From Thermoplasmata archaeon (GTDB lineage Archaea; Thermoplasmatota; Thermoplasmata; Thermoplasmatales; ARK-15): a stretch of 64,000 nt of DNA. How positions within the stretch are numbered: the first letter of the stretch is position 1; every line of letters begins with the position of its first letter. Below are positions 1-64,000 of this stretch, in pieces. The notes below the pieces were generated by a model. It saw nothing but the letters and a program-made list of their open reading frames with translations, was not told the DNA's origin and did no database searches. Location: contig JBAMMA010000017.1 of NCBI GenBank assembly GCA_039794005.1, forward strand, positions 28,737-92,736, given 5' to 3'. Both the position numbers and the translations under genes were made by a program.

Positions 1-1
1 C

Positions 2-400
2 TACCTTCAAAAACTCTTCCCCTTCAGACCTCGCAATTTCCAAAGATTCAGAAATCAATATGTGAGGGAGGATAATCGCCTTTTCTATACCATATTTTTT
101 CCATAGAGTAGGCCTTTTTCTTCTTTCAACACTTTTATCTATTATGTCATCATGTATGAGAGATGCTGCATGTCCCAATTCAGCAGAAACTGCAAGCCTA
201 TAGGCTTTATCCATATATCCATCAAAACATTCGCTGGTTAAAAGCAAGATAATTCCTCTAAGTCTTTTTCCATCGTTCAATGCATATTTAGACATTTCTA
301 AAATTTCTCCCTCGAAATGTGATTCTAAATATTCATTGATTTTTTCATCTATATTTTTCTTTTTTTCCGCAAGGTTTTCAATCAATTTACTAAACTCCAC
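2..400 (-). CDS. polyprenyl diphosphate synthase (GGPP synthase family), 3' part outside window
   Basis: Not in ORF track. Manual translation from GTG 400 gives GKRLRG...HAASLIHDDIIDKSVERRKRPT (FARM DDxxD + RR); frame open to the window edge. Confidence 0.85.
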   Translation of the reverse strand, partial: MEFSKLIENLAEKKKNIDEKINEYLESHFEGEILEMSKYALNDGKRLRGIILLLTSECFDGYMDKAYRLAVSAELGHAASLIHDDIIDKSVERRKRPTLWKKYGIEKAIILPHILISESLEIARSEGEEFLKV

Positions 401-458
401 CAAGATGCATCACTACGAATAAAAGAATAATTAAAAAGTATAAAAAATTAATCAAATT

Positions 459-2135
459 TTATTCAACGGGTTTGTTTATTCCTATTAATTTTGAATACTT
501 GAATTTCACTCCTTTCCTGAGAAGTTCCATAGAGGATTCATAGCCAGCGTCCGCATGTCTTAAAACTCCTAGCCCGGGATCCGCATTTAATACCTTTTTT
601 GCTTTTTCTTCAGCCTTTTTGGTTCCATCAACCACTAAAACAAACCCTGCATGAATGGCATTTCCAATTCCGGTTCCTCCACCATGGTGAATTGACACCC
701 ATGTTGCTCCTGAAACTGCATTTAAAAGTGCATTGAGCAATGGCCAATCGGCGATAGCATCACTTCCGTCCTTCATTTTTTCTGTCTCCCTGAAGGGTGA
801 CGCGACTGAGCCTGTGTCATGATGATCTCTCCCTATTGCTACCGGGGCAGAAACTGTACCATCCCTTACCATGTCATTTATTATTAATCCTATCCTCTCC
901 CTTTCACCGTATGATGCATAACATATCCTTGCCGGTAAACCCTGGAATTTCACTCTTTCCTTAGCTAATTTTATCCATTTTACCAAATGTGGATCATCAT
1001 CTTTAAATTCTTTTATCAAAACATCATCAATTTTGTATATATCATTTGGATCACCAGATAATGCTACCCATCTAAACGGTCCAGAGCCTATTGAAAATAG
1101 ATCCCTTATATATGCTGGAACATATCCTGGAATATCAAAGGCATTGCTTAAGCCACCCTCTAAAGCCCTTGTCCTTATGTTATTTCCATAATCAAAGACT
1201 TTTGCACCATGTTCTTTGAACCATAGAATTGCCTTTACTTCCTTTACTATGGATCTATAAACGTCTCTAATATATTCATCATGCCTTTCCTTTGATGCTT
1301 TTAATGCCTCTTCTACGGTATATCCTTCTGGGATGTATCCCTGATTTAAATCATGTGCAGCTGTTTGATCTGTAACCACATCAGGTACAATATTCCTGTT
1401 CATCAATTCAGTATATATGGTTGCGGCGTTTCCCAGAAGACCTATTGATATTGCTTTATTTTCATTTATTGCATCATCTTTAATTTTTAGGGCCTCATCC
1501 AATTTATCTGTATATGTATCCAAATACTTTGTCCTCAACCTTCTCTCTATTTTTCTCTCATCAACTTCAACTATAATACCGACACCTTCATTCATCGTTA
1601 TTGCCAATGGCTGTGCTCCGCCCATTTCACCTAAACCGGATGTCAATACCCATTTTCCCCTTAAAGAATCTTTACCAAATTCCTTTCTCGCTAAAGCGGA
1701 TAGCGTTTCATATGTTCCCTGCAAAACCCCCTGTGTTCCAATGTATATCCAAGAACCTGCAGTCATCTGACCGAACATTGTTAATCCTCTTCTTTCCAAA
1801 TCCCAGAAAATTTCATCGGTGGCCCATCTTGGAACTATTTGTGCATTTACAATCAAGACCCTAGGTACATCCTCTGATGTTTTGAATACTGCAATTGGTT
1901 TTCCTGATTGAACCAATAGTGTTTCATCGTTTTCCAATTCCTTTAACAACCTAACAATTTCATGAAATGCATCCCAGTTTCTTGCTGCCTTTCCTTTACC
2001 CCCATAAACTATCAATCTTTCAGGGTCTTTTGCCACTTCAGGATCCAGATTATTCATCAATAATCTTAATGCTGCTTCCTGACCCCATCCCTTTGTATTT
2101 AACAGATTTCCCCTAGGAGCTCTTACCTCAACCAT
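459..2135 (-). CDS. hutU: urocanate hydratase
   Basis: [45 protein letters not shown] motifs; ATG 2135 follows AGGTG RBS. Confidence 0.96.
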
Positions 2136-2580
2136 CAATAACACCTAGTATAGATATAGGTAAAAAATAAAAAAATATTATGGAAAAATTTTTCAAAAAT
2201 ATTTTAAATTTAATATTATTTTTTAGAAGTAGTACCATTTCATATTATAGAAATAATGAATATTCCTCCAAAATGCATTGCAGGAATTTTATATTCGTGA
2301 TTTTTTTAAATAAGATCATTCAAATCAATTGAGAATCTATCTACTCATAAATTCAAGAAAGAGAAAATGATATTCTTCATCTCAATTTAAATGGTGAGCA
2401 CTATTAAAATATAATTTTAAAAAATTATGAATTAAAAAATTAAAATTTTTGAGTTGAAAAACAATATTTAATTTTAAATTCTATAAATGATTTGTTCTAT
2501 TAAATTATAAATTGAAAAGTTTACTTATTTTAAATACTTAAAATTGGGTATTAGATGAAATTGATTGAAAAACACATTTG

Positions 2581-2677
2581 TGCCGGGGCCGGGGATCGAA
2601 CCCGGGGCCTTCGGATGTCTCAAGTCCATTATGGGAACCCTATGAGTCCGACGCTCTACCAGCTGAGCCACCCCGGC
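2581..2677 (-). tRNA. tRNA-Met(CAT), elongator type, with 24-nt intron at 37/38 (2617-2640)
   Basis: GCCGGGG acceptor stem, TCGGA/TCCGA anticodon stem, CTCATA loop, GGTTCGA T-loop, bulge-helix-bulge at the intron; no encoded CCA. Confidence 0.93.
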
Positions 2678-2678
2678 A

Positions 2679-3299
2679 TCAGGCTACAGTTTTATTTTCT
2701 TCAGGTGTTGATAAGAGGTTTGATTTTCTAATCTCTATTTTCTTTATATTGTATATTGGCTTAACATTCTTTTCAATCTCTTTTACAATCTGATCAGTAA
2801 ACATGTAGGTTACAAATTCATAAAATAACATGTTCTGTCCCTTAGATAAAACTGCCTCTATTATCCTCTTTCTTATTGCGCTTTTTAATGATGAATTTAA
2901 TCTTTTATCTGCTATTGCAGTTATTTTTACCCTTATCTTATAATTGTCAACTGTCTGCAATGGAAAAATGGCATCAATCCTTGATTTTCTCCTTCTTACC
3001 AATCTTCTGATATAATCTTGTGTAACACTGTGACCTATGAACATCGTTTTTGCTGTAGTTCCATCTACAGAAATTACCTTAAAATTCAACTTGACATACT
3101 CCTTTTTAATATCCCCGGTTATATTATACAGAGTTGTTTCTGCAACCCTACCAATCATCTTTTCTGGATCATCTGCTGGACTCTCGGCAATCTCCTTTGA
3201 TCCAAACGATTCTGGGGTTATTATCTTATACCAAACCTTTGCCCTCCACTTATCTTTAATCTTTTTAGCAGCAGCCCTTTCAGCAACCTTCTGGGACAT
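2679..3299 (-). CDS. rps3ae: 30S ribosomal protein S3Ae (eS1)
   Basis: KDKWRAKVWY, GRVAETTL, DYIRRLVRRRKSRID. Confidence 0.95.
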   Translation of the reverse strand: MSQKVAERAAAKKIKDKWRAKVWYKIITPESFGSKEIAESPADDPEKMIGRVAETTLYNITGDIKKEYVKLNFKVISVDGTTAKTMFIGHSVTQDYIRRLVRRRKSRIDAIFPLQTVDNYKIRVKITAIADKRLNSSLKSAIRKRIIEAVLSKGQNMLFYEFVTYMFTDQIVKEIEKNVKPIYNIKKIEIRKSNLLSTPEENKTVA

Positions 3300-3380
3300 A
3301 GATCAACACCATCTCAATGTGAAATTTCTATATTCTTAGTATTTATAAAAACTTTTTCACATTTTAAATTTTTACGAAAT

Positions 3381-4451
3381 TTATATTTCTGTCAACTCTT
3401 TGTTTGCATATGATAAGATCTCACATCCATCCTGTTTTACCACAACATCATCTTCTATCCTTACTCCACCAAAATCTTTTACGTATATGCCGGGTTCTAC
3501 GGTTACAACCATATTTTTCCTTAAAATTAAATTTGATGATTGTGATAACGCTGCATGGTCATGAACTGCCAATCCTAGGCCATGACCAAGGGAATGTATA
3601 AAACGTCCTTTAAATTCAGTTGAATCTATATATTTTCTAACTTCAAGATCAACATCCTTACCTGAGATTCCTTCTCTAATATTTTCTATCCCTATTTTTT
3701 GAGCATTATAAACGATTTCGTACATCAATCTCTGTTTTTCATTTGCCTTCCCAAAGATATATGTTCTTGTTATATCAGAATTGTATTTCCTATATCTTGC
3801 ACCAAAATCGATTAATACAAAATCACCTTTTTTTAACCTTCTTTCACCTGAAAAATAATGTGGCTCTGCTGAATTCTCACCGAACGCGATAATGGGTGTA
3901 AATGCATTTTCCTGAGCGCCATTTTTCATCAAAAGATATGTTAATTCTGCTGCCAACTCCTTCTCTTTTATTCCTTCCTTTATATAATCAACAATATCTT
4001 CTGCAACATCACTTGCTATTTTTGCAGCCTCCTTTATTAGATCAATCTCGTAATCATCTTTAATCATGCGCATTTCATTCAATCTTTCGGTTATGTCTAA
4101 AAATTCTATATTTGGAAATTTGCTCTTTAAATAATTAAAAGTCTTGAGTGATATATTTGAAAAGGAAATTCCGATGTTCTTTTTATCTCTTAACACATTT
4201 TTTAAAATCTCTTCCTTTTCGTTTTGATTTTTAAATATCAATGTTTCAATTCCAGACTTTTTTGCTGACAATTCCTCCAATTCACTTGTAATTATTATTT
4301 CCCTATCTTTTGTTAAAATATAATATGATCCTTCATAAAGTCCTGAATCCAACAATCTTGTGAAATAAAAAAAGTTTAGATCAACAATTGGTTCACCTTC
4401 GTTATATATTAAGATACCATCTATATCATTGAATTGAAATTCTCTATTCAT
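3381..4451 (-). CDS. Xaa-Pro peptidase (M24 prolidase/aminopeptidase P)
   Basis: DFGARY..YNSDITRT, HSLGHGLGLAVHD, TVEPGIY, GGVRIEDD. Confidence 0.92.
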   Translation of the reverse strand: MNREFQFNDIDGILIYNEGEPIVDLNFFYFTRLLDSGLYEGSYYILTKDREIIITSELEELSAKKSGIETLIFKNQNEKEEILKNVLRDKKNIGISFSNISLKTFNYLKSKFPNIEFLDITERLNEMRMIKDDYEIDLIKEAAKIASDVAEDIVDYIKEGIKEKELAAELTYLLMKNGAQENAFTPIIAFGENSAEPHYFSGERRLKKGDFVLIDFGARYRKYNSDITRTYIFGKANEKQRLMYEIVYNAQKIGIENIREGISGKDVDLEVRKYIDSTEFKGRFIHSLGHGLGLAVHDHAALSQSSNLILRKNMVVTVEPGIYVKDFGGVRIEDDVVVKQDGCEILSYANKELTEI

Positions 4452-4471
4452 AAATCCATAATGTTTTATTT

Positions 4472-5062
4472 CTATAAAAGCTTATATTTTTTAAAATAAT
4501 TTAAAATTTCATTAAAAACATCATTCAAACCCTTGTTAGAATCAATTATAATGTAATTTCTCTTTTTCGACAAATATATATAAAAATTCCTGACATCGCT
4601 CAAAAATTCTATTCTTTCAAAATATTCTTTTTCTCTATTTATTCTTGAAATTCCTATTCCTGGGTCTGTGTCTAAATAAAAAATTAAATCTGGATCGAAT
4701 CTAAATGGATTATATATACAATTTATGTAATTAAATGATTTTTCAATATCATTAAATAAATTTTTTAGAATTGCACCCTGGTAGGCAAATGTAGAATCAA
4801 CAAACCTGTCTGAAATAACGACGTATCCATTTTTTAAATAATTTTTTATTTCCTTTATATGCTCAACCCGATCGGCCATAAAAATAAATATTCTTGTATA
4901 AATGTCCAAATCCTTTTCCATCAATGATTTAACGTCGAAAATTTTGGATGTTGGCTCTTCCGTTAAAAATACCTTTTTTCCTTCCTTTTCAAATTCATTC
5001 TTAAGCATTTTAGATATAGATGTTTTACCTGAGCCATCTATTCCTTCCAAAACAATAAACAT
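4472..5062 (-). CDS. tmk: thymidylate kinase
   Basis: FIVLEGIDGSGKT P-loop, EEPT, ISDRFVDSTFAYQG; ATG 5062 removes the overlap with divergent gatD. Confidence 0.93.
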   Translation of the reverse strand: MFIVLEGIDGSGKTSISKMLKNEFEKEGKKVFLTEEPTSKIFDVKSLMEKDLDIYTRIFIFMADRVEHIKEIKNYLKNGYVVISDRFVDSTFAYQGAILKNLFNDIEKSFNYINCIYNPFRFDPDLIFYLDTDPGIGISRINREKEYFERIEFLSDVRNFYIYLSKKRNYIIIDSNKGLNDVFNEILNYFKKYKLL

Positions 5063-5116
5063 TATTTTGTGTAATGATGCGTTAAATTTAACTTTATTGT
5101 TTGCATTCCAGTACCC

Positions 5117-6367
5117 ATGGATTACGAAGAGGGAGATTATGTGGAAGTCGATTTCAAAGGAGATAAAATTAGAGGAATAATAATGCCTAAACATTCATTT
5201 AGCGGTGAAGATATATTATTATTAAAATTGGACAATGGATATAACATAGGAATTAGAAAAGATCATATTAATAATATAAAAATAATATCAAAAAAAAGTA
5301 TAGAAGAAAAAACCTATGCGATAAAAAGGGAAATAAAAAAGGGAGAGAAGAAAATTACCATAATCAATACAGGGGGTACAATTGCAAGCTATATTGATTA
5401 TAAAACTGGTGCAGTAAAACCTGCCGAAACACAAGAAGAATTATTATTACTCATGCCTGAATTAACTGAAAATTACAACATTAATGGAATAAACCTATTT
5501 TCCATATTAAGTGAAAACATAGAGCCTGAACATTGGATAGAGATTGCAAGAAATGTATACAGAGAAATTAAAAATTCTGATTCAATCATAATTACACATG
5601 GTACAGATACTATGGCATATTCGGCATCTATGATGGCATTTATGATACAAAATCTAAGTTTACCTGTTATTTTCGTTGGATCGCAAAGATCATCAGACAG
5701 ACCAAGTTCAGATGCATATATTAATTTGCTATATTCACTTAAATTGTCTTATACAGACCTTGGAGAAGTTGTAGTATCAATGCATGGTTCCACATCAGAT
5801 GATTATTTACTAGTTCATAGGGGAGTAAAAGTTCGAAAAATGCATACAAGTAGAAGGGACGCATTTAAATCTATCAATACATTTCCGATTGCTAAAATAG
5901 ACAATGAGGGTGTTAAATTTTTATCAGAATACATAAAAAGGTCGGAAAATCCAATATTGATGGATAAAATAGAAAAAAAGGTATCTCTTTTATATTTTTA
6001 TCCGAATATGGATCCAGAAATCGTTCATGATATAGGCAGTAGGGTAAAAGGAATAATATTAGCTGGAACAGGACTCGGTCATGTTTCAACCAAGCTCCTG
6101 GGAACTTTAAAAGATTTGATAAAAAACGATGTTTTCATAGGGGTAACATCTCAATGTCTTTATGGAACAGTTAATTTAAATGTATACTCAACTGGAAGGG
6201 AAATGATTAAGGCAGGAATTATACCGTTAGGAGATATGTTGCCCGAGGTGGCATATGTAAAATTAATGTGGGTATTGGGAAATGGATTGGATCCTAGAGA
6301 AATAATGACTAAAAATTTAGTTGGAGAGTTAACAGATAGAAGGGTTGGATATGAATACGGAATTTAA
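5117..6367 (+). CDS. gatD: Glu-tRNA(Gln) amidotransferase subunit D
   Basis: KLDNGYNIG N-terminal domain, TGGTIAS, HGTDTM, GSQRSSDRPSSD, RKMHTSRRDAF. Confidence 0.96.
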   Translation: MDYEEGDYVEVDFKGDKIRGIIMPKHSFSGEDILLLKLDNGYNIGIRKDHINNIKIISKKSIEEKTYAIKREIKKGEKKITIINTGGTIASYIDYKTGAVKPAETQEELLLLMPELTENYNINGINLFSILSENIEPEHWIEIARNVYREIKNSDSIIITHGTDTMAYSASMMAFMIQNLSLPVIFVGSQRSSDRPSSDAYINLLYSLKLSYTDLGEVVVSMHGSTSDDYLLVHRGVKVRKMHTSRRDAFKSINTFPIAKIDNEGVKFLSEYIKRSENPILMDKIEKKVSLLYFYPNMDPEIVHDIGSRVKGIILAGTGLGHVSTKLLGTLKDLIKNDVFIGVTSQCLYGTVNLNVYSTGREMIKAGIIPLGDMLPEVAYVKLMWVLGNGLDPREIMTKNLVGELTDRRVGYEYGI

Positions 6368-8192
6368 AGCAGGACTTGAAATTCACCAGCAATTGGATAC
6401 AAAAAAATTATTCTGTAGCTGTGAAACAAAGTTAAGCGAAGATGTGAAGGGAGAATTTAAAAGAATGCTAAGACCTGTTCAAAGTGAATTAGGTGAAATT
6501 GATTTAGCTTCTATAAAAGAGTGGCAGAAGAATAGAATATATAATTATCAAATAACGGACAATTCATGTTTGGTGGAAATGGACGAAGAGCCTCCCCATG
6601 ATGTAAATGAAGAGGCCTTGAAAATATCTATCATGGTCTCTCTAATGCTAAATTGCAAATTGGTTGATGAGATACATTTCATGAGAAAAATTGTTATTGA
6701 TGGATCTGATACATCTGGATTTCAAAGAACTGCACTAATCGGGCTGAATGGGTATATAGATACCGAATTTGGAAGAATTTCAATAAAATCTGTATGTCTT
6801 GAAGAAGAGGCAGCAAGAAAGATAAATGAAACTGAGGAAACTGTAACATATAGGCTAGATAGACTTGGAATACCACTTATTGAGATTGCTACGGGACCAG
6901 ACATGAATGATCCAAATCAGGTAAAAATAGTTGCCGAAAAAATAGGTTACTTTTTAAGAGCAACAAAAAAGGTAAAAAGAGGACTTGGAACAATAAGGCA
7001 GGATATAAATATATCAACTGGAGGTAACAGAGTTGAGATTAAAGGGGTTTCTAAATTAAATTTGATAGACAAAATTGTAAAATACGAGATAGATAGACAA
7101 AAAATGCTTTTTGATATAGCAGAAGAATTAAAAAATAGAAATGTAAAATTAAACGATTTTAATATAAGAGATTTAACAGATATTTTTGAGAATTCAAACA
7201 GCAAAATTATAAGAAACAATTTGTCCAAGGGTTGGAGAGTTTATGGAATGAAATTAAATGGTTTCAAGGGTTTGTTAAAGGGCGGGAATTTTAGATTGGG
7301 TAAAGAATTGGCAGATATTGCAAAGGTCAATGGTTTATCAGGATTATTCCATTCGGATGAACTTCCGAATTATGGGATATCTAAAAATGAAGTAGAATAT
7401 GTTAATGAAAGGTTAGGTATTGGTGAGAATGATGCATTTATATTAATTGTATCTCCTCCTCAAAAGGCGGAAAACATAATGTTAAACATATATGAAAGGG
7501 CCAAAAACGCATTTTATGGTGTAATTCCAGAAACGAGAAGGCCTAAAGATGATGGTACCACAGAATATTTAAGACCTCTACCCGGTCGTGAAAGAATTTA
7601 CCCAGAAACTGATATACCTCCAATTAGGATTGATGAAAAATATATTGAAGAAATAAAGAAAATTTTACCTCCAACATATGAAGAAATGGTAAATATTATA
7701 ATGAAAAAATATAATATATCAATGCAACAGGCAAAACAGATAATTAATGAAGAAATGGAAGATATTTTTGAATATCTATACAGCATATATCCAGATGGGA
7801 ATCTCATCTTTAGAATATATTTCAATATAATTCCAGAATTATCTAGCAAAGGTCTGGATGTAAATAAGATTACCAATGATATTATAGAAGATATTTTAAA
7901 AAATATAAGGGATGGAAAAATAGTTAAGGACTCTATTCAATATATATTATCAGATTTTATAAACAACAATAAATTGGATTACGATAAATATAAACCCATG
8001 AGCGACGAAGAAATAAAAAATTTGATATTGAATATAATTGATAATAATAAGGATTTGATGAATAAACAGAACAAGTTCCAGATAATCATGGGATTGGTAA
8101 TGAAAAGCTCTAATGGAAGGGCCGAGGGTTCAAGGGTAAGTGAAATAATAAAAAAGATAATGGAGGAAAATAATGATGAAATTCGTTCCTGA
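6351..8192 (+). CDS. gatE: Glu-tRNA(Gln) amidotransferase subunit E
   Basis: GLEIHQQL, MRKIVIDGS.TSGFQRT, RLDRLGIPLIEI, RGLGTIRQD, RIYPETD; overlaps gatD end. Confidence 0.96.
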   Translation: MNTEFKAGLEIHQQLDTKKLFCSCETKLSEDVKGEFKRMLRPVQSELGEIDLASIKEWQKNRIYNYQITDNSCLVEMDEEPPHDVNEEALKISIMVSLMLNCKLVDEIHFMRKIVIDGSDTSGFQRTALIGLNGYIDTEFGRISIKSVCLEEEAARKINETEETVTYRLDRLGIPLIEIATGPDMNDPNQVKIVAEKIGYFLRATKKVKRGLGTIRQDINISTGGNRVEIKGVSKLNLIDKIVKYEIDRQKMLFDIAEELKNRNVKLNDFNIRDLTDIFENSNSKIIRNNLSKGWRVYGMKLNGFKGLLKGGNFRLGKELADIAKVNGLSGLFHSDELPNYGISKNEVEYVNERLGIGENDAFILIVSPPQKAENIMLNIYERAKNAFYGVIPETRRPKDDGTTEYLRPLPGRERIYPETDIPPIRIDEKYIEEIKKILPPTYEEMVNIIMKKYNISMQQAKQIINEEMEDIFEYLYSIYPDGNLIFRIYFNIIPELSSKGLDVNKITNDIIEDILKNIRDGKIVKDSIQYILSDFINNNKLDYDKYKPMSDEEIKNLILNIIDNNKDLMNKQNKFQIIMGLVMKSSNGRAEGSRVSEIIKKIMEENNDEIRS

Positions 8193-9966
8193 CACATCGG
8201 TAATAATAAATGGAAAGTTTTATGAACTTTTAGAATCGATGGGCGGAGAAGTAATTCTACCTGAAGCTGTTATATCAGAAATAGAGGCACAGGCCAATAG
8301 AGGTCTTTTGATAGGATTTACAGGTTTAAAAGAACTCGAAAAAATAAAGGAATTGGAAAATTCTGGAAAGATAAGGATAACATTTTATGGTAAGAGACCA
8401 GAAAAGTGGCAAATTGAAAAAGCTAAGAGTGGTGAAATTGATGATATAATTAGGAACGCAGCATTGGAAAACGATGCGGAGTTGGTTACAAGTGATTATA
8501 TACAATCAGTTGTGGCAAAAATTAAGGGTATTAAAATAAGATACATTGAAATTAAAAAACCTCCAGAAATAAGGATTGAAGACTTCTTTGATGAAAGGAC
8601 CATGAGTGTACACCTAAAAGAAAATACATTACCAAGGGCAAAAAAGGGATCTCCAGGAAATTTTGTTTTGGTTAATATATCTGATAAAATTTTGACTAGA
8701 GAGGAATTGGAGGAGATATCTACAGACATAATTGAAAGAGCAAGATCTACAAAGAATTCATACATTGAAATAGAAACAAAGGGGGCAACGGTGGTACAAT
8801 TATCCGAATATAGAATTGTAATTACAAAGGAACCATTTTCTGATGGAATAGAGATTACTGCAGTGAAGCCATTGGTAAAACTTGATATAGATTATTATAA
8901 GATAGATGAAAAATTAATGAACAGAATTAAAAATGGTACGAATGGCATATTAATTTCAGGAAGTCCTGGGGCAGGAAAAACCACATTCGCTCAGGCCCTG
9001 GCGGAATGGTATGCAAAAAATGGAAAGATAGTAAAAACAATGGAAAAGCCGAGAGATTTACAGGTTATCGATGAAATAACACAATACACATCATTAGAAG
9101 GAGATATGTCAAAGACTGGAAACATTTTATTGATGGTGAGGCCGGACATAACTATATTTGATGAGGTAAGAACCACTGAAGATTTCATAGTATATGCCGA
9201 TCTAAGGCTGGCAGGCGTTGGAATGGTTGGAATTGTACATGCCACAAAGGCAATAGACGCTATACAGAGATTGATAGGAAGGGTGGAATTGGGTGTTATA
9301 CCCCAGGTAGTTGACACGGTAATACATATAGAAGCTGGAAAAATATCTAAAATATTGATTTTGGAATATGTGGTCAAAATACCCTCCGGATTGAAGGAGG
9401 AAGATTTAGCAAGGCCGGTTATAGAGATAAGGGATTATTATACAGGCATTGTCGAATATGAAATTTATTCATTTGGAGAACAGATTGTTGTAGTTCCTGT
9501 GACTAGAGAAAAATCATCTATTTATAAGCTTGCGGAAGAAAGATTGGAAGAATTAATTAAAAATTACATTAAAGATGTTTTCAGGGTTGAAATAGTTGGG
9601 GAAAATACGGCTAATCTATACATCAGGGAAAGCATGATATCTGAAATCATTGGAAAAAAAGGAGCGAATATAGAAAAATTGGAAAAGGTTACAGGGATGC
9701 ATTTAGAGGTATATCCATTCAAAGATGAAAATCTATCAAAAGGTAATAAAATAGAAGTTGGATTAGAAAAGAAAAAGGATTATTTGCTTTTTGTTGGTAG
9801 GGAATATGCAGGTTATACTGGCTACATAATGGCAGATTCCGAAATACTATTCAAGGCAACAATATCAAAAGATGGATACATAAGGATAAAATCAAATTCA
9901 GAAAATTCTAAAATTTTGGAAAAGGCAATAAAAAGCGCAAAAAAATTATATTTTGTAATTGAATAG
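8173..9966 (+). CDS. PIN-domain P-loop ATPase with KH domain (PINA/MJ1533 family)
   Basis: N-terminal PIN (VPDTSVII), GSPGAGKTT, DEVRT, GIVHAT, KH motif IIGKKGANI. Confidence 0.88.
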   Translation: MMKFVPDTSVIINGKFYELLESMGGEVILPEAVISEIEAQANRGLLIGFTGLKELEKIKELENSGKIRITFYGKRPEKWQIEKAKSGEIDDIIRNAALENDAELVTSDYIQSVVAKIKGIKIRYIEIKKPPEIRIEDFFDERTMSVHLKENTLPRAKKGSPGNFVLVNISDKILTREELEEISTDIIERARSTKNSYIEIETKGATVVQLSEYRIVITKEPFSDGIEITAVKPLVKLDIDYYKIDEKLMNRIKNGTNGILISGSPGAGKTTFAQALAEWYAKNGKIVKTMEKPRDLQVIDEITQYTSLEGDMSKTGNILLMVRPDITIFDEVRTTEDFIVYADLRLAGVGMVGIVHATKAIDAIQRLIGRVELGVIPQVVDTVIHIEAGKISKILILEYVVKIPSGLKEEDLARPVIEIRDYYTGIVEYEIYSFGEQIVVVPVTREKSSIYKLAEERLEELIKNYIKDVFRVEIVGENTANLYIRESMISEIIGKKGANIEKLEKVTGMHLEVYPFKDENLSKGNKIEVGLEKKKDYLLFVGREYAGYTGYIMADSEILFKATISKDGYIRIKSNSENSKILEKAIKSAKKLYFVIE

Positions 9967-9967
9967 A

Positions 9968-10450
9968 TCAAAATTCGATAAATCTCTCAAACGATTTATC
10001 TTTTAATTTATACTGCCTTACCTTTACATTGCTTTCCAACAATACGAGTTTTGCCAGATCATCCGGATATCCTTCAGCATATACTATTTCCTTAATCTTT
10101 GCGTTTATTATCATTTTAGCACATACAACACATGGATGATTTGTGACATATATCGTTGCATCAATAACACTTACACCATAGACTGCTGCCTGTATTATAG
10201 CATTTTGCTCGGCATGTAGGCCTCTGCATAACTCATGTCTTTCTCCAGAGTTTATATTTAAATCTTCTCTAATGCATCCAGTAATATCACAATGAACTGA
10301 ACCTGATGGAGGGCCATTGTAACCTGTGGAAATAATCCTATGATCCTTTACTATAACTGCTCCTACCTTTCTCCTCGTGCATGTGGATCTGCTGGCGGCC
10401 AAATAGGCCATACGCATAAAGTATTCGTCCCAATCAGGTCTATCGATCAT
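9968..10450 (-). CDS. dCMP deaminase / ComEB family
   Basis: [25 protein letters not shown] zinc motifs; start placed at ATG 10450. Confidence 0.9.
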
Positions 10451-10466
10451 TCTATAATCAATAAAT

Positions 10467-10943
10467 TCAATCGAATATAGATTTTTCCACCATATCAAAT
10501 AGATCGGATACATCAATATTTTTATCCCTAGCTATCATCAGTGCGATAATTTCAATGCTGAAAAAGGGATAAGCTTTTCTCATTTTATTAACTTCAGAAA
10601 CTATTTCCTCCTTTTTTATCCCGGTCTTCTTCGAAATTCTTTCCACGATTAATTTAAATGAATCTTTGGGATTGACTGAATATTTTTCTAAATCTTCCTT
10701 GGTTATTGTTAGATCAATAGGTATTTCAATATTAGATGTTTCAAAATTTATCTGGTATTTTTCATCATCAATTTTTTTTATTAAATTCATAGATATGCAA
10801 TTCTTTAGGAAAACATCCACATTGGATGGCTCAAGCCATCTATTATCGTATGATAGAAATTTTATAGCATCATCCCTTGAAAATTCCCTCTTTTTTATTC
10901 TTCTTTCCAACAGTTTCAATACGGCCTTAAATTTATCCGTCAT
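10467..10943 (-). CDS. DUF2240-like conserved archaeal protein
   Basis: [10 protein letters not shown] and C-terminal [15 protein letters not shown] pattern resemble DUF2240. Confidence 0.6.
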
Positions 10944-11392
10944 AATTCAATCAACCAATCATCCTTTATTATAAATCTTTTTCCTTTATAAAATGGTATA
11001 TCAGTTATTATATAATTGCCTCCATTATCAATGAAAATATTAAGTAAATTTTCCTCATTTGAATGCAACGCAACATTATTTGTAATTTTTAAAATATTTT
11101 TCAACAATTTTTCATTTACCTTTGGCCCAGATATCACCGATATTTCGGCTCCAGATATTATTATGTCTGTGACGTCCTCCGGCCATCTAATGTTTGCCTC
11201 ATACCATGTTTCGAATATTTGTGATATTTCCTTTAAAACTTTAAAATTTATCTCTTTACCCTTAAATGTTTGATCATCTATGAGATATATCTTTTCACTT
11301 TTTACATTATCTATGAATTCATCTAAATTTTTAAAATTTTTAATCCCCTTTTTATAAACATGATATATTGGAATTCTAATTTTTTCCTCCAT
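10940..11392 (-). CDS. short HisA/HisF-related protein
   Basis: IYLID, WYEANIRWPEDVTDIIISGA resemble HisA-like barrel segments; overlaps both neighbours; start uncertain. Confidence 0.5.
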   Translation of the reverse strand: MEEKIRIPIYHVYKKGIKNFKNLDEFIDNVKSEKIYLIDDQTFKGKEINFKVLKEISQIFETWYEANIRWPEDVTDIIISGAEISVISGPKVNEKLLKNILKITNNVALHSNEENLLNIFIDNGGNYIITDIPFYKGKRFIIKDDWLIEL

Positions 11393-12197
11393 CTTTATCA
11401 TCCTTTTCCTTTCCATAATAAATATAATCAGCTACGTATCCAATTATGATTGTTAATGAAATTACAAAACCAAGATAATAATATGTTTCAACGGGTATCA
11501 TCTTTATGTAATAGCTTTGCCCAGATAATAATATTCTAAATGCCCCAAACCAAGGTATCCAGCCGACAGCTTTACCCTCAATATCATTCAATTTTACTGG
11601 ATGTAATGAGATACCTATGTTTTGATCGGCAGCATAATAAGCTACCTGTGGAAAAATAACATTTGGATTTGATCTATAAGAATTTATTAAATTATTATCT
11701 CCCATTGTAATAAAACCATTCTGACCAATATACATTGATACATTTATTATTAAATTCCTTTGCGATGGCCCAACATTTAAAATTATTATATTATATCCTT
11801 TAATTATAACCCATCCCTGTTGCTCGGCATTTCTTTCACCTGGAAATGTAAAATTTTTACCACTCCATTCAAGATATAAGATTGCCCTATGTATTATAGG
11901 AGGTTCTTTATAATTAGAATAATATATTATTACATCCCCATAATCGCCGTATGAAACATAATTTTCTAATCTACCTTGTACATAAGTTACGATGTCTGAA
12001 TAATTTGAAATCTTTTTTACAATAACGATATCACCAGTGTTTAGTACAAACCATGTGAATTGTGACCCATGTTGCATACTATCTGATTCTATAATTGTTA
12101 ACGGTGGCCAGTTACCGGAATATAAATATAGTGATGATATTATTAAAATTAAAATTATCACTATAATTAATAAATAATGATACCATTTTAAATTCAT
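11376..12197 (-). CDS. signal peptidase I (S26, archaeal type)
   Basis: N-terminal TM, IESDSMQH, GDIVIV, PIIHRA, FITMGDNN, C-terminal TM. Confidence 0.88.
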   Translation of the reverse strand: MNLKWYHYLLIIVIILILIISSLYLYSGNWPPLTIIESDSMQHGSQFTWFVLNTGDIVIVKKISNYSDIVTYVQGRLENYVSYGDYGDVIIYYSNYKEPPIIHRAILYLEWSGKNFTFPGERNAEQQGWVIIKGYNIIILNVGPSQRNLIINVSMYIGQNGFITMGDNNLINSYRSNPNVIFPQVAYYAADQNIGISLHPVKLNDIEGKAVGWIPWFGAFRILLSGQSYYIKMIPVETYYYLGFVISLTIIIGYVADYIYYGKEKDDKDGGKN

Positions 12198-12349
12198 AAT
12201 TAAAGGTAATTTAATAGAGGTTTATTTATTTTTCATAAATAAAATTTCTTATTTATTATAAAAATTTTTATGAAAAGTTATTTTATATTCTAATTATTAA
12301 TCTTTTGAAATTAAAAAGATTTTTAATTTAAAATTGGATATTATTTTTA

Positions 12350-14623
12350 ATGAAAAGATTGATCGCAATTATGGTTATTTTAATATTTTTTGTTTCATTT
12401 GTTAATTTAGTAAATTCAAATAAAAGCACTATTTTAATTGAAATTTTAAGTAGTGAAAAAAATTTAATTGATTATTTAAAGGTAAACGGCATTTACTATA
12501 AGCAAGAATCAAATCTTCTATATTTAAAAATTTCACAAAATAAATTGAATTCATTAATGTCTAAATTTGGAGATTCAATAAAAATATTAAATGGTGTTGA
12601 TGTGAGAAATTTTTGGATATATTCTTCGGATCCTTATTCTATAAAGGTTTTAATTGATGCGTATGGATTATCTGAAATGCTATCAAAAGGTTATGATGGG
12701 CACAATAAAACCATTATTATAATTGATCCTTATGGTGATCCAAATATTATTGAAAATTTGAATAAATTTGATGATATATATGGTTTTCCAGATGCAAATT
12801 TAATGACCATTTACCCTTTGGGGAAACCATTAATACAAAATTTTAGTTGGGCTGTGGAAACGGATTTAGATGTTGAGATTGCACATGCTGCCGCTCCACG
12901 TGCTAATATATTGCTTGTAATCTCCCCTTCAGACAATTCAACAAATATGGAATTTTTATTAAAATATGTAATAGATCATTATAACGATTCAATAGTGTCA
13001 ATGAGCTGGGGAGCACCAGAACTAATGATATATAATCCGTATTTTCATGAAATTTTTGAAAGATCTGTGAATAAAAATATAACCTTTGTAGCCGCTTCAG
13101 GGGATGAATATGAGGTACAATATCCCGCATCTGATCCATATGTATTATCAGTGGGTGGGACAACTCTATTTTTGAATAATGGTATTTATTATAAAGAATA
13201 TCCGTGGGCCTTAGCCGGTGGAGGATTTAGTGAAATATTCAAGAGACCTATTTGGCAAATTTCACCGGGAATTAATAATTCAAAATATAGAGGTGTTCCA
13301 GATATTTCAATGGATGCCAATCCTCAAACTGGTACATACATCTATTCAGGAACACTTATACCAATAGGTGGAACTAGCATGGCAAGTCCATTTATTGCAG
13401 GTTTTATAGCCGATTTAGAATCTAAATACAACATTAATCTGGGATTTTTCACACCAGAACTCTATTACTATTATTTTAAAAATAAAAATGAATATTTCAA
13501 TAAGATATATTTAGGGTACAATCCTATAGATGGATGGTATCCACAGGTAGGCTTGGGATCGTTAAAAATGAACAACTGGACTCTAAACAAAAATTCTTTC
13601 GGCATAAATGTATATGCTGGAAATTATTCCAATGTAAAATATGTTGAAATGGAATTTAGACCCCAGAAGAATTATATAGATTACAATATAAATGAATTGA
13701 AAATTGAATTAGTTTCCAACAATGGTTCAATTGGAAACATATTTTTCGGGAATAATTGCTCAGATTATATATTTTACAATAATAAAATCATTTGGAATAA
13801 AAGTATAGATTTAAATATTGGGACATTGAATTATTTGTCTTTTAATTTTGAAAACAATCAAACTTTAATAAAAATAAATCATTACAGTTTTATTTTAAAT
13901 TTAAAATTAAGAAATTTTAGTATTCTATTCAATGCTTCTTCGATAGGGCCAACCTCATTCTACACAACTTTGGGCCCTTACGAAATAAGAAATATTAAAA
14001 TATACTCTAACACAACAGAAAAACCGTATAAAATATATTCAATGAAATGGCCAAGTGTATCAACATATTCAGCAAATGAAATACCATTCATGGAAGATGA
14101 TTTTATCTTTGGGTCATTGAATACAGAAAATGAAAATGTATTGTGGCCGAGGGAATTCAATTATACCGACATTGGAACTTTGAATTTAAATATAAATTCG
14201 CAAATATACATCGTTGGCATAGGAACAAAAGATGATCCATACATTTTATCTGGCCTGTACATCAATTCAACAAAGATCGGTATTATTTATAAGGGCTCAT
14301 CTTACATTTTGTTATATCACTCGATAATAAAATCATTAATAGGCATATTCACAATTTTTGGAAATTTTTATATCATAGATGATAAGATTATATCTCAAAT
14401 ACCATACATTTCAATATTCTCATTTATTTACCTTAAGAATACAACAATAATTTCCAACATATCTGGATTTCAAAGCTTTTCATATATTTTTCTTGATAAT
14501 TCATACCCGATTATTTATGAAATACAATTTTCATCATTTATAGACATGTGGTATATAGAATATATGTTCATTTTTATATTTGCTATTTTACTTATTCTGG
14601 GAAAAAGAAAAAAGTTTATATAG
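12350..14623 (+). CDS. secreted, membrane-anchored S53 (sedolisin) peptidase
   Basis: Signal peptide, ETDLDVE, ASGD, RGVPD, GGTSMASP, C-terminal TM + KRKK. Confidence 0.85.
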   Translation: MKRLIAIMVILIFFVSFVNLVNSNKSTILIEILSSEKNLIDYLKVNGIYYKQESNLLYLKISQNKLNSLMSKFGDSIKILNGVDVRNFWIYSSDPYSIKVLIDAYGLSEMLSKGYDGHNKTIIIIDPYGDPNIIENLNKFDDIYGFPDANLMTIYPLGKPLIQNFSWAVETDLDVEIAHAAAPRANILLVISPSDNSTNMEFLLKYVIDHYNDSIVSMSWGAPELMIYNPYFHEIFERSVNKNITFVAASGDEYEVQYPASDPYVLSVGGTTLFLNNGIYYKEYPWALAGGGFSEIFKRPIWQISPGINNSKYRGVPDISMDANPQTGTYIYSGTLIPIGGTSMASPFIAGFIADLESKYNINLGFFTPELYYYYFKNKNEYFNKIYLGYNPIDGWYPQVGLGSLKMNNWTLNKNSFGINVYAGNYSNVKYVEMEFRPQKNYIDYNINELKIELVSNNGSIGNIFFGNNCSDYIFYNNKIIWNKSIDLNIGTLNYLSFNFENNQTLIKINHYSFILNLKLRNFSILFNASSIGPTSFYTTLGPYEIRNIKIYSNTTEKPYKIYSMKWPSVSTYSANEIPFMEDDFIFGSLNTENENVLWPREFNYTDIGTLNLNINSQIYIVGIGTKDDPYILSGLYINSTKIGIIYKGSSYILLYHSIIKSLIGIFTIFGNFYIIDDKIISQIPYISIFSFIYLKNTTIISNISGFQSFSYIFLDNSYPIIYEIQFSSFIDMWYIEYMFIFIFAILLILGKRKKFI

Positions 14624-14696
14624 ATAATTTATAATATAATGGATGATTACGCTGATGCCCCTCCTCCCCTTTTTATAAATAATTTTTAAAATGTTT

Positions 14697-16241
14697 TTAT
14701 TCTACATCGAATTTTACCCCTTGTGCCAATGGTATATCGTTCCCCCAATTTATTGTAACTGTCTGTCTCCTCGCATAGAATTTCCATACATCAGATCCGC
14801 TTTCTCTTCCTCCTCCTGTATCTTTTTCTCCTCCAAATGCTCCTCCTATTTCAGCACCTGCCGTAGCAGTATTAACGTTTGCTAGGCCACAATCACTTCC
14901 CCAGGGGGATAGGAAGAATTCCATTTCTCTTAGATCTGTTGTGAAAATGCTTGAAGATAGTCCCTGTGGAACTCCATTATGAATGGATATTGCTTCTTCT
15001 AAAGTTTTATATTTAAAAACGTACAATATGGGCGCAAATGTTTCCTTCTTAGTAATTTCAGTTAATCCTGGCATTTCTATTATTGCAGGTTTTACATAGA
15101 AACCTTTTTCATAACCCTTTGGATATACTCTTTCACCACCATAAATTAATTTTCCACCTTCTTTCTTTGCCTGTTCAATTGCATTAAAGAACTTATCAAC
15201 GGCTTCCTGATCAATAAGAGGCCCAACCAAGACTCCATCTTCAAGTGGATTTCCTATCTTAATAGAATCATATGCCTTTATTAGTTTTTTAATAAATTCA
15301 TCATATATTTTTTCATGCACGATAATTCTTCTTGTCGTAGTACATCTTTGTCCCGCAGTAGCAAGGGCACCAAATGCAACACCTTTCACCGCTATATTCA
15401 AATCGGCCTTATCGCTGATTATTGATGCATTGTTTCCCCCCAATTCCAGAATGCTTCTTCCCAATCTTTTTGCAACCAATTCTGATACAATCTTTCCAGT
15501 TTCTACGGAGCCTGTAAATGATACCAGTTTTATTCTGGGGTCTGATGCCATTCTATTTCCAATTTCGCTTCCTCCTCCTGTAATTAGTGTAAATATTTGT
15601 GGATATCCTAACTTTTCAATTGTTTCTGTTAATACTTTCATGACGGCTATTGCAGTTAATGATGCCTTTGATGATGGCTTCCATACGTTTACATCTCCAA
15701 CAACAGAAGCTATAAATGAATTCCAAGAAAATACCGAGGCCGGGAAATTGAATGATGTAATTATTCCAATAACACCTAATGGCAGGTATTGTTCATACAT
15801 CCTATGTTTGTATCTTTCACTTGCTATTGTAAATCCATACAATTGTCTTGACAATCCCAATGCAAAATCTGATATGTCTATCATTTCCTGTATTTCTCCC
15901 TGGCCTTCTGTGTTTGTTTTACCTGTTTCTAATGATACTACCCATCCAAGCTTTACTTTATTCTCTCTCAATACATCTCCAATTTTTCTTATCAATTCTC
16001 CCCTTTGGGGAGGTGTGTATTCCAACCAGGCCTTGAATATTTCCTCGCTCTTTTTAACTGCCTCCTCATAATCATTTGAATTGGCCAGTCTAACTGTTGC
16101 TATGTATTCACCATCTATTGGGCTATACACTTTAATTTCCTTTCCATGGGCTTTTTGCCAATTTCCATAGAAAAGTCCATCATTTACATCATCCAGATTT
16201 AATATATCCTTAATTTTCCTTCTAATCTCATTTGGATTCAT
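14697..16241 (-). CDS. aldehyde dehydrogenase (ALDH7/antiquitin-like)
   Basis: FTGS, LELGGNN, TAGQRCTT, ETFAPIL, GAEIGGAFGGEKDTGGGRESGSD. Confidence 0.93.
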   Translation of the reverse strand: MNPNEIRRKIKDILNLDDVNDGLFYGNWQKAHGKEIKVYSPIDGEYIATVRLANSNDYEEAVKKSEEIFKAWLEYTPPQRGELIRKIGDVLRENKVKLGWVVSLETGKTNTEGQGEIQEMIDISDFALGLSRQLYGFTIASERYKHRMYEQYLPLGVIGIITSFNFPASVFSWNSFIASVVGDVNVWKPSSKASLTAIAVMKVLTETIEKLGYPQIFTLITGGGSEIGNRMASDPRIKLVSFTGSVETGKIVSELVAKRLGRSILELGGNNASIISDKADLNIAVKGVAFGALATAGQRCTTTRRIIVHEKIYDEFIKKLIKAYDSIKIGNPLEDGVLVGPLIDQEAVDKFFNAIEQAKKEGGKLIYGGERVYPKGYEKGFYVKPAIIEMPGLTEITKKETFAPILYVFKYKTLEEAISIHNGVPQGLSSSIFTTDLREMEFFLSPWGSDCGLANVNTATAGAEIGGAFGGEKDTGGGRESGSDVWKFYARRQTVTINWGNDIPLAQGVKFDVE

Positions 16242-16711
16242 ATAATCTTTAATGTATTTTAGATTAATAATTTTTAAGCTTAATTTCGATATGTTTAGAA
16301 AATAGATATTATAAAATAGATTTTTTATGGATAAAAATCAATTTAAAATATCTATTAATAAAAATCTTTTTTATTATAGAGATTTTTCCTAGAAAACTTA
16401 TCAAAGTTTCTTTCGCTTTCCAATATAATTTTTTGGATAGTTGTTAAAAAAATTTGTTTTCTATGTTTAATTCTTCGATTATTCAAATATCTTTTTATTT
16501 ACATAATGAATTTTTTTACATATATTGTAAATCCGATCGATATAAAATTATTATTTTTCATAATTATTCTATTTCCCACACTTTTAATTTCTTTTAGAAC
16601 ATATTAAAATTTCATCGTCCATTTTTAAATGTGTCTCTATAATTCATAGAGAAATGACTCATTTTTGATTTTCCAAATAAAATTTTTTATAATAAATAAC
16701 GATCACAAAAT

Positions 16712-16996
16712 ATGCAAAATATATACGAAAAAAAGACCAAAAAGGGTCTTATAAGGGTAAAAGTTTTTGTAGAAAATAATACAATAAAGGATATAACAAT
16801 GGAAGGGGATTTTTTCATATATCCTGAGGATAAGATTTGGGAATTGGAAGAATATTTAAAAAGTACACCTATTGATGAGAATATTATAAAGGAGAAGGTA
16901 AATGAAATCATGAAAGATGCTGAGTTTGTTGGTTCTAATCTATCTGATTTTTATGATGTGATTATAAATGCTGTGAGAGGTGCGAAGAATGAATAA
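16712..16996 (+). CDS. lplB: lipoate-protein ligase accessory subunit (LplB, standalone C-terminal domain)
   Basis: KGLIRV..I..I..EGDFFIYPED..ELE pattern; overlaps lplA start. Confidence 0.8.
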   Translation: MQNIYEKKTKKGLIRVKVFVENNTIKDITMEGDFFIYPEDKIWELEEYLKSTPIDENIIKEKVNEIMKDAEFVGSNLSDFYDVIINAVRGAKNE

Positions 16997-17798
16997 ACTT
17001 AGAGTAGTTTTGTTTGAAACACCACATGATCCATTTTATAGTATGGCCTATGAAGAGGCTTTTACAAGGGTTAGGTCCAAAAATTTGACCGATGATACCT
17101 TAAGAATATTTAGACATAGAGATTCTGTAATTATAGGATATTTTCAATATGCTGAAAACGAAGTGAATTTAGAAATTGCAAAAAGTATGAACATTATGGT
17201 TGCTAGGAGATTTACTGGTGGTGGAGCTGTTTTTCACGACCTTGGAAACATGAATTATGCATTTGCATTTAAAGGAAAGATAGGAAATGTAGACAATATT
17301 TATAGAACATATGTAAAAGGTGCTCTAAATGCTCTGAAATATTTGGGAGTTGATGCCACTGTCCAAAATGTAAATGATATTGTAATTAATAATTATAAGG
17401 TATCCGGAACGGCTGCTAGTATTAGGTGGAATACAGGTTTTATTCATGGTGCAATGCTGGTTAAAACCGATTTAAACAAATTAGCCGGAGTACTTAAAGT
17501 ATCAAAGAAAAAACTTGAAGATAAAAATATATCAGATGTAAAATATAGGGTAATAAATCTATCAGATTTTCTAAAAAGAGATATTGATTACAGTGAAATT
17601 ATATACGCTTTGGTGAAAGGATTTTCGGATTTCCTAGAAATGGAATATTATTATGATGGTCCAACAAAAGAGGAGTTAGATGTTACAGACATATTGTATA
17701 AATGGAAGTATTCAAAGGAAGAATGGAATCTAAAAAGAACTCCATTTTCATATTATAATGACTTAGAAGAAAAGATAGAGGATGTTCTCAAAAAATAA
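16989..17798 (+). CDS. lplA: lipoate-protein ligase A catalytic subunit
   Basis: VIIGYFQ, RRFTGGGAVFHDLG, NDI, KVSGTA, HGAML. Confidence 0.9.
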   Translation: MNKLRVVLFETPHDPFYSMAYEEAFTRVRSKNLTDDTLRIFRHRDSVIIGYFQYAENEVNLEIAKSMNIMVARRFTGGGAVFHDLGNMNYAFAFKGKIGNVDNIYRTYVKGALNALKYLGVDATVQNVNDIVINNYKVSGTAASIRWNTGFIHGAMLVKTDLNKLAGVLKVSKKKLEDKNISDVKYRVINLSDFLKRDIDYSEIIYALVKGFSDFLEMEYYYDGPTKEELDVTDILYKWKYSKEEWNLKRTPFSYYNDLEEKIEDVLKK

Positions 17799-17831
17799 AA
17801 AATATATATCATAAGTTATTTATCTATAAAA

Positions 17832-19274
17832 ATGAGATTTACAAGGGAGCAGTTAGCATCTGTTATCGTAATGGCATTCGCAGGCCTTTTAGTCATGTAT
17901 GTTGAAACAATGATAGTACCTTCTCTCCCTACTCTTATAAATTATTTTCACACAGACTATGATACTCTTTCCTGGGTTGTTACCTCATACCTTATTGCTG
18001 GTACTGTAAGTTCTATAATATTTGGGAAATTAGCAGATATATATGGAAAGAAAAAGGTATTTTTAATTTTGGCTGGTATATATTCCTTTGCAATAATATT
18101 CGGCGGTTTTTCAAAAACCATATCAGAATTCATCATAATTAGGACAATTCAGGGTTCAGGAATGGCAATGTTTCCAGTAGCTTTTTCATTGATAAGGGAT
18201 GAATTCCCACCTGAAGAAATACCGCTTGCACAAGGGATTGTAAGTTCAATGTTTGCTGGTGGAGCAAGTATTGGTTTGGTTTTTGGTGCATATATTTCAC
18301 AAAATTATGGATGGGAATGGGATTATCATACCTCAATACCTTTAGCATTATTGTTGTTTTTCCTTGCATGGAAATATTTAAGGGAATCCCCTTACAAAAC
18401 AAAAACCAATATAGATTGGCCAGGCACTCTTCTTTTATCATCAGGGATTATCATGGCCCTTATAGCAACATCTGAGGGAGAATATTGGGGTTGGACAAGT
18501 GAAAGCATAATTTCACTTTATGCATTTTCTGTGGTTTTAATATCATTATTTTTATATGTCGAGACTATTGTAAAAGAACCATTAATTAATTTAGATATGT
18601 TGATCGAAAGAGATATTTTCCTGACAAATTTTGTTTCTCTTTTTGTTGCATCTGGGATGTTCTTTCTCTACTTTACAATACCTCCAATTCTCGAGGATCC
18701 TCCACCATCAGGATTTGGAGAAACAGTTCTGACGGCAGGACTAACAAACCTTCCGGCCGCTATAATGGCCATAGTATTCGCACCTATTGCTGCGTTCGTA
18801 ACAAAAAAATATGGCCCCAAATATTCGATATTGATTGGAATTACTGTTCAATTGATTTCTTTCTTTGCACTCTATTTCAATAGATCTTCTGTAATTTCAA
18901 TTACTGAAGATTCGCTTTTACTTGGTGCTGGAGCATCATTTTCTATGGTAGGAATAACAAATATACTCATAGCAATAACACCAGAGGATAAGATCGGCAT
19001 ATCTATGGGGATGAATCAATTGTTTAGAAATGTAGGAAGCGTAATAGCACCTGCAATTGCAGGTGTCTTGGAAACTGGCTACCAGATTGGAATAATTGTA
19101 GGTGAATACCCGGGAAGATTTGGGGATCTAAATTTTATCCCTTATATAGCATACTTTCCGTCGAATGAAGCATTTGATTTGATTTATATAACTGGTATAA
19201 TTGTAGCATTGATTAATCTTTCATTGACATTATTATTAAAAGATATTAAAATTGGAGGTGAAAAAGATGAATAG
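17832..19274 (+). CDS. MFS transporter (DHA2-like, about 14 TM)
   Basis: GKLADIYGKK motif A, RTIQG, many TM segments. Confidence 0.88.
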   Translation: MRFTREQLASVIVMAFAGLLVMYVETMIVPSLPTLINYFHTDYDTLSWVVTSYLIAGTVSSIIFGKLADIYGKKKVFLILAGIYSFAIIFGGFSKTISEFIIIRTIQGSGMAMFPVAFSLIRDEFPPEEIPLAQGIVSSMFAGGASIGLVFGAYISQNYGWEWDYHTSIPLALLLFFLAWKYLRESPYKTKTNIDWPGTLLLSSGIIMALIATSEGEYWGWTSESIISLYAFSVVLISLFLYVETIVKEPLINLDMLIERDIFLTNFVSLFVASGMFFLYFTIPPILEDPPPSGFGETVLTAGLTNLPAAIMAIVFAPIAAFVTKKYGPKYSILIGITVQLISFFALYFNRSSVISITEDSLLLGAGASFSMVGITNILIAITPEDKIGISMGMNQLFRNVGSVIAPAIAGVLETGYQIGIIVGEYPGRFGDLNFIPYIAYFPSNEAFDLIYITGIIVALINLSLTLLLKDIKIGGEKDE

Positions 19275-21507
19275 GAAATTTTTATCCATTTTAGGAATAT
19301 TTTTGTTGATTAGCACATATTTTATTGGATTTCCATCAAATGCATCTGCACCAGTTTTCTCAATAAAACCGGTCTGGTTTAATGGAAATGGTTCATTAAT
19401 GCCAGTTCCTGGCATGTACAATGTACCTTTGACCCTGTATGTTAAAAATCTTGGACCAACACTTTACAATGTTACGATAGGAGTAAATTTAACATTTCCA
19501 TTTTCCATGGGATATCTGATTAAAAACAATAGTTATTTGAAATATAATTCATTCATAAACATACCTGAATTCCCGCAGAACGAAAACATTTCGCTTTTCT
19601 TTTTAATAAACATTTCGCAAAGTGCTAAAGATGGCATATATATTGAAAACCTGTATGTGAATGGGACGTATTCACCAAATTATCCAAGAATAAATTTAAC
19701 TCAGCAATTTTATCTTCCATTGGAAGGATATATTAATTTAATACCTGTTGCAATGTATCCTGAAACATTTAATGGATACATTATACCAGATTCCAACCCA
19801 TATCCAATAGATTTAATTTTGGAAAATGACGGAAATCAACCAGTGATAAATTTAACATTAACATTGATTCCATCATATCCTCTATACGGAAAAAGTGTAT
19901 ATGAAAAAATTTCAGCCATACCAGCGTTTGGATATGTCAAAATTCAGTTCCTTTCAGATATCTATTATGATATAAAAAATGGTACTTATCCCGAAAAAAT
20001 TATCTATTCTTATTATGACGTAAAATCTTATTTCATTGCAAACCTCACGATAAGCGGTTCATATTCATTCAGTTCAAATGCATATTTTGGAATTCCAAAC
20101 AATCCAATAAATCCAGCTCCCGGGCAGAAAAATGTTCCATTTACAATAAATATAATAAATACTGGAACGATGGTGGGATATTCATTAAACATTTCTATTT
20201 ATCCTGTTTACCCATTGATTGGAAATATCCAAAATTTTTCAATAAACGTAATTTATCCGGGTCAAGAAATACCTTTGACAATTATTGTATCCGTCGAAAA
20301 TAATATAAAACCTGGAATTTATTCACTTCCAATATCAATTACAATGAAAAATATATCGATTAATATAAATGCAAAGTACATTTACGATGGATATTATTCT
20401 TTAAAACCATTATTTTCAAATTTATTTACAAATAATTCAATTATTCCAGGGCCTGGTATGAATAATGTACCTATAAATTTTGTTTTATCCAATATTGGAG
20501 ATGTTCCCATTGATAATGTAACATTTTATTATACGCCAACATATCCATTCCTTGGAAAAGCACAAAAATTGGAAATTCCAATTATCATCCCTTATCAGCC
20601 TATAAGGTTGACATTTTTTGTTAACATTTCTAGAAATGCAACCAGTGGATATTATCAACAATTTATTAATTATTCTTACATGGGCATGAATGGTATCTTA
20701 AATTACACAGTATTAATTCCGGGATATAATAAATTGGTTTTGTCAACATATTTCTTCAGCCCAATTTACATCTATCAAAATGAGACATATAATATTCTAC
20801 ATGCAATAATAATAAATGAGGGTAATTCACCAGCCTTTAATGTAACAATATATTCTACGTCTTCCTTGGAAATATTAAATGGTGGCTTAAATTTAACAAT
20901 AATGCCAGGAATGGTTGTTAATTATACTGTTATATTCAATTCACCAGATGAGCCAGGAATATATCCAATATTCATACATATAAACAAGGAGATATATGAG
21001 ATTAACGTAACCGTTTATGAAAGACCATCAATAAATGTTATTTATAACATACCAAACGTTTCACCGGGTCAAAATAAGGCACAGATTACATTTGTAATAG
21101 AAAATAACGGTCCAGGTACAATTTACATGGCAAATATACATTTAATTTTACCCAATATAATGAGCCTTCATGTAAGTTCAAGCAATCCTCTCGGAGCTCT
21201 ATTTTTAAATAATATAACGATATTTAATATTCAGCCCGGAGAAACATTTAAGATTCCATATTTAATAGATGTCGAGGATAATGCAAATCCCGGAAAGTAC
21301 GATGGTCAATTATTATTGATCGTATATAAAAACAACACAATGAAACCCATAATCTACTCATTTACATTTAACATAATAGTTTCTACACCATTCTTTAGTG
21401 CAAATGGAAACAATGCAACACTGACATTATCCAATTTAACAATAATTATTCTTGTCATAATAATCGTAGCCTTAATAGGAATTTTAATTAAACAGAGAAA
21501 AAGATAA
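19267..21507 (+). CDS. secreted Ig-like repeat (COG1361/S-layer-domain-like) membrane-anchored glycoprotein
   Basis: Signal peptide; repeated PG..NVP..(I/L).N.G and PG.Y...I motifs; many NxS/T sites; C-terminal TM + KQRKR. Confidence 0.65.
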   Translation: MNRKFLSILGIFLLISTYFIGFPSNASAPVFSIKPVWFNGNGSLMPVPGMYNVPLTLYVKNLGPTLYNVTIGVNLTFPFSMGYLIKNNSYLKYNSFINIPEFPQNENISLFFLINISQSAKDGIYIENLYVNGTYSPNYPRINLTQQFYLPLEGYINLIPVAMYPETFNGYIIPDSNPYPIDLILENDGNQPVINLTLTLIPSYPLYGKSVYEKISAIPAFGYVKIQFLSDIYYDIKNGTYPEKIIYSYYDVKSYFIANLTISGSYSFSSNAYFGIPNNPINPAPGQKNVPFTINIINTGTMVGYSLNISIYPVYPLIGNIQNFSINVIYPGQEIPLTIIVSVENNIKPGIYSLPISITMKNISININAKYIYDGYYSLKPLFSNLFTNNSIIPGPGMNNVPINFVLSNIGDVPIDNVTFYYTPTYPFLGKAQKLEIPIIIPYQPIRLTFFVNISRNATSGYYQQFINYSYMGMNGILNYTVLIPGYNKLVLSTYFFSPIYIYQNETYNILHAIIINEGNSPAFNVTIYSTSSLEILNGGLNLTIMPGMVVNYTVIFNSPDEPGIYPIFIHINKEIYEINVTVYERPSINVIYNIPNVSPGQNKAQITFVIENNGPGTIYMANIHLILPNIMSLHVSSSNPLGALFLNNITIFNIQPGETFKIPYLIDVEDNANPGKYDGQLLLIVYKNNTMKPIIYSFTFNIIVSTPFFSANGNNATLTLSNLTIIILVIIIVALIGILIKQRKR

Positions 21508-21510
21508 TTT

Positions 21511-24279
21511 TTAACCCTTTTTACCAGTTTTTATTTTTGTTACTGTAAATGCAATTATTCCAGAGAGGAACCATATTATGTATAATAACATGGTTTGTAA
21601 TGGGATATAGAAAACCTGGGAAAATTCTGAGACTGCACCCCCATAAATTACAAAATGGCCACTGGATGATGTGGACATATAATTATTGGGCAGATTTATA
21701 TAATATTCATAGGAACCGTTTGGCAAATAAAAACTAATGGTTGGAGAATTGCTATGAAATACCAAATTTATGCTCTGACCGTTAAATTCCCTTCCTATTA
21801 CATTCACGGACCAGTTTACTCCATTAGGCATATTTGAAAGTGTTATGGTTATCAAATACATCTGAATTGTAAAACTAACCATTATAGATATTGGTTTTCC
21901 ATTGACGTGTATAATTCCCTGAGGATTCAACGGAATATAACCGGGGACAGATTTTACATTAAATAAATAAGTACCATTGAAAAGCATAGTATCTATATTT
22001 TGATTAGCAGAAGAAAATGTTGTTCCATTTATTGTAACTTGCCATAGAGTACCATATGGCAGACCTTCCTCGAAAAATATTACTTGATATTTTTCAGGAA
22101 TAAATTTTATAATAACTGTCATATTTTTAGTTAAATTTAATTCACCCATTCCACATGAATATTTTCTATCTATTGTACCATAATAATAAATGTAATGTCC
22201 TTGCAATAGTTTAAACGATACATTCTGGTTTTGTGTTGTTATATTTTCAGAATTTATATCTATATACCAATGGTATTTGTTTGGCAATCCATATTCAACA
22301 AAATTTACTGTATAAATTAAATATCTGAAATTGACAGAAATATTTGTTCCATGTCCAAAGACTATTATGGTTCCATTTGCTTGAACTGGTGAATATGAAC
22401 TGTTTTGAATCCAAATATGATAATGATAAGTTCCATTTGTTAAATTGAATATTATCTCATGTAAATATGTCATTTTTCTCATACCATTGCTCAAGTTAAC
22501 GCCCCAAAATGTAAACTTGGGAACAAATTTTGCATAGAAAATAATGGAATAATTAAGCTCATAAAAATTAATTTGAACGTTTAACGGTTGGCCAGAAACA
22601 TTTATTATTCCAGGCTTTGCAAAATAAATATTGTATGATGCTGATGGGATATATTCATAAGAACCGTTGGTTAAATATATTAATATATAAGATGAATTTG
22701 AATAATATCTTTTTGAATTTATAATAATAGACCATGATACATAACTTGGCAGTCCATTTTCAGTAAAGTTTACAGGTATTAAATATTGTAAAAATTGGAT
22801 TTTAATTATAATTAACGAACCATTTAAATAAAAATATCCTGATGATTCATTTGGATAATAAATTTTATTTGAGGATTGTACTGTGAAATAATATGAGCCA
22901 TTTTGCAAATCTATTATTATTGATGAATTTTCAGACGAATAAGAATTGTTAGAAATATTAACGTACCATTTTATGCCTATAGGAAGGCCTACCTCTTGAA
23001 ATATCACATGATATAAAACGGGTATGAAATTTACTTCTATATGTTCACTACTTCCATTTACCGTAAAGGATAATATTTTATTTTGTGGCATATATTTGCT
23101 ATTGTTATCAAAAACGGTAACATTATATGTTCCATTCATTAATCTTAAAATCAAATAATTTTGATTAGTATAATATGTTTTATCATATATAATACCCCAA
23201 GTGGTATTATTTGGAAGGCCTTGTTCTGTGAAATTAACGATGTAAAGATAAGGCATGAATTTTACTGTTATATTTAAAGTTTTACCTGTAACATTTATTT
23301 TACCACTGTTTGGAATTGGATAATAGTTTTTGTCTGATGAGATTATATAAAAGGAATATGAGCCATTCATGAGCTCAATCAAAATGGAATTTTTGTTTGT
23401 TTCATAAATAGAATTGTTCAATTTAACATACCACGTTAGATTACTGGGTAAACCTGTCTCATTAAAATATACTTTAGACAAATATGGTTGAAATAAAATA
23501 AATATTATTTGCGATGATCCTGAGACTGTAAAAATTCCATTTGGATTCTTTGTATAGAAATCTTTGTTTGATACATAAACGGAATATGTGTAAGTTCCAT
23601 TCTTTAAAAATATTGTAACAGAATTGGAATATGTCTTATAAAGATTTTTTCCTATATATATACCCCAAAGAGTATTTGATGGAAGACCATATTCGATAAA
23701 TGAAACGTTGTATGCAGAATATGAAAATGTTATCTGAATCGTTACGTTTGAACCATTCACAATTAATTTTCCGGAAGAGGGATTTGGGGTATATTGAGAT
23801 GATGAATTTATTTCAAAATTATAAGAACCATTCGGCAATGAAAATGTGATATAATTTGAATAAGAATATTTGACTGTGTTATTTAAATCAACCCACCACT
23901 TCGTGTTCTGAGGGAGGCCTTTTTCAGTAAAATTGACGGTATAATTATTCCATTTAAAAGTTATATTTATTGTTAAAATTTTACCAGATACATTAAAGGT
24001 TCCGGATGAGGGAACGGGATATAAATCCTTATTTTTTGAATAAACAGTAAAATTATAAGTTCCATTAGATAATGTGAATAATATTGATTTTGATGTGCTA
24101 TTTTCTTGTGTCCCATTTATTTGAACAGACCATTCATATCCTACCGGCAGACCGGTTTCATTAAAATAAATGTTGTATTTTATAAAGGGAAATATTTTTC
24201 CATTATTTTGGACGTAATTTATTTGAAAGTTTAATAATATCAAAATAAATATTGAGAAGACTACTAAAATCCTCTTCAT
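21511..24279 (-). CDS. surface glycoprotein built of about 11 thermopsin-associated F.E.GLP...W repeats
   Basis: Signal peptide, tandem ~80-aa repeats (V.F.E.GLP....W.V...NGSY), C-terminal TM. Confidence 0.75.
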   Translation of the reverse strand: MKRILVVFSIFILILLNFQINYVQNNGKIFPFIKYNIYFNETGLPVGYEWSVQINGTQENSTSKSILFTLSNGTYNFTVYSKNKDLYPVPSSGTFNVSGKILTINITFKWNNYTVNFTEKGLPQNTKWWVDLNNTVKYSYSNYITFSLPNGSYNFEINSSSQYTPNPSSGKLIVNGSNVTIQITFSYSAYNVSFIEYGLPSNTLWGIYIGKNLYKTYSNSVTIFLKNGTYTYSVYVSNKDFYTKNPNGIFTVSGSSQIIFILFQPYLSKVYFNETGLPSNLTWYVKLNNSIYETNKNSILIELMNGSYSFYIISSDKNYYPIPNSGKINVTGKTLNITVKFMPYLYIVNFTEQGLPNNTTWGIIYDKTYYTNQNYLILRLMNGTYNVTVFDNNSKYMPQNKILSFTVNGSSEHIEVNFIPVLYHVIFQEVGLPIGIKWYVNISNNSYSSENSSIIIDLQNGSYYFTVQSSNKIYYPNESSGYFYLNGSLIIIKIQFLQYLIPVNFTENGLPSYVSWSIIINSKRYYSNSSYILIYLTNGSYEYIPSASYNIYFAKPGIINVSGQPLNVQINFYELNYSIIFYAKFVPKFTFWGVNLSNGMRKMTYLHEIIFNLTNGTYHYHIWIQNSSYSPVQANGTIIVFGHGTNISVNFRYLIYTVNFVEYGLPNKYHWYIDINSENITTQNQNVSFKLLQGHYIYYYGTIDRKYSCGMGELNLTKNMTVIIKFIPEKYQVIFFEEGLPYGTLWQVTINGTTFSSANQNIDTMLFNGTYLFNVKSVPGYIPLNPQGIIHVNGKPISIMVSFTIQMYLITITLSNMPNGVNWSVNVIGREFNGQSINLVFHSNSPTISFYLPNGSYEYYINLPNNYMSTSSSGHFVIYGGAVSEFSQVFYIPLQTMLLYIIWFLSGIIAFTVTKIKTGKKG

Positions 24280-25323
24280 ACCCACTCATAAATTTATTAA
24301 TCTATTTGATATATAAAATTATCGAATTTATTATTTTTTATAAATACAGAAATGCTATATATCAACTAACCTATCCTTGGACTGTAATCTCGACATCGCA
24401 TTGAAATTTCCAGCTTATTCCTGGAAAATTACAATACACAAATCACTAGAGAAATATGCATAGAATAGGTTTCTGTTTAAAACCAATAATAAAATTACAG
24501 AATCGGAACAGAGAATATCTAATATTAATATATTCTAAGATCTATTCTTAGACGAAATTGGTATTTACTATCATTTAAGGTTATTTTTTCACATAATATA
24601 TTTAAAACATGTTTTTGAATTATTTTTTAATCTATTTTTATTACCAAGTTCTTTCAGATTTGTTTGAGGAATATATAAAAAATTTCAACAAAAAAATATG
24701 CATTCTCAAAGTTTTGCTTTTAATATTTTAAGGAATATTATTTACAGCATGTAATTTATATTGGTATCTTCTTAAATTATCATTAAAAACAAAATAACCT
24801 TTTGTATATGATTCATTCAACAAATTATTTGCATGCTCTTTATTTTTATCTATATTCTTTCAAACATTTTATAGTTTATAGATCTTTTCTTTATTTAAAA
24901 AACCTTGTATTTCATTTTATTCAACGACTTAATGTTCTCTATCTCAATACATTTCGAGATAATTGCTAATTTATCCATTTCCATATAAGCCTCAACTTCT
25001 AATGTTTTTCTTCAATCTTCTATTTTCCCCTTCAAAAAATTTATAATTTATTCCATTATCAGACATTTTCATTTAATACATAACCACATGAACATTGTGA
25101 TATTGAAAAATTTAAAATTAATGATGTTCTCTTACCAATCTTTAATGCATGGATATATAAAATTTTTATAATTATAAAAAATAATTATCAATCATTCAAT
25201 CAAGAAAAGGCATTTAGGTATAAAATCATAATTTAAAATTTTATTATTTTTAAATTTAACTTTAAATTATTTTTCCAAATGGAAAGAATAAAAATAATAT
25301 AATATGTTTTCTAATAAAGTTTA

Positions 25324-26502
25324 ATGAATGTTTTACTGGTAATTTCACTCGCTTCATTAATTATATTCATAGGATTTTTAGGTGATTTAGCTTTTAAAAA
25401 ATTAAGGTTTCCAGATATACTTGTACTTTTGTTAATTGGATATTTAATAGTCTTTTTTTTAAAAACAAACGAATATTTAGTATTAAATGAATATATGCCT
25501 CTGGCTGCAACAATATCACTTATAATAATATTATTTGAAGGTGGATTAACACTAAATATATCCAGTACCAGAAAGATTTTAAAAGACTCTATTTTAATGG
25601 CCATCTCATATTATTCAGTTTCATTTTTATTAATATATATTTCATTATATTTATTGAAAATAAATGATCTTTCTGAATTTTTATATGCATCCATCTTATC
25701 ATCCCCCAGCGTAGCAATCGTTATTTCATTGGTAAATAGATCAAACATGGATGATGAAAAAAGACATAAATATATATTATATGCGACTATTTTGGACCTG
25801 ATTTCAATTATTGTCACGATATCCATACTACAATACTATCCAATAACATTTAATAATCTAATTAAAGTTGTTGCCTCAATTATTTCCGTTATTATTCTTC
25901 AATCTTTCATTGGAGGATTGGCAGGTATTTTATGGACAGAAATATTGAGAAAGATTGGTAATATCGATTTATCTTACATGTTAACTCTGGCTTATGTTTT
26001 GGCCATATATTCAATATCTTCATTGCTCTGGAGTAATGGTATGATCACAGTTATTATGATCGGTTTAATCCTAGCAAATAGTAACAAAATTAGAAATATA
26101 TTAGGAATTAATAATTTCAATGTAGATAATAATATAATGAGATTTAATAGAGAGGTATCATTTTTCTTCAGAACTATAATATTCGTTTCTATTGGATCGA
26201 TGTTATACATAGCCAGGATCAATTTTCATTTATTATTAATAATTTTAATAATTTTAGTAATAATATACGTTGTTCAAATTTTAACAACAAAGTTCGTTGA
26301 AAATAGTATAATAAATAGACATTTTCACTATCTAATGCCTAGAGGATTAACTCAAATAACAATGGCCATATTGGCATATTCTTCCGGATATAAAAATTAT
26401 GACATAATTTATGTTGTTACTTTTGTTATAATAATAACAAATATAATAACACCACTATTTATTTACTTTTCAAAAATAAAAAATATATTAAAAAATAAAT
26501 AA
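25324..26502 (+). CDS. cation:proton antiporter (CPA1/NhaP-like)
   Basis: PDILVLLLIG, IILFEGGL, FFFRTIIFV, MPRGL; about 12 TM. Confidence 0.75.
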   Translation: MNVLLVISLASLIIFIGFLGDLAFKKLRFPDILVLLLIGYLIVFFLKTNEYLVLNEYMPLAATISLIIILFEGGLTLNISSTRKILKDSILMAISYYSVSFLLIYISLYLLKINDLSEFLYASILSSPSVAIVISLVNRSNMDDEKRHKYILYATILDLISIIVTISILQYYPITFNNLIKVVASIISVIILQSFIGGLAGILWTEILRKIGNIDLSYMLTLAYVLAIYSISSLLWSNGMITVIMIGLILANSNKIRNILGINNFNVDNNIMRFNREVSFFFRTIIFVSIGSMLYIARINFHLLLIILIILVIIYVVQILTTKFVENSIINRHFHYLMPRGLTQITMAILAYSSGYKNYDIIYVVTFVIIITNIITPLFIYFSKIKNILKNK

Positions 26503-26504
26503 CT

Positions 26505-27467
26505 TTATTTTTTAATTCTTAAATCTTCATAAGCGCTTAATGCTGCAACTGCTCCCTGCCCGGCAGATATTATGATTTGACCGGATTCACCTGTAACATC
26601 TCCTGCCGCATAAACATATTTTATATTTGTCCTCATTTTTTTATCCACAATCACATAACCTTTTTGATCCATGTTTATGTTTGTATTTTTTAAGAAATAT
26701 GTTTGTGGTATAAGTCCAACATAAATAAATACTCCATCCACCTTTATTTCCTTTTCTTCATTTGTAGACCTGTCCTTGAAGTATACAGAAGATACTTTTC
26801 CAGAAGATCCTTTAATTTCTAACACCTGTGCGTTCATTATATATTCTATATTCTTCTCCTTTATCTGATCAACGTAAGCCTTTTCACACATATATCTAGG
26901 CATATATTCTATGATCGTTGGTTCGACACCAACATCTTTTAAATATAATGCTGCAATAGCTCCTGAATTTCCACCACCTATGACTGCAACCTTTTTATTT
27001 TTGAATAAATAGGCATCACAAGTGACACAATATGAAACACCCTTTCCATAATATTCTTCTTCACCCTTAACACCAAGCTTTTTATGAGTGGTTCCTGTGG
27101 CAATAATCATGGAATCCGCGGTAACCGTTTGATCATTTGATAAATATAAAAATATCTTTTTGTCTATTTTTACATCCTTCACTTCAATGCCGTTGAATAT
27201 ATCCAGATAATCACTTGCATGTTTTCTAAAATATGACGCTAACTCTTCACCAGATATTGATCTAAAACCTAGATAATTTTCTATAAGTGGATCTTCAGAA
27301 ACCAGTCCACCTGCAAGGTTTTTATCAATTATTACGGCATTTAGACCTGATCTTTTGGCATAAATACCAGCCGATAATCCTGCAGGACCGCCACCTATTA
27401 TAACCAATTCATAATGTTCCTCTAAATTATTACTCTCTTCAGCTGTTAAAGAAATTTGTGGTATCAT
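26505..27467 (-). CDS. trxB: thioredoxin reductase (Thermoplasma type)
   Basis: GGGPAG, GKGVSYCVTCD, GGGNSG, YAAGDV. Confidence 0.92.
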   Translation of the reverse strand: MIPQISLTAEESNNLEEHYELVIIGGGPAGLSAGIYAKRSGLNAVIIDKNLAGGLVSEDPLIENYLGFRSISGEELASYFRKHASDYLDIFNGIEVKDVKIDKKIFLYLSNDQTVTADSMIIATGTTHKKLGVKGEEEYYGKGVSYCVTCDAYLFKNKKVAVIGGGNSGAIAALYLKDVGVEPTIIEYMPRYMCEKAYVDQIKEKNIEYIMNAQVLEIKGSSGKVSSVYFKDRSTNEEKEIKVDGVFIYVGLIPQTYFLKNTNINMDQKGYVIVDKKMRTNIKYVYAAGDVTGESGQIIISAGQGAVAALSAYEDLRIKK

Positions 27468-27500
27468 AAAAATAAAAATAACAAAAATAAATTTAAATTT

Positions 27501-29156
27501 TTACATTTCTGGCATTCCACCCGGTGCTCCGGGAGGCATTCCGGGTTGTCCAGTTCCTCCTTGACCCGGCTGGTTTTCCTTCTTCTTTGCCGCAATTACA
27601 TCGTCTATCCTTAGGATCATCGATGCAACTTCCATGGCACTTTCAATGGCCTGTGATTTAACTTTCACTGGTTCAATTACACCTAAAGATATCATGTCCT
27701 CTATTTTGTTTCCAAGGACATCAACGCCGAACGTTTTCTTGCCCTCTTCGTGCATACTCTTCAATTTCATCAATATTGTTATTGCATCCATTCCCGCATT
27801 TTCTGCCAATGTTCTTGGTATAATTTCAAGTGCCTCTGCAAATTTTTCAACGGCCAACTGTTCTCTGCCACCCACCTTATGTGCAAATTCCCTGATCCTT
27901 AATGCAAGTTCTGTTTCTACTGCTCCACCTCCAGGTACTGCAAGACCCTCTTCCAGTGTTACACCAACGACTTTAATTGCATCCTGTAGGGCCCTCTCCA
28001 CCTCTGCAATAACGTGCTCTGTACCACCCCTGATCAATATTGAGACCGCATGTGGATCTTTGCATCCCCTAACAAATGTCATATAATCGTTACCGATCTT
28101 TAATTCTTCGACTACATCTGCTTTACCAAGATCGGATTCTTTGAGATCATCAAGGTTTGTTATAATCTTTGCTCCAGTTGCTTTTGCCAGGCTTTCCATA
28201 TCGCTCTTCTTGATTCTCCTGGCAGCATATATGTTGTACTTTGCAAGATAATGCTGCGCAAGGTCATCAATTCCTTTCTGTGTAAATACAACATTGGCTC
28301 CGGATTTAACTATCTTTTCAACCATCTCCCTGAGTTGATTTTCTTCCTCCTTCAAGAATTCATGTATTTTTGTTGGATCCTCAATTTGTATTTTTGCACT
28401 TATTTCCGTTTTCTTTATTTCAAGTCCTTCATTTAATAGCACAATCTTTGCTCCTTTAACAATTTTTGGCATCCTTGGATGTACCTTTTCTTTATCTAAT
28501 ACAATGCCATCTATCAACTGAGTATCCTTTACTCCTCCTCCTGCCTTCTTCTCAATTTTAATGCTATCGAAATCAACCTTTGTTTTACCTTCAATTTCCT
28601 GAGCAACTGTAGACACTGCTTTTACCACTAGATTTGCAAAATATTCCCTATCTGGTCCAATGTTCTTTCCTGTCATGGCTGTCATTGCAATCTTCTTTAA
28701 TATTTCTGTATCGTTCTTAGATACTTTCATTGCAATTTGTGGAAGTATCTCCAAGGCTTTTTGACTTGCCATCCTATATCCATTTGTTATAATTGTAGCA
28801 TGTATATTTTGTTCTAACAAGGCTTCTGCCTGCTTTAATAATTCGCCTGCCAATACTACGGATGTTGTGGTACCATCACCAACAGCCATATCCTGTGCTT
28901 TTGCAACCTCCACAATCATCTTTGCGGCTGGATGCTGAACATCAATTTCTTTTAAGATTGTAGCACCATCATTTGTTATTACAATATCTCCAAGTGAATC
29001 AACAAGCATTTTATCCATTCCTTTTGGTCCTAATGTTGTTCTAACAGCATCTGCGATGGCCTTTGCGGCCTGTATATTATTCTTTTGAGCGTTTTTACCT
29101 GTTTCTCTTTCAGTCCCCTCTTTTAATACCAAAATTGGAACCTGTCCTGCTAACAT
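27501..29156 (-). CDS. thsA: thermosome subunit alpha (group II chaperonin)
   Basis: [31 protein letters not shown]-rich tail. Confidence 0.95.
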
Positions 29157-29243
29157 CAAAACCACCTCTTAATTTTTGTAAAATATAACTTCTATTTAAA
29201 TTTTCCCCATAATAGATTTTTATTTTAATTCATTATTATAACT

Positions 29244-30671
29244 ATGAAAATTGGTTTTTACAATGGATACATATATGATCCAAAGAATGACAATTTTATT
29301 TCAAATTTAATAGTTGAAGGAAATAGAATTTTGGATGTTGACAATTACCTTAAATTGAATGAATGTGATCTAAAGGTTGATTTAAATAAAAAGATGTTGA
29401 TTCCGGCATTTGTTGATACCCATTTACATCTCGATGAAATAGGTATATTTTTGAATTCCCTGAATTTAAAAGATGTTAATTCAATAAATGAATTAAGATT
29501 AAAAATTAAGAATTTTAATAAAAAAGGCCCAATATTTGGCATGGGATGGGACGATGAAAAGATGGGAAGATGGCCAACAATTGATGATATTTCAGAATTT
29601 AATGATGAATATATTTTGCTTGCAAGGAATGATCTTCATTCGGGATTAGTAAATAAAAAACTTGAGACCGATGCAGATTTAAATACTGAAGATGGAATTG
29701 TTAAGGAAAAGGAATTTGAGAGAGCAAGAGAATTTATGATAAAAAATATACCAATGGAAATAAAGGAAAAATATTTAAAAGATTCTATAAATTATTTGAA
29801 TTTTTTCGGTATTACAACTGTGGGATACATGTCCTGCTATGGAGATTGGTGCAAAATTTTAAGGAAGTTGGACATTAATAATGATTTAACTTTAAGAATA
29901 TTTTCATATTTAAATTACGAGGAAATTGTAAAAAGGGATGAATTATATTTTGGAAAATATTATAAAGAACATGGTTTAAAGGTATATTCAGATGGTAGTT
30001 TGGGCTCAAAAACTGCATATTTATCGTTCAACTATGAAAATGATATTAATAACAGAGGGGTTAAATTAATTGAAGATGAGAAGAAGTTTAAAAACATTTG
30101 TGAAAAATTTGATTGTGATCTTGCTGTCCATGCAATTGGAGATGCGGCCTTAGACATAGTTTTAGAAATGGCAAAATTTCATAAAAGAATTAGAATAGAG
30201 CATGCATCGATTGTGAGGGATGATCAATTGAAAAAATTAAAAAATATGAGGATATCAATTCAACCCGGATTCATATTAACAGACTTTTGGATTGATAAAA
30301 GAATAGGTAAAGAAAGATTAGGAATGGCATATAGGATAAAAGATTTGGTTAAAGATAATCTTGTATCATTTTCATCAGATGCTCCTGTGGAAATACCCAA
30401 TCCATTTAGAAATATTTATGCATCAGTATATAGGGGGAAGTTCGAAAAATTGCCTATAAGCGAAACAGATCAAAACATAAGTTTAAAGGAAGCCATAAAA
30501 TTGCATACATGTAATGGGGCTAAATTTTTTGATCTAGAATCTGGAGCTATTGAAAAAGGATTTCTCGCAGATTTTGTAGTAATAAATAAAAATATATTTG
30601 ATGAAGAAGATATTTTGAATTTACATGTTGAAAATGTTTATTTTGATGGAAAATTGATTTCAACCAGATAA
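29244..30671 (+). CDS. amidohydrolase 3 family (YtcJ-like)
   Basis: PAFVDTHLH, KVYSDGSLGSKTA, HAIGD, RIEHAS, SSDAPV. Confidence 0.85.
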   Translation: MKIGFYNGYIYDPKNDNFISNLIVEGNRILDVDNYLKLNECDLKVDLNKKMLIPAFVDTHLHLDEIGIFLNSLNLKDVNSINELRLKIKNFNKKGPIFGMGWDDEKMGRWPTIDDISEFNDEYILLARNDLHSGLVNKKLETDADLNTEDGIVKEKEFERAREFMIKNIPMEIKEKYLKDSINYLNFFGITTVGYMSCYGDWCKILRKLDINNDLTLRIFSYLNYEEIVKRDELYFGKYYKEHGLKVYSDGSLGSKTAYLSFNYENDINNRGVKLIEDEKKFKNICEKFDCDLAVHAIGDAALDIVLEMAKFHKRIRIEHASIVRDDQLKKLKNMRISIQPGFILTDFWIDKRIGKERLGMAYRIKDLVKDNLVSFSSDAPVEIPNPFRNIYASVYRGKFEKLPISETDQNISLKEAIKLHTCNGAKFFDLESGAIEKGFLADFVVINKNIFDEEDILNLHVENVYFDGKLISTR

Positions 30672-31254
30672 ATTAAATTTTTTAAATATAATTAAAATAA
30701 AATTTCATTTAGAAGATCTAATGCAATAATCTAAATAAAAATATTTAAATGTTTTAAAATTAATAAATGATCATTAATAAGGACTTTGTATTAGTTACAA
30801 TTGCATTATTAATAAACGGAAGGACAATATGAATTAAATTAGTATAATTTTATTAAAAAGATTGTTTCAAATAAATATAGTTGAGGAAATACATAATAAC
30901 ATTTTAGATTATATCATTTATATAAAGGTTGGTAAATAAAAGAGTTGATGGAATAACAAAAAAGTTTTTTCAATACAATTAAAATGAAGATTTTCTTTTG
31001 ACCTCGGAAAATAAAACATAAAAGTGAATTATGTGGCCTTAGAGTTATATTGAAAATGATATAAATAGAGGTGGAAAAAGATGAATGATAAGATTAAAAG
31101 ATACATTGAAAAAATGCTATGAAAAGATTAGTTAATATATAAAATGTTGCTGAACCATTTGATATATTATGAAATATGAATTTTAATGGACTAAAGGTCA
31201 AATTATTGTCCTTAATTATTTAAGAATGGACTTTTATACAAATAATCTTTAATT

Positions 31255-31905
31255 CTATCCATTTTTTAAATATTTTATTGTGTAAAATAATGATAAGGAG
31301 GATAAAACATAAAATATTATGAATATATTAATAAAATTCTCAGCATAACTGTTAGAAATTGACAATCTTGGATTTGATAATATGAATGCAAAAATGATTA
31401 TTAATAAGGAAAAGAAAAATAGATATGCGGAGAATAGGAAAAAAGGTTTTATTCTAAGATATTTATTTATATCCAATTTTTCTTTTATATGATATTCAAA
31501 AAAATATTTATATCTTTTAATAAAAAGATAATAAATGAAAAACAATATAATAATTAAAAATACAATAAAAACGTATAAATAAAAGAATATGATATTCAAT
31601 GATTCCCTTAAAATAATTGTATAAAAAACAATAGGGGATATTATGCTTAAAATAATCAAAAGAATAAATATCAAGAACGAATTTTTTAATATAATTTTGT
31701 CAGATTTTCCAGATTCTCTTTCAAATCTATAAGTATTGTAAAAAAACATTGAAAAAAATATTGTTGGAATTGATATTAAAACAGACATCAACAATTTTAT
31801 TACAAAAATTTCTAAAAAATATGAAAGGATATAGATTAATGCTATCAAGTATGTTGAATATAAAAGGTATTTCTGAATTTTGTTCAAATAATCTTTAAAT
31901 TCCAT
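31255..31905 (-). CDS. hypothetical membrane protein (about 6 TM)
   Basis: 216-aa ORF with hydrophobic helices, extremely AT-rich. Confidence 0.55.
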   Translation of the reverse strand: MEFKDYLNKIQKYLLYSTYLIALIYILSYFLEIFVIKLLMSVLISIPTIFFSMFFYNTYRFERESGKSDKIILKNSFLIFILLIILSIISPIVFYTIILRESLNIIFFYLYVFIVFLIIILFFIYYLFIKRYKYFFEYHIKEKLDINKYLRIKPFFLFSAYLFFFSLLIIIFAFILSNPRLSISNSYAENFINIFIIFYVLSSLSLFYTIKYLKNG

Positions 31906-31984
31906 AAATATGTGAAAGATACAGAACGTTATATAAATTATGCATATAAAAACTTATATAATATTTTTTATTTTAAAATAAATT

Positions 31985-32473
31985 ATGAAGGTTCAAAGAA
32001 TAATAATTGTTGTTTCTATTGTGATCGTAATTATTATAATAATATCCATATTAATGTTATCAAATTTATCTTCATTCCAAAATTATAAGTTTGTTGCTAT
32101 TACACCAGAGCAATTACATCAAATATGTGGATACAATTTTACATGGATAAAACATTATTCAAACATTTATAATATATTAAGTCTTAATGTCACATATTAT
32201 ATTCCTAGTATACATTGGGCCCCAATAGAGCTATTATTATATAAATTTAACAATACGTACATGGCTATGAGCATAGGATCTTTTCCACCAACGGTCAATT
32301 ACATCTCAGGAAACTATAAACTATTTTCATATGAAATACAAACGGGGAATAAAATAACAACTGTGAGATTTTACTCAGGATACTATGCCGGAATATTTTT
32401 CTTCTATCAACCCTGTACAAATATAAATTATGTAATTCAAGTAATACAAACTCAAATAAATGATATGGAATAA
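31985..32473 (+). CDS. hypothetical membrane-anchored/secreted protein
   Basis: N-terminal TM followed by N/Y-rich extracellular-like domain. Confidence 0.55.
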   Translation: MKVQRIIIVVSIVIVIIIIISILMLSNLSSFQNYKFVAITPEQLHQICGYNFTWIKHYSNIYNILSLNVTYYIPSIHWAPIELLLYKFNNTYMAMSIGSFPPTVNYISGNYKLFSYEIQTGNKITTVRFYSGYYAGIFFFYQPCTNINYVIQVIQTQINDME

Positions 32474-32477
32474 AATT

Positions 32478-32777
32478 TTATTGTAATTCTTTTAATCTTT
32501 TTTGTATTTGTTCCATTCTCTCTTGTAGATACTTTAATTCATTTTCTAGCATTTCTTTTTCATTTATATTGTTTTGTAATGGTGTATATATACTGTAATA
32601 AGGTGGGTTTGGATAATTCTGGTAATTTGGTATGAAATAATTCATACTTTGATAGAAATATGGGTTGAACCTCCATCCTCTAGGTAGTCCTGTGTAGGGA
32701 CAATAACCAAGAATTGCACCATATCCATGACCTGCCCCGTAAAACATACCTCTACCAAAGAATGGTCTTCCAAACAT
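32478..32777 (-). CDS. DUF5320-like protein
   Basis: G-rich N-terminus, CPYTGLPRGW, Y/P-rich middle, C-terminal coiled coil EKEMLENELKYLQERM; ATG after AGGTGA. Confidence 0.6.
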   Translation of the reverse strand: MFGRPFFGRGMFYGAGHGYGAILGYCPYTGLPRGWRFNPYFYQSMNYFIPNYQNYPNPPYYSIYTPLQNNINEKEMLENELKYLQERMEQIQKRLKELQ

Positions 32778-32790
32778 ATTTATCACCTAA

Positions 32791-32806
32791 TTACTCATAT
32801 GAGTAA
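32791..32806. promoter_or_regulatory. perfect 16-bp palindrome TTACTCATATGAGTAA, putative operator
   Basis: Exact self-complementarity; lies between a TATA-like box (about 32810-32820) and the RBS of the DUF5320-like gene. Confidence 0.6.
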
Positions 32807-32901
32807 AAATATTTAAATTTTTTCCTTAAAATACCAAATTCTTTTAAGAAAAGCTTTATATAAAAATTATATATTAACACACAGAATAAAGGTGATGGTA
32901 A

Positions 32902-33123
32902 ATGGCTGATGAAACACTTTCTCAAAATGCAAAGAAAGTATATGAGGCAATGAAAAAGCTAGGAGCGACATCTGAAGATAAGATGAAAACAGCAGATGAT
33001 ATAATGAAGGCTGCAGGTATTGGTAAAGGCATCGTAAATAATGCGTTGCAGGAATTACAGAACAAGGGTTATGTAAAAAGGGTAGCTAGGCAAAAGAGCG
33101 CCGGATATTATATTCTAAAATGA
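32902..33123 (+). CDS. small basic winged-helix DNA-binding protein
   Basis: 73 aa, LSQNAKKVY, TADDIM, VNNALQELQNKGYVKR wHTH pattern; GGTGA RBS. Confidence 0.75.
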   Translation: MADETLSQNAKKVYEAMKKLGATSEDKMKTADDIMKAAGIGKGIVNNALQELQNKGYVKRVARQKSAGYYILK

Positions 33124-33125
33124 TT

Positions 33126-34880
33126 TTATAATCCCCAGAACGGGTCATCTTTTCTTTTTATTTTGATTATTTCATTTAATATTTCATTTTCTTCATAAGT
33201 CAATTCAAAATTTTTCAATTCTTTAACGTCATTTTCATTTAAATCAGAATAAAGGATATCTCCTGGTTTTACATTTCTTCCAATAACTGCATCTGAAATG
33301 GCAATTGCTACCTCTGACCCCATGCCCGCTTCTTTCAACACTTCCTCGTTTATTCTAATGCTTTTTATTTCTCCCACATTCTTATTTTCTTCTGTCATCA
33401 ATTTCATTCCTACCTTTATTGTTCCTCCTAAAACTCTTACACCAACTATCGCTGGCTTGGAGGTCCTGAATATAAATCCTTCAAGTATCTTTATCTTTGC
33501 AGGAAATGTTATATTCTTTCTCTTTTCTTCTTCAATTTTCTTTTTTATTTTTTCCACCGTTTCAACATACTTGTCCAAAATTTGGTATAATACATTTCCC
33601 TCAATTATCTCTACTTTTGAGGCAGATTGATATATTTCTTGTGGTACTTTGACATTATAGGCAATTATTATTCTCTTATATGGATCTTCAGATGTTTCAG
33701 CATCTACCAGGTCTCTCTTTGAAACTTCACCAATATCAGCTTTTTTGATGGGTACGTTCATTTTGCTTAATTCATAATATAGAGCTTCCAGGGATCCTTT
33801 GGCATCTGCTTTTATAACAATACCATCCTCAGATAATTTCAAATCAATTATATTTTCAGCCTTTACCTGTTCTATAATCTTATCCAGATTATCTAAACTC
33901 GCTACCATTAATGTTCCACCGGGAATTACATTATCTAAATCTGGAGCAACGATCTTTATACCTGCAGCAGCAGAGACTTCAGTTACCTGCTGAAATGGAT
34001 CTTTTGGATCCATTATTTCATTTAAGGGCTTTGGTTTTAATAATGCCTTCACCTTAGTTACAACAGGTTGATTTTTACCGGAAACAACTATGATATCATT
34101 CTTTTTTATTACACCCTGATGCAAGATTACATCAAGTGTTTTACCTAATCCCTTTACCTCCTTCACTTCTAAAACAGTTCCTACTCCTGGTCCATCTTCA
34201 ACCCTCAATTCTTTTTCAAGGTATTTCTGGGCCAAACCGATTAATACCAAAAGCAAATCTGCAATACCAATATACAATTTAGAGCTAACTGGGATTATTG
34301 CAACATTTTTTGTAAAATCTGATATTCTATCATATCTTTCTGCAGAGAAACCATGAGAATATAATTGTTCAGCAATTTCATATATCTCTTTGTCCAAGGC
34401 CATTTTAACCGTATCACTTTGCTCTTTTATACCAACAATAAATGGCTTATTTTGTGAATTTCTCCATCCTGGTATTAAATCTATCTTTGTAGCGGCAACA
34501 ACAAATGGTGTCTTATACCTTTTTAATATATTTATACTTTCAACAGTCTGCGGCATTATTTTTTCCCTTATATCAATAACCAAAACAGCTATATCTGCCA
34601 AAGATCCTCCCCTTGCCCTTAAACTCATGAATGCTTCATGGCCAGGGGTATCAATAAATAAAAGGCCTGGAACCTTAAAGTTTTTCTCTTTTATTAATGA
34701 TCCGCATATTTCGTAAATCGTTTCCAATGGAATCTCGGTTGCACCTATATGTTGTGTGATCCCACCATGTTCTTTTTTTGCTATAGATGTGCCCCTAATT
34801 GCATCTAATAAGGATGTTTTTCCATGGTCAACGTGACCTAATACCCCTATTATAGGTTGTCTTATCCTTTGAGTCACCAT
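33126..34880 (-). CDS. infB: translation initiation factor aIF5B (IF2)
   Basis: GHVDHGKT, GITQHIGA, DTPGHEAF, TKID; no intein. Confidence 0.96.
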   Translation of the reverse strand: MVTQRIRQPIIGVLGHVDHGKTSLLDAIRGTSIAKKEHGGITQHIGATEIPLETIYEICGSLIKEKNFKVPGLLFIDTPGHEAFMSLRARGGSLADIAVLVIDIREKIMPQTVESINILKRYKTPFVVAATKIDLIPGWRNSQNKPFIVGIKEQSDTVKMALDKEIYEIAEQLYSHGFSAERYDRISDFTKNVAIIPVSSKLYIGIADLLLVLIGLAQKYLEKELRVEDGPGVGTVLEVKEVKGLGKTLDVILHQGVIKKNDIIVVSGKNQPVVTKVKALLKPKPLNEIMDPKDPFQQVTEVSAAAGIKIVAPDLDNVIPGGTLMVASLDNLDKIIEQVKAENIIDLKLSEDGIVIKADAKGSLEALYYELSKMNVPIKKADIGEVSKRDLVDAETSEDPYKRIIIAYNVKVPQEIYQSASKVEIIEGNVLYQILDKYVETVEKIKKKIEEEKRKNITFPAKIKILEGFIFRTSKPAIVGVRVLGGTIKVGMKLMTEENKNVGEIKSIRINEEVLKEAGMGSEVAIAISDAVIGRNVKPGDILYSDLNENDVKELKNFELTYEENEILNEIIKIKRKDDPFWGL

Positions 34881-34972
34881 ATTGATCTTTCTATATTGTA
34901 TAAAATATCAGATAAATTAAAATTTCCTTATTTTCAAAAAGGATTTATAAATTTATTTTTTATAGATAATTA

Positions 34973-35058
34973 GCCGCGGTAGCCTAGCCCGGATAAAGGC
35001 GGTAGACTCGAGATCTACTGTCCGAAAGGACTCGGGAGTTCAAATCTCCCCCGCGGCG
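34973..35058 (+). tRNA. tRNA-Ser(CGA)
   Basis: GTAGA-CTCGAGA-TCTAC anticodon arm, long variable arm GTCC-GAAA-GGAC, G discriminator. Confidence 0.95.
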
Positions 35059-35102
35059 TTTTTAAAAGAAAATTAAAATTCATGATTTTATTATTCTCTA
35101 AC

Positions 35103-35957
35103 ATGAAGATTATTAGTGGTCCTAGGTCACTAATGCTTTCTTCTAGATTATCTGAAATAACTGGAATACCACTTGCACATACTGAATTTAAAAGGTTTCC
35201 TGATGGTGAAGCATATGTTAGGATCCATGAAAATCTGGATAATGAAGATGTTATATTTATACAAAATACACATCCTGATTCAAATATTATTGAATATTTT
35301 CTTGTTATTGATGCTATAAGGCAATATAAAGTAAAATCGATCATTTCTGTAATACCATATTTTGGTTATGCTAGACAAGATAAAAGATTTAATGAGGGAG
35401 AACCTATTAGTGCAAAAATTCTGGCAAAACACCTTTCTGAAGATGTTGATAAAATTATAACAGTTAATTTACATAACCCGGATATATTAAAATGGTTTAA
35501 TGTACCATCATATGAAATTAGAGCGGAAAAATTACTGGCAAAATATTTTGAAAAATTTAATCCAGATCTTGTAGTATCGCCTGATAAAGGCTCTATAGAA
35601 AGAGCAAAATTATTAGCAGAATTGATAAATAGACCCTATATTTCATTTGAAAAAAGAAGAATTGATGCCGAACATGTAGAGATTTTCACGGGGGATGTTG
35701 ATGTATTGGGTAAAACTGTTGCTATAATAGATGATATGATTTCCACAGGAGGTACGATTGCAACAGCCTCTAATATACTAAAAAATATGGGAGCTTCAAA
35801 GATTGTTGTAGGTTGTGTACATGGGCTTTTCATAGGAAATGCTTTAAGTAAGCTTCAAGCAACTGTAGACATTATATTTTCAACAGATACAATAGAAAAT
35901 GAAAAAAGCGTGGTTACTGTTGCTGATGAAATTGCAAAATTGATTAAAATGTCATGA
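35103..35957 (+). CDS. prs: ribose-phosphate pyrophosphokinase
   Basis: RFPDGEAYV, PYFGYARQD, SPDKG, IIDDMISTGGT. Confidence 0.95.
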   Translation: MKIISGPRSLMLSSRLSEITGIPLAHTEFKRFPDGEAYVRIHENLDNEDVIFIQNTHPDSNIIEYFLVIDAIRQYKVKSIISVIPYFGYARQDKRFNEGEPISAKILAKHLSEDVDKIITVNLHNPDILKWFNVPSYEIRAEKLLAKYFEKFNPDLVVSPDKGSIERAKLLAELINRPYISFEKRRIDAEHVEIFTGDVDVLGKTVAIIDDMISTGGTIATASNILKNMGASKIVVGCVHGLFIGNALSKLQATVDIIFSTDTIENEKSVVTVADEIAKLIKMS

Positions 35958-37277
35958 AAATTTAATAAAATCTTTTTCAAAATATTTTTGAAGTATATCA
36001 GGAACGTATATTCCATCTTCAGCCTGATAATTTTCAATTATTGCAACAATTGTCCTTGTTGTTGCAATTGCAGTACTATTCAACGTATGAGGATAATAAT
36101 TGCCATTTTTACTCCTTACCCTTATGTTCAGTCTCCTGGACTGATAATCCTTAACATTGCTAGCACTAACAACTTCTCTGAATTTACCTTGAGCAGGCAT
36201 CCATACCTCAATATCGTATTTTTTGCTTGCAACATTACCCAAATCTCCGCTGCATATATTTATGACCCTGTAAGGAAGGTTCAATTTTTGATAAAATTCC
36301 TCGGCATTATTCAATATAAATTCATGGAATTTCCTTGATTCATCTGGATGGCAATATATAAATTGTTCAACTTTGTTGAACTGATGAACCCTGAATATGC
36401 CTTTTGTATCTTTTCCATGAGAACCTGCCTCCTTTCTAAAACATGGTGAAATACCGGCGTATAGCTTTGGCAGTTCCCTTTCATCGAGTATTTCATCCAT
36501 ATGATAGGCAGCCAAAGCATGTTCTGATGTTGCAATCAGATATAGATCTTCATTTTCAATTTTATATATTGTATCTTCAAAGGCAGATAAATCTGTCGCA
36601 CCTTCCATTGCCCTTCTGTTTAACATAAATGGTGGTTCAAAAATGGTAAATCCCTTTTCTAATAACAAATCAATTGCAAACATTTCCAATGATAATTCCA
36701 ATTTTACAAGATCCCTTTTTAAGTAATAAAATCTGGATCCTGCTACCTTACCAGCCCTCAATGTATCGGCTAAATCATATTTTTCTATTATATCATAATG
36801 GCTCATTGGCCTCTTTAAAAGAATTTCAAATTCCATCGAATTTCTGCTCTCTCTTTTAAAATATTCTAAATCTTCCATAAACACCTTTGCCTTACCCCAA
36901 AATTTTATTGGGATATTATCATTTTCATCTTTTCCCACTGGAACATCTTCATCCAATATATTTGGAATGTTCCATAATAGCTTATCCCTCTGACTTTTTA
37001 GATCATCGACAATTTTTTCAATTTTTTGAATATCTTCATTTATTTTGTTGACTTCATTTTTTAATAATTCAACATCTTCATGATTCCTTATTTTTATCGT
37101 TATTTCCTCAACCTTTTTATTTTTTAAATTTCTAAGCTTTTCCAACGTTTGGAGGTTTTCCCTCCATAATCTGTCCAATTCAATAACTTTATCGACTATT
37201 TTATCGTCTAAATTCCTCTTCCTCTGACTCTCCCTTACTAAATCTGGATTTGTTCTTATAACGTTGATGTCTATCAT
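35952..37277 (-). CDS. serS: seryl-tRNA synthetase (bacterial/type 1)
   Basis: N-terminal coiled coil, LIATSEH, CFRKEAG, FRVHQFNKVE, EVVSASN, HTLNST. Confidence 0.96.
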   Translation of the reverse strand: MIDINVIRTNPDLVRESQRKRNLDDKIVDKVIELDRLWRENLQTLEKLRNLKNKKVEEITIKIRNHEDVELLKNEVNKINEDIQKIEKIVDDLKSQRDKLLWNIPNILDEDVPVGKDENDNIPIKFWGKAKVFMEDLEYFKRESRNSMEFEILLKRPMSHYDIIEKYDLADTLRAGKVAGSRFYYLKRDLVKLELSLEMFAIDLLLEKGFTIFEPPFMLNRRAMEGATDLSAFEDTIYKIENEDLYLIATSEHALAAYHMDEILDERELPKLYAGISPCFRKEAGSHGKDTKGIFRVHQFNKVEQFIYCHPDESRKFHEFILNNAEEFYQKLNLPYRVINICSGDLGNVASKKYDIEVWMPAQGKFREVVSASNVKDYQSRRLNIRVRSKNGNYYPHTLNSTAIATTRTIVAIIENYQAEDGIYVPDILQKYFEKDFIKFS

Positions 37278-37394
37278 TGATAATTCAAATTGAATTTGAT
37301 ATAAAAAATTAATTGGTTAAATAAAAAATAAAGTTTAAATAGGCTATTTGTCATTTGTTTGTATGCCAAAAATCAAACGGAGGTATGATGACAT

Positions 37395-38597
37395 ATGAAA
37401 AGTTTGATTAAAAATGCAATTGGAATCGATCCAGACGAATTACAAAAAGGTCAAAAACCATTTGTGGAAAATAATGTTTTAAATCAAAAGAATCAGATAC
37501 CCCAGATTACTCAAAATACAAACAACAATCAGACCATGAATCCTGATGATCTAGAATTACAGAAATTCGTTGAACAATTGAAAGTTGGAATCAAGATTGT
37601 TGGATGTGGTGGTGGAGGATCGAATACAATAAATAGATTGGCTACATCAGGTATTGTGGGAGCCCAATTAATTGCTGTTAACACCGATGCACAGCATCTT
37701 TTGAGAGTGACTGCAGAAAAGAAAATATTAATTGGAAAGAGATTGACGAGAGGTCTCGGTGCAGGTGCAGATCCAAGAATTGGTGAAGAGGCAGCAAAAG
37801 AACAGGATGAAGAATTAAGAGCGGCATTACAAAAATCCGATATTGTATTTGTAACAGCTGGAATGGGTGGTGGAACAGGAACAGGCTCTGCTCCTTATGT
37901 TGCGCAAATAGCAAAGGAAGTAAATCCAGGTTCACTTGTAATTGCAGTTGTAACATTACCATTTTCAGCTGAAGGTAAATTGAGAATGGAACAGGCTTTA
38001 TATGGGTTGGACAGATTGAGAAGATTTGCAGATACTACAATTGTGATACCAAACGACAAATTATTGGAAATTGTGCCAAGACTTCCATTGGATCAGGCAT
38101 TCAAAGTTGCTGATGCAGTTTTGATGGAAGCACTGAAAGGCTTAACGGAAATTATAACAAAACCCGGATTGGTGAACATTGATTATGCTGATATTAAGAC
38201 GATCATGTCAGATGGTGGAGTAGCAATGATAGGCATAGGAGAATCTGAAGATTCATCTGATAGAGTTACAGATGCGGTAAAGGATGCGATAAATTCACCC
38301 CTGATTGAGGCAGATATAAGAGAGGCAAAAGGAGCCTTGGTAAGAATCGTCGGAGATCCAAACATGTCCGTATCTGAGGCACAGAAGGCTGCTGAAATCA
38401 TACAAAAGAATATAAGTCCAAATGCAAGATTGATATGGGGAGCATCCATAGATCCGGAATTGCAAAATATGGTTAAAGTATTAGTTATACTGACTGGAGT
38501 AAAAAGTCCTTATATATTGGATGGAAAATCATCTTTGCAGGAAATGAAGAAAGCTGCTAAAATAAAGTCGCTGGATACAATGATAGATTCTATATAA
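37395..38597 (+). CDS. ftsZ: cell division protein FtsZ
   Basis: [26 protein letters not shown]; Q/N-rich N-terminal extension. Confidence 0.96.
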
Positions 38598-38622
38598 AAA
38601 AATAAAAAAATTTTAAAATTTT

Positions 38623-38892
38623 TTACTTATATTTTATTACTTTGCTTGGCCTAAAAACGAATTTGTTCTTCTGTGGTACGTTAATAATTTGTTTTGTCCT
38701 TGGGTTCTTTGCCTTCTTGGCCTTCTGTATCTTCCTCATGAACACTCCAAATTGTTTGATTGCTACCTTATCTCCCTTGTTTACCCTGTCCACGATTTCC
38801 TTGAACAATACATCCAAGACGGCCTTTACGTCTTTCTCTTTCATGCCTGTTTTCTTAGCCACAGCCTTCCTCAATTCTGTTATGCCAACCAT
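38623..38892 (-). CDS. HU-family nucleoid protein (HTa type)
   Basis: MVGITEL start as in Thermoplasma HTa, FGVF, KNPRT, VP.K.KFVFRPS. Confidence 0.92.
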   Translation of the reverse strand: MVGITELRKAVAKKTGMKEKDVKAVLDVLFKEIVDRVNKGDKVAIKQFGVFMRKIQKAKKAKNPRTKQIINVPQKNKFVFRPSKVIKYK

Positions 38893-38990
38893 TTAGGATC
38901 CACCCACTACAGTATATTGTAAATTTTATATATAAACTTTATCCTAAAAATGTCAGGATAAATTCACTCTAAACATAATTTCGATTTAAA

Positions 38991-39863
38991 TCATTTATTT
39001 GATACGCTTTTGATAAAAATATTGCTTATTATTATCTGAACTAATTTTGCAGCTAACATTGATGTATTGCCATTGTCAAAGGGAGGTGATATTTCAACAA
39101 TGTCAGCACCAATAATCCTGTCTGAGAACTTTTCTATGATTTTCCTTACGTCCCAGATTGAAAGCCCATATGGTTCAGGTGTTGCTACACCCATCGCAAA
39201 TGAAGGATCTATACCATCCATGTCTATTGAAAGGTATATTTTTCTATTTCCAAAATAATTTTCTAATAATTCTATTGATCTATCAATACCATTTTTATAA
39301 ACATATTCTGAGGATATTTTAAAATAATTTTTAAATTCTTCATCATTATATTCTTCTGGACTAACCGATCTTATTCCTATCGTTGCAATTCTATCTTTAC
39401 CTAAAATTTCATATGATCTTCTTGCTACGCATGCGTGACTATATTTCATTCCCAAATATTCATCCCTAAAATCTGTGTGTGCATCAATGAATAAGATAAC
39501 ATAATCTTTTTTATGTATTGCCTTTGCAGCACCTACAGTTATAGAATGTTCTCCTCCTAACATTATTGGGATTTTACCATCATCTAATATTTTTGAAACA
39601 TAGAAATAGACTTCATCTATTGCATCCTCTGGCCTTCCATGTTCATCCAGATTCCCCATGTCGTGTATTTTGGCATCCCTCATGTCAAAACCATTCTCAT
39701 ATACTAAAGATTCAAGGTTTACAGAAACTTCCCTAATAACATTTGGCGCAAATCTAGCCCCTCCCCTATAACTCGTCGTACCGTCAAAAGGAACTCCAAA
39801 AATTACAAAATTTGAGGATTCGTAATCGTATATGGAATCCGCAAATTTCAATAGAGAGGCCAT
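38991..39863 (-). CDS. speB: agmatinase (ureohydrolase family)
   Basis: GVPFD, GGEHSIT, DAHTD, SIDMDGIDP, TPEPYG. Confidence 0.9.
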   Translation of the reverse strand: MASLLKFADSIYDYESSNFVIFGVPFDGTTSYRGGARFAPNVIREVSVNLESLVYENGFDMRDAKIHDMGNLDEHGRPEDAIDEVYFYVSKILDDGKIPIMLGGEHSITVGAAKAIHKKDYVILFIDAHTDFRDEYLGMKYSHACVARRSYEILGKDRIATIGIRSVSPEEYNDEEFKNYFKISSEYVYKNGIDRSIELLENYFGNRKIYLSIDMDGIDPSFAMGVATPEPYGLSIWDVRKIIEKFSDRIIGADIVEISPPFDNGNTSMLAAKLVQIIISNIFIKSVSNK

Positions 39864-39864
39864 T

Positions 39865-40248
39865 TTATTTAACTATCTTTCTCTTGCCCATTACTTCCCA
39901 ATACTGTACTTGCTGACCCTGCTGTAACTGTCCTTTTAATTCTTCAGGTATTGGTAATTCGAATGTTTCATATGTTTCTGTATCCATAATCTGAACCACA
40001 TCACCCATAATTGCCAATATTTGGCCTGTTTTTTTATCTATTATCGGCATTTTTACCTTATGTTTTACAGGATATACTACACTCCTCTTCTGTTCATCAA
40101 AAAGACCGATTGCCACTATCCTCGCTTTAGCTTCTCCATGCTTCCCTGGTTTTGAGGTTGTGAATTCAACAATTTTGCATGGTTCATCATCAATTAATAT
40201 ATAACTGCCTTCTCTGAGCTCCCTCACTTCAACATCTTTCCAAGACAT
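39865..40248 (-). CDS. eif5a: translation factor aIF5A
   Basis: [10 protein letters not shown] hypusine loop. Confidence 0.96.
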
Positions 40249-40403
40249 TTTTTCACCTTTTTTTGTGTTAATTTTTCCATAATTTTAAATTTTTCTTTTT
40301 AAACTTTAATTAAAGCAAATCCTTTTTATTCTAAAAATATAAAAAATGCATATTCTATAAAATTAAATATTTTCATGTTATATAGATTAAAAAGGTGGTT
40401 TAA

Positions 40404-41312
40404 ATGAAAAGGGATATTTTATCCGTACTAGACATGAAGGACGACATAGAAGAATTAATAGATTTTGGTATTGAGGTAAAAAGAAATCCAAAAAAATATA
40501 TGGAATCTTTGAAGCAGAAGAGCCTTGCAATGATATTTGAAAAACCATCTACAAGAACAAGGACAAGTTTTGAAGTTGCAATGACACAGTTGGGGGGCCA
40601 TGCTTTATATATGAATCCTAAAGATTTACAGCTTGGAAGGGGAGAAACAATAGAGGATACTGCAAGGGTTCTTAGCAGGTTTGTTGATGGCATAATATAT
40701 AGGGCATTCGACCATAATATGATGATAACTTTGGCCAAAAATTCAACTGTTCCTGTAATAAATGCACTGGATGATTATGAACATCCAGCTCAAATATTGG
40801 CAGATCTTATGACTGTTAAAGAAAAGAAGGGTAAACTAAAGGGACTTAAAATATCATTCATAGGAGATGGAAATAACGTGGCTAGATCACTGTTATTTGG
40901 TTCAGTTTTGGTAGGTGCAGACTTCTATTTGGCATCTCCAAAAGGATTTGAATTGAAAAAGGAAGATATTGATAAAGCTTCGCAGGTAAATAAAAAAGGA
41001 TCTAAAATAGTAATAACAAATAATCCCATAGAGGCTGCAAAAGATGCAGACGTCATATATACTGACGTTTGGGTTTCAATGGGAGAAGAATCTCAAAAAG
41101 AGGAAAAAGAGAAGATATTTAGAAATTATCAGGTGAATGGAGAATTGGTAAAACATGCTAAAAAAGATTATATTTTCATGCATTGTTTGCCAGCACACAG
41201 GGGGCTTGAAGTTACAAGTGATGTCATAGATGGTCCAAACAGCGTTGTTTTTGACGAGGCAGAAAATAGGTTGCATGCACAGAAGGCTCTTTTAATAAAA
41301 CTATTATCATAA
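40404..41312 (+). CDS. argF: ornithine carbamoyltransferase
   Basis: FEKPSTRT, GDGNNV, WVSMG, HCLP, ENRLH. Confidence 0.94.
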   Translation: MKRDILSVLDMKDDIEELIDFGIEVKRNPKKYMESLKQKSLAMIFEKPSTRTRTSFEVAMTQLGGHALYMNPKDLQLGRGETIEDTARVLSRFVDGIIYRAFDHNMMITLAKNSTVPVINALDDYEHPAQILADLMTVKEKKGKLKGLKISFIGDGNNVARSLLFGSVLVGADFYLASPKGFELKKEDIDKASQVNKKGSKIVITNNPIEAAKDADVIYTDVWVSMGEESQKEEKEKIFRNYQVNGELVKHAKKDYIFMHCLPAHRGLEVTSDVIDGPNSVVFDEAENRLHAQKALLIKLLS

Positions 41313-41316
41313 ATAA

Positions 41317-43005
41317 TTAAATTTTTCTTTTAAACATTTTTTCTAATTCCTCCTTTCCTATTTTTATCATTGTAGGCCTTCCATGCGGGCAATTATATGG
41401 ATTTTTACATTTCATCAATGAATGTACAAGATTTTTCATCTCTTCATAGGACAATTTATCTCCTGCCATGATTGCCCCTCTGCAAGCCATCAAAGATGCT
41501 ATCTTGTACTTTTCTTCTTCAGATATATTTCTCATATTCATTTCTCTTATCCTTTCTATTCCTTCCCTCAAAACATCTCTTATATTAGATTTTAAAAATA
41601 TATCAGGTATATTTCTCAAAACTAACATTGTTTCATATATATCGTAATCAAAACCTATCTCTTCGAAAATTTCTTTATATTCTTTCAAAATTTTTATATC
41701 TGCTGGATTCATTTCTAAATCTATTGGATTAATGAGATTTTGCTTTTTCTCCATCTTCATGTATTCCAATATGTTTTCAGCTCTTATTCTTTCATGGGCG
41801 GCGTGCTGGTCTATGATTAAAATACCATCTCCAATATCACATATTATATAGGTATTCAATGCTTGTCCAACTATGGAAATACCCTTTATTTCACCAATAT
41901 TCTCCTCTATTTTTTTCTGCACTATTTTTGGTTCTACTTCGAATGTCTTTTGGGATGAAAACCTGATATTTTCTAATTCAATGTTTTTTTCTTTTATACT
42001 TGCTTCTGGTATTGAAACTTCATCTTCGAATATTTTTTCTATAGAATTTTTTATGGCCTTTAAAACTTCATATTCATTTAAAAATCTTACCCTTGTTTTT
42101 GATGGATGGACATTAACGTCAACTAAATTTGGATCTATTTCTATGTCTAATAAAATTAGAGGATATTGACCGTGAAATATGTGTGATCCGTATCCGCTAA
42201 TTATTGTTTGAATAAATGGTGATTGATTTATGGGCCTAGAATTTACATACACGAATATTTTATTTGGCCGTTTTTCAAAATATGTTTTTGATGCTACCAA
42301 ATTTATTTTTAAATTCCCATAATCGAAACTTTTTTCAACAAGGTCTTTTGATATTTCGCTACCATATATATATGATATTCTTTCTATCCTATTATTTGTC
42401 TGCGGTAGATCATATAAAATGGTTCCATCATTTTCTAATTTAAATTTTATATTAAAATAAAAGATTGCGTATTGCAAAAATAGATCAACAATTTCTCTCA
42501 ATTCTATTGAATCGGATCTTAATGTGCTTCTTCTGGCTGGTAAATTTCCAAATATGTTCCACACTCTAATGTATGTTCCTTTCCTTGGGGAGATTTTTTC
42601 AACATCTACGACTTCTCCATACCTTATTTTTAACCTTGTACCGCTTGAATCGTATCCTTCACCCGTCTCAATTAAAGATTCACTTATAGATGTTATTGAA
42701 TGTAATGCCTCCCCCCTAAAACCAAAAGTTCTTATGTTTCTCAAATCTTCTTTGTAATAGATTTTGCTTGTTGCGTGCCTTTTAATTGATAGTATTGCGT
42801 CTTCATAGGACATCCCAATACCATTATCATCCACAATTATAGTATCTTTCCCACCGGATTTTAATGAAATTTTAATTGAACTGGATTCTGCATCTATGGA
42901 ATTTTCAACAAGCTCCTTGACAATGTTTGCAGGCTTTTCTATTACTTCACCTGCAGCTATTAAAGAGACTGTTTCCTGATCCAACAATCTTATCCTTCCC
43001 ATCAT
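41317..43005 (-). CDS. mutL: DNA mismatch repair endonuclease MutL
   Basis: IAAGEVIE, KELVENSIDA, GFRGEAL, DVNVHPSK, DQHAAHERIRAE, ACR, CPHGRP. Confidence 0.95.
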   Translation of the reverse strand: MMGRIRLLDQETVSLIAAGEVIEKPANIVKELVENSIDAESSSIKISLKSGGKDTIIVDDNGIGMSYEDAILSIKRHATSKIYYKEDLRNIRTFGFRGEALHSITSISESLIETGEGYDSSGTRLKIRYGEVVDVEKISPRKGTYIRVWNIFGNLPARRSTLRSDSIELREIVDLFLQYAIFYFNIKFKLENDGTILYDLPQTNNRIERISYIYGSEISKDLVEKSFDYGNLKINLVASKTYFEKRPNKIFVYVNSRPINQSPFIQTIISGYGSHIFHGQYPLILLDIEIDPNLVDVNVHPSKTRVRFLNEYEVLKAIKNSIEKIFEDEVSIPEASIKEKNIELENIRFSSQKTFEVEPKIVQKKIEENIGEIKGISIVGQALNTYIICDIGDGILIIDQHAAHERIRAENILEYMKMEKKQNLINPIDLEMNPADIKILKEYKEIFEEIGFDYDIYETMLVLRNIPDIFLKSNIRDVLREGIERIREMNMRNISEEEKYKIASLMACRGAIMAGDKLSYEEMKNLVHSLMKCKNPYNCPHGRPTMIKIGKEELEKMFKRKI

Positions 43006-43048
43006 TTAATTAAAAATATTAAAAAAATAAAACATTTTTTGATCCAGG

Positions 43049-43121
43049 GGCCGGGACCGGGAATCGAACCCGGGTCTAGGGATCCACAGTCCCCAAGGAT
43101 AGCCACTACCCCACCCCGGCC
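43049..43121 (-). tRNA. tRNA-His(GTG), G-1 genomically encoded
   Basis: CT-GTG-GA anticodon loop, GGTTCGA T-loop, C discriminator, G at -1 (43121). Confidence 0.95.
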
Positions 43122-43159
43122 ATACATCTCTCTTATTGTTAAAATAGTAATTAATTTTT

Positions 43160-43897
43160 CTATTTCCCGTTTAAAAATTGTTTAATCATCTGAGATAATT
43201 CCTTGGGTTTCTCCAGTATTAATGAATGGCCTCCATCTGATATCTCAATTTTACAATTATTGAATATATTTTTAATGTTTTCATAATATTCCTTTCCAAA
43301 TATTTTATCATTTTTTGCAACTATTGCCAGACATTCTTTATTTGATTTTAATCCTTCTATATTTAAATTGATAAAAACTTCAGCGATATTTGAAAACCTT
43401 GAAAAGTCATATTCATTTTCTTCTTCAAATTTCTTTATGAATTCATAATTCTTTTCTAAAAATCCTTCATCGTAAGCGTATTTTAAACTCTCCTCCTCAT
43501 CCGATATCCATGAAGATATTATTTCTATTATTTTATCATCAATCCTGGTAGATGGACTAATAAAAATACCTTTTTTTGCCTTCCTAGACTTTATTAAAAC
43601 ATATTCTGAAATAATTGAACCTAGGCTATGTCCCAGTATGTAATAACTATTTAATGATAAATTTTCCAGTATATTATCAAAATATTTTACAATATCATCA
43701 AGAGAGAAAGAAAAATCATCGCTTTTTCAATGGCAAGGTAGATCGACGAGGATTCTTTTATACCCATTCAATTCTGATGAGAGAAATTCCATATAGTTTG
43801 AATTGTCAGCAAAGCCATGAACCATCAATATCGGATTACCCTCACCTTCCACCTTATAGAAAATTTTTCCCTTATCTGTTTCATAAAAATTTTCCAT
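43160..43897 (-). pseudogene. alpha/beta hydrolase interrupted by a single in-frame TGA (43727-43729)
   Basis: Manual translation: MENFYETDKGKIFYKVEGEGNPILMVHGF...DLPCH*KSD...ILGHSLG...ND...GGHSL..EKP; 246 codons, no frameshift. Confidence 0.85.
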
Positions 43898-43920
43898 AAA
43901 ATAATAAATTTAAAAAGGGT

Positions 43921-45199
43921 TTATAATTCTTCCCCGGATTCATTCAATTTCATCTTAAATTCGAATAGTTCATCCAGCTCCATGTTTGTTATGTCTACGA
44001 GCATTAATGTGAGCAATGCTCCAATCACCATCATGATTCCATATGCAAATATTATTGGGTATGTTGATGGACCAAGGGAATTTGTTCCAAGGCCGATTAT
44101 AAAGATACCTGTTATAGATCCAAGATTACCCATGAATGTTACAAAACCGTATGTGGTACCTCTAAATTCAGTCTTTGTTAATTCAGCAGGAAATATACCA
44201 GTTGTTGTTCCAACCATTCCATTAAAGAATTCCATCATAACCGCAATAAATATGAGATAAATAACTCCAAGTGGCATAAGATATGGTGCTAGCATTAGAA
44301 AGAAACCAACACCAACAAAACCAATTATTTGCAATGACTTTCTTCCAGTTGTATCAACTATAAACATGGTAAATATTGATGATAAGGCCAATATAGTTAA
44401 AAATAGAGCAGACAGTTCGGCAAGAAGAGCATTTGTTACATTATTTCCATAGATTCCTTCTGCTATCATAGGTAAAAACATGCTGATACTGTCAGTTACC
44501 ATGACATATAAAAATAAAATTATTGAATTTATTATTGTGAATTTTCCCGCTAATCCCTTGAAAATATCCTTTATTATTTCAACACCCAACAACTTACCCT
44601 TTACCATTTCCCATCTCTCGGATTCTGGCATTTCTAACCTGAAATACAATACTATTGCAGCGAGAATCAATGGTATTCCCAGCATTAGTCTCCATCCAAG
44701 TTCATAATTGTTTGGCATATATATAAATACGAAAATAGGTACAATTGTTCCGACTATATAACCAATATTATCGGCTACACTCGCAAATGATAGGAATTTA
44801 CCCCTCACTTCCTTTTTAGATATTTCAGCAATATATGAATTTGAAACAGGAATATCTGCTCCTAAAAGTATACCGGATAAAAATCTCATTGCTAAAATTA
44901 TCCATATGTTATCCAAAATTATCTGGATACCAACAACGATTATTAAAATTAACATGTCATAAATGTATATTGTTCTCCTACCAAAAATATCGGCAAGCCA
45001 ACCTATTATTAACATTCCAATCATTTCACCTATTAAAAATGCTCCCATTAAAATCGTTATCATAATGTCGTCTTCCTGTAATTTAAAAATCGGGATTAAC
45101 AATAAAATTGCAAAAGTCATTATAGCCGTTTCATAACCTTCAATAAAAATACGCCATAAATAATCTAATTACATCAGAAGGTTTTCTTTCACTAGACAT
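43921..45199 (-). pseudogene. MFS sugar-porter-like transporter with frameshift near 5' end
   Basis: ORF 43921-45120 has GWLADIFGRR, YIAE, PESERW, PAEL; TM1 (IFIEGYE) lies upstream in frame but is cut off from ATG 45199 by a frameshift. Confidence 0.65.
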
Positions 45200-45237
45200 A
45201 AAATTTTTATGAAAATTTATATATCTAAATTTTTCAA

Positions 45238-45321
45238 CGCCGCGGGGGAGATTCGAACTCCCGCTCCCTTTCGGGAACCAGCTCTCAAGGCTGGCGCCGT
45301 GGTCCGCTTGGCTACCGCGGC
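45238..45321 (-). tRNA. tRNA-Ser(TGA)
   Basis: CCAGC-CTTGAGA-GCTGG anticodon arm, long variable arm TCCC-GAAA-GGGA, G discriminator. Confidence 0.95.
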
Positions 45322-45358
45322 TTAAATATGATAAATAAAAAGATATATTTTTATTTAT

Positions 45359-46552
45359 TTACAAAAGATCTTCAAATTCTTTTACGAGTTCAGGATATTT
45401 TTTCTGTACCGCATCCAATAGGCTCTTGACTGATATCGATGTTAATTCAACGGAAGATATTGCATCTACAAGTTTATTTAATGTCTCGTCAGAAAGTTCA
45501 GACAGTTTTTCCTTCGCATACCAGTTCCTCAAATTCTTTTTCTCAAATTTTTCCCTTACCTTCTTTTCATATTTTTCATATAAGAATTCCTTTGAGGTGT
45601 TCTTTGCCCTTATAGCCTCTGCTGCTGCTTCTCCCGCCAATTTTCCTGAAATGCATGCATTTGCTACGCCTCCGCCCGTAATAGGATCAATTAACCTGGC
45701 TGCATCACCAACCAACATAACGTTGTCCGTCACGATTGTTTTTGGCATGTAGCACGTTGAAACGGCACCTGTTATTAATTGAATTATTTTTCCTTTTTTA
45801 AGACCTGGATGTTTTTCAATAAAATCATCCAGATATTTTTTGACCTCTCCTGGCTCTTTCAATTTATTAAGAGCTACACCAATGCCTACGTTTGCCTCAT
45901 CCTTACCCTTAGGGAATACCCATACGTATCCTCCAGGTGCACAACTTCCTAGATAGAAATCGGTATAATCCTTATTTAGGTCTATTCCAACCATTCTGTA
46001 TTCAATGCATGATACGATATCTCTTTGATTTAAAAGAGTGTTAATTTTTGCCCATCTTCCAACTTGACTTTCGAATCCATCTGCACCTATGATTATCTTC
46101 GCATAGACATCAACAACACCTTCAGGTTTTCTTACCTTTGCCCCAACAACCTTGCCATTTTCGAAAATCAATGATATTGCTGGGCTTTTTACCCATATTT
46201 CAGCACCTTCCCTTGCGGCCAAGGATGCCAAGTATTTATCAAATTTATCCCTCTCAATTATATAACCTACTTCATTGCCAGCTTTAGATGCACTTAGTTT
46301 TATGTGATTTTTCTCATCTGGAGAAAATATTCTTGCACCCTCAACCTCATTTGAAATCCATTGCTTCTGAGGTTCTATTTCCACCTCTGGCAACCAACTT
46401 TTTGATATACCTTCGCCACACCTAACAGGAGAACCGATGTCTGGCCTTTTCTCTATTAACAAAACTTTAAGATTGTTCCTGGCCGCATATCTCGCAGCCG
46501 TGCTTCCTCCAGGTCCAGCACCTATGACAAGAACATCATATTCATACTTCAT
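45359..46552 (-). CDS. digeranylgeranylglycerophospholipid reductase (archaeal GGR)
   Basis: GAGPGG, PVRCGEG, APGGYVWVFPK, GDAARLIDPITGGG. Confidence 0.93.
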   Translation of the reverse strand: MKYEYDVLVIGAGPGGSTAARYAARNNLKVLLIEKRPDIGSPVRCGEGISKSWLPEVEIEPQKQWISNEVEGARIFSPDEKNHIKLSASKAGNEVGYIIERDKFDKYLASLAAREGAEIWVKSPAISLIFENGKVVGAKVRKPEGVVDVYAKIIIGADGFESQVGRWAKINTLLNQRDIVSCIEYRMVGIDLNKDYTDFYLGSCAPGGYVWVFPKGKDEANVGIGVALNKLKEPGEVKKYLDDFIEKHPGLKKGKIIQLITGAVSTCYMPKTIVTDNVMLVGDAARLIDPITGGGVANACISGKLAGEAAAEAIRAKNTSKEFLYEKYEKKVREKFEKKNLRNWYAKEKLSELSDETLNKLVDAISSVELTSISVKSLLDAVQKKYPELVKEFEDLL

Positions 46553-46725
46553 TTAAACCACTCCGCAGATATTGCACCCATTGGGCATACCCTTATACAA
46601 AATCCGCATTTTATACAGCTACTTTCGTCTATTACAACTCTAGTCTCATCCAGAAACATGCAATTTGCAGGGCATGAGCCTACACATGCCCCACAGTAAT
46701 TGCATTTTGATGTATCTACGGTCAT
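46549..46725 (-). CDS. 2[4Fe-4S] ferredoxin, 58 aa (below ORF track cutoff)
   Basis: MTVDTSKCNYCGACVGSCPANCMFLDETRVVIDESSCIKCGFCIRVCPMGAISAEWFK; two CxxCxxCxxxCP motifs. Confidence 0.92.
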   Translation of the reverse strand: MTVDTSKCNYCGACVGSCPANCMFLDETRVVIDESSCIKCGFCIRVCPMGAISAEWFK

Positions 46726-48287
46726 CAAAGTCCTTCCACCCCCACAACCGTTCCATGTCTCTGTCTATATTCTTCAAGGGATATTGAAAATTTCTTTTCT
46801 ATTTCTGTTCTATATACAGGACCAGAATTGTATGCACAAAATGGAATTATCCTACCATCAGGTGTTGCATAATGTATAACGCATCTTTTAAGTCTTTCCA
46901 AATCATAATTATATTCATCCTGGAAGTGCATGGCTCCTATGAACAGGGAATCCCAGTGCAATTTACCTAATGATTCCTTTGTTCCCTCTTGGAATATATC
47001 TAGAATCTCCTTCAATTTGAAATGTGAAGGTGCATTCTTTGCATCATAATATTTCTTAAATATCCTGTAAATTGTTGGTAATGTTAATACCTTTGTTCTT
47101 TTCTCAAATTTTTCCTGCATTACAAGAGGAATTAATTCTTCCCATAATCCTTCAACGTCTATAAACCTGGTTATTGGTATTATCTTATTTTGATCATAAT
47201 CTTTTAACAGGTATGTGGCGGTTCCGCAATGTGGATGGGATGTAAATGCAACATAATATTTATTTAAAATTTGACTTGCCAGTTCTGAGAATAGTGCAGC
47301 TACAGGTATTGGGAAAAAGTCATCCTTTTCAAAATAGGGTGTTTGATTTATTAGGTCTCTTATCAAATCTCCTTGCGTATATCTACCGACTATCAATTCA
47401 TCCTGGGGTATTCTTCCCGCAAAACTAACCGGCTGATAATTAACAGATCTTATTACATCCAGATTCTTTAATGCAAATTCTATTATTTGACCAACTTCAT
47501 CATCATTTACACCTTTAACAATAACGGGGACCAAAACTGTTGCGAGTGGCTTTGGTTTTGTATTTCTCAAATATTCTATGGCCTGCAACTTTTCCTTTAA
47601 AAATCCAGGCCTTCCCCTTGTTTTGATATAAGTTGAATCCTTGAATCCATCAAATTGTAAATAGACTGTGTGTAATCCTGCATCAAGCATTTTTTGTGCA
47701 AAGTCCGGTTCATGCGCAATCCTTAAACCATTTGTGGCCACCTGTATTTGTGCAAACCCCAATTCCTTCGCTTTCGCAATAACTTCTAAAAACTTAGGAT
47801 ATATTGTTGGTTCTCCACCAGCAAATTGAACGGCAGGTGTTGGGACAGGCTTTTCATTCCTCAAAACCTCCATCATCTTTACAACTTGTTCAAATGTTGG
47901 TTCATAGACATATCCGGCGGCATTTGCATTTGCAAAGCATATTGGGCACTTTAAATTGCATCTATTTGTCAAATCTATGTTTGCAAGTGCCGTGTGACTA
48001 TAATGCAAAACGCACAAACCACAATCATATGGGCAATTTGACCCATTAATATTAGGATTTTGAACCCCCACTCCATCTATGGCAAATTTTTCATATCTTA
48101 AATAAACATCAACATCGCCAAAATAGATATCCTTAAATTCACCATGCTCAGGGCATGTCTTTTTATACATTACCTTTCCATTTTCTTCATATATTGTTGC
48201 AGGGATTACCTTTTTGCAGACTGGACATATTGATAACGTTTCCTTTGGCAATCCTTTTTTCAACTTTGATTGTTGAATTACGCGCAT
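46725..48287 (-). CDS. tes: tetraether lipid synthase Tes (GDGT-MAS, radical SAM, MJ0619 family)
   Basis: N-terminal CPVC...CPEHG, CPYDCGLC..H, CNLKCPIC radical SAM motif, HPHCG, RCVIHYATPDGRIIPFCAYN. Confidence 0.88.
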   Translation of the reverse strand: MRVIQQSKLKKGLPKETLSICPVCKKVIPATIYEENGKVMYKKTCPEHGEFKDIYFGDVDVYLRYEKFAIDGVGVQNPNINGSNCPYDCGLCVLHYSHTALANIDLTNRCNLKCPICFANANAAGYVYEPTFEQVVKMMEVLRNEKPVPTPAVQFAGGEPTIYPKFLEVIAKAKELGFAQIQVATNGLRIAHEPDFAQKMLDAGLHTVYLQFDGFKDSTYIKTRGRPGFLKEKLQAIEYLRNTKPKPLATVLVPVIVKGVNDDEVGQIIEFALKNLDVIRSVNYQPVSFAGRIPQDELIVGRYTQGDLIRDLINQTPYFEKDDFFPIPVAALFSELASQILNKYYVAFTSHPHCGTATYLLKDYDQNKIIPITRFIDVEGLWEELIPLVMQEKFEKRTKVLTLPTIYRIFKKYYDAKNAPSHFKLKEILDIFQEGTKESLGKLHWDSLFIGAMHFQDEYNYDLERLKRCVIHYATPDGRIIPFCAYNSGPVYRTEIEKKFSISLEEYRQRHGTVVGVEGL

Positions 48288-48339
48288 CTATCCCACCTTG
48301 CACTTTTAATTTAAAATTTAAATAAAAGTGTTATGTAGC

Positions 48340-48972
48340 TTATCTAGCTACAGTTTTTCTTTCCTTATAATATTTGCAATAATTATTTACCGGGCATATT
48401 TCACACTTTGGATTTCTTGGTAAACATATTTTTTTACCAAATTCAACAAAATATTCATTTATTTTTTTCCAATATTTTTTATCAATAATTTCCATTAATT
48501 TTTTCTCTGTTTCCTCCGGTGTTTTTGTATTTACAATTCCAATTCTATTCATTATCCTATGAACATGGGTATCCACAGCTATGTAATCCTTATCAAAACA
48601 AACGCTCAACACTATATTGGCAGTCTTAGAACCAACACCTGGAAGAAACAATAAATCTTCTTTATTGTCTGGCACATTTCCATTATATTTTTCGATTAAA
48701 ATCTTAGCTACTTCCTTTATATTTTTTGCCTTAGCCCTGTAGAATCCTATTCCTTTGATTAATTCCATTAATTCATCAATATTGGCATTCTTTAATTCAT
48801 CAAGCGTTTTATATCTTTCATATAACAATTTAGATATCTTTTCAGTCGTTTCATCCTTGGTTCTCTGGGATAATATTGTTGAGATCAAAACCTTCCAAGG
48901 TTCTTTAAAAGGATGTTTATGCGGTTCTACACTTTCAAAAATTTTTCTTAATATTTTTTCATAATCCTTCAT
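48340..48972 (-). CDS. nth: endonuclease III
   Basis: ILSQRTKD, LPGVGSKTA HhH, VDTHVHR, C..R.PKC..CP....C. Confidence 0.93.
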   Translation of the reverse strand: MKDYEKILRKIFESVEPHKHPFKEPWKVLISTILSQRTKDETTEKISKLLYERYKTLDELKNANIDELMELIKGIGFYRAKAKNIKEVAKILIEKYNGNVPDNKEDLLFLPGVGSKTANIVLSVCFDKDYIAVDTHVHRIMNRIGIVNTKTPEETEKKLMEIIDKKYWKKINEYFVEFGKKICLPRNPKCEICPVNNYCKYYKERKTVAR

Positions 48973-48976
48973 TTTT

Positions 48977-50713
48977 TCACCTGAAAACATATGCTGGGCA
49001 TGGTCCTAAACATGCAGAGCAATTCATGCACAAATCTTCAATTATCCATGCCTTATTATCCCTTATTTCAATTGCATTATATTTACATCTTCCTGAACAT
49101 ATACCACATCCTACACATTCCTCTGATTGATATATTATTTGGACTAATTGATCTTTCAATGATTTCTCTGCTTCAACATAATTTTCTTTAATGTTATAAA
49201 CTTCTCTTGGCAAAATGTTAAGCATATTTTTCAGTCTTTCTATATCAAATTTATCTATTTTTATTCTAATTTTTTCATTTTCTTCATATTCTAACTTTAA
49301 TGTATTTCTATCTATATTTTCAACACCAAATTCATTTTTTAAATGTTCTGGAATGTTTTTCCATCTCCAAAGGCCATATTTAATTCTTATTTCAGCATCC
49401 TTATGTCCTTTGAAATATTCGTACAGATAATCCTCCCAACCTTTGAAATCTTTATAAAATTTCTTCACTATTTCTATATCACCCATATCTTGTGAAGGAC
49501 AGAGATAACATCCTATTCTCCATAGTCCTCTTTCATACCATGGATTATATTCAAGATTCCTGTAAAAGATGTACAACCAGATGCTAAGAGAATCCCAATT
49601 TTGTATTGGGCTGAATGCTTTTTGGTTTGGAACCCATTCATTCTCCCATTGTCCTGAATTTTTATATCTGGTAAAACTTTCATATTTTCTTTGACCTATT
49701 ATTACATAAACTTCACCCTTGTCTCTCAAATATCTAGTTGTTGGACCTAGCTTACATACCTTGCAACACCATCTATAATCTCTTCCTGGCGGGCCGAAAT
49801 GGTTCAGAGATTTGAAAAATGCATCTCCTGCATCTATTATATCCATATCTATTCCATATTTTTCTTTTATTTTATTTACATAATTGATAGTTTCTGGAAA
49901 TTCTAAACCTGTGTTTAAGAAAAATACCTTGAATTTTATGCCTGACAAAATTGTTAAATAAAGACTTATAAGGGAATCTTTTCCACCGCTAAATGATACT
50001 AAAACATTTTTACCTTCAAACTTCTTTATTTCTTTTATTGCTTTGGCTTCGATTTTATTCAGGTACGATATATTTGCTTTTACCATTTTATCTATATCTG
50101 CCTTTTTAACCCTGATTTCTTTTTTATCATTCAGATATTTGATTTTAACAGAAACTCCCTTACCATCTTTTGGCTTTTTAAATATTCCAGTTGCAATACA
50201 GTTTTTATTTCTATCTAAAACAAATACATGTTCATTTTCATTTATATCTTTTGAATATTCCAAAACTCCTGGCCACATCAAGTTTTTACCTTCTTTTATA
50301 GATTCAATTGCACCATCATCGGCAATAACAATTTTACCTTTTATATATTCTTTAAAGAGATCGTAAAATATTGGTCTTAGAGAAACATGGTAAGAACCAT
50401 TTTTATAATATATTGTGAAAATTACATCACCGTGCATTATTATTTCCTCGGCCCTATCTTCATTGGGTATTTTGTTCAATAATACAGCATAATCTTTAAC
50501 AATATCTGAAAATTTTCCTGTAATATAATTTGACAGGATTTCATCAATTCTATTGAAATCCTCTTTAAACAGGATCCTCATTTCACCAGGAGGAGTTATT
50601 TTCAATTCTCTAGGAACATTATTACAAATATCACACTTTTCTCCAATAACAGGAAGATCACATTCATCGCACCATTTTACATTTATTTTACCAAGAAATA
50701 TTGGACCTGACAT
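48977..50713 (-). CDS. Zn-ribbon/PUA/PAPS-reductase-like (PP-loop)/ferredoxin multidomain protein
   Basis: WCDEC..CDIC; PUA-like DDGAIESIKEGKNLMWPGV; SFSGGKDS; NTGLEFPET; RWCCKVCK; RIGCYLCP; C-terminal CVGCGICSGRC and CMNCSACLGPCP. Confidence 0.85.
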   Translation of the reverse strand: MSGPIFLGKINVKWCDECDLPVIGEKCDICNNVPRELKITPPGEMRILFKEDFNRIDEILSNYITGKFSDIVKDYAVLLNKIPNEDRAEEIIMHGDVIFTIYYKNGSYHVSLRPIFYDLFKEYIKGKIVIADDGAIESIKEGKNLMWPGVLEYSKDINENEHVFVLDRNKNCIATGIFKKPKDGKGVSVKIKYLNDKKEIRVKKADIDKMVKANISYLNKIEAKAIKEIKKFEGKNVLVSFSGGKDSLISLYLTILSGIKFKVFFLNTGLEFPETINYVNKIKEKYGIDMDIIDAGDAFFKSLNHFGPPGRDYRWCCKVCKLGPTTRYLRDKGEVYVIIGQRKYESFTRYKNSGQWENEWVPNQKAFSPIQNWDSLSIWLYIFYRNLEYNPWYERGLWRIGCYLCPSQDMGDIEIVKKFYKDFKGWEDYLYEYFKGHKDAEIRIKYGLWRWKNIPEHLKNEFGVENIDRNTLKLEYEENEKIRIKIDKFDIERLKNMLNILPREVYNIKENYVEAEKSLKDQLVQIIYQSEECVGCGICSGRCKYNAIEIRDNKAWIIEDLCMNCSACLGPCPAYVFR

Positions 50714-50755
50714 TCTGATTATAATGATTTTTACATATAATTAAAATTTATGATT

Positions 50756-51952
50756 TTAAAATAAAGACATTTTTTCCTTAACATTTTTCTTTGGTAAAAT
50801 GAATATGAAAAAGCTGATTATAATGATAAAAATGGAGAGTATATTAAAAATGTAGCCGAGGTTTGAATAATCAGTTCTAGAAAAAACGCTTGGCAAAAAC
50901 GATCCAATTACCATTCCGCCTGTATTTGCAACACCCCATATTATAGAATTACTCAGTGAAGAATTTTCATATGAATATTCCCTTGTTATTGACATTAGAA
51001 GTGGATAACCTGTATAATTAAAGAAAGAAAATGTGAGCATGAAAATGAATGCCACCCATGATTTAATTAAAACGAATAAAAATATTGAAAGACCTGTTCC
51101 AAAGGTAGATATGAAATACAAAATCCTTTTATCCATTTTATCTGATAATATTCCAAATATTGGTTGACCTAGGATTGCTACAGAATATATCAATGTCATT
51201 ATTACACCTATTAATAACCCAAGTCCTATATTTTTATCATAGGCCAAAAATGTTGGGAACCAGGCTGAAATACCTTGAGTGAATGTTGATCTTAAAAATG
51301 TTATTATTGCCAATATTAACAAATATTTATTTAAGGTTGTGTAAAAATGGTCTTTGGCACTTCTGTTTATAGGTGGTTTAACATTCTCCAATTCTATGAA
51401 TATGAAAATAGATGTAATTAAACCTAATAAAAATAAAGTAACCATTGAAATCTGAAATGAGAAATATTCCTCTATAAGCACCATTATCAATGGATATAGT
51501 GCTCTTCCCGTTGATCCAAAAGCTCCATTTATACCAAGATGCAATCCCCTTTTGTTGCTAGGTGCAATATGATTTAAAACGGATGCCGATAATGGGTGAT
51601 AATATGATGCACCAATCCCCAAAATCGCCGTTGAAATATATATTAAAATTACAGCATATTCATAATTTAATGAATATGAAATTCCTAACAATAGCAATGA
51701 AAAGGACATTAATGATAGACCTAGCGCTATACCTTCGCCAAGTTTTCCTTTTATATCGGCATTCATACTAACAAAAACGGTAGAAATTAATGAAAAACCA
51801 TAAAAAATAAAGAACAATAGGCCTGCATAAATTGGTAAGAGATCAAATCTTTTGGCTAAAAATGGAACTAGAATTGGAAACAAGAAGAATATTCCATCGT
51901 TTATGAAATGCCCGAGACCGGTGAAGAGTATTTTTAAATTGATTTTATCCAT
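50756..51952 (-). CDS. MFS transporter (Fsr-like)
   Basis: GHFIND, GASYYHP, GILSDKMDKR; about 12 TM. Confidence 0.82.
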   Translation of the reverse strand: MDKINLKILFTGLGHFINDGIFFLFPILVPFLAKRFDLLPIYAGLLFFIFYGFSLISTVFVSMNADIKGKLGEGIALGLSLMSFSLLLLGISYSLNYEYAVILIYISTAILGIGASYYHPLSASVLNHIAPSNKRGLHLGINGAFGSTGRALYPLIMVLIEEYFSFQISMVTLFLLGLITSIFIFIELENVKPPINRSAKDHFYTTLNKYLLILAIITFLRSTFTQGISAWFPTFLAYDKNIGLGLLIGVIMTLIYSVAILGQPIFGILSDKMDKRILYFISTFGTGLSIFLFVLIKSWVAFIFMLTFSFFNYTGYPLLMSITREYSYENSSLSNSIIWGVANTGGMVIGSFLPSVFSRTDYSNLGYIFNILSIFIIIISFFIFILPKKNVKEKMSLF

Positions 51953-51967
51953 ATATAAATTATATAT

Positions 51968-52402
51968 CTATTTATTATTTATATTTTTTTCTACGAGTTT
52001 TTTATAATTTTCCTCTAATAAATTTATCAGTTCAATCACTTCCCAATTGTTTTTTGCTATCAACCTAAGATCTTTATCAAAAATAGATATGTCAAATTTT
52101 GAAGGAATTTGTTTTAAAATTGCTTTTAAATCATTTGTTAAATTTAGCCTATTTTTAGTAAATCTATTTATATAAATTAATACCTCCAAAGCCTTACTAT
52201 AATCCCTTAATTCAATATAATCATTAAACATTTTCTTCATAATTATTGACAAAGATAAAATTTCGTCAGGTGAAAACTCAGTATTTTTAATAACCCTCAT
52301 GGCCTCATCTAATTCCAACTTTGCCTCCATTAAATTCTTTTCCATCAAAGCCTTTTTAGCTTTCTTTTCGAATCTTGCTATGTAATCTAATGCATCTAGC
52401 AT
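51968..52402 (-). CDS. hypothetical alpha-helical protein
   Basis: 144-aa ORF, GGAAGGT RBS, helical composition. Confidence 0.6.
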   Translation of the reverse strand: MLDALDYIARFEKKAKKALMEKNLMEAKLELDEAMRVIKNTEFSPDEILSLSIIMKKMFNDYIELRDYSKALEVLIYINRFTKNRLNLTNDLKAILKQIPSKFDISIFDKDLRLIAKNNWEVIELINLLEENYKKLVEKNINNK

Positions 52403-52539
52403 TTACCTTCCTTTAATAAATGATAATGTTTTTAAAATCTAAAATTTTTTTATACCTTTAGGAATGATATTTTTAAATTTAAAAATTTATATTTTTATAT
52501 AAATGAAATATTTTTATCATAAAATGCATTTAATTTCTT

Positions 52540-53262
52540 ATGAATGGCATTATATTGGCAGGGGGTTTTGCAAAAAGGCTAATGCCTATTTCTGAATTTA
52601 TTCCAAAGCCTTTATTACCGATAGATGGAAGGCCATTATTGGACATAATAATAGACAAAATAAAAGAAATAGATACGGAAAAAATTGTAATATCAATAAA
52701 CAAAAGATTTGAAAAAGAATTCAATTTCTATTTAAAATGCCGTAATGATGAAAATTTAAAAATCCTAGTTGAACCTACAATGAGGGAAGAAGAAAAATTT
52801 GGTGCCGTAAAAGGTATCCTATATGCTATGGAAAATTCTGGAGATAATGATTATTTGGTGGTTGCAGGGGATAATTATTTTGATTTTAATTTAAAACCTT
52901 TTTATGAATTTGCCATTAAAAACAATAAAATAACTATAGTAGGTTACGATATTGAGAATATAGAATTATCAAAAAACTATGGAGTTTTTTCACTGGAAAA
53001 TAATAAAATAAAAAATTTCGTTGAAAAACCAGAAAAACCGTTCTCATCTATTGTAAGTACAGGAATATATTATTTTCCAAAGGATTCGGTCGATTTAATT
53101 AAAAAATATTTAATGGAAAGTGAAAATAAAGATCAAATAGGAAAATTAATACAATGGCTTATCAATAAGACAGATGTTTATGCAGTAGTTTTAAAAGGAA
53201 AATGGGTCGATATTGGAAATTTGGATATCTATAGAGAATTATACAATTCTTTTTTACCATAA
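52540..53262 (+). CDS. sugar-phosphate nucleotidyltransferase
   Basis: GIILAGGFAKRL, PKPLLP, AGDN, FVEKP, WVDIG. Confidence 0.9.
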   Translation: MNGIILAGGFAKRLMPISEFIPKPLLPIDGRPLLDIIIDKIKEIDTEKIVISINKRFEKEFNFYLKCRNDENLKILVEPTMREEEKFGAVKGILYAMENSGDNDYLVVAGDNYFDFNLKPFYEFAIKNNKITIVGYDIENIELSKNYGVFSLENNKIKNFVEKPEKPFSSIVSTGIYYFPKDSVDLIKKYLMESENKDQIGKLIQWLINKTDVYAVVLKGKWVDIGNLDIYRELYNSFLP

Positions 53263-53273
53263 TTGAATAAAAA

Positions 53274-53319
53274 GTTGGTAAAAAAATTGGTAAGTATATT
53301 TTACCAATTTATTACCAGC
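53274..53319. promoter_or_regulatory. inverted repeat of tandem TTGGTAA boxes upstream of nrdJ, putative operator
   Basis: TTGGTAA at 53275 and 53287, TTACCAA at 53301, TTACCAG at 53312; perfect core AAATTGGTAA-N7-TTACCAATTT. Confidence 0.6.
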
Positions 53320-53390
53320 TTATTAAAAAAATTTCTTTTAATAATAAGAATTGATACATTATGTTACCAACAAAATTAGAGGTGAATTTA

Positions 53391-55706
53391 ATGATTGAAA
53401 ATGTAATTAAAAGGGATGGGAGTATTGTTCCCTATGACAGAAAGAAGATTGTTAATGCAATTTACAGGGCAATGAAGGCGGTTAATATTGAGGATTATAA
53501 AGCAGCTGAAAAATTAGCAGAAAATGTGGAGAACAGGATTATAAGTTCTGGTTTAAAAACGCCTAAGGTAGAGGAAATTCAAGATATAGTTGAAGAAGTT
53601 TTAATGATTAGTGGATATACCCAAGTTGCAAAGGCATATATTATTTATAGAGAAAAAAGGAGGAGGATCAGGGAATTAAAAAAGGCCATGGGAGTTAAAG
53701 ATGATTTAAAAATGTCATTGAATGCTATAAAGGTTTTAGAATCTAGGTATTTGTTAAAAAATGAAAAAGGGGAAATAATAGAAACTCCAAAACAATTATT
53801 CGAAAGGGTATCAAGATACATTGCACTTGTCGATGTGCTCTATTTCCCAGAAATATATGATATTGAAGGTAAACAGCCTAAGAGAGAAATTAAAGAAGTT
53901 GAGAACCACAACTTAAGTTATTGGGAATACGACATGTTGAAAAGAGCATATAAAATATTTTCTGAAGAAGGTAAGATGAAAGTAACATTCGATGAATTAA
54001 TTTCATTTTTAAACAACCATGAAAAAGAGATATATGAAACACAAATGGAATTTTATACCCAGCTTTCAACGCTAAAATTTCTTCCAAATTCACCAACCTT
54101 GATGAATGCAAATACTGAAATAGGCCAATTGTCTGCATGTTTTGTAATACCTGTTGAAGATTCTATGGACAAGATATTTGATGCTGTTAAATATGCAGCA
54201 TTAATTCACAAATCTGGTGGAGGGACTGGATTTTCATTTTCAAAATTAAGGCCAAAAGGAGACATTGTTGGATCAACCAAAGGTGTTGCCTCTGGGCCAC
54301 TAAGTTTCATGAGAGTATTTGATGTTGCCACGGATGTTGTTAAGCAGGGAGGAAAGAGAAGAGGAGCAAACATGGGTATTTTAAGAGTTGATCATCCAGA
54401 CATATTTGAATTTATTACAAGCAAAGATTCCGAAAACAAGATATTAACGAATTTCAATATAAGTGTAGCTGTAACAGATGAATTCATGAATGCATTGAAA
54501 AACAATTCAACTTATCCTTTAATAAATCCAAGGACTGGAGAGATTGTTAAATATGTAGAGGCCAGAAAAGTGTGGGATTTGTTGGTAGAGCACGCCTGGG
54601 CTACTGGAGATCCTGGAATAATATTCATAGACGAAATAAACAGGAAGAATCCAACGCCACAATTAGGGCAGATAGAATCAACAAATCCATGTGGAGAGCA
54701 GCCACTTTTACCATATGAATCATGCAATTTAGGTTCCATAAATTTAAGCAAATTTGTGAAGGAGAATGGTGAAATAGATTGGTCAGATCTTGAAAAAACA
54801 ATTAAAATTTCAGTTCACTTTTTGGATAATGTTATAGATGCCAACAAATTTCCATTAAAACAAATTGAAGAAATGACAAGAAAAACAAGAAAAATAGGCC
54901 TCGGTGTTATGGGATTTGCTGAAATGCTCATAAAGATGGGAATACCATATAATAGCGATGAGGCTTTAAAAATAGCAGAGGATGTAATGAAATTCATAAA
55001 TGATGTGAGCCATAAAACAAGCATGGAGTTAGCAGAGAAAAGAGGAGTATTTCCAGCATGGAAGGGTTCTGTATGGGAGAGGATGGGAATTAGAATAAGA
55101 AATGCAACTACAACCACCATAGCACCAACTGGAACAATATCTATAATTGCCGATACCAGTTCCTCAATTGAACCACTCTTTGCCATAGCATTTATAAGAA
55201 ATGTATTAGATGGACAAAAACTACTTGAGATAAATCCTTTATTTGAGGAATATGCCAGAAAGCACGGATTTTATTCCGAAAGCCTCATGATGGAAGTTGC
55301 AAAGACGGGATCATTACAACATTTAGATGTTCCAGAGGATGCAAAAAGGATATTTGTTACATCTCATGACATTGATCCAGAGTGGCATGTTTTAATGCAA
55401 GCTGCATTTCAAAAATACACTGATAATGCAGTCTCTAAGACAATAAACATGAGGAATGAAGCTACTATGGAGGATGTTGAAAAGGCATATCTGTTAGCAT
55501 ATGAATTAAAATGCAAGGGTATAACTGTATATAGAGATGGAAGTAAATCGGAACAAGTGCTTATAAAGGGAACGGAAAAGAAGAAGGAGGAAAAACAGAA
55601 GTCAGAAGGATTTGATTTAACATTTAAGACAAAGGTTGAGGAAAAGTATTTGCATGTAGAAAGCACATTTGACGCAGCCTGTCCAACTGGAAAATGTGAC
55701 CATTAA
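53391..55706 (+). CDS. nrdJ: class II (AdoCbl-dependent) ribonucleotide reductase with ATP-cone
   Basis: VIKRDG ATP-cone, [42 protein letters not shown]-terminal CPTGKC; ATG after GAGGTGA; no intein. Confidence 0.95.
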
Positions 55707-55708
55707 AT

Positions 55709-56368
55709 ATGAAACTCTTTATAATTAATATTAACATGGCAGGTTTAGGCCTGCCAGCAAAGTATTTTTATATTCACGATAAAGTTTTGTTTGTCAATAG
55801 GATTTTGAAATATGATGAACATAGAATTGCATATATAGCAGAATTGAAAAGGAATGATTTTGTAGAGATTGATGAAGTAAAAAGAAAAAAACAGGAAATA
55901 ATGGAAAAATACAATATAGAGGATTTTGATATAATTGATGCAAATGAAAAGCTTGGAATTTATACAATATTAATAATTCAAAAAATGCCAGATATTTTTT
56001 CAAAAATATATGTTTTAATGGATTATTCCTCATTTATAACAACTCCAATGATAATAAAAAAGGACAAAATTACATTAGGCCTTATATCAAAGGAAGAAGT
56101 TGCAAATAAAATTTCTTTACTCTTGGATGAATTCAACATTGAATATGAAATAATAAGAAAAATCAATATAGAAAAGGATTCTAAATTTACCACCAGGCAA
56201 ATGGAGATCATAATTGAGGCAATAAAGAGGGGATATTACGATACACCTAGGAAAATAAATTTAATAGATCTTGCAAAGGAATTTTCTGTTTCTACCACAG
56301 TCATTGAAAGAATTCTAAGAAAGGCTGAATCGGTAGCAATTTATGAATTGTTTAAAGCTTATCTTTAA
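55709..56368 (+). CDS. HTH_10 (Bat/bacterio-opsin activator-type) transcriptional regulator
   Basis: C-terminal FTTRQMEII..AIKRGYYDTPRKINLIDLAKEF..S....ILRKAE; starts 2 nt after nrdJ stop. Confidence 0.85.
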   Translation: MKLFIININMAGLGLPAKYFYIHDKVLFVNRILKYDEHRIAYIAELKRNDFVEIDEVKRKKQEIMEKYNIEDFDIIDANEKLGIYTILIIQKMPDIFSKIYVLMDYSSFITTPMIIKKDKITLGLISKEEVANKISLLLDEFNIEYEIIRKINIEKDSKFTTRQMEIIIEAIKRGYYDTPRKINLIDLAKEFSVSTTVIERILRKAESVAIYELFKAYL

Positions 56369-56820
56369 TCTCAATTAACAAACTCTTCAAATATTTTTTC
56401 TCATCTTCTATACTTTTTAATCCTATTAATATGCTTACCAATGCACCTGCAATATTCAACAATAATATGATGTGTCCAAAATTACCTACAGTTGTAAAGA
56501 ATATGATTACTGATAATATAATACCAAAAACATTGCCAATCATTGTATATAAAAAATAAAGCATAGTGAATACTCCAGAATTTATTCTCCTCCTTACGTT
56601 TATTACATCTTGATAAACTTCTATCTTTTCATATATTTCCTTTAATTTTTCCATATCACATGTCTTCAATTTTATTAATTCCTTTAACTCTGTATCCAAT
56701 GTATATATCTTTTCAGCTATTTCCTCCTCTTCTGGCAAATTTTCTATTCCAATCAATTTTTCAAGTAACTTCTTTAAAATTCCATATGGATTTTTCGTGA
56801 TTAATGTATTCCAATTTCAT
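56352..56820 (-). pseudogene. small 2-TM hypothetical protein with probable 1-nt frameshift right after ATG 56820
   Basis: Frame of ORF 56352-56756 is open upstream to NWNTLITKNPYG; ATG 56820 is one base out of frame (ATGAAATTGG vs ATGAATTGG). Confidence 0.45.
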
Positions 56821-56885
56821 TATTTATAATATTCTATTTTTTAAATTTAGATACATTTTTAATTTACAATTGTTATGGATAAATT

Positions 56886-58739
56886 GTGAGAAATTTTCCA
56901 TATAAATTCAGACCATATCAAAGAGAAATGGTAAGAAGTGTTGAAGATGCTTTAAAAAATGGAAAACATATAATAATGGAAGCTCCAACCGGAATAGGAA
57001 AAACTATTGCAGTTCTCGCACCTTCCATAGAATTTGCTCTTGACAACGATATGAGAGTTCTATATTTGACTAGAACAAATTCACAACAAGAACAAGTGAT
57101 AAAAGAGGCAAAACAACTTCAAAAATATTATAAGTTCAAGACTGTTCCAGTGATGGGCAGAAAAACATATTGCTTGTATTTAAAAGAAACAAAGATCATT
57201 GACATTACAAATGAAGAATTAACCGAAATGTGCAATAAACTAAAAAAAGGAAATGAAAAATCTGGAATCTGTAGATATTTCTTAAATTTTCAAAATTATG
57301 AGTATGATATAATGAAAAGGTTTGATTCACCTGTAACATTTGATGAATTGATAGATATATCTAAAGAGTATGATGCCTGCCCCTATGAAGTAATGAAATC
57401 ACTCTCTTCCCAATCACATTTAATCATAATGCCATATATTTATTACTTCAATGATTTTATAAATGAAATTGTTGTTGGATGGACAAATATTGATTTATCA
57501 AAAACAATAATAATAATTGATGAGGCACACAATTTGCCAGATTTTGCAAGGGAATTGAGATCAGAAAGATTAACAATGAAAACAATCACAATGGCAGAAA
57601 GGGAAATAAAATCCCATGGGTCTGATTCAATAAATAATTTAAATTTAATTGATTTCATGGCCTATCTTAGGGAAGTGCTAAATGATTTAACGAAAGACGT
57701 TTCTGAGGATAAAAGGCTTGATAAAAATGAATTCCTGGGAGTTATTGAAAAATATTTGCATGATATGGATATTTTCGATGTAATTCACCTCATGGATAGA
57801 TATGCTGAAGAATTAAAATTGTTAAAATTGGCAAATGGAGAGATTCCTAGATCATACGTTGGTAGAATTGGCAAATTTTTAGAAAAAATGTTGATGGAAG
57901 ATAAAAAAGATATTTTTTATATTGTTGGTAAAGAGATAGGTTCATATATTGAAATTTTTGCAGTAGATCCAAGGCCTGTCACAAGTAAAATAGAAAAGGC
58001 ATATTCATCAATACATATCTCTGGTACTTTGAATCCAATTAATGACTATGTCTCTACTGTATTTACGTCAGTAAAACCGGTGGAAAAGCAGTTTCCATCA
58101 CCATTCCCAAGTGAAAACTTAAAGGTCTATTATGTAAAGGACGTTACTACGAAATATGAAGAGATTTTAGTAAATGAAAAACTTTTGGAAAAAATGGCTG
58201 ATTACATATCTAAAATAATTGATTTAAAACATAACACATTGGTGTTATTTCCATCATATAGGATAATGGATAAAATCATGGAATTTGACATGCAATATTC
58301 AGGATATTTTTATAGGGAAAAACAAAACATGAGTCAAACGGAATTCAATGATATGATAACAAAATTTAGAAGATATGGAGGTACAATATTTGCATCATTT
58401 GGAGGAAGAATTTCTGAGGGTATGGATTTTCCTAATGGGCAAATAGAGATTACTGTTATTGCAGGAATACCTTATCCAAAGCCAACAGAGAGAATGAAAA
58501 TAATGGAAGAATATTATGAAAGGGAATTTGACAAAAATAAGGTTTTCGATATACTTTATAAATCACCAGCAATTAGAAAAATGAGACAGGCATTAGGAAG
58601 AATGATAAGATCTGAAAAGGATAGGGGTATTGGATATATATTGGACAAAAGAGCGAAAATGTTTTCTAATTATATAAAAATGTCAGAATCTAAAAACATC
58701 GAAGACGAGGTTAAAAATTTTTTTGAGGTAAAAATTTAA
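56886..58739 (+). CDS. xpd: XPD/Rad3 Fe-S DNA helicase
   Basis: RPYQ, EAPTGIGKT, four Fe-S Cys (YCL, MCN, ICR, ACPY), DEAHN, SEGMDF, QALGRMIR. Confidence 0.93.
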   Translation: MRNFPYKFRPYQREMVRSVEDALKNGKHIIMEAPTGIGKTIAVLAPSIEFALDNDMRVLYLTRTNSQQEQVIKEAKQLQKYYKFKTVPVMGRKTYCLYLKETKIIDITNEELTEMCNKLKKGNEKSGICRYFLNFQNYEYDIMKRFDSPVTFDELIDISKEYDACPYEVMKSLSSQSHLIIMPYIYYFNDFINEIVVGWTNIDLSKTIIIIDEAHNLPDFARELRSERLTMKTITMAEREIKSHGSDSINNLNLIDFMAYLREVLNDLTKDVSEDKRLDKNEFLGVIEKYLHDMDIFDVIHLMDRYAEELKLLKLANGEIPRSYVGRIGKFLEKMLMEDKKDIFYIVGKEIGSYIEIFAVDPRPVTSKIEKAYSSIHISGTLNPINDYVSTVFTSVKPVEKQFPSPFPSENLKVYYVKDVTTKYEEILVNEKLLEKMADYISKIIDLKHNTLVLFPSYRIMDKIMEFDMQYSGYFYREKQNMSQTEFNDMITKFRRYGGTIFASFGGRISEGMDFPNGQIEITVIAGIPYPKPTERMKIMEEYYEREFDKNKVFDILYKSPAIRKMRQALGRMIRSEKDRGIGYILDKRAKMFSNYIKMSESKNIEDEVKNFFEVKI

Positions 58740-58762
58740 AATATATTTGCAATTGTATTTTT

Positions 58763-60400
58763 ATGGTTGTTGTCAAAATAGAAAAAAGTAGAATAAAGGA
58801 ATTAACAAATCTTGATGACATTTCAGATATTATTGAAATTTTGGGAGGAGATATAAAGAGGGAAGATGAAGATTCATGGGATTTAGAATTTTACCCTGAT
58901 AGACCAGATTTATATTCCTTGCCTGGATTGGTTTTAAACATAAAACAGATATTATATTCAGAACCAATAATAAGAAAGATTGAGAGTGGGAATATAAAAA
59001 TAATGGTGAACGAAGAAGTTTTGAATGTTAGGCCATATATAGGTGGGGCTGTGATAAGGGATGTAAAAATTGATGATAAAGCCATAAAGGAAATCATGGA
59101 TATGCAGGAAAAATATCATTCTTCCTTAGGGCGAGAGAGGGAGAGAATAGCAATTGGTATTCATGATCTCGACAATGTGGAACCACCATTTTATTATAAG
59201 GCTGTTTATCCTGACGAGATTAAATTTATTCCACTTGGAATGGATAAAGAATTGGATTTAAAAGGTATATTGGAAATGCACGAAAAGGGTATAAAATATT
59301 CATATATATTGAGAAATAAGGAAAAATATCCAATCATACTGGATTCAAAAAATAGAGTTTTATCTTTTCCACCGATAATAAATGGTAAATTGACTGAATT
59401 GACAGAAAAAACGAAAAACATTTTTATTGATGTAACAGGGACCGATCTCTTTACCGTGGTTAATGCTATAAATATTATTTCATATATAATTCCGGAATAT
59501 GGAGGATATGTGGAGAGTGTGGAAATAATTCATCCAAAGTATAATACAATAATGCCAAATTTTGATAGGGAAAAATTTGAGGTTGAAAATCAATATATAA
59601 AAAATATACTTGGAGACATAAAAAATGAAGATATAGAAAAAGGACTAAAAAAGATGGGTTATCTATATTCTATTGATGGTAATAATTATAATATTTTCAT
59701 TCCTCCTTATAGGATTGATATCATGCATAAAATAGATATTGTAGAGGACATAGCAAAGATTTATGGATATAATAGAATAAATAGAAAAATACCGGAAGTA
59801 TATTCAATTGGTAAAGAAAATAGAGTTGAAATTTATAAAAATAAAATGAGGATGATAATGGTAGGGCTTGGTTTTATTGAAACTAAGAATTTGACACTTA
59901 CATCGATAGATAAAAATTTTACAAAATTTGGTTTAAAACCTGAAAATTACATGAAAATAATAAATCCTGTTTCAGAGGAACAAAGCATAGTTAGAACATG
60001 GCTTTTGCCTGGTATTATGGAAATTTTGGAATATAACAAAAGAAGACCAGTTCCACAAAAAGTATTTGAAATAGGTGAAATATATAATATGGAAGAGAGC
60101 GTCAATTTGGCTGGAGCAATAATATCATCAAATGCTTCTTTCACAGAAATTAAAGGAATAGTAAGTAAAATAATGGAATCAATTAATGTAAAATGGGAAG
60201 TCGAAGAATCCTACCTCCCATTTTTTATAGATGGAAGACAGGCCTGGATAAATGTAGATGGAAAAAATAGCGGATTTTTTGGTGAAATGCATCCAAAAAT
60301 TATAGAAAATTTTGGTCTGGGGAACCCCATAGTGGCATTTGAATTGGATCTTAAATACATTTTCAAGGATATATTTGCAGACAGAATTGAAGAAATATGA
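58763..60400 (+). CDS. pheT: phenylalanyl-tRNA synthetase beta subunit (archaeal)
   Basis: PDRPDL, AIGIHDL, SFPPIING, PPYRIDIMH..DIVED, FEIGE, GEMHP. Confidence 0.95.
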   Translation: MVVVKIEKSRIKELTNLDDISDIIEILGGDIKREDEDSWDLEFYPDRPDLYSLPGLVLNIKQILYSEPIIRKIESGNIKIMVNEEVLNVRPYIGGAVIRDVKIDDKAIKEIMDMQEKYHSSLGRERERIAIGIHDLDNVEPPFYYKAVYPDEIKFIPLGMDKELDLKGILEMHEKGIKYSYILRNKEKYPIILDSKNRVLSFPPIINGKLTELTEKTKNIFIDVTGTDLFTVVNAINIISYIIPEYGGYVESVEIIHPKYNTIMPNFDREKFEVENQYIKNILGDIKNEDIEKGLKKMGYLYSIDGNNYNIFIPPYRIDIMHKIDIVEDIAKIYGYNRINRKIPEVYSIGKENRVEIYKNKMRMIMVGLGFIETKNLTLTSIDKNFTKFGLKPENYMKIINPVSEEQSIVRTWLLPGIMEILEYNKRRPVPQKVFEIGEIYNMEESVNLAGAIISSNASFTEIKGIVSKIMESINVKWEVEESYLPFFIDGRQAWINVDGKNSGFFGEMHPKIIENFGLGNPIVAFELDLKYIFKDIFADRIEEI

Positions 60401-60470
60401 TGATTTTTAATTCCTTCTAATTTCGATGGAATTAAATCCAACCATTTATTTTTTTATAATTGGTGATAAT

Positions 60471-61487
60471 ATGGATATTGAAAATCTCATTAAAGAGATG
60501 GTCTATGAATTCGGGGTAAGTGGATATGAAGATCCAATAAAAGAAAAGATCGTATATTATCTAAAAAAATATGGCCAACCAAGGATAGATAAAATTGGAA
60601 ACGTATATTTTACATTTGGAGGTAATGAAAAACACATTGCATTTATAGCACATATGGATGAGATTGGGGTTATAGTTACACATATTGACAAATCGGGTAT
60701 GCTAAGGATTAAGAGGGTAGGCGGTGTTGATTCCAGAATGCTATATGGCCAATATCTTGAATTCCTTGGCAGGGACGGAAAGTTTAGATATGGAGTAATT
60801 GGATTAAAACCACCGCATGTCTCAAAGGAAGATGAATTAAACAAATGTTTCTCTGGGGAAGAATTGTATGTTGATGTTGGAGCAAGGTCAAGAGAAGAGG
60901 CTGAAGGACTTGGATTCAATGTTCTAGATCCTGGAAGATGGATGAAAAATTTCATAAAATTAAACAATAGATATATTGTTACAAGAGGTTTGGATGATAG
61001 AGCTGGTGTTGCAATACTTTTGGAATTTTTAGATAGATCCATTAAAAAGGATTTGAAAAACAAAATTACGCTTATATTCACAGTTCAGGAGGAGACAGGT
61101 CTAAGAGGAGCTAGAGGAATAGAGGACCTGAATTATGATGAAATTTATGTCATAGATAGTGTGACATCTGCCGATATGCCAAATGTTGATTATGCCTTGT
61201 CCCCGGTTTCACTTGGAAAAGGTCCTGTGTTTAGATTTTTTGATGCAAGGGGCGCGAATTCATTATCTTTGGTTAAAAAATTGAGGGAAATAGCAGAAAG
61301 AAATGGCATAAAATATCAGGAAGTTGTAACTGGAGGATCTACAGATGCTGCCGGTACCTTTGAGAGGGGGATACCTAGTTTAGCCATAAGTTTTCCAATA
61401 AAATATACCCATTCAACAGTTGAAATGCTGGATTTGAACGATATAGAAAATGAAATAAAATTGATGGAAAAGATTTCAGAATATTAA
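60471..61487 (+). CDS. M42 family aminopeptidase
   Basis: GVSGYE, AHMDEIG, LDDRAG, QEETGLRGA, GGSTDA, YTHS. Confidence 0.92.
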   Translation: MDIENLIKEMVYEFGVSGYEDPIKEKIVYYLKKYGQPRIDKIGNVYFTFGGNEKHIAFIAHMDEIGVIVTHIDKSGMLRIKRVGGVDSRMLYGQYLEFLGRDGKFRYGVIGLKPPHVSKEDELNKCFSGEELYVDVGARSREEAEGLGFNVLDPGRWMKNFIKLNNRYIVTRGLDDRAGVAILLEFLDRSIKKDLKNKITLIFTVQEETGLRGARGIEDLNYDEIYVIDSVTSADMPNVDYALSPVSLGKGPVFRFFDARGANSLSLVKKLREIAERNGIKYQEVVTGGSTDAAGTFERGIPSLAISFPIKYTHSTVEMLDLNDIENEIKLMEKISEY

Positions 61488-61488
61488 A

Positions 61489-62697
61489 TTATTTTTTTAT
61501 CTCTTCTTTTATGACTTTTCCCAGCCTTGAAATTCCTGTGATGATGTCCTCATCCTTTGAATATGTGAAATTTAGCCTCATTGAATTCCTTCCTCTTCCA
61601 TCAGGGTAAAAGGCTGTACCAACCACATATGCAACTTTGTTTTCTAAAGCTTTCTTTAGCAGCTTTTCAGTATCTATATCATAATCCACGGTTACCCATA
61701 AGAACATGCCTCCATCCGGTCTTGTCCATGTTACACCTTCCGGCATATTTTCTTCTAGAGATTTAAGCATCAAATCCCTCTTTTTCCTGTAAAGTTCAAC
61801 TATCTTTGGAATTTGTTTGTCAATCATGCCATTTTTCAAATACTCTAGTGCAATATACTGGCTAAAGACATTTGTGCATAAGTCCACACCTTGTTTGAGA
61901 AGGGCTATCTTTCTTATTATCGCATCATTTGCTGTTACCCAACCTAGCCTTATACCTGGAGATAAAACTTTGCTGAAAGTTCCCATATATATTACACGCT
62001 CTTCATCATCAAAATATTTTATTGGCTTTACGTGATTTCCTGAAAATCTTATTTCACTGTATGGATCATCCTCAAATATTATGAGATCATATTTTGAAGC
62101 AATTTCAAGGAGATGTTTTCTCTTTTCTTCAGACCATGTCAAACCGGCTGGATTCTGAAATGTTGGTATTACATATACAAATTTTGGAATCTTTTTTTCT
62201 TCAATCGCCCTTTTAACTTTGGATTCTAGTTCATTTAAATCCATTCCATCATCCTTCAGTTCTACTGTGATCCATGATGGCGCCTGTGCGTTAAAGGCGG
62301 ATATTGCACCAACATATGTTGGTGCTTCACTTACAACATAGTCCCCTCTGTTCAAAAATACCTTAGATACCATGTATAGACCAGATTGACTTCCATTTAA
62401 TGTTATAATATTTGCTGGATTTATGTTTATTGAAAATTTATCCTTCATTCTCTTTGCAATCTGTTCCCTTAATTCTGATAATCCTTCTGTTGTACCGTAT
62501 TGCAAAGCTTTTGTTCCATAGTTATCCAAAATGTTATTTATAATCTCCTTAATATTATCTATGGGAAAGGAGATGGGATTTGGCATTCCTCCACCAAAAG
62601 ATATTACATCGGGTTGTTCTGCATATTTTAATAATTCCCTTACAGCAGATCCTTTTAATGTTTTTGATATATCAGAGAATTTTGAATCTAAATCCAT
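61489..62697 (-). CDS. PLP-dependent aminotransferase, class I/II
   Basis: ISFGGGMP, PTFQNPAG, EDDPY, GTFSKVLSPGIRLGW, MRLNF. Confidence 0.92.
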   Translation of the reverse strand: MDLDSKFSDISKTLKGSAVRELLKYAEQPDVISFGGGMPNPISFPIDNIKEIINNILDNYGTKALQYGTTEGLSELREQIAKRMKDKFSININPANIITLNGSQSGLYMVSKVFLNRGDYVVSEAPTYVGAISAFNAQAPSWITVELKDDGMDLNELESKVKRAIEEKKIPKFVYVIPTFQNPAGLTWSEEKRKHLLEIASKYDLIIFEDDPYSEIRFSGNHVKPIKYFDDEERVIYMGTFSKVLSPGIRLGWVTANDAIIRKIALLKQGVDLCTNVFSQYIALEYLKNGMIDKQIPKIVELYRKKRDLMLKSLEENMPEGVTWTRPDGGMFLWVTVDYDIDTEKLLKKALENKVAYVVGTAFYPDGRGRNSMRLNFTYSKDEDIITGISRLGKVIKEEIKK

Positions 62698-62782
62698 AAA
62701 ACTCACCAATCCCTATAATGTTTTAAAAGATATTAACCTTTGTAAAATAATTTATTATCTTCTTTGAATATTAATTAAAAAA

Positions 62783-64000
62783 TTAAGGGGGATTTACAAG
62801 GTGACATGCAACGAGATGTTCATTTCCAATGTCCTTTAATTTAGGTTCAATGGGGTTGTGCATCTTTATTTTCATTATATTATTTTCTACTGATATTTCT
62901 TTTATTCCAAACAGTGCCCTGGTTTCTTCCTTCTCCTTCTGTATTATTGATTCAACTGTTCCACGGTCTACAGAATTGTTAAAAGTTATTTCCATGTTTA
63001 GGTCATCAATTATGTTTATCTCCTGTATTTCTAAATTACCCAATTCCGGATTTCTCCTATTGTCTAACACAAACCTCAAAGGTTCAACCAATTCGTATGT
63101 TGTAAATCCACATGGTTCAAATGCATGTTTACACCTGGGATGGAAGAAACAACCTTTTGAAGGGTTTATAGGACTAGGAACGTCACCTTCTAGAAATATC
63201 CTATTTACCTTTACCCTTGGATCCGGTATGGGAACGGATGATAACAAAGCCTGAGTATATGGATGCTTTGGTTCTTTGAATATATCTTCCTTTTTTGCGC
63301 TTTCAACTATTTTAACCAAATACATGACCATAATTCTATCAGAAATATGTTTTACTACAAGTATGTGGTGGGTAATAAAAAGCATCGTAAGATTAAATTC
63401 CTTTCTCAAATCTTCTAGGAGGTTTAAAACCTGAGCCTGAACTGAAACGTCAAGTGCAGATGTCGGTTCATCAAGCACTATGAATTCAGGATTTAGTGCT
63501 AATGCCCTTGCTATTGCTACCCTCTGCCTTTGGCCACCAGACAACTCATGCGGGAATCTATACATGAATTCCTGTGGAAGGCCTACCTTTTCCAAAAGTT
63601 CTTGAACCCTACTGTATGCATCCTTTTTATTCCATCCAAATGAAAATAAAGGTTCTGCAACTATATCCTTTATTAACATTCTTGGGTCCAAGGATGAATA
63701 TGGACCTCCTGGAACAACTTCAACAACATTTATTACACCTGGTGAGGGTATGTTTCCAGTACCCTTCAAAATTCCGGCTTTCTGACCAACTGAAGCTACA
63801 TATACTGTCATTAGCTCCGTTACTACCATGTGTTCTCCAGCAATAACATCTTTATAATATGTTGATGGAAGATATTCTGTGCTCGTTTGATTGGTTATTA
63901 CCAAATATTTAGCGAATGGTGCTTGATTATACGTAATAATTGTGAAATTTATTACATAAAAGCCCGGATTCTTATAAGTATGCATAATCAGATTTGGATT
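62783..64000 (-). pseudogene. chimeric ORF: PKD/solute-binding-protein fragment fused to the C-terminal part of an OppF/DppF ABC ATPase
   Basis: HTYKNPGFY.INFTI (PKD-like) ... VVEVVPGGPYS|SLDPRM ... LSGGQRQR, LDEPT, HPYT; no Walker A; frame open past the window end. Confidence 0.75.

Follow-up and report, generated by a model that had tools for sequence, protein, structure and literature searches.

A conserved archaeal protein fusing a PUA module to the core of DNA phosphorothioate writers, a candidate for sulfur modification of RNA

The enzymes that put sulfur into the DNA backbone share a PAPS-reductase-like PP-loop core. DndC (DNA phosphorothioation sulfurtransferase), SspD and BrxP (BREX type 4 PAPS-reductase protein) are DNA phosphorothioate (PT) writers that work with partner ATPases, and brxP together with brxC confers DNA PT dinucleotides (PMC12914056). 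The tdp system, by contrast, needs one gene only (tdpC), and the title of its source paper names an adenylated intermediate. The same superfamily includes the assimilatory APS/PAPS reductases (CysH). TtuA, NcsA and TtcA, which belong to a different PP-loop family, thiolate tRNA using a [4Fe-4S] cluster, and have three-Cys clusters and Zn fingers rather than PUA, and no ferredoxin domain. PUA domains preceded by a C2 domain are found in archaeosine tRNA-guanine transglycosylase (ArcTGT), and stand-alone archaeal PUA proteins such as PH0734 and Ta1423 are also described. Whether RNA naturally carries phosphorothioate is contested, as the only claim that we found, made in 2020 for prokaryotes and eukaryotes and discussed in a review, was refuted for E. 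coli, yeast, human cells and mouse brain. Kaiser et al. 2021 call for 34S labelling, synthetic-standard and iodine-desulfurization controls in the analysis of such modifications. Here we describe a gene from a Thermoplasmata archaeon (GCA_039794005.1) that pairs the complete catalytic core of DNA PT writers with a tRNA-type docking module.

Domain anatomy and kinship with PT writers

The gene lies in a 64,000-nt stretch of contig JBAMMA010000017.1, hereafter the window, and codes for 578 amino acid residues. A sequence-only reading had proposed a PUA domain fused to a PP-loop Fe-S enzyme lacking the ECGLH motif of APS/PAPS reductases, and this observation was confirmed. The following features were delineated:

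48977..50713 (-), whole gene, 578 aa plus stop, member of NCBIfam NF010367 (PRK13795.1-2, "hypothetical protein")
50621..50677 (-), N-terminal predicted Zn ribbon (residues ~13-31; C15, C18, C27, C30)
50339..50596 (-), pre-PUA domain (residues ~40-125), like the C2 domain of ArcTGT
50129..50338 (-), PUA domain (residues ~126-195)
49493..50005 (-), PAPS-reductase-like PP-loop ATP-pyrophosphatase domain (Pfam span 237-407)
49973..49996 (-), canonical PP-loop SFSGGKDS (residues 240-247)
49763..49768 (-), tandem cysteines C316-C317, predicted [4Fe-4S] ligands
49499..49510 (-), C402-x-x-C405 (GCYLCP), predicted [4Fe-4S] ligands
49139..49486 (-), W-rich motif and alpha/beta linker domain (residues ~410-525)
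48980..49138 (-), C-terminal 2x[4Fe-4S] ferredoxin domain (residues ~526-578; two CxxCxxCxxxC motifs)

The whole protein scores 512.4 bits against the NF010367 cut-off of 456 (E 1.5e-153, residues 4-575 against profile positions 4-582 of 584). Pfam searches gave PAPS_reduct (PF01507) at residues 237-407 (E 8.6e-46), PUA (PF01472) at 128-177 (E 6e-13, 49 bits against a cut-off of 24.8) and Fer4_21 at 530-574 (E 2.1e-6). The family is far beyond chance, with 2140 homologues at E<=1e-5 among the 8000 candidates scored and 303 representative clusters at E<=1e-30. An AlphaFold2 model was obtained with a pLDDT of 96.3 and a pTM of 0.93; it provided the secondary structure of the linker domain and has a beta-hairpin at residues 13-22, within the Zn ribbon, for which metal binding is inferred. 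A motif scan located CDEC at residue 15, CDIC at 27, CCKVC at 316, CYLC at 402 and CxxCxxCxxxC at 533 and 562, and no ECG[LI]H. The four cysteines of the Zn ribbon are invariant in an alignment of 18 sequences and at least 90% conserved in one of 91 sequences. In the latter, S242, G243 and G244 of the PP-loop are invariant and K245, D246 and S247 at least 90% conserved, C316, C402, C405 and all 8 cysteines of the ferredoxin domain are invariant, and C317 is at least 90% conserved. The sequence-only reading had given RWCCKVCK as Fe-S ligands, but only C316 and C317 of this motif are conserved, C320 being N in several homologues. C316/C317 and C402/C405 align to the cluster cysteines of P. aeruginosa APS reductase 2goy (CC and GCEPC), from which cluster binding is inferred.

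The N-terminal module is of the RNA/tRNA-binding type. Over positions 48-204, the family profile matches PH0734 (3d79, E 1.1e-18) and residues 433-579 of ArcTGT (1iq8, E 3.1e-10), and it also hits the PUA domains of Cbf5, NSun6 and MCT-1, while Foldseek retrieves 3d79 and 1q7h with the model. Pfam TGT_C2 is precomputed on several homologues and was found on P0158. Unlike in ArcTGT and PH0734, the module is here fused to a PP-loop/Fe-S enzyme and preceded by a Zn ribbon; RNA binding by this protein is inferred from sequence and structure similarity.

We next compared the remainder of the protein to characterized enzymes and found that residues ~185-578 are homologous end to end to BrxP/SspD-type PT writers, which is new. 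The PADLOC BrxP model PDLC02510 matches residues 189-569 against profile positions 81-499 of 779 (E 2.3e-49), compared to 3e-11 for SspD and 3.6e-10 for DndC. BLASTP of the protein against annotated loci gave an Ssp-like Treponema enzyme at 1.6e-42 over residues 227-569, BrxP of a BREX-4 locus at 7.6e-28 over 186-569, CysH at 5e-19 only to residue 405, and DndC at 3e-14. HHalign of the family profile against a PT-writer profile gave a probability of 100% and E 3.9e-66 over 414 columns. The core is collinear with that of BrxP and the ferredoxin-bearing subset of SspD, comprising a helix, the PP-loop SFSGGKDS, RWC(C), RxxESxxR, GCxxCP, the W-motif, the alpha/beta linker, which aligns column for column with BrxP and corresponds to the alpha+beta domain described for BrxP (PMC12839542, section 34), and the double-cluster ferredoxin, which aligns to the Cys-rich region of BrxP. 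The CxxC pair is shared with BrxP, the Ssp-like enzyme and DndC, whereas BrxP and DndC have a single Cys at the CC position.

On the other hand, the protein differs from BrxP in having a Zn ribbon, pre-PUA and PUA module instead of the BrxP-specific N-terminus, and no C-terminal DUF4007 (SspB-like) part. It has no hit to the C-terminal BrxP model PDLC02511 and scores 166 bits, against 724-993 bits for three true BrxP that cover profile positions 1-775. DndC has the canonical SGGKDS PP-loop and the RWC...GCxxC site but no ferredoxin domain or PUA, and the match is partial and weak (TIGR03183, 36.8 bits against a cut-off of 290.4, covering only residues ~308-394). The closest writer is BrxP with the ferredoxin-bearing SspD subset, not DndC. 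In a domain tree of 33 rows and 234 columns, all 19 family rows, 4 short paralogues, 3 BrxP, the Ssp-like enzyme, two plasmid proteins and DndC fall on one side of a 95/86 branch, and CysH (100/99) and the CysD-like root on the other. The backbone inside the large clade is unresolved, several rows are long-branched and the root is a long branch, so that a sister relationship with PT writers cannot be stated more finely.

The sulfate reduction hypothesis

Given its fold, the protein could be an assimilatory APS/PAPS reductase that takes electrons from its own ferredoxin domain instead of thioredoxin, with a regulatory or vestigial PUA module. The best solved-structure matches are indeed APS and PAPS reductases (2goy, 1sur; 2goy at E 2.8e-13 by sequence and, as the best Foldseek hit, E 3.5e-10 by fold), and the CC...CxxC site is identical to that of APS reductase. 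However, no conserved free cysteine exists besides the metal ligands in 18 or 91 homologues, while both CysH examples that we examined have the C-terminal motif (ECGLH, ECGFH) and read SFSGAED at the PP-loop, which is of the canonical ATP type here. The protein also scores below the curated cut-offs of the reductase models (PRK02090, 80 bits against 154; APS_reductase TIGR02055, 71.8 against 235.3; TIGR00434, 62 against 165.1; TIGR02057, 45.9 against 254.2), and the tree separates the family from CysH.

The sequence-only reading had noted no sulfate-assimilation or dnd/ssp genes in the window, and this absence extends to the 87%-complete host genome, in which we found no ATP sulfurylase (PF01747), no APS kinase above cut-off (PF01583), no NIR_SIR sulfite reductase (PF01077), and only 3 PAPS_reduct-type matches. 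These are this gene, a Cys-free CysD-like ORF on another contig and an NcsA/TtuA-like gene, the last two lying outside the window; no further PF01507 gene of the DndC type was found. In a 201-genome phylum sample, ATP sulfurylase is commoner in family-positive genomes (46 of 103) than in family-negative ones (20 of 98). Nevertheless, of the 103 family-positive genomes, 57 lack ATP sulfurylase, 87 lack NIR_SIR, 42 lack both and only 1 has both.

The reductase hypothesis draws further support from the related M. jannaschii proteins MJ0973 and MJ0066 (primary reports Lee 2011; Cho 2013 thesis), archaeal homologues from this organism being cited as biochemically characterized APS and PAPS reductases (PMC6286981; PMC10322725). 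The nearest NCBIfam neighbours of the catalytic domain are the shorter archaeal models PRK08557 and PRK08576 (E 1.4e-60 and 2.5e-40), although our protein is below the cut-off of both. Short paralogues from related genomes also start with a Zn ribbon and nest in the same clade, but the short forms that we retrieved lack the ferredoxin domain. M. jannaschii holds a strong match to the PRK13795 subfamily model (E<=1e-100), which may be one of the reported reductases, but it matches PRK08557 as well, and the cluster names of 10 representatives included no Methanocaldococcus member. MJ_0973 activity is described as having low Vmax and kcat, and M. infernus carries such homologues plus ATPS, APSK and Fsr but could not grow on sulfate. 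Altogether, we consider an APS/PAPS reductase role unlikely.

Distribution and gene context

The family is present in 103 of the 201 genomes and is lineage-wide and vertical-looking (19/19, 11/11 and 22/24 genomes in the lineages labelled f4, f9 and f23), whereas true BrxP is sporadic (2 of 201). Methanosarcina acetivorans also holds a match to the subfamily model at E<=1e-100, and full-length Methanosarcinaceae homologues are present in loci L088, L102, L105, L106 and L109. The neighbours of the gene code for endonuclease III, Tes, geranylgeranyl reductase and an MFS transporter, with no dnd genes and no brxC, pglZ or brxL, in contrast to the operon in locus L119, nor any restriction or ATPase partner. 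We found no conserved neighbour in 21 loci, namely those of 20 of the 103 family-positive genomes plus the window. The best neighbour cluster was an aminotransferase in 6 of 21 loci, and in 2 of them (L018, L022) ORF calling did not recover a clustered family member. The lack of a conserved partner ATPase weakens the analogy with BrxP, SspD and DndC. These observations bear on the possibility that the protein is a chromosomal, defence-independent DNA PT writer whose PUA-like module reads DNA. Core homology to BrxP and SspD and the existence of the single-gene writer tdpC are compatible with this view, but the classical RNA-type PUA with its ArcTGT-C2-like domain, the absence of DUF4007, the gene context and the distribution make it very unlikely.

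We also considered whether the protein replaces ThiI and rejected this idea, because ThiI-like matches occur in 169 of 201 genomes, including every genome of lineages f4, f7, f9 and f23 and the nearest relative (G079); the lack of ThiI in the host may reflect its 87% completeness.

A candidate RNA sulfur-insertion enzyme

The interpretation offered by the sequence-only reading, a stand-alone enzyme that adenylates and thiolates RNA, plausibly at a backbone phosphate of tRNA or rRNA, is partly supported: the architecture, the RNA-type module, the distinction from CysH and the kinship to DNA PT writers hold, whereas thiolation of RNA, at the backbone or at all, remains an inference. The recent reports of archaeal RNA phosphorothioates to which it alluded could not be confirmed, as our literature searches found nothing for archaea. 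Our favored hypothesis is a housekeeping, stand-alone RNA-modifying enzyme of anaerobic archaea. In this view, the Zn ribbon, pre-PUA and PUA module would dock on a structured RNA, most likely the acceptor/CCA end of tRNA, and the PP-loop domain would use ATP to adenylate an oxygen of that RNA. A [4Fe-4S] cluster held by C316/C317/C402/C405 beside the nucleotide site would deliver or activate sulfur, which displaces AMP, and the ferredoxin domain would feed electrons, for example to reduce a persulfide donor or keep the catalytic cluster reduced. Since the whole catalytic, linker and ferredoxin core is homologous to BrxP/SspD-type writers, and every characterized member of the PAPS-reductase superfamily works, to our knowledge, on phosphate or sulfate anhydrides, we favor a phosphate of the RNA (backbone, or possibly terminal) as the most likely single target, giving an RNA phosphorothioate. 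Our analysis establishes the domain anatomy, the homologies, the phyletic pattern and the absence of a sulfate pathway, whereas RNA binding, adenylation, sulfur transfer and the target atom are inferred. RNA sulfur insertion in general appears somewhat more likely than not, but the phosphate target is only tentative, given that no natural RNA phosphorothioate is established and that the catalytic cluster has four predicted Cys ligands, as in APS reductase, whereas TtuA-type sulfide carriers use three.

Base thiolation (s2U, s4U, s2C or similar) is the next possibility. Like TtuA, TtcA or NcsA, the enzyme would adenylate a base carbonyl to be replaced by sulfide bound to the [4Fe-4S] cluster, the PUA module setting the distance from the CCA end. 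This live alternative is consistent with Foldseek hits to TtuA with its cluster and ATP analogue (5b4e, E 6.2e-8; 5mkp), with the combination of a canonical PP-loop, an adjacent Fe-S site and an RNA module, and with the fact that base thiolation, unlike RNA PT, is an established chemistry of RNA. Yet sequence kinship is weak to TtuA (NF049949, 27.4 bits against a cut-off of 450, E 1.7e-6) and negligible to TtcA (13.8 against 272), whereas the NcsA/TtuA-like gene already present in the host scores 255.9 and 190.9 bits. No member of the PAPS_reduct superfamily is known to thiolate a base, no orphan archaeal thionucleoside that needs an enzyme is known, ThiI-like genes co-occur with the family in nearly all lineages, and non-redox thiolation would not need a fused 2x[4Fe-4S] domain. 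We thus regard this alternative as doubtful, although it ranks directly behind the phosphate target.

The gene gives the question of natural RNA phosphorothioates a concrete genetic handle. Hundreds of archaeal genes labelled "PAPS reductase" sit in genomes that encode no sulfate-reduction pathway, and their presence has been used to infer assimilatory sulfate reduction in methanogens and ANME (PMC6286981; PMC10322725), an annotation that our analysis corrects. It also suggests where the defence PT writers may have come from in evolution. In the boldest, and rather unlikely, scenario, the family would be the first natural writer of an RNA backbone phosphorothioate, a housekeeping, tRNA-directed enzyme of anaerobic archaea whose relatives or offshoots would be BrxP, the ferredoxin-bearing SspD and perhaps DndC, and whose product standard nucleoside LC-MS would have missed. 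Literature searches on fusions of PUA with PAPS reductase returned no paper about this family, although Supplementary Data S3 of PMC12839542 and the Supplementary Table 1 and Fig. 3 accessions of PMC6286981 might already list PUA-fused relatives or identify the M. jannaschii proteins, and a 2002 comparative-genomics paper may reportedly have predicted a thiolase role for PUA-PAPS fusions. Searches on PUA domains with PP-loops in archaea, on PAPS reductase-like proteins with tRNA in archaea, and on MJ0066 returned nothing, while that on MJ0973, COG0175 and PRK13795 returned one relevant paper.

Finally, the protein could catalyze an ATP-dependent RNA modification that is reductive but does not insert sulfur, for example adenylation followed by Fe-S-mediated reduction or another nucleophile, or it could adenylylate an RNA terminal phosphate. 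The PP-loop superfamily uses adenylation for many outcomes, and the fused electron-transfer domain points to redox chemistry. This reading is unlikely because the relatives with experimental support nearest to the core all handle sulfur, and no specific orphan modification can be named. In favor of this reading, one relative (P0207) replaces the ferredoxin domain with an eEF1A C-terminal-like domain, so the ferredoxin is not indispensable to the core.

An intact and conserved 578-aa gene

We first examined the open reading frame on which the sequence-only reading was based and the genes around it, using an ORF scan, a motif scan and Pfam searches. The following features were located:

48977-50713, minus strand: intact ORF of 578 aa
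residues 15 and 27: CDEC and CDIC, respectively
residue 240: PP-loop SFSGGKDS
residues 316 and 402: CCKVC and CYLC, respectively
residues 533 and 562: two CxxCxxCxxxC motifs
residues 237-407: Pfam PAPS_reduct, E 8.6e-46
residues 128-177: Pfam PUA, E 6e-13
residues 530-574: Pfam 4Fe-4S dicluster families
45359-48990, minus strand: block of three neighbouring genes, as follows
48340-48990: downstream endonuclease III, overlapping the end of the 578-aa gene by 14 bases
46725-48287: tetraether lipid synthase Tes
45359-46552: geranylgeranyl reductase (digeranylgeranylglycerophospholipid reductase)

The motif scan detected no ECG[LI]H. The observation made from the sequence alone is confirmed, as the gene is real and conserved: 2140 homologues were found at E<=1e-5 among the 8000 candidates scored, an exhaustive scan returned 303 representative clusters at E<=1e-30, and an AlphaFold2 model built on 91 sequences has a mean pLDDT of 96.3 and a pTM of 0.93. 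One correction is needed, because the third cysteine of CCKVC, which had been counted in a proposed Fe-S ligand motif, is not conserved. The conserved set is C316, C317, C402 and C405, and these residues align to the [4Fe-4S] ligands of P. aeruginosa APS reductase (2goy).

NCBIfam places the protein above cut-off in PRK13795.1-2 (NF010367), an equivalog named only "hypothetical protein" (512.4 against 456 bits). Public sources call its relatives "phosphoadenosine phosphosulfate reductase family protein", and some ESM Atlas clusters carry the automatic name "PUA-PAPS reductase like fusion". Literature searches returned no paper about the family, although they covered only CC-licensed PMC papers and bioRxiv and are therefore not proof that nothing is in print. 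Nearly the full DNA of the gene occurs in two sequencing runs labelled hot springs metagenome, one of which may be the source sample, and three other runs contain only small shares of it.

Upstream of the gene lies an MFS transporter, and only the closest relative (locus L011) keeps the order of endonuclease III, Tes and the reductase. We next compared 21 loci, namely the window and loci from 20 of the 103 family-positive genomes, and found no neighbour conserved across them. The best was an aminotransferase in 6 of 21, and in 2 of the 21 loci ORF calling did not recover a clustered family member. In a 201-genome sample of the phylum the family is found in 103 genomes and follows lineages. It is present in the families labelled f4 (19/19), f7 (4/4), f9 (11/11) and f23 (22/24) and was not found in f3 (0/6), f12 (0/14), f14 (0/9), f20 (0/16) and f30 (0/21). 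Outside the phylum, named relatives come from Methanosarcinaceae, Thermococci, Aenigmatarchaeota and Thermoproteota/Brockarchaeota, and M. jannaschii and M. acetivorans, used as controls, hold matches to the subfamily's model at E<=1e-100. This is the pattern of a stand-alone housekeeping gene.

Predicted RNA-docking module and kinship to DNA phosphorothioate writers

A profile of 18 family members matched the stand-alone archaeal PUA protein PH0734 (3d79, E 1.1e-18, profile positions 48-204), the C2+PUA domains of archaeosine tRNA-guanine transglycosylase (1iq8 residues 433-579, E 3.1e-10), and the PUA domains of Cbf5, NSun6 and MCT-1. Several homologues carry Pfam TGT_C2. Modules of this type grip the acceptor/CCA end of tRNA or an equivalent helix-plus-tail, a role that for the present protein is inferred by analogy.

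By fold and by PDB sequence search, the nearest solved proteins to the catalytic core are APS and PAPS reductases. When the domain alone was scored against curated models, PRK13795 ranked at the top, followed by PRK08557 (E 1.4e-60), PRK08576 (2.5e-40), CysH (1.5e-22), APS reductase (6.4e-20), CysD (3.4e-11), DndC (2.2e-9, partial) and TtuA (1.7e-6). The decisive result came from a search against defence-system models, in which the PADLOC BrxP model matched residues 189-569 at E 2.3e-49, a region that comprises the catalytic domain, the linker and the ferredoxin domain together.

A tblastn search of that core against plasmids found four records covering at least 88% of it, two of which are versions of the same Methanosphaera plasmid accession. 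This plasmid carries a textbook BREX type 4 locus with a PAPS-reductase protein, a large ATPase, a "BREX-4 phosphatase PglZ" and BrxL. Another record is an Ssp-like cluster formed by the enzyme, a DUF4007 protein, a large protein and a class-V aminotransferase. In this record, Treponema saccharophilum plasmid pTS1 (L112:9097-10356, plus strand), the Ssp-like PAPS-reductase+ferredoxin ORF has no gene listed under it in the plasmid table, which is known to be incomplete, and sits in an apparent PT cluster (HNH endonuclease, DUF4007, a 1201-aa protein, a class-V aminotransferase, a helicase). The remaining record is a small, 18-kb plasmid of Methanobacterium congolense (L114:7926-9071, plus strand) whose minimal 381-aa PAPS-reductase+ferredoxin protein has no PUA, no DUF4007 and no BREX or Ssp genes nearby, and is a possible stand-alone writer.

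BLASTP of the whole protein gave the Ssp-like Treponema enzyme at E 1.6e-42 (query residues 227-569), the M. congolense plasmid enzyme at 1.9e-32 (221-568), BrxP at 7.6e-28 (186-569), CysH at 5e-19 (only to residue 405) and DndC at 3e-14 (238-392). HHalign of the 91-sequence family profile against 5 PT-system enzymes gave a probability of 100% and an E-value of 3.9e-66 over 414 aligned columns. The alignment shows the shared features SFSGGKDS, RWC(C), RxxESxxR, GCxxCP, a W-rich motif, the alpha/beta linker and the double-cluster ferredoxin, whereas CysH ends just after the W-motif with its ECGLH tail.

We also built a maximum-likelihood tree of the PP-loop domain with 33 rows, 234 columns and the LG+C20+F+G4 model, in which the family rows were 18 of the 150 listed representatives plus the window protein. 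CysH is recovered at 100/99. Across a 95/86 branch sits one group that holds all 19 family rows, 4 short paralogues, 3 BrxP, the Ssp-like enzyme, two plasmid proteins and DndC. Inside that group the backbone is unresolved, six rows are long-branched, and the root, which is the host's CysD-like protein, is itself long. The shorter paralogues (422-527 aa; L121:1860-3128, plus strand, and loci L122, L123 and L124) start with the same Zn ribbon and nest within the same clade as the long family; the one scanned (L121) has no ferredoxin domain and lies next to a biotin-protein ligase.

Deletion of brxC abolished DNA PT dinucleotides, and brxP, brxC and mcrA together conferred PTs on a PT-free Bacteroides host, whereas brxC alone did not (PMC12914056). 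The same source states that the tdp system needs a single gene, tdpC, and the title of the paper it cites names an adenylated intermediate. BrxP has been described as a PAPS reductase, a Mog1p/PsbP-like alpha+beta domain and a Cys-rich ferredoxin-like region fused to DUF4007, an arrangement said to occur also in a subset of SspD, with extra elements whose role is considered unclear (PMC12839542, section 34). PUA-fused archaeal relatives are not mentioned in the text of that paper that we examined.

True BrxP is nonetheless different from the present gene. Three genuine BrxP score 724-993 bits on the BrxP model and carry the C-terminal part, while this protein scores 166 bits and lacks that part. 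A related archaeal genome (G131) has a full brxP-C-Z-L operon in addition to its PUA-fused gene. Locus L119 (893-10435, minus strand) holds a complete BREX type 4 operon (BrxP 993 bits, BrxC 2138, PglZ 1407, BrxL 782) and locus L120 (4643-10163, minus strand) holds a BrxP+BrxC pair, both in archaeal genomes that also carry the PUA-fused gene. BrxP occurs in 2 of the 201 sampled genomes, against 103 of 201 for the family.

Comparison with APS/PAPS reductases

Archaeal CysH-like proteins with extra Fe-S domains have been read as assimilatory APS/PAPS reductases, a reading that rests on M. jannaschii enzymes (PMC6286981, PMC10322725). M. jannaschii holds a strong match to this subfamily's model, which may or may not be one of the assayed proteins. 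In addition, ATP sulfurylase occurs in 46 of 103 family-positive genomes and in 20 of 98 family-negative ones, a positive association, although related genomes are not independent.

Against the reductase reading, the protein has no catalytic C-terminal cysteine and no other conserved free cysteine, its P-loop is of the ATP type, its scores are below all CysH cut-offs, and the tree separates the family from CysH. The 87%-complete host genome has no ATP sulfurylase, no APS kinase above cut-off and no sulfite reductase. It does encode, outside the window on contig C20 (L002:1363-2211, plus strand), a cysteine-free CysD-like PAPS_reduct protein of 282 aa that is below every curated cut-off (CysD 101.9 bits against 195). 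Of the 103 family-positive genomes, 57 lack ATP sulfurylase, 87 lack NIR_SIR, 42 lack both and one (G011) has both. MJ_0973 activity is described as low in Vmax and kcat, and M. infernus has such homologues plus ATPS, APSK and Fsr but did not grow on sulfate, and the authors question the role of these genes. We consider a reductase function unlikely.

Base or backbone as the candidate RNA target

The host has a separate NcsA/TtuA-type gene, and ThiI-like genes co-occur with the family in nearly all lineages (169 of 201 genomes; f4 19/19, f9 11/11, f23 24/24). The family is therefore not filling an obvious gap in base thiolation. In many genomes of the phylum the ThiI model matches two separate ORFs (e.g. 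G084:C2:51639-52235 and G084:C2:92542-93129, in sampled genome G084), at model positions 1-205 in frames of ~300 aa and 174-368 in frames of ~210-230 aa, such that ThiI appears to be split into separate N-terminal and PP-loop genes.

As far as has been described, characterised members of the PAPS_reduct superfamily (CysH, CysD, FMN adenylyltransferase, DndC, SspD and BrxP) act on phosphate or sulfate anhydrides, and the nearest relatives with experimental support write phosphorothioates. These considerations tip us toward a phosphate of RNA as the target. However, no natural RNA phosphorothioate is established: the 2020 claim (reviewed in PMC8341892) was disproved for E. coli, yeast, human cells and mouse brain (PMC8597057), and our literature searches found nothing for archaea. 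The putative four-Cys cluster also resembles APS reductase more than it resembles a three-Cys sulfide carrier.

The interpretation that this is a stand-alone enzyme that adenylates and thiolates RNA, plausibly at a backbone phosphate, is partly supported, and in one respect it is better supported than could be known from the sequence alone, since there is full-core homology to BrxP/SspD-type PT writers rather than a vague DndC likeness. While the gene, its conservation and these homologies are established by the analysis, RNA binding, sulfur insertion and the nature of the product are inferred. Sulfur insertion into RNA of any kind, which takes the phosphate and base targets together, is somewhat more likely than not. 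Of the two, a phosphate target is favoured only tentatively, and base thiolation is a less likely possibility. A non-sulfur RNA chemistry is as unlikely as the reductase reading, and a DNA target is very unlikely. The family is already catalogued but uncharacterised; what differs from the PT writers described so far is that their core is here joined to a predicted RNA-docking module in a stand-alone gene with a housekeeping pattern. If RNA phosphorothioation is confirmed, it would be categorically new.

One family member (protein P0207, 733 aa) keeps the N-terminal and PP-loop core but has an eEF1A/EF-Tu C-terminal-like domain (PF22594, E 5.3e-20) where the ferredoxin domain normally sits, which could be another tRNA link or a CysN-like link. 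Most genomes of family f4 hold two full-length paralogues of the PUA-fused enzyme, one above and one below the NF010367 cut-off (e.g. G148:C1:1263067-1264968 and G148:C1:259696-261549, in sampled genome G148), which hints at two targets or specificities.
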